A DNA stretch of 64,000 bases, from the NCBI RefSeq assembly GCF_044704955.1, contig NC_091980.1, positions 130,138,001-130,202,000 on the forward strand. Direction: 5' to 3'. The stretch comes from Pristiophorus japonicus (Eukaryota). Numbering within the stretch: position 1 is the stretch's first letter; each line of letters opens with the position of its first letter. Shown one piece after another: positions 1 through 64,000 of this stretch. Below the pieces are notes generated by a model. That model had not been told where the DNA came from. It searched no databases and worked only from the letters and a program-made list of their open reading frames with translations. The position numbers were made by a program, and so were the translations under genes.

Positions 1-3000
1 GCCTGGGCTGTCTGTTTCAAATGGTGTGATTGTCCTTTCCTCAGGTTGTTCTGTCCATCAGGTGTGATGCGAGTTCCACATTGTCGTCTGACCCTCTGGT
101 TCCACAGTGTTGTTGGTAAATCTGATTTTGACTTGGTCTACATGCCTCTGGCAGGTTTTGCCATTGTCCATTTGCACTACCAGTAGATGTTTCCTTCCTT
201 GCCTGTTGCTGACCCTGCAAGCCATTTGGGACCCCTGCCAGAGTTTAGTACAAACACTTTGTTCCCTATCTCATTCCATCTCCCCTATCTCATTCCATCT
301 CCCCCCTCGAATTTCTGTCATGGTACTCAGTCAGCTTAGAGCGCTTTGCCTCAACGATTTCATGCATGTCTGGGAGGATTAATGAGAGCCTTGTTTTTAA
401 AGTCTCTTTGATCAACAGTTGCACGGGGGGGATCCCAGTCAATGAGTGCAGACGAGATCTGTATGCCAGCAGCAGTTGCGACAGGTGACCCTGCAGCGTG
501 CGACTTTGTATTTTAAGCATGCCTTGTTTAATGATTTGCACTGCTCTCTCTGCCTGGCTGTTGGAGGCCGGCTTGATGTGATTTATGCCGTGGTCAATTA
601 TAAAATCTTGGAATTCTGCGCTGGTGAAGCACGGACCATTGTCACTGACCAATATGTCAGGGATTCCGTGCATTGCAAACGTGGTTGAAAGGTTCTCCAG
701 TGGTGGAGGTTGTGCTCGTGTTTAAAATGGTGCATTCGATCCACTTTGAAAATGCATCTACAACTGCGAGGAACATTTTGGCCATTAATAGTCTACGTGC
801 ACCCGCGACCACAGTTTGGTAGGCCAGGGACTCAGGAGACCCTCCCTGGGGGCATTGCTGAGCTGGGCACAAATGGTGCACCTTCGTACGCAGAGCTCCA
901 AGTCGCGTCAACACCAGGCCACCAGATGTGGGATCTGGCTATGGCCTTCATGAGAATGATCCCCAGGTGCTCGCAGTGGAGCTCCCGGACAAATGCCTCT
1001 CCGCCTCACAGAGGCATGTCTACTCGGCTGCACCACATCAGGCAGTCTGCTTGTAGTGATAGCTCATGCATGCACCTGTGAAAGGGTTTTAATTCCTCGG
1101 GGCAGTCATCGCGAGCCAGTCAGCGGTTAGGACACATCTTTTTACGAAGGATAACGTGGGGTCGCTGGCCATCCAGGCTCTGATTTGGCGAACCTGTGGA
1201 CTCAAAGACATTGATTGCCATGACTATCTCTTCGTCCTATTCATCAGACCCTTCTGTGGTCGCCAGGGGTAGCCTGCTGAGCGCGTCGGCACAGTTGTCT
1301 GTGCCTTTATGGTAGTCGTAGGACGCCAACATGAGTGACCACTGTTGAATTCGCACTGGGGCGTTAGCGTTTATTGCCTTGCTCTCGGATAGGAGGGACG
1401 TGAGGGGCTTGTGGTCAGTTTCTAACGCGAACTTGGCTCTGAAAAGGTATTGTTGCATCTTTTTGACACCGTACACGCACGCGAGCGCCTCCTTCTCTAC
1501 CATTCTGTACCCGCGCTCTGCCCGCGAAAGTGACCTGGAGGCATAAGCTATGGGCTGTAATTTTCCCGCGCTATTGACATGTTGCAAAATGCACCCGACC
1601 CCATACGCTGACGCATCGCATGTGAGAACTAGCTTTTTAAATGGATCAAAGATTCAAAACACTGTTGGAACACAAGGTTGTGTGCCTTTATTGATGGCAC
1701 GTTCCTGGTCGTCCCCCCAAAACCAATCACACCCCTTCCTGAGTAGCATGTGGAGAGGCTCCAGCAGCATGCTCAAGTTCTGCATAAAGTTCCCAAAATA
1801 ATTGAGTAGCCCAAGAAAGGTGTGCAGTTCTGGGGCCTGGGTGCCAGACGAATTGCTTCTGTTTTGGACTCTGTTGGGCGGATTCCATCAGCGGCAAACC
1901 TTCTGCCCAAAAATTCAACCTCTGGTGTGAGAAACAGGCACTTTGATTTCTTGACTCGAAGGCCGACCTGATCCAACCACTTTCGTACTTCCTCCAAATT
2001 AGAGATGGGAGTCGGTGTCGCTGCCTGTGATAAGTATGTCATTTTGCTATACAACCGCACCCGGGATGAACTTGAGTAGACTCTCCATGTTGCACTGGAA
2101 TATGGCAGCTGCCGACCTGATGCTGAATGGGCGTCGATTGTACATGAAAAGGCCTCTGTTAGTTGATGGTGAGTAGCTTGGATTCTTTGGTCAATTCTTG
2201 CGTCATATACACAGATGTGAGGTCTAGTTTTGAGAAGTTTACCTGCAGCCAAAGTGGCAAATAAGTCCTCCACGCTGGGCAGCGGGTACTGGTCCTGTAG
2301 GGAGACTCTGTTTATGATAGATTTGTAGTCCCCACAGATTCGTACGGATCCATCAGGCTTCATGACTGGGACGATGGGACTTGCCCAGACGCTAAATTCC
2401 ACAGATGATATAATTCCTTCCTGCAGAAGCCTGCCTAGTTCGTGTTCAATCTTTTCCCTCATCACACAGGGTACAGCTCTGGCCTTGTGATGGACTGGTC
2501 GAGCATCCTGTGATGTAGATTTTGACTTTGGCCCCTTTGAAAGTGCTCACACCTGGCTGAAAGATGTTCAAATCGTTTTATAACTGTTGAGCAGGAGGTC
2601 CGTCCCTCTAATGACATGGCATGGACATCATCCCATTTCCAGCTTAGTTTTGCCAGCCAGCTTCTCCCCAGCAGTGCTGGGGGGTCTCCGGGGACAATCC
2701 ACAGGGGAAGTCTGTTCACTGTCCCTTTGTGTGTGACAGAGCATGGCGCTGCCGAGGACTGGTACGATTTCTTTGGTATAGGTCTTTAGTTTGGTGTCGA
2801 CCCTTGAGTTTTGGTCTGTCTCTTTTATGTGGCCACAGTTGTTGAAATTGTTGAGGGCCCATGAGAGAGTGACTCGCTCCTGTATCCAGCTCCATGTTGA
2901 CGGGTATCCCATTGAGTTGGACCCTCATCATTATAGGAGGCATCCTGTTGTAGGAGCAGCGGCCATTGATCGTGTTGACCCGCTGTACATCGGTGCCCCG

Positions 3001-4202
3001 GGTACTGTCCCCACCGTCTTCTGGTCCGCTTTCTGACCCATCCGATTCATGTACCAGCCGAGCTGTTTTTTTGCACATGTGGGCCAAATGCCCTGTATAT
3101 TCACAGTTCCTGCAAACAGCCTGCTGAAATCGACTCCCCCTTGAGTGCCCACCCCCACACCTCCAGCACAGACTGCTTCCATTGTTCCCAAAGAATGAGC
3201 TGTGTCTGGCTGATCTCTCGAGCTTCTCTCAGTTGGTAGTTAATGCACACATCAACCCACAATGCAAGCAATGACCTTTTCTGTGGCCCTTGATGGCTTC
3301 TGGCACCACTGCCTGCTGTCGAGAGCCTGTTCTCACAGTTTGGTCTGTGGGGTAGCAGCTTGTTTAATGCTGTGAACTTCTTCTTCTGATATTTTGTGAG
3401 TTGTCGTACCTGCATTGTAAATCAACCTTGTTTCTTCTCCCACCAAGAATGTCTGCAACCAGTGCTGCTGCCTCGAAGGTCAAGTTCTTGGTCTCAGAGC
3501 TTTCGGAATATGCCTGCTTGGCCTATTCCTTAATGAGAAAGTCTCAGCATTTCTCTCCTCAGTTCATCGGAGAACTCCCAGACTAGCCAACCTCAAGTTC
3601 TGCCACAAAGTTGGGTATGCTCTGGCCCACAGCGTCTGTAGTTGTAGAACCTGTGTCTGGCCATGTGTAGGCTGCTCACTAACTTCAGGTGGTCTCTTAC
3701 CAGTGTGCTCAATTCTTCAAATGACTTGCTTGCTGGTTTCTCGGGTGCCAGCAGATCCTTCATTAAAGCGTATGTTTTCGAGCCACAGCTGGTTAAGAGA
3801 TGAGCTCTTCTCTTGTCTGCTTTGTCATCTCCCAACCAGTCTTTGGTTACAAAGCATTGCTGGAGCCTTTCTGTAAATTCCTCCCAATTGTCTCCAGCAT
3901 TGTACTTTTCATCTGATCTGTTGTTCGCCATTCTGTAATCCTGTAACTTGTCACCACTGTAAAGTCCTGTCCCCTCAGTACAGACTCTCTCGAGGCATGT
4001 CATGAAGTCCAGGTCACTCTGGACCTGTACCTTTATTTCACAGCTCTAGAATGCTGCACTTGCCTGAGACCTGTTCTAGTATACCTGTCTCTTGCAAGTG
4101 CACCCCTGGTGGTAAGGTATGCTGGTGGTTACAGGTCATATCTTATTATTCATGTATAGCATGTTAGGATACAGTTTTATATATAATGTAAGATACATGA
4201 CA
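1..4202 (-). mobile_element. Degenerate Ty3/Gypsy LTR retrotransposon (5' LTR 3958-4202, PBS-like TGG at 3954-3956, gag from ATG 3931, protease, RT, RNase H, integrase), inside intron 2 of ferritin A1; 3' end lies before the window
   Basis: Minus-strand ORF fragments in Gypsy order: gag (MANNRSDEK...WEEFTERL), protease ELDTGA (2716-3087), RT WASPIVPVMKPDGSVRICGDYK (1773-2465), RNase H EKEALA/ETDHKPL (1237-1587), integrase VSDNGPCF/QAERAV (290-673). LTR has TG...CA ends. Many frameshifts. Confidence 0.93.
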
Positions 4203-4318
4203 CATAAAATGGACGAGGGTCACTACAGTTAAAGTATAATACATTGCCACGTGGAGTCATTATCAGAGCATCTAAAGACAAAAAATACTTGTTTGTTTAA
4301 TCTGACTTTCCTCTTCAG

Positions 4319-4914
<596 letters not shown>

Positions 4915-5179
4915 AGCTTCTGATCAGTACTTGTGTTTATACAAGGTGTGTGAGACTCTGTCCTACATAGAATGGTGGCTTTGTACAGGCTGAGACCTGG
5001 GCTCTTGATGTGAAATGTAATCAACTGTAAATAAACTGTTCAATATTGAGCTGGGTTTTATCTCCTTGCAAGTTAGTGGTTGCTTATTTTCCATTTACCA
5101 TAACTTGTTTGCAGCACAAGTATTGCACTCGGTTATGCAACAATCATACATTGGCCTCCTGTGCTGTAACCACTCAGCC

Positions 5180-7450
5180 TGTTGAGCCTCTGCTGGCTCT
5201 CCAAGAGCACTTCAGCTCATCCTACTCCCTTGCATTTTCCCTGTAGTCCTGTAATGTTTTTCCTTCATGTACTTGTTCAATCCTATGATTGAAACTGGCT
5301 TCACCACCCCCTCGGGCAGTGCAATCCAGATATTATCCACTCACTGCATAAAAGTTTATCCTCCATGTCAGCTGTAGTTCTTCTGCCAATTGTCTTAAAT
5401 TTGTGTCTGCTGGTTCTCATCCCTGCTGTCAGTGCAAACAGTCCTATAATTTTTCAATTTGCTGGAATAATTTCAATATATTGACATTCCTATTCACAAA
5501 CATAAATCGGAGCAGTAGTAACCCATTTGGTCATGTGAAGCCTGCACCACCATTCAATATGATCATTACTGATCCTTTACCACCACCATGTTCATGCTTT
5601 TACCCCATAGCCCTTGATGCCTTCTGTATCAAGATATATCTCATCGTTCTTAAATATATTCAGCAATTGGGCTCCACTGCCTTCTGTAGTCAACAGTTCC
5701 CCCAGCTTCCCCATCCTGAGTGAAAACATTTCTCATCTCATTGCTAAATTTCCTACCTTGTATCCTGAGCCTGTGACCTTTTGTTCTCAACTTCCCAGCC
5801 AGGGAGTACTTCCTCCCCACATCCAGTCTCCAAACCAGTCCAAATTTTATGATTCATTAAGATCCCCTTTCACTCTTCTGGTGAATACAGGCCTGGTCAA
5901 ACCATTCTCTCTTCACTTGACAATCTTTCCATCCAAGGAACTAGTCTGCTGGAACTGCGCTGTGCTCTTTCTTGGTTAGAGACTTAAAACTGTGCACACT
6001 ACACCAGGTGTCATTTCACCAAGGCCATGTATAATTGTTGTAAGACATCCTTGCTCCTGTACAGTGGAAAAAAAATTGAAAATATTACATTTGGTTTCCT
6101 CCTCCAAATCTATTTATATATGTGACTAGCTGGGGCCTAAGCATTGATCCCTGTGGTATCCCACTCGTCACTGCCCACCACCCAGGAAAAGACCTGTTTA
6201 TTCTGACTGTTTTCAATCAATTAACCAATTTTCAATCCATGGCAGTATATTGCCCCCAATCTTATGTGCTTTAATTTTGCTCACGAACCTCTCTTGTGGG
6301 ACTTTATCAAAGGCCTTCTGACAATCCAAATACACTAAATCCACTTGTTCTCCCTTATCTAATCTCAGTTACATCCTCAAAAAAAACTCCAGTAGGTTTG
6401 TCAAACACTATTTTTGTTTCAAAAATCCATATTGACTATGTCTAATCGTGTTGATATTTTCTAAGTGTCCCTTTATCACATTCTACTAATGTTTGGCTAA
6501 CCGGGCTGCAGTTACCTGTTTTCTTTCTTCTTCTTTTTTAAAATAGTGGGGTTACATTTGCCACACTCCATTCTGTGGCAACTGTTCCATAATCTGTAGA
6601 AATTTGGAAGATGATAACCAATGCATCCACTATTTCCATGGCTACCACTTTTATTCCTCTGGGATGCAGATTCAGGTCCTGGGGATTGATCAGCTTTCAG
6701 TCCCATTAGTTTTTCCAGCACTATTTTCTTACTAATAATCATTCCCTTTAATTTCTCTTGCTCACTAGACCCTTAGTTCCCTAGCATTTCTGGGATGTTA
6801 TTTGTGTCCTCTTCTGTGAAGACAGAACCAAAGTATTTAATTGTTCTGCCATTTCCTTGTTCCCCATTATAAATTATCCCATTTGTGACTGAAAAGGACC
6901 TACATTTGTGTATCATTTTTTTTTTTACATAATGGGAGAAATGTTTACAGTCGGTTTTTATGATCTTTGCAAGTTTAGTCTCGGACACTATTTTTTTTTT
7001 TTTCCCCTCTTAAACTATCTCTTGGTCCTTTTTTGCTGAATACTAAACTGCTCCCAATCCTCAGGATTGCTACTTGTTCTGGCAACTTAGTATAACTCCT
7101 CTTTGGATCTAATACTATTAATTTCTTGTGTAAATCATGGTTGGGCCACTTTTCCTTTTGTGTTTTTGCAGCAGAAAGGAATGTGTAATTGGACGATTCA
7201 TGCATTCGTTCCTTAAATGTTAGCCATTGACTATCCACCATCATGCCTTTTAATGAATCTTCCCAATCTGTCATAGCCATTCCTCATACCTTTGTCGTTT
7301 CCCTTGTTTGGATTTAGGACCTAGTTTTGGATTGGACAACTTCACTTTCAATCTTCATGAAGAATGCAATCATGTTATGATAATTCTTCCCTAAAGGATC
7401 CCGCACAAAAAGGCTGTTAATTAACCCCTTCTCAATACCCAATCTGCAAT
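5180..7450 (-). mobile_element. Decayed CR1-type LINE fragments
   Basis: Minus-strand peptides KLMGLKADQSPGP, KYFGSVFTEEDTNN and DWEDSLKGMMVDSQWLTFKE resemble the CR1 ORF2 at 51310-52983. Boundaries approximate. Confidence 0.8.
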
Positions 7451-7494
7451 ATCTATTCAGACATGTTGAAGACCTAATTTCAATTGTACGTATA

Positions 7495-7697
7495 TGTAAC
7501 GACTCAAAAATCTGGTTATTGTAAACTCACTCAGGTGCAACATCATCCATCTTTATTCCAGCCCGACTGCCAGTGTGACAAAGACACCCAGCTTATATAC
7601 AGGTGATCAAGCACACATGCCACGTGTATACAGCCCGATGATCTCTGACCGCGGCACCCTCTGGTGTCTTGTGACTCCCAAGCATTAATACATAAGA
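7495..7697 (-). mobile_element. Solo LTR with 5-bp target-site duplication GTATA
   Basis: Begins TGTAAC; GTATA at 7490-7494 and 7698-7702; minus-strand TATATAA and AATAAA; paralogous copy at 26162-26366. Confidence 0.7.
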
Positions 7698-8018
7698 GTA
7701 TATCTTGCAAATTCTATTCATGCATTTCAATCTTGCATTGCAATGCTGTAATACAACAATTGAAAATGTTCATGTTTGTTCAGCCACAGAAGGCAGTGGG
7801 ATCACAAGTACATTTTAGTGTCTTAAAGGAGGCAGAGAGGTTTACATAACATTCGTATGCCATTTGGCACCTCGAGCCTGTTCTGCCATTCAGTAAAATC
7901 ATGACTGGTCTGATCTTGGTCTCAACACTTTCCTGCCTGTTCCCCATAACCCTTGACTCCCCTATTGTTCAAAAATCTATCTCTCTCCACCTTAAATTTA
8001 TTCAATGACCCTTCCTAT

Positions 8019-8200
8019 ACACACACACACACAGTACTGAGGGAGTGCCGCACTGTCAGAGGGGCAGGACAGAGGGAGCGCCGCACTGTCAGAGGGGCAG
8101 GACTGTCAGAGGGACAATACTCACAGGATTCTTCACTGTCGGAGGAGCAGCACTAAGGGATTGCCACACTGTCTGAAGGGCAGTACTGAGGGATTGTTGT
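8019..8200. repeat. (CA)n followed by ~33-bp minisatellite (cagtactgagggagtgccgcactgtcagagggg), about 5 degenerate units
   Basis: Direct reading of tandem units; longer paralogue at 26686-26945. Confidence 0.85.
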
Positions 8201-8419
8201 ACAGACTCATGTTTGATTCAGATGGGTCAACTGTGCTCATTGGTGGCATCTCCCCCGAAAGGGTAGTGCCTGTGGTGTGAGTGGTGACTCCGGATCTGAA
8301 GCACTCTCTGCCCCATCTAAAGCAGAGTTTTAATCCAAGGGAACACCTCTCATCAGCTCATCCAGGACTGAACCACTTCTGCAGTGAAACCAGACGTCAC
8401 GGCTTTGGATCTCCGGGAT

Positions 8420-9255
8420 ACACCAGCATGAAAGGTCAATGACCAGAGGGGAGAGATGAGGACGATTATTTTAACATAGGGAGTTGTTGTGATCCGGAAC
8501 GCACTGCCTGAAAGGGCGGTGGAATCAGATTCAACAGTAACTTTGAAGAGGGAATTGCAGATATACTTGACAAAAGTTGCAGGGCTATGGGGAAGTAGCT
8601 GAGGAGTGGGACGAATTGGATCGCTCTGACAAAGTGCCTGCACAGGCACGATGGGCCGAATGGCCTCTTTCTGTGCTGATAGAATCGATGATGAGCCAGA
8701 CAGTTAGAGCATATCTGAGCCTCATCATTTCAATCAGATTTAAATATTCATCATTTCAATCAGATTTAAATATTCTTTCGCCTCACTGAAAGCCGACTGT
8801 AAAAGGACTCGTCTAACACATCAAATTGAGGGGCAGGAAAAGACCAGCTGGTCCATCAAGCCTGCCCCAAAACACGCCGGAGCAAATCATAGAATCATAG
8901 AATGGTTGCAGCACAGAGGGAGGCCATTCGGCCTGTCAATCCCGTGCCCGCTCTCTGCAAGAGCACTTCAGCTAGTCCCACTCCCCCGCCCTTCCCCCAC
9001 AAACCTGCTATGAATTTTTCCTTCAGGTACTTATCCAATTCCCTTTTGAAAGCCACGATTGAGTCTACCTCCACCACCCTCTCAGGCATTACATTCCAGA
9101 TCCCAACCACTCGCTGCGTAAACATGTCACATTTGGTTCTTTTGCCAGTCACTTTAAATCTGTGTCCTCTGGTTCTTGACCCTTCTGCCAATGGGAACAG
9201 TTCCTGTCGATCGACTCTGTCCAGACACCTCATGATTTTGAATCCCTCTATCAAA
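8420..9255. mobile_element. Two CR1-type 3'-end fragments in opposite orientation (+ ~8420-8690, - ~8885-9255)
   Basis: Minus-strand ORF 8895-9254 (SRTRGHRFKV...FTQRVVGIWN...FKRELDKYL) is the CR1 ORF2 C-terminus. Repeated at ~27180-28000 and ~44090-44860. Confidence 0.75.
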
Positions 9256-9749
9256 TGGAGATGTGGGTGACAATGTGTTCAGTAATGTTCACTCCCTCTC
9301 ATTCTCACTCAATATATTGAATTTTACCAGACATCATTCCATGAGAATAAAAATGACAGATCGTTGATGCCCCCATGTAGCCAATCCTCAGACACATGCC
9401 CATTCTCTATATTCGAACTGGGGGCAGTTCACACCATCCACAGGATGGAATTCCCATTCCACTGGCCAATGGTTGGTTTGTAAATGCACCAAGACGACTT
9501 GATTGCTTTGAATATTGTCTCAGTGCCACAGAAACTTGCAAGTAACAAACTTCACCAGATTATGAAAAACCCCTTTGGCGAAAGTAGAAAATTATCATTT
9601 CATTCAAGTGAGAGCGTTAAACAACGGCACACTTTCAGATTTGAAGACATTCAAGGAACCCAAAGGCAGTGACATCACCAAGACTGATCTCCCCCAGCCC
9701 CCTCCCCCAAATCTCCTCCTTTGTTAATTGGTGCCTCAATTCAGGGAAG

Positions 9750-9902
9750 ATTTCTGATTGGTTCTGAGAGATTGTCAATCATCATTAGTGATGTCATACC
9801 CTGTTTGAATGCAGCTGTTCCAATAGTAGAAATACAGGAGCTTGTGCAAGACAGATTGAGTTTCAGAACTGTGCAGGTGACAGTGAAATATAGACAGTGA
9901 AG
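9750..9902 (+). promoter_or_regulatory. Type-B ferritin proximal promoter/5' UTR: inverted CCAAT, CRE-like TGATGTCA, TATA variant TAGAAA (9827-9832)
   Basis: Motifs read directly; the paralogous position in B4 is a perfect TATAAA (28585-28590). Confidence 0.6.
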
Positions 9903-12490
<2,588 letters not shown>

Positions 12491-14225
12491 ACTGACTGGG
12501 ATCAAGCTTATTGTGTTTAGTACTTGCATTTATATAATCAGGCCCCTATCCTGTAGGGAATGAAGGCTTGTGACTTTGTACAAAAATTGAAACCCATAAC
12601 AGTAAATAAACTGTTTAACATTGGGCTGTGTTTTGTTGCCTTGTAAGTTTGAGTGGTTATTTATTTTTCATTTAACAGAACTTGGTTTCCATCAAACAAG
12701 AATTACACTGAGCTGTGTAACATTTATATGGGATTCAGTCCTATGAAATGTGTTTTCCCCTTGTGTAATGTCTATGTATTGACTGGGCCATTCAGGCACC
12801 TGTTATAAGATCTAAAATGTTCAATGGTGTGTTTGGACAACTGACAGCCCCATGGGATGTTGGCCCAGTGACCAAAAGTCTGGTCAGAGGTATGTATTGA
12901 GGAGGTAGAGATGTTTAGGAAGGCATCTTGAGAGCTTGGGTACTGATAAGCTGTATACAATTACCTGTTCCAACAATCTGTCTTTGTACAAATGACAATT
13001 CAATCCAACAAGATGTAACATCTGCTAAACTCAGGGCCAATTTGCCAGTAATTCATTGTTACACCATTTCAGTCCAATGAAGAAAAAGTCCTGGATTATC
13101 TTCCTAGTTAGTCTATCTGCCTTGTGAACGAACAGCAGTTTGTATTCAATTGCTACATCAGATCCTTTTCAGTTATCCAGGTAGTTCAGTAATCGGACTC
13201 GCCACTGCTGCCATAGGCTTGCTGTTAAGCTTTGTAGGCAGAAAAGTAATATCTCAGCACACTGAACTCTGGGCACTACAATGGGGTGAGGAGGGCAAGC
13301 AACTACTGTCATCAGCTTGCTATCAAAGCTTCACTGCTTAGTGTGGATACCTGAGTGGTTCTGGGACAGCTTCTCTTCTGTCTGCTACCCTAATGGTTGA
13401 ATAACTTGTCAACATAAACTGCATTCACATGAATAAGGTATTGCAAGACTAACGATACTCCAACAACATTTAAGGAGCAAATGTATTTAATTCCACAAAG
13501 CAAAAGGCACAAGATGTTAAGCACATTGCTGGCCATAACTTACAAAAAAAAATATATATGTTTATAAGTGCCATTGTGAATTTCATTGCTGTCAGCGTGG
13601 ATTACATGTCCATTTATCTCTTTCGTGGCGATGAATAGATCCAAATGGTATTGCTGCAGCTCCAATAATCCAGTGTTAAGTTATTTTTAGGAATTTAGCT
13701 GAGAAATGTGTTGAGTGCAATTAAATTGCCAAGTACAGACATTCCACGTTAATGTCTTAGCAACACTCAAGCGCCTTTCGGATATCGATGTTACAAAATT
13801 TCATATATTGATGAGCCACAGTTCCACGAGTCGGCCTGGGTTTGCGTGTTGATGGGTTCATGTAATAACAACTCTCCAGCTCACTCGATGTGAAACTTTA
13901 CAGGTGCTCGTGTTTTAAGAATTACTTACAATTTACAGCACAGGAAAAAGACCATTTGGGCCAACTGGCCCATGCTGTGGTTTATGCTCCATGTGAAACT
14001 TGTCCCACCCCACTTCAAGACCTATTAGCATATCCTTCTATTCCTTTCGCCCTTGTGTTTATCGAGCTTTCCCTTAAATGCATCGATGCGCTTTGCATTC
14101 AGAGTTATTACTGCGGGTAGCTCAGTAAACGCACCGCTGCTGCTGTAGATTTTCTGTTAAGCTGTGTGGGTAAAGAAGTGAATAACAGCTATAGAGACAC
14201 GCAATGTTTGAGCTCAAGGACAGCA

Positions 14226-16740
14226 TTTATTGTCTGTCACTAATTGCCTTTGAGAAGGTGCTGGTCAGCCATCTTCTTGAACCGCTGCAGTGTTGTGGAG
14301 AAGGTACTCCAACAGTGCTTTTCGGGAGGGAGTTCCTGGATTTTGCTGCAGTGACGAAAAAGGAATGGTGATATATTTCCAAGTCAGGTTGGTGTGTAAC
14401 GTGGAGGTGAACTTGCAGGCGATAGTATTCCCAAACTTCTGTTGCCCTTGTCCTTCTAATTGCTGGAGCTCGTGGGATGGCTTGTGCTGCTGAAAAAGCC
14501 TTGGCGAGTTGCTGCAGTGCATCTTGTCGATGGTACACACTGCAGCCATGGTGCACCGGTGGTGGAAGCAGTGAATGTGGAAGGTGGTGGATGGGGTGCC
14601 AATCAAGCGGCCTGCTTTGTCCTGGATGGTGTCGAGCTTCTTGATGATTGCTGAAGCTGCACTCAGCCAGTCAAGTGGAGAGTATTCCACCACACTCCTG
14701 ACCTGTGCCTTGTCGATGCTGGAAAGACTTTAGGTGTCAGGAGGTGAGACATTCACCGCAAAATACCCTGCCTCTGGCCTGCTCTTATTACCAGAGTATT
14801 TATGCGGCTGGGCGAGTTCAGTTCCTGATCAGCGATGACCCCCAGGGGTTAATGCTGGGGAATTCAGTGACAGTGAATGTTAAGGGCAGGTGGTTAGACT
14901 CTTGGTTTTTGCAGATAGTCATTGCCTGGCACTTGTGTGGTGCCATTTTTACTTGCCCATTATCAGCCCCACACTGAATGTCATCCAGGTCTTGCTGCAT
15001 GTGGGCATGGACTGCTTCATTTTCTGATGTGTTGCAAATGGAACAGAACACTGTGTAATCATCAGCAAACATTCCCACTTCTGGCCTTTATGAAGGAGGA
15101 AAGTTCATTGATGAAGCAGCTTAAGATAGTTGGGCCAAGGACACTGCCCTGAGGTATTCCTGCAAGATATCGTGGGGCTGAGATGATTGACCTCCAACAA
15201 CCACTTCCTTTGTGCTAGATATGAGTCCAGCTCATCGAGAGTTTTCGATATTCGCATTGACTTCACTTTTACAAGGTATACTTAATGCCGCACTCCATCA
15301 GATGCTGCCTTGCTGTGAAAGGCAGTCACTCTCACCTCACCTGGAATTCAGCTCCTTTGTACATGTTTGGACCAAGGCTGCAATGAGATCAAGAGCCGTG
15401 TGGTCCTGGCACAACCCAAACTGGGCATCGGTGAGCAGATTGTTGGCGACAAAATCTTCCCTCACTTTGCTGATGATTGAGTGTAGACTGATGGGGCGGA
15501 AATTGGCCTGAATGGATTTGTCATGCTTTTTCTGGACAGGACGTACCAGGGCAATTTTTCACATTGTCGGGTAGATGCCAGTGTCACTGTACTGGAACAG
15601 CTTGGCAAGAGGTGTGGCCATGAATTTACAGATTGTGGTGCAATACAATTCTGCAGTTGCTGATGACCCACAGTGCCTCATGGATGACCAGTTTTGAGCT
15701 GCTAGATCTGTTTTGAATCTATTCCATTCAACACTGTGGTCAAGCCACTCACCACGAAGGAGGGTGTCCTCAGTGTGAAGACAAGACTTTGTCTCCACAA
15801 GGACTGTGTGGTGATCACTGCTACCAATACTGTCATGGACAGATAAATCTGTGACAGGTAGATTGCTGAGGACAAGATCAGTAGGTTTTTCCCTTGTGTT
15901 GATTCTCTCACCATCTGTCGGAAGCCCAATCTGGATGCTATGTCCTTCAGGACTCAGCCCGCTTGCTCAGTGATTCCGAGCCCCTCTTGCTGATGGACAT
16001 TGAAGCCTATTGCTAATATCAGTGCTTCTTCCAAGTGGCCTTCAACATGGAGGAGTATTAATTCATCAGCTGAGGGAGGGCGGTAGGTGGTAATCAGCAG
16101 GAGGTTTCCATGCCCAAGCTTGACCTGAACCCATGAGACTTGATAAGGTCCAGAGTAAATGTTCAGGACTCCTACCGCTACTCCCTCCCGACTATATACC
16201 ACTGAGCCGCCACTTCTGGTGTGTCTGCCCTTCTGGTGGGACAGGACATACGCAGGGATGGTGAAGGAGGAATCTGGGACATTGGCTGAAAGGTATGATT
16301 CTGTGCTGATGACTATGTCGGGCTGTTGCTTGACTAACCTGTGGGACAGCTCTCCCCATTTAGGCACAAGATACCAGATATTAGTGAGGAGGACTTTGCA
16401 GGGTCGACTGGGCTGGGTGTACCATTGTCGTGTCAGAAGCCGGTGCCGAGGTCAATGCCGGGTTGTCCATCCTGTTTTATTCTAATTATTGTTTCTCGTA
16501 GCGGTTTGTTATAACTGATTGGCTTGCTAGGCCATTTCAGAGGGCAGTTAAGACTCAACCACATTGCTTTGGGTTCGGAGTCATATTGGCCAGATTTCCT
16601 TCCCGAAGGACATTAGTGAAGCAGATGGGTTTTTACAACAATCTGATAGCTCCATGGCAACATTACTGATACTAGCTTTTTATTCCAGATTTTAATTTAA
16701 TTAACTGAATTTCAGTTACCCAGCTGCCGTGGTGGGACTT
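14226..16740 (-). mobile_element. Internally deleted non-LTR retrotransposon (APE endonuclease + RT; CR1/L2 superclade-like)
   Basis: Endonuclease QQPDIVISTESYL...GGSVVY...TTYRPPS (15954-16367); RT GMFADD (14818-15078); C-terminal VEYSPLDW...KKLDTIQDKA. Confidence 0.85.
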
Positions 16741-16758
16741 TGGATCATTAGTCCAGGC

Positions 16759-17036
16759 TGGACACCGGAGGGACTGGAGTGCATCATCACGCCCGGCAAC
16801 CAAATTTTAATTTGATTTTACGTTTTAAAGTTTAATTTGTTTTAATTACCGGTGCTTTTAGTGTCCCCCTCCCCTTTTATAGGGGGCACTGAAAAAAATT
16901 TGATTTTAGCGCCCCAAAAAAAAAACCAAAAAAAAAAGGAAAAATAAAAAGGGGCCTTGAAAATGTCTGCTGTGTCACCCAGGCGGGTGGCACGGTTTAA
17001 TGTTTATGGTTATTTTCAGGTAAACTCAAAAGAGTT
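16759..17036 (+). mobile_element. 278-bp 5'-truncated Tx1/L1-like 3' end with 14-bp TSD tcattagtccaggc
   Basis: TSD at 16745-16758 and 17037-17050; empty sites at ~35524 and ~54154. Family assignment is from similarity to 37033-37348 and from recollection. Confidence 0.75.
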
Positions 17037-17323
17037 TCATTAGTCCAGGCCTCTGAATTACTTGTCCAGTAACATAACCACTATTTTACCGTACTCTTTG
17101 CATCTCTCAATGGCACTTTTGGAGTATAGATGTCACCACAATTCAGACGTTGATGAGACACAATTCTACAAGTCATGTTGGGTTTTGCGTGCTGATGAGT
17201 TTCACGGCTTCATGTTTTAGATAAAACAAATTCTTCAGCTCACTCGATGTGAAAAACTTTACAGATGCCCTTGTTTTAAGAATTACATAGAATTTACAGC
17301 ACAGAAAAAGGCCATTCAGCCTG

Positions 17324-17461
17324 GCAAATTGCAGTGGTGAGCGGTTCTTCTTGAACGTAAAACGCATCAAGAATGAGGTGAGGAACCGAATGGGACAAGA
17401 TCGATTTAATAGTCTTTCAATCATGAGCATGGAGAGCGAAGTACTGAGAGGACTTGACTTC
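17324..17461 (+). mobile_element. hAT transposase C-terminal dimerisation-domain fragment
   Basis: Translates NCSGERFFLNVKRIKNEVRNRMGQDRFNSLSIMSMESEVLRGLDF, matching the hATC pattern ERxFSxLKxIKxxLRxxMxQxRL. Copies at ~35810-35948 and ~54440-54578. Confidence 0.75.
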
Positions 17462-17789
17462 ACACACTGAGCCTCCTCCCAACCACATTTAACCCGATCA
17501 GCATATCCTTCCAATCCTTCCTCCCTCATGTGTTTATCCAGCTTCCCCTTAAACGCGTCTATGCTGTTTGTCTCAACTATTCCTTTTGATAGCGAGTTAA
17601 ACATTCTGAACACTCTCTGAGTAAAGAAGTTTCTTTTGAAGTCTCTCTTAGATTATTAATTCTAACTTTCCATGTAATTCTATGGAGATCAGAACTGTGC
17701 ACAACACTCCAAGTGTTGTCTTGCCAAGGTTCTGTATAAACTTAACATGCTGCACAGGGATATGGTTCAGTTCACCTCAACCGTGTTCT

Positions 17790-19273
17790 CCCTGTGGCCG
17801 AGGAGCTCCTCCTGGAGTCACAGTGCGTATTTCGGCCCCTACGGGTAACAACGGACATGATCTCTGCAGCACGCCAATTGCAGGAAAAATGCAGGGAGCA
17901 GTGCCAGCCCTTATACATGGCATTTTTCGATCTTATAAAGGCCTTTGAGACTGTCGACCATGAGGGCTTATGGTGCGTCCTACCTCCATTTTGGATACGC
18001 CCAAAGCTTTGGCAACATCCTTCGCCTGCTCCACGGCGTCATGCAGGCCGTGATCCTTATCAGCGGATTTGTTACAGACCCATTCCACGTCCGAAGCGGG
18101 GTCAAACAGGGCTGCGTCATCGCTCCAACGCTTTTCTCAATCTTCTTCGCTGCCAACTCCACCTCACTGACAACAAGCTCCCTGCTGGAGTGGAACTAAA
18201 CTACAGAATCAGTGGGAAGCAGTTTAACCTATGCCCTCTCCAGACCAGTGCAAGACCACCCAAACCTCTGTCGTTGAACTGAGTATGCGGACGACGCCTG
18301 CGTCTGTGCACATTCTGAGGCTGAACTCCAGGATATAGTCGATGTATTCACCGAGGCATATGAAATCATGATCCTTACACTTAAGAGCCTTAAGACAAAG
18401 GTCCACATCAGCCTGTCTTCGTTGCACAGCACGACCACCAGACATCAAGATTCACGGCGTGGCCCTAGAAAACGTGGACCACTTTCCATACCTCGGGAGC
18501 CTCCTGTCAACAAAGGCAGACATTGATGCGGAGATTCAATATCGCCTCCAGTGCACCAGTGCAGTCTTCGGCTGCCTGCGGAAAGGAGTGTTCGAAGACC
18601 AGGCCCTCAAACCTACCACCAAGCTCACGCTCTACAGGGCTGCAGTAATACCACCCTACTGCATGGATCAGAGGCATGGACGACTTACAGAAGGCACATC
18701 CAGTCGCTGGAGATATATCACCAAAGATGCCTCCGTAAGATCCTGCAAATTCCCTGGGAGGACAGACGCACCGACATCAGTGTCCTCGTGCAGGCTAACA
18801 TCCCTAACATTGAAGCACTAACCACATGCGATCAGCTTTGCTGGGCAGGCCACTTAGTCCACATGCCAGACATGAGACTCCCTAAGCAACTGCTCTATGC
18901 GGAACTCCTTGATGGCAAACGAGCCAAAGTTGAGCAGTGGAAACGTTACAAGGACACCCTCAAAACCTCTCTGATGAAGTGCGACAGCACCACTGATGCC
19001 TGGGAGACCCTGGCCGAAGACCATCCTAGTTGGAAAAAGTGTATCCGGGAGGGCATTGAGCTCTTCGAATCTCAACGCTGCGAGCGTGAAGAGGTCAGGC
19101 AGCGGAAGGAAGGTATGGTAAATCAGTGCCACCCACCCCCTAACCCCGATGAATATCTGTCCCATCTGTGACAGGGTCTGTGGCTTTCATGTTGAACTAT
19201 TCAGCCACCAAAGAACTCACTTAAGGTGTGAAAGCAAGTCTTCCTGGATGCTGAGTGACTGCCTATGATGATG
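17790..19273 (+). mobile_element. 5'-truncated, frameshifted RTE-clade LINE
   Basis: ESQCVFRP...ARQLQEKCREQ...AFFDLIKAF, GVKQGCVIAPTLF, YADD, WAGHLVHMPDMRLPKQLLY; ends in gcctatgatgatg tail. Confidence 0.88.
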
Positions 19274-19319
19274 GGTTCAGCTGCAGGTATTTCTCGCTCT
19301 GAGCTCAGAACTGCGCTAA

Positions 19320-19720
19320 TGGTTAACACTCATCTGTGCCTTTATATCTCTAGAATTGACTATTTCAATGCTCTCCTGCTAGCCTTACATGCTCCATAAA
19401 CTTAAGCTTATCCAAAACTCTGCTGCCCGCATCCTAACACACACCTAGTCCCAATCACACATAACCACTGTGCTTGTGGACCATCATTGGCTCCCGGTCT
19501 GACAGCGCCTCAAATTCAAGATTCTTATCCTTGCATTAAAATTTCACCATGGCCCTTCCCTCACCTCTTTTCCCAGCACATTGATAATATCGGTGCTGTT
19601 TCCTGCTCTCACAATAAACTGGAACATTTAATTCACTATGTTCCCAATTTCCACCCTTCACTCACCTTCACATGGTCCATCTCGGTCACTTCACTTCCCT
19701 TTCTCGGCTTCTCTGTCTGT
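19320..19720 (+). mobile_element. L2 3' fragment (~19320-19550) followed by Penelope-like RT fragment (~19560-19720)
   Basis: L2-like ttgactatttcaatgctctcct...atccaaaactctgctgcccg...cattggctcccgg; Penelope-like IDNIGAVSCS...NFHPSLTFTWSISVTSLPFL. Copy at ~56440-56840. Confidence 0.65.
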
Positions 19721-19865
19721 CGTCTCAGTCTATTGGACAAATATCCAATGAGTTGTTTGGATGTTGCTTCAAACCCGCAGATACCTGCAAATGACCAACC
19801 TACTGAACAATCCAGAACTATTAAAAAAACACTGACTCGCAAACAACAGAGGATTCAATGAACCT

Positions 19866-20204
19866 TTCAAGGTGGCCATTAACTGGTCCAGGCAGAGCAC
19901 GGTCGATGTGATGTTCTCTCCGTCTGCATGCCTCTCTTCCGTGGCTATATCCGTGCCCGGGTATTCCTGGATTGGGAGCACGAGGTGTCTCCCGGTATGC
20001 TTGAGGCTTTTTGTCATCGGAGGGCACCAGAGGGAGGGAAGCGCAGCGTGGATACAGGGAAATAATGTAAATTTTTTTCAGTTTTTATGTTAGTTTTGTC
20101 ATAATGTGGATCTGACAGTTGATTCCCCCTTTTCAAGGGAGCACTTATGGTTTAAGTGTTTCCGATAGCTGAATTAAACATTCCAATTAATTTGCCCAAA
20201 GAAT
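19866..20204 (+). mobile_element. Old Tx1/L1-like 3' fragment upstream of the type-A promoter
   Basis: Homologous to 37033-37348 and 16759-17036. Degenerate flanking repeat agaggattcaatgaacct (19848-19865) / agagaatccaattaaacct (20205-20223). Copy at 56984-57321. Confidence 0.6.
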
Positions 20205-20284
20205 AGAGAATCCAATTAAACCTGTGACTCTGAATATTTGAACTGTGTTTGAGGAAAGTTCGGACAAATGAGATCCTCATTGAG

Positions 20285-20515
20285 AAGTCAGCCAATGATG
20301 TTCATTCTTCAAAGATCTGACTGGCTCTGGGAGTCCATCTCCCTCCTCCCTTTGGTGCTCTGAGAAGATACAACTTCTGATTGGTATTGATGACTGTCAC
20401 TCATCATCAAGAGTGCCACACCCTGGATTATCCCTCAGTATAAATATTTGAGTTTGGTGAACTGTTACTTTTGTACTTCTACAAAGTTTTTACTTTGGAA
20501 AAATAAAATATTAAC
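20285..20515 (+). promoter_or_regulatory. A3 proximal promoter: CCAAT 20292-20296, ATTGG 20380-20384, TATAAA 20439-20444
   Basis: Motifs read directly; TATA is 77 bp upstream of the ATG; conserved with A7 and C5. Confidence 0.7.
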
Positions 20516-24804
<4,289 letters not shown>

Positions 24805-25099
24805 TCAGTACTTGTGTTTATACAATATGTGTGAGACTCTGTCCTACATAGAATGGTGGCTTTGTACAGGCTGAGACCTGGGCTCTTGATGTGAAATGTA
24901 ATCAACTGTAAATAAACTGTTCAATATTGGACTGGGTTTTGTCTCCTTGCAAGTTAGTGGTTGCTTATTTTCCATTTACCATAACTTGTTTGCAGCACAA
25001 GTATTGCACGAGGCTATGCAACAATCATACATTGGCCTCCTGTGCTGTAACCACTCAGCTGGCTCTCCAAGAACACTTCAGCTAGTCCTACTCCCTTGC

Positions 25100-26120
25100 A
25101 TTCCATATTGACTTTGTCTCATCCCGTTGATATTTTCGAAGAGTCCCTTTATCACATTCTAAGAATGTTAGGCGAACCGGGCTGCAGTTACCTGTTCGTT
25201 CTCCTTTTTTAAAATAGTGGGGTTACATTTGCCACCCTCCATTCTGCAGCAACTGTTCCATAATCTGTAGAAATTTGGAACATGATAACCAATGCATCCA
25301 CTATTTCCATGGCTACCACTTTTATTCCTCTGGAATGCAGATTATCAGGCCCTGGGGATTTATCAGCTTTCAGTCCCATTAGTTTCTCCAGCACTATTTT
25401 CTGACTAATAATCATTCCCTTTAATTTCTCTTGCTCACTGGACCCTTAGTTCCCTAGCATTTCTGGGATGTTATTTGTGTCCTCTTCTGTGAAGACAGAA
25501 CCAAAGTATTTAATTGTTTGTTCCCCATTATAAATTTTCCCATTTGTGACTGAAAAGGACCTACATTTGTCTTCACTAATCTTTTTCTTTTTACATAAAT
25601 GGGAGAAACCTTTACAGTCGGTTTTTATGATCCTTGCAAGTTTAGTCTCATACACTATTTTCCCCCTCTTAAACAATCTCTTCCTTTTTTGCTGAATACT
25701 AAATTGCTCCCAATCCTCAGGATTGCTACTTCTTCTGGCAACTTTGTATGACGACTCTTTGGATCTAATACTAACCTTAATTTCTTGTGTAAACCATGGT
25801 TGGGCCACTTTTCCTTTTGTGTTTTTGCAGCAGAAAGGAATGTATAATTGTTGCAATTCATGCATTTGTTCCTTAAATGTTAGCCATTGACTATCCACCA
25901 TCATGCCTTTTAATGACTCTTCCCAATCTATCATAGCCATTCCTCATACCTTTGTAGTTTCCTCTGTTTAGATTTAGGACCTAGTTTTGGATTGGACAAC
26001 TTCACTTTCAATCTTCATGAAGAATTCAATTATGTTATGATCATTCTTCCCTAAAGAACCCCGCACAAAAAGACTACTAATTAACGCCTTCTCATTGTAC
26101 AATACCCAATCTACGATAGC
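25100..26120 (-). mobile_element. Decayed CR1 fragment (paralogue of ~6425-7450)
   Basis: ORFs 25209-25415 and 25446-25940 (KLMGLKADKSPGPDNLH; WRVANVTPLF). Confidence 0.8.
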
Positions 26121-26161
26121 TATTCAGACATGCTGAAGACCTAATTTCAATTGCACGTATA

Positions 26162-26366
26162 TGTAACGACTCAAAAACCTGGTTGCTGTAAACTCACTCA
26201 GGTGCAACATCATCCATCTTTATTCCAGCCCAAGAGTGCCAGAGTGACAAAGACACCCAGCTTATATACAGGTGATCAAGCACACATGCCATGTGTGTAC
26301 AGCCCGATGATCTCCGACTGCGGCGCCCTTTGGTGCCTTGTGACTCCCAAGCATTAATACAGAAGA
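26162..26366 (-). mobile_element. Solo LTR, paralogue of 7495-7697, TSD GTATA
   Basis: Direct alignment; GTATA at 26157-26161 and 26367-26371. Confidence 0.7.
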
Positions 26367-26685
26367 GTATATCTTGCAAATTCTATTCATGCATTTCAAT
26401 CAAGCGTTGCAATGCTGTAATACAACAAGTGAAAATGTTTACGTTTGTTCAGTCACATAAGGCAGTGGGACCACAGGTCCATTTTAGTGTCTTAAAGGAG
26501 GCAGAGAGGTTTACATAACATGCGTATGCCATTTGGCACCTCGAGCCTGTTCCGCCATTCAGTAAAATCATGACTGGTCTGATCTTGGTCTCAACACTTT
26601 CCTGCCTGTTCCCCATAACCCTTGACTCTCCTATTGTTCAAAAATCTATCTATCTCCACCTTAAATGTATTCAATGACCCTGCCT

Positions 26686-26945
26686 CCACACACGCACACA
26701 CACACGCATACACACACACAGACACACACAGTACTGAGTGAGTGCCGCACTGTCAGAGGGGCCAGTACAGAGGGATTGCCGCACTGTTAGAGGGGCAGTA
26801 CTGAGGAAGCGCCATACTGTCGGAGGGGCAGTACTGAGGGAGGGCCGCACTGTCAGAGGGGCAATACTCACAAGAATCTGCACTGTCGGAGGGGCAGCAC
26901 GAAGGGATTGCCACACTGTCTGAAGGGCAGTACTGAGGGATTGTT
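26686..26945. repeat. Imperfect (CA)n plus ~33-bp minisatellite, about 6.5 units
   Basis: Repeated gggcagtactgagggaNNgccgcactgtcNgag units; the repetitive YCPSDS ORF is an artefact of them. Confidence 0.88.
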
Positions 26946-28660
26946 GCACAGACGCATGTTTGATACAGGTGGGTCAACTGTGCTCATTGGTGGCATCTCC
27001 CCTGAAAGGGTAGTGCCTGTGGTGTGATTGGTGGCTCTGGATCTGAATCACTGCCGCACTCTCTGCCCTATCTAAAGCAGAATTTTAATCCAAGGGAACA
27101 CCTCTCATCAGCTCATCCAGGACTGAACCAGTTCTGCACTGAAACCAGACGTCACGGCTATGAATCTCCGGGACACACCAGCATGAAAGGTCAATGACCA
27201 GAGGGGAGAGATGAGGACGATTATTTTAACGCAGCGAGTTGTTGTGATCCGGAATGCGCTGCCTGAAAGGGCAGTGGAATCAGATTCAACAGTAACTTTA
27301 AAGAGGGAATTGCTTATATATTTGACAAAAGTTGCAGGGCTATGGCGAAGGAGCTGAGGAGTGGGACTAATTGGATCGCTCTTACAAAGTGCCTGCATAG
27401 GCACGATGGGCCGGATGGCCTCTTTCTGTGCTGATAGAATCTATGATGAGCCAGTTAGAGCATATCTGAGCATCATCATTTCAATCAGATTAAAATATTC
27501 ATCATTTCAATCAGATTTAAATATTCTTTCGCCTCACTGAAAACTGACTGTAAAACAACTCGTCTAACACATCAAATTGAGGGGCAGGAAAAGACCAGCT
27601 GGTCCATCAAGCCTGCCCAAAACATGCCAGAGCAAATCATAGAATGATAGAATGGTTACAGCACAGAGGGAGGCCATTCGGCTCGTCGAGCCCGTGCCGG
27701 CTCTCTTCAAGAGCACTTCAGCTAGTCCCACTCCCACGCCCTTCCCCCGCAGCCCTGCTATTAATTTTTCCTTCAGGTACTTATCCAATTCCCTTTTGAA
27801 AGCCACGATTGAGTCTACCTCCACCACCCTCTCCGGCATTGCATTCCAGATCCCAACCATTCGCTGTGGAAACATGTCGCCTTTGGTTCTTTTGCCAGTC
27901 ACATTAAATCTATGTCCTCTGGTTCTCGACCCTTCTGCCAATGGGAACTATTCCTGTCTATCGACTCTGTCCAGACACCTCATGATTTTGAATCCCTCTA
28001 TCAAATGGAGACGTGTCTGTGGGTGACAATGTGTTCAGTAATGTTCACTCCCTCTCATTTTCGCTCAATATATTGAATTTTACCAGGCATCATTCCATGA
28101 GAATAAAAATGACAGATCATTGATGCCCCCATGTAGCCAATCCTCAGACACGTGCCCATTCTCTATATTCGAACTGGGGGAAGTTCACACCATCCACAGG
28201 ATGGAATTCCCATTCCACTGGCCAATGGTTGGTTTGTAAATGCACCAAGACGACTTGATTTCTTTGAATATTGTCTCAGTGCCACAGAAACTTGCAAGTA
28301 ACAAACTTCGCCAGATTATGAAAAACCCCTTTGGCGAAAGTAGAAAATTATAATTTCATTCAAGTGAGAGCGTTAAACAACGGCACACTTTTAGATTTGA
28401 AGACGTTCAAGGAACCCAAAGGCAGTGACATCACCAAGACAGATCTCCCCCAGACCCCTCCTACAAATCCCCTCTCCTTTGTTAATTGGTGCCTCAATTC
28501 AGGGAAGATTCCTGATTGGCTCTGAGGGATTGTCAATCATCATTGGTGATGTCATACCCTGTTTGAATGCAGCTGTTCCAATAGTATAAATACAGGAGCT
28601 TGCGCAAGACAGCATGGGTTTCAGAACTGTGCAGAGGATAGTGAAATATAGATAGTGAAG

Positions 28661-31223
28661 ATGGCCTCCCAAGTGTGTCAGAACTACCACAAGGAATGTG
28701 AGGATGCTGTCAACAAGCAGATCAACATGGAGCTATGTTCCTCCTATGTTTACCTCTCCATGGTGAGTCGTGTATTACTTGTTGCTGCATTCTGAAAAGT
28801 TGTTAATTTTCCAGTTCAATGAATTGTCTTTAAGTTGTATTTCTCTGGACTTCCTTCCCTGGGGGAGCAGAGTCTTTGGGCAGTGAGGACTTCAGGTGTG
28901 TAATACAGGGGATCATGTTGACTTCATGGACTGCTCCCTGTAGCAGCTGCCCTCTATTGAGGTTTAATATCTGAAAACAGCTCAGCTGCTGCCTGAGTGT
29001 GACAGAAGAGCACAAACCTGGTCAGGGGCCTGTTGACCTGAAACAATGTTCAGTTTCAGTGGGGGACTGCAGTGAGTGAAATGTGGGCAGGTCCTCACTT
29101 GTGTTCTCATTAATTGGAGGTGATGTACTGAGCATTCTGGTGTTGGAGCCTTGCTCACTGCTGAGATCTCTATTGCACTATTGCTGTGTAAACTACTGGA
29201 GTGGAGGATTTTTCTCATTCTATGTCCAAATTTTGATTAGAATGGAAGAATCATCATTTCTATAATGCCTTTCACTACCTTGGAATATCCAAAGTGCTTT
29301 GTAGCCAATGAAGGAGTTAAGTGTAGTTACCTGTTGTGGGAAATGCAGCAGCCAATTGGTGCACAGAATGCTCCCACAAACTGCAATGAGATAATGATCA
29401 GATCATCTGTTTTACTGGTGTTGGTTGAGGGATAAATATTGGCCAGAACACTGCAGAGAGCTCCCTGCAGTAGTATCTAAAACATGGAGTAGGCTTGAGT
29501 GACCAATGGCTGACTCCTGTCATTCACTAAGATCATTGCTAATCTTGTACCTCAATTCCACCTCCTGCACTTTTCCCACATCCTTTGCTATCCAAAAATT
29601 TATTGCTCTCTCGAATATGCTCAATGACTGGAATTCTCTACCCCAGGAGCTGTGGAGGCTCAAAGAGTCATTAGAGTGAAGAAATTCCTGCTCATCTCAG
29701 TCCTCAATGACTGACCCCTGGTTCTAAACTCTCCAGCAAGGGGAACCATCCTCCCTGCATCCAATCCTTCAAGCCCTGTAAGAATTTTGTACGTTTCTAA
29801 TGACATCACCTCTCCTGCTTTTAAACTCTGGAATAGAGGCTCAGTCTGCTCAATCTCTCCTCCTTGATCTTTCACATCCACCTGATGACTGACACACTCT
29901 CGTGTGAATGTCAGAAAGTAGAGGAGTTATTGCTTATCCAGGAGTAGAATTTGGTTTGACTAGACATGAAATATAATCCTGAACTTTAGTTTATCGGTTC
30001 AACCAGTGAAGAAAAACTTTCATTGTGCTATAGGGAGATGAGGCTCAACTCCGATTGATGAAGTCAATGGCATTTTGCTAGTTTACAAATGGTGTCTATT
30101 TTTTTGAAGGATTAAGAATTCACTAACTAGGGGAAAAATAACTTGCATTTTATATGAAGATCAAGGTCTAAATAGGCTGTCTTAATTTCTCTCTGCAGTC
30201 CTTCTACTTTGATCGGGATGATGTTGCCCTGTGTCACTTTGCTGAGTTCTTCAAGGAGCAGTCACATGAGGAACGTGAGCATGCTGAGAAGCTGATGCAA
30301 TTCCAGAATTGCCGTGGAGGACTGATCATCTTGTCTGACATCAAGGTTTGGTTCAATTATCTAGTGGCCTTCTGTCTGGATACCCTTAGACCTGATTGTT
30401 TCAAATATCTCAAAGCAATTGATTCCATGGTTGTGGTAGTGGAATCCAGTAATTCTATATTCCTGTGACACATTGTTTATGGTAAAATGGACTTCTGGTT
30501 GCTTTTTCATCCTATTTACCTTTGTACTGCATTTTGTATTTTGTTTGTTCCATTGTAAGTGAACTACCTGTGAGTTTCCTCTTCAGAAACCAGAGCAGGA
30601 TGAGTGGAGCAATGGTCTGGATGCAATGCAGAGAGCTCTGCAGATGGAGAAGAATATGAACCAGAGTCTGCTGGATCTGCACAAAATCTCCACTGGGAGC
30701 ACTGACCCTCATGTAAGTTCATGTGGGTTTCTGGGTAACTTGGAGGTGGTGGAACATTGCTATCCTTGAGCTGTTTCAAAAGTGCTCCATGCCCAATAGC
30801 TTTGTTTTTGGGGGGTGGGTGGGTGGGGGGGGGGGTGTTCTCTCTTGGGCTCTTCAGGGAGTGGGGGAAGAGGACCATGAAGTTGGCCTACTGTGGACAT
30901 TGAGAAATAAATGGGTCCCAATATTTCCAGGATCTAAGCTCACATTTGTGCAGGAGTTACTGGATCATTAGAGCAAATGTACATCCATTTCAATTGCCCT
31001 ACCTGATCCTTCTCCATTCCTAGAGAATTAAAATCCTAAATTGAGGGGATGCTCTGATCCTTGATATCTGCTACTGGCCATAACTCATTTCCCTCTTCTC
31101 TTTCAAGTGAAGATGATCAAGAAGCTTGGAGATCACATCACCAACCTGAAGAGCCTGGGAGCCTCTGAGAATGGCCTGGGAGAGTATCTGTTTGACAAGC
31201 ACACTCTGGGGGAGAGTGACTAA
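28661..31223 (+). pseudogene. Ferritin copy B4, probable pseudogene: exons 28661-28762, 30199-30345, 30587-30712; exon 4 has lost its acceptor and first 12 codons (39-bp deletion at ~31104)
   Basis: Reads tttcaagtgaagatg where paralogues read tttcag|ttgtgtgac...gaacaagtgaagatg. Exons 1-3 open; TATAAA at 28585-28590 intact. Confidence 0.88.
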
Positions 31224-33004
31224 ACTGACTGACTGGGATCAAGCTTATTGTGTTTATTACTTGTATTTATATAATCTGGCCCCTGTACTGTAGGGAATGA
31301 ATGCTTGTGACTTTGTACAAAGAGCTGCAACCCATAATTGTAAATAAACTGTTCAACATTGGGCTGTGTTTTGTCCCCTTGTAAGTTTGAGTGGTTACTT
31401 ATTTTTCATTTTAACATAACTTCGTTTCTATTGAACAAGAATTACACTGAGCTGTGCAATATTTATATGGGATTCAGTCCTCTGCAATGTGTGTTGCAAT
31501 TGTGTAATGTCTATGTATTGACTGGGCCATTCAGGCACTTGTTATAAGATCTAATATGTTCAATGGTGTGTTTGGACAACTGGCAGCCCCATAGCATATT
31601 GGCCCAGTGACCAAAAGTCTGGTCAGAGGTATGTATTAAGGAGGTACAGAGATGTTTAGGAAGGCATCTCTAGAGCTAGGGACTGAGAAGCTGTATACAA
31701 TTACCTGTTCCAAAGATCTGTTTTTGTACAAATGAGAATTCAATCCAACAAGATGTAACATCTGCTAAACACAGGACGAATTTGCCAGTAAATTATTGTT
31801 GCACCATTCCAGTCCAAGGAAAAAGTCCTGGATTAGCTTCCGATTTAGTGTATGTGCCTCGTGAACAAACAGCAGTTTCATTCAATAGCTGCAACAGATC
31901 CTCTTCAGTTATTCAGGTAGTTTAGTAATGGCACTCACCACTCCTGCTATAGGTTTGCTGGTAAGCTTTGGAGGTAGAAAAGCAATGTCTCAGCACACTA
32001 AACTCTGGGCACTACAAGTGGCAGAGGAGGGAAAGCAACAGGTACCATTAGCTTACTGTGGTTTGTGTGGATACTCTAGTGGGCCTGGGACAGTGGGTCA
32101 GGGACAGCTTCTTTTCCACCTGCTCCCATCATGGTTGAATAACTTGCCAACATAACCTCCATTCACATGCATAAGGAATTGGATAACGTATTGAAAGACT
32201 AACAATACTCCAACAAAATGTAATAGTTGGTGAAGGAGTAAATGTATTTAATTCCACAAAGCAAAAGGCACAAGATGTTAAACCCATTTCTACCCTGCCC
32301 TGGCCACTGCTGAAACACTCAATTTTAAAAGCCTAGCGATTATTTTCTTTAGTACCATTGTGAATTTCATTACTATCACCCTGGATTAGATCACCATTTC
32401 TTTCCTTCGTGGCAATGAATGGTTTCAAATGGTATTGCTGCGGCTCTAATAATAGTGTTTACAAGTTATTTTTAGGAATTTAGCTGAGAACTGTGTTGAG
32501 TGCAATTAAATTGCTAAGTACCGATATTCCATGTTAATGTCTTAGCAACACTCAAGCGCCTTTCTGATATCGATGCTAGAAAATGTCATTATATTGATGA
32601 GCCACAGTTCCATGAGTCGGCCTGGGTTTGCGTGCTTCATGGATCAACATCTCTCCAGCTCACTCGATGTGAAACTTTACAGGTGCTCGTGTTTTAAGAA
32701 TTACTTACAATTTACAGCACAGGAAAAAGACCACTTCGGCCAACTGGCCCATGCTGTGGTTTATGCTCCATGTGAAACTTGTCCCACCCCACTTCATGTA
32801 GACCTATTAGCATATCCTTCTATTCCTTTCTCCCTTGTGTTTATCCAGCTTTCCCTTAAGTGCATCTATGCTCTTTGCATTCAGAGTTATTACTGCGAGT
32901 AGCTCAGTAAACGCACCGCTGCTGCTGTGGATTTTCTGTTAAGCTGTGTGGGTAAAGAAGTGAGTAACAGCTATAGAGACCCGCAATGTTTGAGCTCAAG
33001 GACA

Positions 33005-35520
33005 GCATTTATTGTCCGTCACTAATTGCCTTTGAGAAGGTGCTGGTCAGCCATCTTCTTGAACCGCTGCAGTGTTGTGGTGAAGGTACTCCAACAGTGC
33101 TTTTCGGGAGGAAGTTCCTGGATTTTGCCGCAGTGACGAAATACGAATGGTGATATATTTCCAAGTCAGGTTGTTGTGTAACGTGGAGGTGAACTTGCAG
33201 GCGATAGTGTTCCCAAACTTCTGCTGCCTTTGTCCTTCTAATTGCTAGAGCTCATGGGATGGCTTGTGCTGCTGAAAAAGCCTTGGCGAGTTGCTGCAGT
33301 GCATCTTGTCGATGGTACACACTGCAGCCATGGTGCACCGGTGGTGGAAGCAGTGAATGTGGAAGGTGGTGGATGGGGTGCCAATCAAGCGGCCTGCTTT
33401 GTCCTGGATGGTGTCGAGCTTCTTGATGATTGCTGAAGCTGCACTCAGCCAGTCAAGTGGAGAGTATTCCACCACAATCCTGACTTGTGCCTTGTCGATG
33501 CTGGAAAGACTTTCGGGTGTTAGGAGGTGAGACACTCACCGCAAAATCCCCGGCCTGGCCTGCTCTTATCACCAGAGTATTTATGCGGCTGGGCGAGTTC
33601 AGTTCCTGATCAGCGATGACCCCAGGGGTTAATGCTGGGGAATTCAGCGGCAGTGAATGTTAAGTGCAGGTGGTTAGACTCTCGCTTTTTGCAGATCGTC
33701 ATTGCCTGGCACTTGTGTGCTGCCATTTTTACTTGCCCATTATCAGCCCCACACTGAATGTCATCCAGGTCTTGCTGCATGTGGGCATGGATTGCTTCAT
33801 TTTTGATGTCTTGCAAATGGAACAGAACACTGTGTAATCATCAGTAAACATTCCCACTTCTGGCCTTATGATGGAGGGAAGTTCATTGATGAAGCAGCTT
33901 AAGATAGCTGGGCCAAGGACACTGCCCTGAGGTATTCCTGCAGCGTTGTCCTGGGGCTGAGATGATTGACCTCCAACAACCATTTCCTTTGTGCTAGATA
34001 TGAGTCCAGCTCATCGAGAGTTTTCTATATTCGCATTGACTTCAATTTTACAAGGGCTACTTGATGCCGCACTCCATCAGTGGCTGCCTTGCTGTGAAAG
34101 GTAGTCACTCTCACCTCACCTGGAATTCAGTTCCTTTGTACATGTTTGGACCAAGGCTGCAATGAGATCAAGAGCCGAGTGGTCCTGACACAACCCAAAC
34201 TGGGCATCGGTGAGCAGATTATTGGTGATAAAATCTTCCCTCACTTTGCTGATGATTGAGTGTAGACTGATGGGGCGGAAATTGGCCTGAATGGATTTGT
34301 CCTGCTTTTTCTGGACAGGACGTACCAGGGGAATTTTTCACATTGTCGGGTAGATGCCAGTGTCTCTGTACTGGAACAGCTTGGCTAGAGGTGTGGCCAT
34401 GAATTTACAGATTGTGGTGCAATACAATTCTGCAGTTGCTGATGACCCACAGTGCCTCATGGATGACCAGTTTTGAGCTGCTCAATCTGTTTTGAATCTA
34501 TTACATTTAATAGATTCTCAAGCCACTCACCACGAAGGAGGGTGTCCTCAGTGTGAAGACAAGAATTTGTCTCCACAAGGACTGTGTGGTGGTCACTGCT
34601 GCCAATGCTGTCATGGACAGGTGAATCTGTGACAGGTAGATTGCTGAGGACAAGATCAGTAGGTTTTTCCCTTGTGTTGATTCTCTCACCATCTGTCGGA
34701 AGCCCAATCTGGATGCTATGTCCTTCAGGACTCAGCCCGCTTGCTCAGTGCTACCGAGCCCCTCTTGGTGATGGACATTGAAGCCTATTGCTAATATCAG
34801 TGCTTCTTTCAAGTGGCCTTCAACATGGAGGAGTACTGATTCATCAGCTGAGGGAGGGCGGTAGGTGGTAATCAGCAGGAGGTTTCCATGCCCAAGCTTG
34901 ACCTGAACCCATGAGACTTGATAGGGTCCAGAGTAAATGTTCAGGACTCCTACCGCTACTCCCTCCCGACTATATACCACTGAGCCGCCACTTCTGGTGT
35001 GTCTGCCCTTCTGGTGGGACAGGACATACGCAGGGATGGTGAAGGAGGAATCTGGGACATTGGCTGAAAGGTATGATTCTGTGCTTATGAATATGTCGGG
35101 CTGTTGCTTGACTAACCTGTAGGACAGCTCTCCCCATTTAGGCACAAGATACCAGATGTTAGTGAGGAGGACTTTGCAGGGTCGACTGGGCTGGGTGTAC
35201 CATTGTCATGTCAGAAGCCGGTGCCGAGGTCAATGCCGGGTTGTCCATCCTGTTTTATTCTAATTATTGTTTCTCGTAACGGTTTGTTATAACTGATTGG
35301 CTTGCTTGGCCATTTCAGAGGGCAGTTAAGACTCAACCACATTGCTTTGGGTTTGGAGTCATATTGGCCAGATTTCCTTCCCGAAGGACATTAGTGAAGC
35401 AGATGGGTTTTTACAACAATCCAATAGCTCCCTGGGCAACATTAGTGATACCAGCTTTTTATTCCAGATTTTAATTTAATTAACTGAATTTCAATTCCCC
35501 AGCTGCCGTGGTGGGACTTT
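33005..35520 (-). mobile_element. Paralogue of the APE/RT LINE at 14226-16740
   Basis: ORFs 34732-35145, 33729-33983 (PQGSVLGP...MFTDD) and 33245-33535. Confidence 0.85.
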
Positions 35521-36276
35521 GGATCATTAGTCCAGGCCTCTGAATTACTTGTCCAGTAACATAACCACTATTTTACCGTACTCTTTGCATCTCTCAATGG
35601 CACTTTTGGAGTATCAATGTCACCACAATTCATACGTTGATGAGACACAATTCTACAAGTCATGTTGGGTTTTGCGTGCTGATGAGTTTCACGGCTTCAT
35701 GTTTCAGATCAAACAAATTCTTCAGCTCAATCGATGTGAAAAACTTTACAGATGCCCTTGTTTTAAGAATTACATAAAATCTGCAGCACAGAAATAGGCC
35801 ATTCTCTCTGGCAAATTGCAGTGGTGAGCGGTTCTTCTTGAACGTAAAACGCTTCAAGGATGAGGTGAGGAACCGAATGGGACAAGATTGATTTAATAGT
35901 CTTTCAATCATGAGCATGGAGAGCGAAGTACTGAGAGGACTTGATTCACACACTGAGCCTCCTCCCAATTTCAATTAACCCTATCAGCATATCCTGCCAA
36001 TCCTTCCTCCCTCATGTGTTCATCCAGCTTCCCCTTAAACGCGTCCATGCTTTTTGTCTCAACTATTCCTTTTGATAGCGAGTTAAACATTCTGAACACT
36101 CTCTGAGTAAAGAAGTTTCTTTTGAAGTCTCTCTTAGATTATTAATTCTAACTTTCTATATAATTCTATGGAGATCAGAACTGTGCACAATACTCCAAGT
36201 GTTGTCTTGCCAAGGTTCGATATAAAGTTAACATGCTGCACAGGGATGTGGTTCAGTTCACCTCAACCGTGTTCTC

Positions 36277-36940
36277 CCTGTGGCCGAGGAGCTCCTCCCT
36301 GAGTCACAGTGCGTATTTCGTCCCCTACGGGTAACAACGGACATGTTCTTTGCAGCACGCCAATTGCAGGAAAAATGCAGGGAGCAGCGCCAGCCCTTAT
36401 ACATGGCATTTTTCGATCTTATAAAGGCCTTTGAGACTGTCGACCGTGAGGGCTTATGGAGCGTCCTACCTCCATTTTGGATACCCCCAAAAGTTTGTCA
36501 ACATCCTTCGCCTGCTCCACGACGACATGCAGGCCGTGATCCTCATCAGCGGATTTGTTACAGACCCATTCCACGTTCGAAGCGGGATCAAACAAGGCTT
36601 CTTCATCGCTCCAACGCTTTTCTCAATCTTCCTCGCTGCCAACTCCACCTCACTGTCAACAAGCTCCCTGCTGGAGTGGAACTAAACTACAGAATCAGTG
36701 GGATGCAGTTTAACCTATGCCCTCTCCAGACCAGGTCCAAGACCATCCAAACCTCAGTCGTTCAACTGCAGTATGCGGACGATGCCTGCGTCTGCGCACA
36801 TTCTGAGGCTGAACTCTAGGATATAGTCGATGTATTCACTGAGGCATATAAAATCATGGGCCTTGCACTTAACATCCTTATGACAAAGGTCCACTTCAAC
36901 CTGTCTTCGCCACACAGCACGGCCCCCCAGACATCAGGTA
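36277..36940 (+). mobile_element. RTE-clade LINE paralogue, 3' part deleted
   Basis: ORF 36280-36819 with QLQYADD; alignment to 17790+ breaks at ~36940 and resumes at the equivalent of ~19775. Confidence 0.85.
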
Positions 36941-37032
36941 TCCACAGATACCTGAAAATGACCAACCCACTGAACCGCACAGAGCTATTAAAAAGACACT
37001 GACTCGCAAACAACGGAAGATTCAATTAACCT

Positions 37033-37348
37033 GGGTAAGAGGTCGTCAACAAGGCTGGCCAGCGGGCATTCGATGTGGTCGTTCGGCCCGACTGCCCGCC
37101 TCTCTTCCGCGGCTACGTTCGCTCCCGGGTGTCCCTGGAGATGAAGCAGGAGGTGTCCATTGGCACGCTCGCAGCCTTCCGTGAGAGGAGGGACTGGAGT
37201 GCATCATCACCTCGGGTATAGAATTTTAATTTAATTTGTTAAGTTTCCTTTAACATCTTTTGTGAAGTTGCAGTCTTTATTGGTTGTGCCTCTTTAAAAA
37301 GGGGCCCATGCTTGACTTTAAATTGACAATTGCCACCGACAAAAAGAG
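37033..37348 (+). mobile_element. Tx1/L1-like 3' fragment abutting the C5 promoter
   Basis: Shares ggagggactggagtgcatcatcac and an aaaagag end with 16759-17036. Confidence 0.6.
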
Positions 37349-37590
37349 TCAGCCAATGATGCTCATTCTTCAAAGTTCATGACTGGCTCTGGGAGTCATG
37401 GCCCCTCCTCCCTTTACTTGATTGGTGCTCTGACAGAGGCTGCAACTTGTGATTGGCTGTTGAGGAATGTCACTCACAGCGAGACTGTCCCGCCCTGGAT
37501 TATCCAGCAGTACAAAGGCAGGAGTTGAAATTAGCTAACTCTTAGCTTCATGATTTAACAAGGCTTAGATTTTTGGAAAAGCAAATTAGG

Positions 37591-40355
<2,765 letters not shown>

Positions 40356-41344
40356 CTGCCAGGAACAAGCATATTGTGCTCAGTACGAGTGTTTATATAA
40401 TTGTGTGAGACTCTGTCCTGTAGAGAATGACAGCCTGTGACTTTATGCAGGCTGTGAGACTTGGCCTCGTGATGTGAAATGTATATAAACTGTTCAGTAT
40501 AGGACTGGATTTTATCTCATTGTAAATTTGAGTGAGTGGTTGTTTATTTTCAAATTAACGTCAGACCAGAATTACACTGGGCTGTGTAACCACTTTATTG
40601 TTCCTCTTTCCTGCTGGTGTACATATGATTGGTTGAGCTGCATTGTCAAGGTATTGTGTTGAAGATGTCATTCCAATTCTGTATATCCAATGGGAGTAAA
40701 TTGTTTAGTGCATTTGAGTGATTGTTGCAATGCTGTACTCCAACAACTTGCATTGATGTAGTACATGTAAAGTTTTGCTCTTTGGGAGTTAATGATGTGG
40801 GGGAGAATGCAGCAAAGTGAAGTTGAGGCCAAGATCAGATCAGTTGTGATCTTACGGAATAGTGCAGTAAGCTCGAGGGCCCAAATGGCCAACTCCTGCT
40901 CCTATTTCTGGGGGAGGGAACTCTACAGCAGGGGCCTAAGGCAGCTGAATACAAGTAACTGCTCCTACTAATGATGAATATTCTCTCTGCCCTTTACATC
41001 AATGGCAACAATTTAACCCCTAAAAGAACAAAGTGTTAGTGCCTGTAATGTTCCATGCATGGAGAGTTTTCCAGTCCATTAGTGTTTAACCATTTCATTC
41101 GAAATGAAAACTCCCAGTTTCGGTATTTATTTAAAGTAAGCTACCACCACCATTCTGCGTTACTCCTGTAGACTACACTTCAGGTAGCTCACTTAACTAA
41201 ACTCTTCGTTGCTCCTATTGACTCTCTGGTCAGCTTTGTGGGCAAAGTAGCACACAATGCTGATTTTCCACTCCCAATATCTGAGCTCATTAAGTGAGCC
41301 ATGCTATTAGGGGGCAAGGGAAGTACAATTGGGTGACTGGGAAA

Positions 41345-42900
41345 TGTTATGTATTTTCCAGGTACCTTAAATGTATAAGTACAATGGTGCATCAGTGGGT
41401 GCTGTGAAAGTACCTGCAAGATAGAGTATAAAAGGCTCCCTACCACACCTGAGGCATTCTGGAGTTACATAATAAAGGACAAAGGTCATAGCAGTTGCAT
41501 CGACACTAGACTGTGTGGAGTCAGTGATTTGTGTTCTTCCACTTCATTGACAGCGAGGAAGCGGATGAACTCCATGCAACCATGGCTACTCTGGGCTCGT
41601 TAAAGGATTTTACCGAAAGGCTCGAGTACTACTTCACAGCAAATGACCTGACTGGGCACCTAGCTGCACTGAGAGAGAAGCATAAGGCGATATTGTTTTC
41701 CAGTTGTCGCGATGAGGTTTACTGTTTCATTAGGGATTTGCTGTCACCCACGAGTGCCAAGGCCAAATCATATGAGGAGCTGGTCGCACTCGTTCGTGAC
41801 CAGTTGACACCAAAGGAGAGCATCCACATACAAATTCTGCTGCAGACCCGAGGGCCAGAATGTCACCAAATATGCTGCGGACGTCAGGAGACTCGCGCTG
41901 CCTTGAGATTTTGGCGCACACCTTGACTAGAAGTTGCGGGAAGTTTTTGTTCTAGAGATTGGCCATGAGTGCCTCCTTCACAAGCTGCTAGCCACGGAAC
42001 CCAGAGTCACCCTGACAAAAGCCATCATCAGCCGGGCCTATATGATCTCGACTTGCAGCACCAAGCAAATGATCCACACAGTCTCAAAACCGGCAGGCAT
42101 TGTCCACAGGATACCGCCTGCCACAGACAAAACTGCAGAATGTGGCTCTGCCCGGGGCAGAGAACACGGACCTCGCGGTCCTAGAACTCAGAGTCCGCTG
42201 AGGGGGGCCAATCAAGCAGCACCATGCTGGCGCTGCGGAGGAAGCCATAGGGCTCACCTGTGCAGGTTTGCGGAGTATACGTGCAATACCTGCCACCTGA
42301 AAGGCCACCTTCAGCGTATGTGTAAAAGAAATCTGACTCATCATATGGCTGAGGAGATGGTGGATGATCCACTGTTCAGCGAGGAGCAGGCAGAAGAAGA
42401 TGAGGTGTTGGGACTGCACACGTGTAATGACGATTCGCCCCCAGTGATAATGGAAGTAAAAATTGACGGAGTCCCAGTGAGTATGGCAGTGGATATGGGA
42501 TCGGGTCCGTCGTTGATGAGTCAGAGAACTTTTGAGAAACTGTGGGGTAACCCGGCTGCAAGACCCAAACTGGTCCCGACAAGGCAAAGCAGCGTACCTA
42601 CACCAAGGAACTGATACCTGTTCTCGGCAGAGCGTATGTGCAGGTATCTCGGGGGTGAGACGCACGGTTTAACTTTGTGGGTCATTGCAGGCGATGGGCT
42701 AATGCTTCTCGGCAGAAGATGGATGGGAAAGGTCCGTGGGAAATGGGAAGACTTCATTCCTCCACAGACTACTGCTCCCCGGGTTCCCAAAGAGCAGCGC
42801 CGACTGAGCTAGAGCTGCAACCTAAATCCACACACAGGCAACAGCGGCTCAGAACTCTTGACCTCAAGCAATTCTGCAGCCTCAGCCTCCACAGACGAGT
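41345..42900 (+). mobile_element. Truncated Gypsy-type LTR element: LTR 41345-41546, gag (ATG 41582) with zinc knuckles, protease; no RT/integrase visible
   Basis: LTR TG...CA with TATAAAA and AATAAA; degenerate PBS ttgacagcgagg; FTERLEYYF; CWRCGGSHRAHLC and CNTCHLKGHLQRMC; AVDMGS protease motif. 3' boundary approximate. Confidence 0.85.
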
Positions 42901-43229
42901 CGACTGTGGAACAGCAAGTTTGCAGGTGCGGGCCGATTGCCAGGGTACGTGCCGGGGGGGACGCTGTGGGAGATTTCTGTGCTACATACACTACAGAAAA
43001 TCCACCCTCAAATTCACATTTACACAAACTAATTTTAGAAAAATAGTTCAGAGCTGTAGTGAGTGCAATGACATTGCTGTTGTGTCATTCCATGTATTTG
43101 CATCACAAAGAAGTTTCCAGTCACCATATATCAAATGGCAGTATCTGGTGCCCACTAGGGTGGCCATTGAGTGTGACCATGTGATGTCCATCAGTTTGCT
43201 CGAAGCCCTTTGTGACTGCAGGACATTCA

Positions 43230-43832
43230 CTACATAGAAAATAGGTGCAGGAGTAGGCCATTCGGTCGTTTGAGCCTGCATCATCATTCAATAAGATCAT
43301 GACTGATCATTCACCTCTGTACTCCTTTCCCGCTTTCTCTCCATACCCCTTGATCCCTTTAGCCATAAAGGCCATATCTAAGTCCCTCCTGAATATATCC
43401 AATGAGCTGGCATCAACCACTCTCTGTGGTGGTAAATTCCACAGGTTAACAATTCTGTGAAGAAATTTCTCCTCATCTAAGTCCTACATGTCTTACCCCT
43501 TATCCTTCGCCTATGTCCCCTGATTCTGGACTTCCCCAACATTGGGAACATTCTTCCTGCATCTCACCTGTCCAGTCCCGTCAGAACTTTATATGTTTCT
43601 ATGAGATCCCCTCTCATCCTTCTAAACTCCAGCGAATACAGGACTAGTCGATCCAGTCTCTCCTCATATGTCAGTCCTGCTATCCCGGGTATTAGTCTGG
43701 TGAACCTTCGCTGCACTCCCTCAACAGCAAGAACATCCTTCAGCAGATTAGGAGACCAAAACTGAACACAAAATTCCAGGTGAGGCCTCACTAAGACCCT
43801 GTACAACTGCAGTAAGACCTCCCTGCTCTTTC
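43230..43832 (-). mobile_element. CR1 3' end (same family as 51344-53080)
   Basis: ORF 43564-43953 contains LYRVLVRPHLEFCVQFWSP...RRMRGDLIETYK; 3' UTR acatagaaaataggtgcaggagtaggccattcgg. Confidence 0.88.
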
Positions 43833-45500
43833 GATCAATACAGATGTAAATACACAGACACATGTTTGATTCAGGTGGGTCAACTAGGCTCATTGGTGGC
43901 ATCTCCCGCGAAAGGGCAGTGCCTGTGGTGTGATTGGTGGCTCTGGATCTCAATCACTGCTGCCCCCTCTGCCCCATCTAAAGCAGAGTTTTAATCCAAG
44001 GGAACACCTCTCATCAGCTAATCCACGACTGAACCACTTCTGCACTGAAACCAGATGTCACAGCTTTGGATCTCCGAGAAACACCACATGAAAGGCCAAT
44101 TACCAGAGGGGAGAGATGAGCAGCGAGTTGTTGTGATCCAGAACGCGCTGCCTGAAAGGGCGGTGGAATCAGATTCAACAGCAACTTTGAAGATGGACTT
44201 GCATAAATACTTGACAAAAGTTGCAGGACTATGGAGAAGGAGCTGAGGAGTGGGACTAATTGGATCACTCTTTGAAAGAGCCTGCATAGGCACGATGGGC
44301 CGAATGGCCTCCTTCTGTGCTGATAGAATCTATGATGAGCCAGACAGTTAGAGCACTTCTGAGCCTCATCATTTCAATCAGATTTAAATATTCTTTTGCC
44401 TCACTGAAAACCGACTGTAAAAGCACACGTCCAACACCAAATTGAAGGGCAGGAAAAGATCAGCTGATCCATCAAGCCTGCCCCAAAACACGCCGGAGTA
44501 AATCATAGAATCATAGAATGGTTACAGCACAGAGGGAGGCCATTCGGCCCGTCAAGCCCATGCCGGCTCTCTGCAAGAGCACTTCAGCTAATCCCACTCC
44601 CCCGCAACCCTGCTATTAATGTTTCCTTCAGGTATTTATCCAATTCCCTTTTGAAAGCCATAACTGAGTCTACCTCCACCACGCTCTCGGGCATTGCATT
44701 ACAGATCCCAACCACTCGCTGTGTAAACATGTCGCCTTTGTTCTTTTGCCAGTCACTTTAAATCCATGTCCTCTGGTTCTCGACCCTTCTACCAATGGGA
44801 ACCGTTCCTGTCTATCAACTCTGTCCAGACACCTTATGATTTTGAATTCCTCTATCAAATGGAGACGTGTCTGTGGGTGACAATGTGTTCAGTAATGTTC
44901 ACTCCCTCTCATTTTCGCTCACTATATTGAATTTTACCAGGCATCATTCCATGAGAATAAAAATGACAAATCGTTGATGCCCCCATGTAGCCAAACCTCA
45001 GACACATGCCCATTCTCTATATTCGAACTGGGGGCAGTTCACACCATCCACAGGATGGAATTCGCCTTCCACTGGCCAATGCTTGGTTTGTAAATGCACC
45101 AAGACGACTTGATTGCTTTGAATATTGTCTCAGTGCCACAGAAACTTGCAAGTAATAAACTTCGCCAGATTATGAAAAGCCCATTTAGCGAACGTAGAAA
45201 ATTATCATTTCATTCAATTGAGAGCGTTAAACAACGACACACTTTCAGATTTGAGGAGGTTCAAGGAACCCAAAGGCAGTGACATCACTGAGACTGATCT
45301 CCCCCAGACCCCGCCCCCAAACTCCCTCTCATTTTTTAATTGGTGCCTGAATTCAGTGAATATTCCTGATTGGTTCTCAGGGATTGTCAATCATCATTGG
45401 TGATGTCATACCCTGTTTGAATGCAGTTGTTCCAATAGTACAAATCCAGGAGCTTGTGTAAGACATAGTGAGTTCTAGAACTGTGTAAGTGACAGTGAAG

Positions 45501-48105
45501 ATGGCTTCCCAAGTGTGTCAGAACTACCACAAGGACTGTGAGGCTGCTGTCAACAAGCAGATCAACATGGAGCTCTGTTCCTCCTATGTTTACCTCTCCA
45601 TGGTGAGTCTTGTATTCCTTGTTGCTGCAATCTGAAAAGTTGTTAACTCTCCAGTTCAATGAACCGTCTTTAAGTTGTTTTTCTCTGGACTTCCTTCCCT
45701 GGGGGAGCAGAGTCTTTGGGTAGTGAGGACTTCAGGTGTGTAATACAGGGGCATCTTGTTGAGTTCATGGACTTCTCACTGGAGCAGCTGCCCTCTTGAA
45801 GTTTAATGTCTGAAACCAGCCCAGCTGCTGCCTGAGTGTGTGACAGAAGAGCACAAACCTGGTCAGGGGCCTGTTGTTCAGTTTCAGTGGGGGGACTTCA
45901 GTGAGTGAAAAATGTGCAGGTCCTCACTAGTGTTCTTATTGGAGGTAAAGTACTGAGAATCCTGGTGTTGGAGCCTTGCTCACTGCTGAGATCTCTGTAA
46001 TAGACTATTACTGTGTAAACTACTGGAGTGGAGGATTTTTCTCATTCCATGCCCAAACTTGGTCTAGAATGGAAGAAGAATAATTTCTATAATGCCTTTC
46101 ACTACCTTGGCTACAAAGCACTTTGGGAGATTCCAATGAAGATGTTAAGTTTTGTTACCTGTTATGTGGGAAATGCAGCAGCCAATTAGTGCAAAGTCGG
46201 CTCCCACATACTGCAATGAGATAATGATTAGATCATCTGTTTTACTGGTGTTGGTTGAGGGATAAATATTGGCCAGGACACTGCAGAGAGCTCTCTGCAG
46301 TAGTATCTAGAACATGGAGTAGGCTTGAGGGGCCAATGGCTTATTCCTGTCATTCAATAAGATCATTGTTGATCTTGGACCTCAACTCCTCCTCTGCACT
46401 GTCCACATATACCTTGGTATCCAAAAATCTATCATGTGCTCTCTCTCTCTCTTGAATATACTCAATAACTGAGCCTCTTCAGCTCCTGGGGTAGAGAATG
46501 CCAAAGAGTCCCACCCTGAGTGAAGAAATTCCTCTTCATCTCTGTCGTCAATGACTGACCCCTGGTTCTAGACTCTCCAGCAAGGGGAACCATCCTCCCC
46601 CATCTAATCCTTCAAGCCCTGTAAGAATTTTGTACGTTTCTAATGAGCTCACCTCTCATCCTTCTAAACTCTAGAATAGAGGTCTCGTCTGCTTAATCTT
46701 TCACATCCACCTGATGACTTACACACTCTTGTGTGAATGACAGAAAGTAGAGGAGGTATTGCTTATCCAGAAGTAGAATTCAGTTTGACTGGACATGAAA
46801 TATATTCCTGAACTTTAGGTTTATAGTTTCAGCCTGCAAAGAAAAACTTTCATCGTGCTTTTGGGAGGTGAGGCTCATCTCCTCCGAATGATGAAGTCAA
46901 TGGCATTTTTGCTAGTTTACAAATGGTGTCTATTTTTGAAGGATGAAGATTTCACTAACTAGGGGAAAAATTACTGCTGCATTGTATATGAAGATCAAGG
47001 TCTAAAGAAACTGTTTTGTTTTAAATTCTCTCCGCAGTCCTTCTAATTTGACCGGGATGATGTTGCCCTGCATCACTTTGCTGAGTTCTTCAAACAGCAG
47101 TCACATGAGGAATGTGAGCATGCTGAGAACCTGATGGAATTCCAGAATCACCGTGGAGGACGGATCATCTTGTCTGACATCAAGGTTTGGTTCAATAAAC
47201 TAGTGGCCTTCTGTCTGGATACACTGAGACCTGATTGTTTCAAATACCTCCGAAAGCAATTGGTTCCATGGTTGTGGTCGTGGAATGCAGTAATTCCATA
47301 TACCTATGACACATTGTTTATGGTAAAATGGACATCTGATTGCTTTTTCACCCCTATTTTCCTTGTACTGTCTCATGTATTTTGTTTGTTCCATTGTAAG
47401 TGAACTGCCAGTGACTTTCCTCTTCAGAAACCAGGGCAGGATGAGTGGAGCAATGGTCTGGAGGTGATGCAAAGAGCTCTGCAGATGGAGAAGAATGTGA
47501 ACCAGAGTCTGCTGGATCTGCACAAAACCTCCACTGGGAGCACTGACCCTCATGTCAATTCTTCATGTGGGTTTCAGGGTAAATTGGAGGTGGTGGAACA
47601 TTGCTGTCCTTCAGCTGTTTCAAAAGATCTCTGTGAACAATAACTTTGTTTTGGGGAGGGTCTCTTCTGGGTTCTTCAGGGGGTGGGGAGAGGACCGGGA
47701 AGTTGGCCTACTGTGGATATTGAGAAATGAATGGGTCCCATTGTTTCCAGGATCTAAACTCACATTGTACAGGAGTTACTGGATCATGAGAGCAGATGTA
47801 CATCAATTTCAATTGCCCTACCTGATCCTTCTCCACTCTGAGAGAATTAAAATCCTAACTCGAGGGAATGCTCTGATGTTCCTTGATATCTGCTATATCT
47901 GGCCATAACTCGTTTCCCTCTTTTCTCTTTCTGTTGTGTGACTTCCTGGAGACCCACTACTTGGATGAACAAGTGAAGATGATCAAGAAGCTTGATGATC
48001 AAGAAGCTTGGTGATCACATCACCAACCTGAAGAGACTAGGAGCCCCTGAGAATGGCCTACGAGAGTACCTGTTTGACAAGCATACGCTGGGGGAGAGTG
48101 ACTAA
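45501..48105 (+). pseudogene. Ferritin copy B6, pseudogene: exons 45501-45602, 47038-47184, 47428-47553, 47934-48105
   Basis: TAC>TAA stop at 47044-47046; exon 4 acceptor CAG>CTG (47931-47933); 16-bp tandem duplication gatgatcaagaagctt in exon 4; weakened donor gtcaat; TATA>TACAAA (45439-45444). Confidence 0.93.
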
Positions 48106-49899
48106 ACTGACTGATGGGATTTAACTTATTGTGTTTTGTACTTGTATTTATATAATCAGGCTCCTGTCCTGAAATGAATGAAGGCTTGTGACTTTGTACA
48201 AAGAGCTGAAACCTATAATTATAAATAAACTGTTCAACATTGGGCTGTGTTTTGTTGCCTTGTAAGTTTGAGTGGTGACTTATTTTTCATTTAACATACA
48301 TTGTTCTATGGAAACCAAGAATTACACTGAGCTGTGCAACAGTTATATGGGATTCAGTCCTATGAAATGTGTTTTCCTCTCGTGTAATGTCTATGTATTG
48401 ACTGGGACATTCAGGCACCTGTTATAAAATGTTCAACGGTGTGTTTGGTTAACTGACAGTCCCATGGGATATTGGCCCAGTGACCAAAAGCCTGGTCAGA
48501 GGTATGTAGTCAGGAGGTACAAAGATGTTTAGGGAGGCATCTCTAGAGCTTGGGACTGAGAAGCTGTATACAATTACCTGCTCCAACTATCTGTCTTTGT
48601 ACAAATGACAATTCAATCCAACAAGATGTAACATCTGTTAAACACAGGCCAATTTTCCATTAATTCATTGTTGCACTATTTCAGTCCAGTCAAGAAAAAG
48701 TTCTGGATTCGCTTCCTATTTAGTGTATCTGCCTCGTGAACAGTAGTTTGTATTCAATAGATGCAACAGATCCTGTTCAATTATCCAGGTACTTCAGTAA
48801 TGGGACTCACCACTGCTGCTATAGGCTTGCTGTTAAGCTTTGTAGGCAGACAAGCAATGTCTCAGCACACTGAACTCTGGGTACTACAATTGGGTGAGGA
48901 GGGAAAGCAACAGGTGGCATCAGCTTGCTGTCACAGCTTCATTGGTTAGTGTGGATACCCAAGTGTGTGTGGTTCTGGGACAGTTTCTCTTCTGCCTGCT
49001 CCCATCATGGTTGAATAACTTGCCAACACAACCTCCATTCACATGAATAAGAATTGGGTAAAGTATTGGAAGACTAACGATACTCCAACAACATTTAATA
49101 GTTGGGGAAGGAGTAAATGTATTTAATTCCACAAAGCAAAAGGCACAAGATGTTAAACCCATTTCTCCCATGCCCTGGCCACAATGACTAAGCACTCAAT
49201 TTATAAGCCGACTATCAACTTTTTTTTAGTACCATTGTGAATTTCATTACTATCACCCTGTATTAGATCTCCATTTCTCTCCTTTGTGGCGGTGAATGGA
49301 TACAAATGGTATTGCTGCAGCTCCAATAATCCAGTGTTTACAAGTTATTTTTCGGAATTTAGCTGAGAACTGTGTTGAGTGCAATTAAATTGACAAGTAC
49401 AGATATTCCATGTTAATGTCTTCGCAACACTCATGCGCCTTTCGGATATCGATGTTACAAATTGTCATATATTGATGAGCCACAGTTCCACGAGTCGGCC
49501 TGGGTTTGCATGCTGAAAGGTTTGATGGCTTCATGTATCAACAAAGTCTCCAGCTCACTCGATGTGACACTTTACAGGTGCTCGTGTTTTAAGAATTTCT
49601 TACAATTTACAGCACAGAAAAAGACCATTCGGGCCAACTGGGCCATGCTGTGGTTTATGCTCCATGTGAGCCTTCTCCCACCCCACTTCATCTAGCCTGA
49701 TTAGCATCTCCTTCTATTCCTTTCTCCCTTGCGTTTATCTAGCTTTCCCTTAAATGCATCGATGCTCTTTGCATTCAGAGTTATTACTGCGGTAGCTCAG
49801 TAAACGCACTGCTGCTGCTGTGGATTTTCTGTGAAGCTGTGTGGGTAAAGAAGTGAATAACAGCTTATAGAGACTAGCAATGTTTGAGCTCAAGGACAG

Positions 49900-52800
49900 T
49901 ATTTAATGTCCATCTCTAATTACCTTTGAGAAGGTGCTAGTCAGCCATATTCTTGAACCGCTGCAGTCTTGTGGTGAAGGTACTCCAACAGTGCTTTTAG
50001 GGAGGGAGTTCCTGGATTTTGCCGCAGTGACGAAAAAGGAATGGTGATATATTTTCAAGTCAGGTTGGTGTTTAAGTGGAGGTGAACTTGCAGTTGATTG
50101 TGTTCCCAAACTTCTGCTGCTCTTGTCCTTCTAATTGCTAGAGCTCGTGGGATGGCTTGTGCTGCTGATAAAGGTTTGGCGAGTTGCTGCAGTGCATCTT
50201 GTCGATGGTATACACTGCAGCCATGGTGCACCGGTGGTGGAAGCAATGAATGTGGAAAGTGGTGGATGGGGTGCCAATCAAGTGGGCTGCTTTGTCCTCG
50301 ATGGTGTCAAGCTTCTTGATGATTGCTGAAGCTGCACTCTTCCAGTCAAGTGGAGAGTATTCCACCACACTCCTGCCTTGTGCCTTGTCGATACTGGAAA
50401 GACTTTCGGGTGTCAGGAGGTGGGACACTCACCGTAAAATACCCAGCCTCTGGCCTGCTCTTATTACCAGAGTATTTATGCGGCTGAGCGAGTTCAGTTG
50501 CTGATCAGCGATGACCCCCAGGGGTTAATGCTGGGGAATTCAGTGGCAGTGAATGTTAAGGGCGGGTGGTTAGACTCTCGCTTTTTGCAGATCGTCATTG
50601 CCTGGCACTTGTGTGGTGCCATTTTTACTCGGCCATTATCAGCTCCACACTGAATGTCATCCAGGTCTTGCTGCATGTGGACAGGGGCTGCTTCATTTTC
50701 TGATGTCTTGCGAATGGAACAGAACACTGTGTAATCATCAGCGAACATTCCCACTTCTGGCCTTTATGATGGAGGGAAGTTCATTGATGAAGCAGCTTAA
50801 GATAGTTGGGCCAAGGACACTGCCCTGAGGTATTCCTGCAGAGATGTGCTGGGGCTGAGATGATTGACCACCAACAACCACTTCCTTTGTGCTAGATATG
50901 AGTCCAGCTCATCGAGAGTTTTCTATATTCGCATTGACTTCACTTTTACAAGGGCTACTTGATGCCGCACTAAATCAGATGCTGCCTTGCTGTGAAAGGC
51001 AGTCACTCTCACCTCACCTTGAATTCAGTTCCTTTGTACATGTTTGGACCAAGGCTGCAATGAGATCAGGAGCCGAGTGGTCCTGGCACAACCCAAACTG
51101 GGCATCAGTGAGCAGATTATTGTCGACAAAATCTTCCCTCACTTTGCTGAAGTTTGAGTGTAGACTGATGGGGCGGTAATTAGCCTGAATGGATTTGTCC
51201 TGCTTTTTCTGGACAGGACGTACCAGGGCAATTTTTCACATTGTTGGGTAGATGCCAGTGTCTCTGTACTGGAACAGCTTGGCTAGAGGTGTGGCCATGA
51301 AGTTACAGATTGTGGTGCAATACAATTCTGCAGTTGCTGATGAAGTACTTTGGTTCGGTATTCACTCAGGAGGACACAAACAACCTTCCGGATATAAAAG
51401 AGGTCAGAGGGTCTAGTAAGGAGGAGGAACTGAGGGAAATCTTTATTGGTCGGGAAATTGTGTTGGGGAAATTGATGGGATTGAAGGCCGATAAATCCCC
51501 AGGGCCTGATGGACTGCATCCCAGAGTACTTAAGGAGGTGGCCTTGGAAATAGCGGATGCATTGACAGTCATTTTCCAACATTCCATTGACTCTGGATCA
51601 GTTCCTATCGAATGGAGGGTAGTCAATGTAACCCCACTTTTTAAAAAAGGAGGGAGAGAGAAAACAGGGAATTATAGACCGGGCAGCCTGACCTCAGTAG
51701 TGGGTAAAATGATGGAATCAATTATTAAGGATGTCAAAGCAGCGCATTTGGAAAATGGTGACATAATAGGTCCAAGTCAGCATGGATTTGTGAAAGGGAA
51801 ATCATGCTTGACAAATCTTCTGAAATTTTTTGAGGATGTTTCCAGTAAAGTGGACAAAGGAGAACCAGTTGATGTGGTATATTTGGACTTTCAGAAGGCT
51901 TTCGACAAGGTCCCACACAAGAGATTAATGTGCAAAGTTAAAGCACATGGGATTGGGGGTAGTGTGCTGACGTGGATTGAGAACTGCTTGTTAGACAGGA
52001 AGCAAAGAGTAGGAGTGAATGCGTACTTTTCAGAATGGCAGGCAGTGACTAGTGAGGTACCGCAAGGTTCTGTGCTGGGGCCCCAGCTGTTTACACTGTA
52101 CATTAATGATTTAGACGAGGGGATTAAATGTAGTATCTCCAAATTTGCGGATGACACTAAGTTGGGTGGCAGTGTGAGCTGCGAGGAGGATGCTATGAGG
52201 CTGCAGAGTGACTTGGATAGGTTAGGTGAGTGGACAAATGCATGGCAAATGAAGTATAATGTGGATAAATGTGAGGTTATCCACTTTGGTGGTAAAAAAA
52301 GAGAGACAGACTATTATCTGAATGGTGACAGATTAGGAAAAGGGAAGGTGCAACGAGACCTAGGTGTCATGGTACATCAGTCATTGAAGGTTGGCATGCA
52401 GGTACAGCATGCGGTTAAGAAAGCAAATGACATGTTGGCCTTCATAGCGAGGGGATTTGAGTACAGGGGCAGGGAGGTGTTGCTACAGTTGTACAGGGCC
52501 TTGGTGAGGCCACACCTGGAGTATTGTGTACAGTTTTGGTCTCCTAACTTGAGGAAGGACATTCTTGCTATTGAGGGAGTGCAGCGAAGATTCACCAGAC
52601 TGATTCCCGGGATGGTGGGACTGACCTATCAAGAAAGACTGGATCAACTGGACTTGTATTCACTGGAGTTCAGAAGAATGAGAGGGGACCTCATAGAAAC
52701 GTTTAAAATTCTAACGGGTTTAGACAGGTTAGATGCAGGAAGAATGATCCCAATGTTGGGGATGTCCAGAACCAGGGGTCACAGTCTCAGGAGAAGGGGT

Positions 52801-54160
52801 AAGCCATTTAGGACCGAGATGAGGAGAAACTTCTTCACCCAGAGAGTGGTGAACCTGTGGAATTCTCTGCCACAGAAAGTAGTTGAGGCCAATTCACTAA
52901 ATATATTCAAAAGGGAGTTAGATGAAGTCCTTACTACTCGGGGGATCAAGGAGTATGGCGAGAAAGCAGGAAGGGGGTACTGAAGTTTCATGTTCAGCCA
53001 TGAACTCATTGAATGGCGGTGCAGGCTAGAAGGGCTGAATGGCCTGCTCCTGCACCTATTTTCTTTGTTTCTATGTTTCTATGACCCACAGTGTCTCATG
53101 GATGCCCAGTTTTGAGCTGCTAGATCTGTTTTGAATCTATTCCATTTAACACTGTGGTCAAGCCACTCACCATGAAGGAGGGTGTCCTCAGTGTGAAGAC
53201 AAGACTTTTTCTCCACAAGGACTGTGTGGTGGTCACTGCTACCAATGCTGTCATGGAGAGATGAATCTGTGACAGGTAGATTTCTGTGGACAAGATCAGT
53301 AGGTTTTTCCCTTGTGTTGATTCTCTCACCATCTGTCGGAAGCCCAATCTGGATGTTATGTCCTTCAGGACTCAGCCCGCTTGCTCAGTGCTGCCGAGCC
53401 CCTCTTGGTAATGGACATTGAAGCCTATTGCTAATATCAGTGCTTCTTCCAAGTGGCCTTCAACATGGAGGAGTACTGATTCATCAGCTGAGGGAGGGCG
53501 GTAGGTGGTAATCAGCAGGAGGTTTCCATGCCCAAGCTTGACCTGAACCCATGAGACTTGATTGGGTCCAGATTAAATGTTCAGGACTCCTACCGCTACT
53601 CCCTCCCGACTGTTTTCCACTGTGTCACCACCTCTGGTGGGTCTGCCCTTCTGGTGGGACAGGACATACACAGGGATGGTGAAGGAGGAATCTGGGACAT
53701 TGGCTGAAAGGTATGATTCTGTGATTATGACTATGTCGGGCTGTTGCTCGACTAACCTGTGGGACCGCTCTCCCCATTTAGGCACAAGATACTAGATGTT
53801 AGTGAGGAGGACTTTGCAGTGTCGACTGGGCTGGGTGTACCATTGTCATGTCAGAAGCCGGTGCCGAGGTCAATGCCGGGTTGTCCATCCTGTTTTATTC
53901 GAATTATTGTTTATCGTAGCGGTTTGTTACAACTGATTGGCTTGCGAGGCCATTTCAGAGGGAAGTTACGACTCAACCACGTTGCTTTGGGTTTGGAGTC
54001 ATATCGGCCAGATTTCCTTCCCTAAGGACATTATTGAAGCAGATGACAATCCGATAGCTCCCTGGGCAACATTACTGATACTAGCTTTTTATTCCAGATT
54101 TTAATTTAATTAACTGAATTTTAATTCCCCAGCTGCCTTGGTGAAACTTTAGATCATTAG
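49900..54160 (-). mobile_element. Third paralogue of the APE/RT LINE, split by a young CR1 insertion
   Basis: ORFs 50138-50428, 50494-50754 (GMFADD) and 53573-53785. Confidence 0.85.
51344..53080 (+). mobile_element. Young 5'-truncated CR1 LINE with uninterrupted RT ORF (to 52983) and (ctatgttt)n-type tail
   Basis: 557-aa ORF 51310-52983 with [37 protein letters not shown] and RGDLIE. ATGA duplicated at 51340-51343 and 53081-53084. Empty sites at ~15662 and ~34442. Confidence 0.95.
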
Positions 54161-54906
54161 TCCAGGCCTCTGAATTACTCGTCCAGCAACATAACCACTA
54201 TGTTACCGTATTCTTTGCATCTCTCAATGGCACTTTTGGAGTTTCGATGTCACCACAACTCGTACGTTGATGAGACACAATTCTACAAGTAATGTTGGGT
54301 TTTGCGTGCTAATGAGTTTGACGGCTTCATATTTCAGACAAAACAAATTCTTCAGCTTACTCGAAGTGAAAAACTTCACAGATACCCTTGTTTTAAGAAT
54401 TACTTAGAATTTACAGCACAGAAAAAGGCCATTCAGCCTGGCAAATTGCACTGGTGAGCGGTTCTTCTTGAACGTAAAACACATCAATGATGATGTAAGG
54501 AACCGAATGAGACAAGATCGATTTAATAGTCTTTCAATCATGAGCATGGAGAGCGAAGTACTGAGAGGACTTGACTTCACACACTGAGCCTCCTCCCAAC
54601 TTCATTTAACCCTATCAGCATATCCTTCCAATCCTTCCTTCCTCATGTGTTCTTCTAGCTTCCCCTTAAACGCGACTATGCTTTTTGTCTCAACTATTCT
54701 TATTGATAGCGAGTTAAACATTCTAAACACTCTTTGAGTAAAGAAGTTTCTTTTGAAGTCTCTCTTAGATTATTAATTATAACTTTCTATATAATTCTAT
54801 GGAAATCAGCACTTGCACAATACTCCAAGTGTTGTCTAGCCAAAGTTCGAAATAAACTTAACATGCTGCACAGGGATGTGGTTCAGTTCACCTCAGCCAT
54901 GTTCTC

Positions 54907-56391
54907 CCTGTGGCCGAGGAGCTCCTCCCGGAGTCACAGTGCGTATTTCGTCCCCTACGGGTAACAACGGACATGATCTTTGCAGCACGCCAAGTGCAGG
55001 AAAAATGCAGGGAGCAGCGCCAGCCCTTCCACATGGCATTTTTCGATCTTATAATGGCCTTTGAGACTGTCGACCGTGATGGTTATTGGAGCGTCCTCCC
55101 TCCATTTTGGATACCCCCAAAAGTTTATCAACATCCTTCGCCTGCTCCACGACGACATGCATGCTGTGATCCTTATCAGCGGATTTGTTACAGACTCATT
55201 CCAAATCCGAAGCTGGGTCAAACAGGGCTGCGTCATCGCTCCAAAGCTTTTCTCAATCATCCTCACTGCCAACTCCACCTCACTGTCAACAAGCTTCCTG
55301 CTGGAGTGGAAATAATCTACAGAATCAATGGGAAGCAGTTTAACCTATGCCCTCTCCAGACCAGGTCCAAGACCACCCAAACCTCTGTCGTTCAACCGCA
55401 GTATGCGGACGACGCATGCGTCTGCGCACATTCTGAGGCTGAACTCCAGCATATAGTCGCTGTAGTCACCGAGGCATATGAAATCATTGGCATTACACTT
55501 AACATCCAAAAGGGAAAGATCCTCCATCAGCCTGTCTTCGCCGCACAGCACGGCCCCACAGACATCAAGATTCACGGCGTGGCCCTCGACAATGTGGACC
55601 ACTTCCCATACCGCGGGAGCCTCCTGTCAACAAAGGCAGACATTGATGCGGAGATTCAATATTGCCTCCAGTGCGCCAGTGCAGCCTTCAACTGCCTGAG
55701 GAAAGGAATGTTCGAAGACCAGGCCCTCAAACCTACCACCAAGCTCACGCTCTAGAGGACTATAGTAATACCCACCCTACTGTATGGATCAGAGGCATGG
55801 ACGACTTACAGAAGGCACATCCAGTCGCTGGAGATATATCACCAAAGATGCCTCCGTATCCTACAAATTCCTTGTGAGGACAGACACACCGACATCAGTG
55901 TCCTCGTGCAGGCTAACATCCCCAGCATTGAAGCACTAACCACATGTGATCAGCTTTGCTGGGCAGGCCACTTAGTCCACATGCCAGACATGAGACTCTC
56001 TAAGCAACTGCTCTATGCGGAACTCCTTTATGGCAAACGAGCCAAAGTTGAGCAGTGGAAACGTTACAAGGACACCCTCAAAACCTCTCTGATGAAGTGC
56101 GACAGCACCACTGATGCCTGGGAGACCCTGGCCGAAGTCCATCCTAGTTGGAAAAAGTGTATCCGGGAGGGCGTTGAGCTCTTTGAATCTCAACGCTGCG
56201 AGCGTGAAGAGGTCAGGCAGCGGAAGGAAGGTGTGGTAAATCAGTGCCACCCACCCCCTTCCCCCGACGAATATCAGTCCCATCTGTGACAGGGTCTGTG
56301 GCTTTCATGTTGGACTGTTCAGCCGCCAACGAACTCACTTTAGGAGAGAAAGCAAGTCTTCCTGGATGCTGAGTGACTGCCTATGATGATG
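54907..56391 (+). mobile_element. RTE-clade LINE paralogue of 17790-19273
   Basis: ORFs 54910-55755 (YADD) and 55906-56289; same tail. Confidence 0.88.
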
Positions 56392-57399
56392 GGTTTAGCT
56401 GCAGGTATTCCTCGCTCTGAGCTCAGAACTGCGCTAATGGATAACCCTCATCTGTGCCTTTTTATCTCTAGAATTGACTATTTCAATGCTCTCCTGCTAG
56501 TCTTACATGCTCCATAAACTTAAGCTTATCCAAAACTCTGCTGCCTGTATCCTAACACACACCTAGTCCCACTCACCCATGACCCCTGTGCTTGTGGACC
56601 ATCATTGGCTCCCGTTCTGACAGCGCCTCAAATTCAAGATTCTTATCCTCGTATTAAAATCCCACCATGGCCCCTCCCTCACCTCTTTTCCCAACACATT
56701 GATAATATCAATGCTTTTTGCTGCTCTCACAATAAACTGGAAAATTTAATTCACGATGTTCCCAATTTCCACCCTTCACTCACCTTCACATGGTCCATTT
56801 CTGTCACTTCACTTCCCTTTCTCGACTTCTCTGTCTATCGTCTCAGTCTATCAGACAAATATCCAATGAGTTGTTTGGATGTTGCTTCAAACCCGCAGAT
56901 ACCTGCAAATGACCAACCTACTGAACAATCCAGAACTATTAAAAAGACACTGACTCGCAAACAACAGAGGATTTAATGAACCTTTCAAGGTGGCCATTAA
57001 CTGGTCCAGGCAGAGCATGGTCGATGGGGTGTTCTCTCCGTCTGCCTGCCTCTCTTCCGCGACTATATCCGTGCCCGGGTATCCCTGGATTGGGAGCACG
57101 CGGTGTCTGCCGGTATGCTTGAGGCTTCCCGTCATCGGAGGGCACCAGAGGGAGGGGAGCGCAGCGTGGATACAGGGAAATAATGTAAATTTTTTAAGTT
57201 TTTATGTTAGTTTTGTCATAATGTGGATCTGACAGTTTATTCCCCCTTTTCAAGGGAGCACTTATGGTTTAAGTGTTTCCGAGAGCTGAATTAAACATTC
57301 TAATTAATTAGCCCAAAGAATAGAGAATCCAATTAAACCTGTGACTCTGGATATTTGAACTGTGTTTGAGGAAAGTTCGGACAATTGAGATCCTCACTG

Positions 57400-57652
57400 A
57401 GAAGTCAGCCAATGATGCTCATTCTTCAAAGATCTGATTGGCTCTGGGAGTCCATCTCCCTCCTCACTTTACTTGATTGGTGCTCTGAGAAGATGCAACT
57501 TCTGATTGGGTATTGATGACTGTCACTCATCATCGAGAGTGCCACACCCTGGATTATCCGTCAGTATAAATATAGGAGTTTGATATTAGTGAAATGTTAT
57601 CTTTGTACTTCTACAAAGTTTTTACTTTGGAAAAATAAAATATAATATTAAG
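57400..57652 (+). promoter_or_regulatory. A7 proximal promoter: four CCAAT/ATTGG boxes (57409, 57437, 57476, 57505) and TATAAATA (57565)
   Basis: Motifs read directly; partly conserved in A3 and C5. Confidence 0.72.
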
Positions 57653-60600
57653 ATGGCTTCTCAAGTGCGTCAGAATTACCACCAGGATTGTGAGGATGCT
57701 GTCAACAAGCAGATCAACATGGAGCTCTATTCCTCCTATGTTTATCTCTCTATGGTGAGTTTTGTATTTTTTGCCACTTTACAATGGAGACTATGTAATG
57801 TGAATTTATGAAATCCTGTGCTATACCTAGCCCACCTATTTCTCTCTTTCTGCCCACCTGCCCCAAGCCCTGAATCTATGCAGTGAGTTCACTTTAAAGC
57901 TGTAATATGGTACAATTTATCTTAATTTGTATTTATTAACATTCTCTCTGTTCCTGGCAGCAGCTGTATTTGATTATCTTGATTCTTTTTTCCTGGGATC
58001 TTGAGCTTGATGTAGTTTATTTGGAATACATTCTGCACACAATGCAAGGAATTCAAAATTTGTATCCTCATTCTAAATCACTGCATTGATTTTCCTTACC
58101 TTGCTGGTTCAATGGGTGATGTCATAAAAATAAATCTATGCCATTTCGGAGGGATGTCAGGAAGTATTCTTTTCCCACCAGTGTGGTGGAAATCTGAAAC
58201 GCTTTCTTTCCCAGCCATCCCTCACCTCCACAGGAGGAGGATGGGAAGAAAGTGTTACAAATGTTTCTGCTTCCCTCCTGTTCCGAGTATTTCTTGCCAT
58301 TAATTTTAAGTACCAGTTTGTATCCTTCTGTCTTTCCTCTAACTTTTTGCAATCATTAACTATTTGCTTTATCATCAATTGTCTGTACTCAGTGGACTCT
58401 CCCTTAACCCCTGTGACCTTCACCAAGCACCCTCAAATTCTGAGGGGTTCTCATAACTTTTATTCTGTGGTCTCTGGTTCTCAACAATGCTTTGATTTGT
58501 GTAGACTGTGCCAAATTAATGCTGCTTGTGGTAGTTTGAGTTCCTTGGCATGAATGTAGCCAGTAAAACTTGGTTAGTTTTTTTTCTTTTTTTTTTTATG
58601 ATATGAATTCTGCACTGTGGCTAGATCTAGTTTAGGCAGTTGCTTTTACTGCCTCTCCACTAGCCTATACAAAATGTATTTGGGTTAATAAACAATTATT
58701 ATTGGAGCATGCTTCTGGTGACCAGGGTATAAATCTTGTGGCAATTCCTTCACTAATTTCCAGAGCTACAATGAATATTGGGTGCCAAGATTAAAGTTCC
58801 AGTTTTAAGCATGTTCAATCAAAGCTGAGTTGATGATTATGGAGTGATGCAGCACAGGAGGCCATTCAGTCCATTGTGCCTTGCTGAATGTTGGGTGGAG
58901 CGATACAACTCTGTTTCCATAGCCTACAAATGTTTCTAAATCACGTAAGAGGATGAGACTGGGGAATTTGTAATGGGCAACATAGAGATGGCAGAAAATC
59001 TGAACAAATATCTTGTATCTGTTTTGACAGTAGAGGACAGTAACAACATTCCAATGGTGGATAGTCAAGAGGCTATTGGGGGGAGGTACTTAATGCAATA
59101 ACTATCACCTGAGGAAGTAGAACTCAGTAAGATAATTGGGCTCAATGCAGAGATATGTCCTGATGGCTTGCATCCTAGGGTCTTGAGAAGCAGGGATTGT
59201 GGATGTATTGGTTATAATTTACCAAAATTCCCTGGATTCTGGGGAGGTCCCAGCAGATTGGAAAGCTGCAAATGTAATGCACCTATTTTTTTTTTAAAAG
59301 GAAGAAACTTTTGACCAGTTAGCCTAATAACATCGCAGGGACATTTGGAAAAGCAAAATTTGATCAGGCAGAGTCGGCATGGATTTGTGAGGGGAAGTCG
59401 TGTTTGACAAATTTGCTGGAGTTCTTTGAGGATGTATGGAACAGGGTGGGTAAAGGTAAACCAGTGGCTGTGGTGTATTTGGACCTCCATAAGGTATTTG
59501 ACAAGGTGACACAAAAGATTACTGCACAAGATGAAAGTTCACAGGCTTTGGGGGTAATATATTAGCATGGATAGAGGATTGGCTAAAGAACCGAGTCAGG
59601 ATAAATGGTTCATTCTCTGGTTGGCAACCAGTATCTAGTAGAGTGCCGCAAGGATCAGTGCTGGGACCCCAACTATTTACAATCTATATTACACTCTGTT
59701 CCTCCATCCAAGTTGGTTACGTAGCCTAGTTTGTTCCTCCCAAATTTGCGTCAGTAATGTGTGAGGAGAACACACTTCTGCAAAAGGACATAGGCAGGCT
59801 AAGTGAGTGGGCAAAAATTTGACTGTTGGAAAGTGAGGTCATGCACTTCAGCATAACAAGAATCAAAGAGCAAATGTTTATTGAAGTGGAGCAAGATTGC
59901 AAAGTGCCACAGTACAGCAGGAGCGGAGGAGGGTGGGGTGGGTGCCTCTACTCATTTGGAATTCAGAAGAATGAGGTGAACTTATTGAACTGTATAAGAT
60001 TGAGGGGGCTTGAATTGGTGGATACAGAGAGGATGTTTTCACTGATGGGGAGACTACAACTAGAGGGCATGATCTTAAAATAAGGGGCTTCCCATTTAGA
60101 ACTGAAATATCTTGAGGGTTGTCAATCTGTGGAATTCACTGCCTGAGCTGTGGAAAGCTGAGACATTGAATAAATTTAAGACTGTAATACAGTTTCTTAA
60201 ATGCTAAGGGGTTATGTGGGGATGAGTCCATGATCAGATCAGCCATAATCTTAAATGGTGGAACAGGCTCTGAGCTGTGTGGTCTACTCCTGTTCATATT
60301 TCTCATGTTAGGTTTCCCTATGGCTGGAGCTGAGATTATCCAATGTATTTACCAGGTTAATTGAGTAGGTTCTAGTTTCCATAAATATACATACAAGTTC
60401 AGTGAGACTGAGCCCTTAAAAAAAGTAAGAAAAATGAGTTTGGCTTCATGTACAGTGCCCATGCTGATGAGTCTGCCATGCAATAATCAACTACTCTTCT
60501 GATCCCTCCGCAGTCCTTCTACTTTGACCGGGATGATGTTGCCCTGCGTCACTTTGCTGAGTTCTTCAAGGAGCAGTCACATGAGGAACGTGAGCATGCT

Positions 60601-60660
60601 GAGAAACTGATGGAATTCCAGAATCGGCGTGGAGGCCGAATCATCTTGGCAGACATCAAG
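57653..60660 (+). CDS. Ferritin (H/M-type) copy A7, 5' part: exon 1 57653-57754, exon 2 60514-60660; exons 3-4 expected beyond the window
   Basis: [34 protein letters not shown] / [49 protein letters not shown]; intact splice sites. Confidence 0.93.
58945..60310 (+). mobile_element. Decayed CR1 LINE in A7 intron 1
   Basis: Aligns with 21820-23250. Confidence 0.8.
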
Positions 60661-61004
60661 GTTTGGCTCCATAAACGAGGGGCCTTCTGTTTCGTTCCCC
60701 TTAGACTGATTGTTCACAATACATTGTAAAGGAGTTGGTTCCAGTTCCACAGGAACCAGCCATTCGGACAAACTGGTCCATGCTGGTGATCAGGCTCCAG
60801 ACGTCGTCCTCCCACCTTGCTTTATCCAGCAACATGTCGTTCTAATCCTTTTTCCCTCATGTACTTATTTAGCTTCCCCTCAAATACATCTATGCTGTTC
60901 ACCTCATAAATTTGACAATGCAGTAATTCAATATTCTAACATATTGGTTCATGGTAACCTAAACTTCTGATTGCATTTTTTTCATCCCTAATTTCCTTCA
61001 ATAC

Positions 61005-61132
61005 TGTCCTATTTCCAAATGTGTTTTTACTGTTTGTACTATTACATATGTGCCACCAGAGGGCACTGCAGTCAGACTTGCAGGTTGTCTGTACAGGTGT
61101 GCCAGGTGCAGTACAGAAGGCAGGTCACCAGG
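61005..61132 (+). mobile_element. 5' half of the intron-2 solo LTR, interrupted by a Gypsy element
   Basis: Aligns to 23944-24070; preceded by AATAC at 61000-61004. Confidence 0.8.
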
Positions 61133-64000
61133 TGTGAAGTCCTGTCCCCTCAGTACAGATTCACATGAGGCATGTAGTGAAGTCAAGGTCACTCTGGACC
61201 TGTACCTTTATTTCACAGCTCTGGAATGCTGCACTTGCCTGAGACCTGTTCTTGTATACCTGTCTCTTGCAAGTGCACCCCTGGTGGTAAGATATGCTCG
61301 TGCTTACAGGTCATATCTTTTATTTATATATACACCACCCTCCCCCAAGGTCTTATTGTCTTTATAGGTTCAGTCTCAGGTGGTCTACGCTCTCGCATGG
61401 AGCATCTGAGTTGTTCAGTTTTTTGCCTTGTTGTCTGTTTTTCTTTGGGTGTGGTTGCTGGTATCTCGACTGAGCTGTCTGTTTCAATTGGTGTGATTGT
61501 TGTTGACTCGCCTGGGCTGTCTGTTGCGATTACCCTTTCCTCAGGTTGTTCCCTCCATCTGTCCATCAGGTGTGATGCGAGTTCCACATTGTAGTCTGCC
61601 CCTCTGGTTCCACAGTGTTGTTGGTAAATCTGATTTTGACTTGGTCTACATGCGTCTGGCAGGTTTTGCCATTGTCCATTTGTACTACCAGTCGCCTGTT
61701 TCCTTCCTTGCCCGTTACTGTCCCTGCAAGCCATTTGGGACCTCTGCCATAGTTTACTACAAACACTTTGTTCCCTATCTCATTCCATCTCCCCCCTCGA
61801 ATTTCTGTCATGGTACTCAGTCAGCTTATGGTGCTTTGCCTCAACGATTTCATGCATGTCTGGGAGGATTAATGAGAGCCTTGTTTTTAAAGTCTTTAAC
61901 ATCAACAGTTGCACGGCGGGATCCCAGTCAATGAGTGCAGACGAGATCTGTATGCCAGCAGCAGTCACGACAGGTGACCCTGCAGCGTGCGACCTTGTAT
62001 TTTAAGCATGCCTTGTTTAATGATTTGCATTGCTCTCTCCACCTGGCTGTTGGAGGCTGGCTTGATGTGATTTATGCCGTGGTCAATTATAAAATCTTGG
62101 AATTCTGTGCTGGTGAAGACGGACCATTGTCACTGACCAATATGTCAGGGATTCCATGCATTGCAAACGTGGTTGCAAGGTTCTCCAGTGGTGGAGGTTG
62201 TGCTCGGGTTTAAAATGGTGCATTCGATCCACTTTGAAAATGCATCTACAACTACGAGGAACATTTTGGCCATGACTGGGCCCGCATAGTCTATGTGCAC
62301 CCATGACCACAGTTTGGTAGGCCAGGGCCCAGGGGCTCAAGACCCTCCCTGGGGGCATTGCTGAGCTAGGCACAAATGGTGCACCTTTGTACGCGGAGCT
62401 CCAAGTCCACGTCAACACCAGGCCACCAGATGTGGGATCTGGCGATGGCCTTTGAGAATGATCCCCGGGTGCTCTCAGTGCAGCTCCCGGACAAATGCCT
62501 CTCCGCCTCGCAGAGGCATGTCTACTTGGCTACCCCACATTAGGCAGTCTGCTTGTAGTGATAGCTCATGCATGCGCCTGTGAAAGGGTTTTAATTCCTC
62601 GGGGCAGTCATCACGAGCCAGTCACTGGTTAGGACACATCTTTTTATGAAGGATAGCGTGGGGTCGCTGGCTGTCCAGGCTCTGATTTGGCGAGCCGTCA
62701 TTGGCGAATCTGTGGACTCAAAGGCATTGATTGCCATGACTATCTTAGTCCTATTCATCAGACCCTTCCGTGGTCACCAGGGTAGCCTGCTGAGCATGTC
62801 GGCAGTTGTCTGCCTTATGGTATATTCGTAGGACACCAACATGAGTGGCCACTGTTGAATTCGCGCTGGGGTGTTAGCGTTTATTGCCTTGCTCTTGGAT
62901 AGGAGGGACGTGAGGGGCTTGTGGTTGGTTTCTAACGCGAACTTGGCTCCGGAAAGGTATTGGTGCATCTTTTTGACACCGTACACGTACGCGAGCGCCT
63001 TCTTTACCATTCTGTACCCGCGCTCCACCCGCGAAAGTGACCTGGAGGCATAAGCTATGGGTTGTAATTTGCCCGCAGTATTCACATGCTGCAAAATGCA
63101 CCCGACCCCATACGCTGACGCATCGCATGTGAGAACCAGTTTTTTAAATGGATCAAAGATTCAAAACACTGTTGGAACACAGAAGGTTATGTGCCTTTAT
63201 TGAAGGCGCGTTCCTGGGCGTCCCCCCAAAACCAATCGCACCCCTTCCTGAGCAGCACATGGAGAGGCTCCAGCAGCATGCTCAAGGTCTGCATAAAGTT
63301 CCCAAAGTAATTGAGTAGCCCAAGAAAGGCGTGCAGTTCTGAGACATTCTGGGGCTTGGGTGCCAGGCGAATTGCTTCTGTTTTGGACTCTGTTGTGCAG
63401 ATTCCGTCAGCGGCAATCCTTCTGCCCAAAAATTCAACCTCTGGTGCGAGAAATAGGCACTTGGATTTCTTGACTCGTATGCCTACCTGATCCAACCGCT
63501 TTCGTACTTCCTCCAAATTATGGAGATGGGAGTCTGTGTCCCTGCCCGTGATAAGTATGTCGTCTTGCAATACAACCGTCCCCGGGATAGACTTGAGTAG
63601 ACTCCATGTTGCACTGGAATATGGCAGCTGCCGACCTGATGCTGAATGGGCGTCGATTGTACATGAAAAGGCCTCTGTTAGTTGATGGTGAGTAGCTTGG
63701 ATTCTTTGGTCAATTCTTGCGTCATCTTTACAGAGGTGAGGTCTAGGTTTGAGAAGTTTACCTCCAGCCAATGTGGCAAATAAGTCCTCCACTCTGGGCA
63801 GCGGGTACTGGTCCTGTAGGGAGACTCTGTTTATGGTAGATTTGTAGTCCCCACAGATTCGTACGGATCCATCAGGCTTCATGACTGGGACGATGGGACT
63901 TGCCCAGACGCTAAATTCCACAGGTGATATAATGCCTTTCTGCAGAAGCCCGTCTAGTTCATGTTCAATCTTTTCCCTCATCACACAGGGTACAGCTCTG
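61133..64000 (-). mobile_element. Degenerate Ty3/Gypsy element (3' LTR 61133-61334, PPT 61335-61346, integrase, RNase H, RT); continues past the window
   Basis: LTR matches 3958-4202; PPT GGGGGAGGGTGG on the minus strand; RT ORF 63187-63984 (LQDDILI, FLGLLNYF); 61510-64000 aligns with 1-2480. Confidence 0.93.

Follow-up and report, generated by a model that had tools for sequence, protein, structure and literature searches.

The question raised by this locus is whether its ferritin genes still carry a working iron-responsive element (IRE) or have been released from IRP control. The window, that is the whole 64-kb stretch of DNA analysed here (G000:C4:130138001-130202000 of a 5.92-Gb genome), contains seven ferritin copies, A1, B2, A3, B4, C5, B6, and A7. 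With the neighbouring stretches included, A1, B2, A3, and A7 have intact frames, and B4, C5, and B6 are broken. The feature that prompted the question is a candidate decayed IRE in front of A7, which was described in an earlier note made from the sequence alone.

All seven copies lie on the plus strand. Exons 1 and 2 of A7 are located at 57653..57754 and 60514..60660, and its exons 3 and 4, which follow a retroelement insertion, fall outside the window at G000:C4:130203829 and 130204259. A3 is complete at 20516..24804, with four exons at 20516, 23439, 24213, and 24646, and B2 spans 9903..12490. Exons 3-4 of A1 are found at 4319..4914 and its exon 1 at G000:C4:130134115. Meanwhile, C5 (37591..40343) has lost the exon-4 acceptor and has one ferroxidase-column Glu changed to Val, B4 (28661..31217) is missing the start and acceptor of exon 4, and B6 (45501..48099) has a stop in exon 2 and a disrupted exon 4. 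A decayed LTR-retroelement with minus-strand pol-like ORFs occupies window positions 1-3900 and 61330-64000, in intron 2 of A1 and A7. A 547-aa frame of a LINE-type reverse transcriptase, the family being judged by eye, was seen at 51340-52983 (+). Changes such as Arg to Cys at CpG codons (QVR/QVC, EER/EEC) are frequent at 9903, 20516, 28661, and 45501 as well as in many other array copies, and may be a sign of germ-line methylation.

The A7 stretch 57601-57632 (+) reads CTTTGTACTTCTACAAAGTTTTTACTTTGGAA, letter by letter as it had been given before. The relic IRE core lies at 57606..57625 (+), 41 nt downstream of the TATAAA at 57565 and ahead of the ATG at 57653, and is trailed by GGAA at 57629-57632 (+). 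It has the loop CAAAGT instead of CAGUGU and a broken upper stem. The match of 14 of 20 positions, previously counted by hand, was reproduced against the intact IRE core of this same genome. The A3 core (locus L065) at 20474..20493 (+) is identical to that of A7, as the earlier note had it, and scores 14/20 with p=0.023. For C5, a gapped reading with a 7-nt insertion had been suggested; we discarded it, since the sister copies L114, L118, and L125 align ungapped. The ungapped C5 core at 37551..37570 (+) gives 12/20, with p=0.14 taken alone, and sister copy L114 gives 15/20. The A1 relic (locus L050) scores 12/20. No relic was found in front of the B-type window copies (ATG at 9903, 28661, and 45501), the leader of B2 being of class B as defined below. 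The Rfam search returned no IRE in the 64-kb window and none at E<=10 at the A7 relic or in 18 other copies, in agreement with the earlier claim that no intact element is left.

The window belongs to a tandem ferritin array, some 40 times larger than the window, which occupies both strands of C4 at ~127.8-133.4 Mb (5.6 Mb). The genome search with PF00210 gave 150 scored matches among 1034 candidates, most of them in this interval. A strict exon-1 pattern had 246 exact matches (reversed control, 0), with at least four outside C4 among the matches listed; a start-codon pattern had 191 matches and an exon-2 pattern 186. At 127.78-129.39 Mb, two exon-1 patterns matched 66 and 51 copies, 42 of them in common. 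The array thus has at least 240 exon-1 copies and probably ~290-300 when the two exon-1 patterns are scaled, a rough figure from patterns that are not independent. Mirror-image blocks on opposite strands with near-identical scores were seen at G000:C4 128.0-128.8 and 129.05-129.8 Mb; these may be large, recent inverted duplications or an assembly duplication.

It should be noted that a bare 14/20 match is not rare. Matches of at least 14/20 to the IRE core occur at 12 positions on both window strands, 10 of which are not this relic, and in 5 of 711 tiles of 90 nt. In the 90-nt 5' region of A7, the relic outscored all 300 dinucleotide shuffles (p=0.003), and the outcome that would have counted against it, a score no better than that of shuffled UTRs, was not obtained. 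For the whole array, 102 distinct exon-1 regions were gathered and 88 of them scored; the IRE genes, H retrocopies, C19 paralogues, four short-flank loci, one leader-insertion copy, and two retro-pieces were dropped from the scoring. Class A (n=71, including C5 and the C11 retrocopy) matched the IRE core at a mean of 13.1/20, nearly always 37-47 nt upstream of the ATG. Values of p<0.05 against dinucleotide shuffles were obtained for 51 of these 71 regions, nearly all in one register, although the copies are related and the counts are not independent. Class B (n=17) had a mean of 11.3/20, with one region at p<0.05. The class-A consensus of 32 non-redundant copies, TGCTTCAACAAAGTTTAGAT, agrees with the intact IRE, TGCTTCAACAGTGTTTGAAC, at 15/20 positions in a fixed register, and L114 has 14 consecutive bases identical to the C19 IRE.

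The genome search with RF00037 returned at least eight matches (82 candidates scored). Intact IREs precede two spliced ferritin genes, at C14:166.754 Mb and C19:93.147 Mb, which by our own reading are an H-type and an M-type gene, respectively. Also matched were a retrocopy derived from the H gene, four copies of the C19 5' leader dispersed in the genome, and L038 (G000:C3:267.22 Mb), an Rfam IRE_I match at 35.1 bits. The dispersed copies (L032-L035, on G000 C10, C12, C17, and C18) cover no more than the initial 70-80 nt of the C19 ferritin mRNA, with the IRE intact, all end at one T-rich/AA point, and share one base that differs from the C19 gene. They look like 5'-leader retro-insertions, which could take the IRE to new places.

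About seven ferritin genes and pseudogenes are clustered at G000:C19:93.05-93.20 Mb (L069, L070, L120, L121, L159-L162, and L177-L181). Among them are the IRE gene, an L-like gene, two array-like genes, and a further one with a GC-rich 5' extension of exon 1 and no ATG at the usual place. No IRE was seen at the L-like gene in the stretch scanned, and a scan of part of the cluster for perfect hairpins found the IRE only at the 93.147-Mb gene. Glycogen-synthase synteny was tried as a marker of FTL and rejected, its copies being 4 Mb away from the C19 cluster and 1.9 Mb away from the H gene and thus not discriminating between these loci.

The alignment with the IRE-bearing ferritin leader of this genome, which had been proposed as a check, was then informative for the origin of the relic. 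From the TATA box to the IRE, the class-A consensus aligned with the C19 gene at a score of 51 against 26.6+/-4.1 (p=0.0005). The TATA-proximal part alone matched at 17/20 (p=0.0004), and p was 0.012 with the TATA box removed too. The A7 leader alone was also significant against the C19 gene (p=0.001). The consensus leader did not align significantly with the H gene (p=0.10), and the whole-leader alignments of the single copies A3 (p=0.12) and C5 (p=0.14) were non-significant. The claim that the array descends from an IRE-bearing gene is therefore supported by a similarity to the C19 gene that holds without the IRE itself. We are highly confident that the array leaders carry a genuine IRE relic; by its colinear position and the significant leader similarity, it qualifies as a descendant of a ferritin IRE.

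According to the accessible text of the SIREs paper (PMC12230718), a functional IRE has a CAGWGH apical loop or one of 22 listed motifs, five upper-stem pairs, and a C bulge. In the 76 class-A relics sampled, loop position 3 is never G and position 4 never U, so that the CAGUG loop is absent throughout; CAAAGT is the loop in 37 of them. The full five-pair upper stem, broken in A7, is possible in only 7/76 copies, while the unpaired C of the 5' strand is retained in A7 and 57/76 copies. Scanning for the SIREs loop motifs, which recovered both control IREs, gave matches in two of the 92 array 5' regions, in each case ahead of the TATA box. The Rfam gathering score of 34 bits was not reached by the array relics tested (window, A7, and 18 other copies). 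A shifted AAGUU loop of the Pfn2 type (SIREs motif 19) was considered and rejected, as no match was found. Genome-wide, CAGTG occurs 12-42 nt upstream of the start in 7 of 191 start-anchored copies, all of class B, and was rejected as an IRE in these leaders because it forms no hairpin; none of the 191 copies has an IRE loop in a hairpin. The statement that no copy has an intact IRE was thus borne out. The relic resembles the IRE_I family (RF00037) in its position near the cap, its 5' arm with a C bulge, and the 15/20 identity of the consensus, but it differs in the CAAAGU loop, the broken upper stem, the missing lower stem, and a decaying sequence below any Rfam threshold.

Since the loop state is common to all class-A copies, we infer a single break of the IRE loop before the class-A expansion. 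Class-B copies appear to have lost the element altogether. From the definition of a functional IRE, it is predicted that the array is very probably free of IRP control. Loop and bulge mutations in humans derepress L-ferritin, according to the accessible parts of PMC8196845 and PMC11719527. The FTL IRE mutations of human HHCS (PMC8196845, as far as accessible) are similar in that loop damage uncouples ferritin from IRP, but they are disease alleles of one gene, as against a few hundred array copies here.

The A7 promoter (57409..57570, +) contains four CCAAT/ATTGG boxes (57409, 57437, 57476, and 57505) and the TATAAA. Retrocopies allowed the position of the relic within the transcript to be estimated. 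L075 (G000:C11:6.52 Mb) is a partly spliced retrocopy in which exons 1-2 are joined, intron 1 is removed, and intron 2 is kept; homology reaches back to 52 nt upstream of its ATG, a point 12 nt before the relic and equivalent to ~57594 in A7. The A7 5' UTR would therefore cover 57594..57652 (+), ~59 nt, starting 29 nt past the TATA box, with the relic ~12 nt from the cap. The L075 relic is still able to form all five upper-stem pairs. In L072 (C3), a processed copy with all four exons joined, the 5' end lies inside the relic. Together with four further array-type pieces with exon joints (C1, C4:112 Mb, C6, and C16), at least six spliced retrocopies are present; L072 and L075 show the relic to be part of the mRNA, as far as can be read from such copies. 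An upstream non-coding exon carrying an intact IRE, which would undermine the claimed loss, was looked for as well: no upstream exon is present in L072 and L075, both colinear with the leader, and no perfect IRE-like hairpin was found on the sense strand upstream of the window genes, so that such an exon is disfavoured. A retrocopy can be inherited only if its source gene is transcribed in the germ line or the early embryo. The inherited spliced copies of array type thus point to array transcription there, and not to the ovary specifically.

In 23 copies, the p-distance was 0.26 for the relic, 0.30 and 0.31 for its flanks, 0.12 for the 150 nt before the TATA box, 0.07 for exon 1, and 0.18-0.41 for intron 1. 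According to these values, constraint acts on the promoter but is not detectable on the relic; the relic appears to be decaying without detectable function. Within the promoter, conservation is highest in a block at 57413-57432 and equivalent positions (p-distance 0.05-0.08), which comes after the first CCAAT box and has the consensus TGATGCTCATTCTTCAAAG.

The array genes have the PF00210 domain in a four-exon structure. Ten of 21 four-exon C4 models passed the intactness test and one more, ending one codon early, is also intact; with a split-exon-2 copy as the 22nd, 11/22 copies are intact, in a sample biased to well-kept copies. Their proteins are 175-177 aa long, have no N-terminal extension, and match the cytosolic H and M genes over 175 codons without a gap. 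The residues E24, Y31, E58, E59, H62, E104, E137, and Q138, which we take to be the ferroxidase residues, are as in the H and M genes of this genome in 9/10 intact copies, the tenth having K137. This upholds the earlier claim that ferroxidase-type residues are kept, and the product is predicted to be a cytosolic ferroxidase-type (H/M) ferritin. Position 141, presumably adjoining the ferroxidase site, is Met in 18/18 full-length C4 models, Ser in the H gene, and Ala in the C19 IRE gene. The dN/dS ratio among the 10 intact copies is 0.24. Third positions of exon 1 diverge like first and second ones (0.074 vs 0.065), which fits gene conversion or codon constraint.

In the coding tree (24 rows, four indel rows being excluded and frameshifted rows retained), the array falls into one clade with two C19 paralogues (100/99), and this clade groups weakly (89/67) with a third C19 paralogue and not with the IRE gene. 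The array dS is 1.6 to the C19 IRE gene and 0.41-0.54 to the nearest C19 paralogues. The tree and dS values indicate an old array lineage with a probable origin in the C19 cluster; as the array and the C19 IRE gene are not united by the coding tree, it is only the leader that points to the parent. The 15/20 identity of the relic despite a dS of 1.6 suggests that the IRE was functional for much of the history of this lineage.

Large shark ferritin arrays are already known. As far as the accessible text of the reports goes, Sahm et al. 2024 (10.1101/2024.09.09.611499) counted 155 FTL-like and 179 FTH1-like copies in the Greenland shark, in clusters syntenic with the white shark, the largest of which, spanning 4 Mb, is ovary-specific. 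Yang et al. 2026 (PMC13214024) reported 59 FTH1b copies in the same species and higher copy numbers in sharks than in rays or chimaeras, found some copies expressed in fin and blood, and put forward a ferroptosis hypothesis. By these partial descriptions, the published FTH1b clusters resemble the present array as multi-megabase arrays of four-exon genes with full and broken copies mixed, the expansion being general among sharks. They differ in copy number, with 59 copies (Yang) or 104+118 in one 4-Mb cluster (Sahm) against a minimum of 240 exon-1 copies over 5.6 Mb here. The main text of Yang et al. contains 'IRE' and 'iron-responsive' 0 times, 'iron-responsive' also occurs 0 times in five supplements, and 'iron' occurs 0 times in the main text of Sahm et al., in the versions accessible. 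A 2025 Greenland shark preprint has 0 occurrences of ferritin. In a literature search with subscription journals largely outside its coverage, no paper on IRE loss in shark ferritins was found, and a shared IRE loss before the expansion seems to be unreported.

Ferritins uncoupled from IRP are known in mammals as FTMT and Fthl17, which are intronless retrogenes without an IRE, whereas introns and a recognisable relic are still present in the array. A functional likeness is offered by the snail yolk ferritin of Biomphalaria and Lymnaea, which lacks an IRE (PMC10799875, accessible part): it is egg-directed, as proposed for the array, and exists beside an IRE-type soma ferritin. According to the same source, the snail protein is secreted, has a signal peptide and a 42-aa insertion, and is made from one gene in the digestive gland. 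The array proteins have neither signal peptide nor insertion and would be raised by copy number, so that the array may work like yolk ferritin without being a member of that type. The accessible text of PMC1488847 describes ferritin mRNA as abundant in vertebrate ovaries. Tandem ferritin amplification in fish is also represented by fthl27 of the hadal snailfish, which has 14 copies and broad expression; 'iron-responsive' occurs 0 times in the accessible text (PMC10746142).

The best reading of the whole is, with moderate confidence, that the array encodes a maternal ferritin which is amplified by gene dosage, controlled at the level of transcription, and no longer subject to IRP repression. 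The ancestor would have been a ferritin with a cap-proximal IRE, related to the C19:93.147 Mb gene, in which, judging by the alignment, the loop changed from CAGUGU to CAAAGU and the 3' arm was altered. The IRE-dead gene would then have been tandemly amplified to a few hundred C4 copies, an order suggested by the shared class-A loop state, and class B would have been left without the element entirely. As no IRP site is present, the array mRNAs would be translated at any iron level, and output would be set by the conserved CCAAT/TATA promoter and gene dosage. Normal IRE control would remain with the H gene on C14 and the IRE gene on C19. Most likely, the ovary or oocyte would produce a ferroxidase-type ferritin in large amounts, to serve a large, yolk-rich egg as a maternal iron store and as an antioxidant. 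Such an ovary or oocyte role, taken over from another shark, appears reasonably likely. Among the roles named in the earlier note, germline or ovary is favoured by the retrocopies found here and by the ovary-specific shark cluster, as far as the latter is described (10.1101/2024.09.09.611499).

Other explanations were weighed against this reading. The IRE loss may be real and the array a somatic stress, immune, or anti-ferroptosis ferritin, transcriptionally induced in many tissues. The fin and blood expression and the proposed ferroptosis link (PMC13214024) speak for it, as do the link of snailfish fthl27 (14 copies) to reactive-oxygen tolerance (PMC10746142) and a conserved promoter that could contain inducible elements. 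However, the largest Greenland shark cluster is ovary-specific (10.1101/2024.09.09.611499), retrocopies here arose in the germ line, and the expansion is also seen in sharks without long life (PMC13214024, 10.1101/2024.09.09.611499), so far as the accessible parts of these sources tell. We regard a somatic role as unlikely. It is less likely still that the array is birth-and-death debris, in which the IRE decayed since most copies are silent or redundant and gene conversion keeps the coding identity. Half of the modelled copies (11/22) are indeed broken, exon-1 third positions are conserved like the others, and the mirror-image blocks suggest a recent segmental or assembly duplication. Against this stand the dN/dS of 0.24, promoter blocks at 0.05-0.08 next to a leader at 0.3, the spliced retrocopies, and a single shared loop change in place of independent decay.

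The two remaining explanations concern the relic itself. It is very doubtful that it was recruited anew, as a weak or non-canonical IRP site, a site of another RNA-binding protein, or a SOX/TCF-type DNA site (WWCAAAG, arising from the mutated loop). The 15/20 identity does persist though synonymous divergence from the IRE gene is close to saturation, WWCAAAG is present in 31/76 copies, and 7/76 can form the full upper stem; but late IRE loss accounts for the retained identity, the relic diverges almost like its flanks, the leaders have no SIREs motif, and class B manages without a relic. A SOX/TCF site is unsupported, with 45/76 copies lacking WWCAAAG and no extra conservation. Finally, a chance likeness in an AT-rich leader, to which the 10 other 14/20 places in the window and the lack of an Rfam match might point, is largely refuted already by the fixed register and TATA spacing, by a consensus nearer to the IRE than most copies are, and by the colinear promoter; we consider it highly improbable.

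Among the RNA elements of vertebrates, the ferritin IRE ranks with the best conserved, and human disease can result from a single change in its loop. A few hundred ferritin genes of this genome share one fixed IRE break, yet keep the enzyme and the promoter, and such regulation is not discussed in the accessible text of the published shark array reports (Yang et al. 2026, Sahm et al. 2024). The loss of iron feedback would explain why ferritin copy number could matter at all. Returning to the maternal ferritin, we propose tentatively, at somewhat less than even confidence, that one loop break removed iron feedback and made amplification to hundreds of copies worthwhile as a means of loading eggs with ferritin, turning an IRP-repressed somatic ferritin into an oocyte-type battery. 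If this is true, vertebrates would have arrived through gene dosage at a counterpart of snail yolk ferritin, and the published longevity and ferroptosis reading of the shark ferritin expansion would be recast as maternal provisioning.
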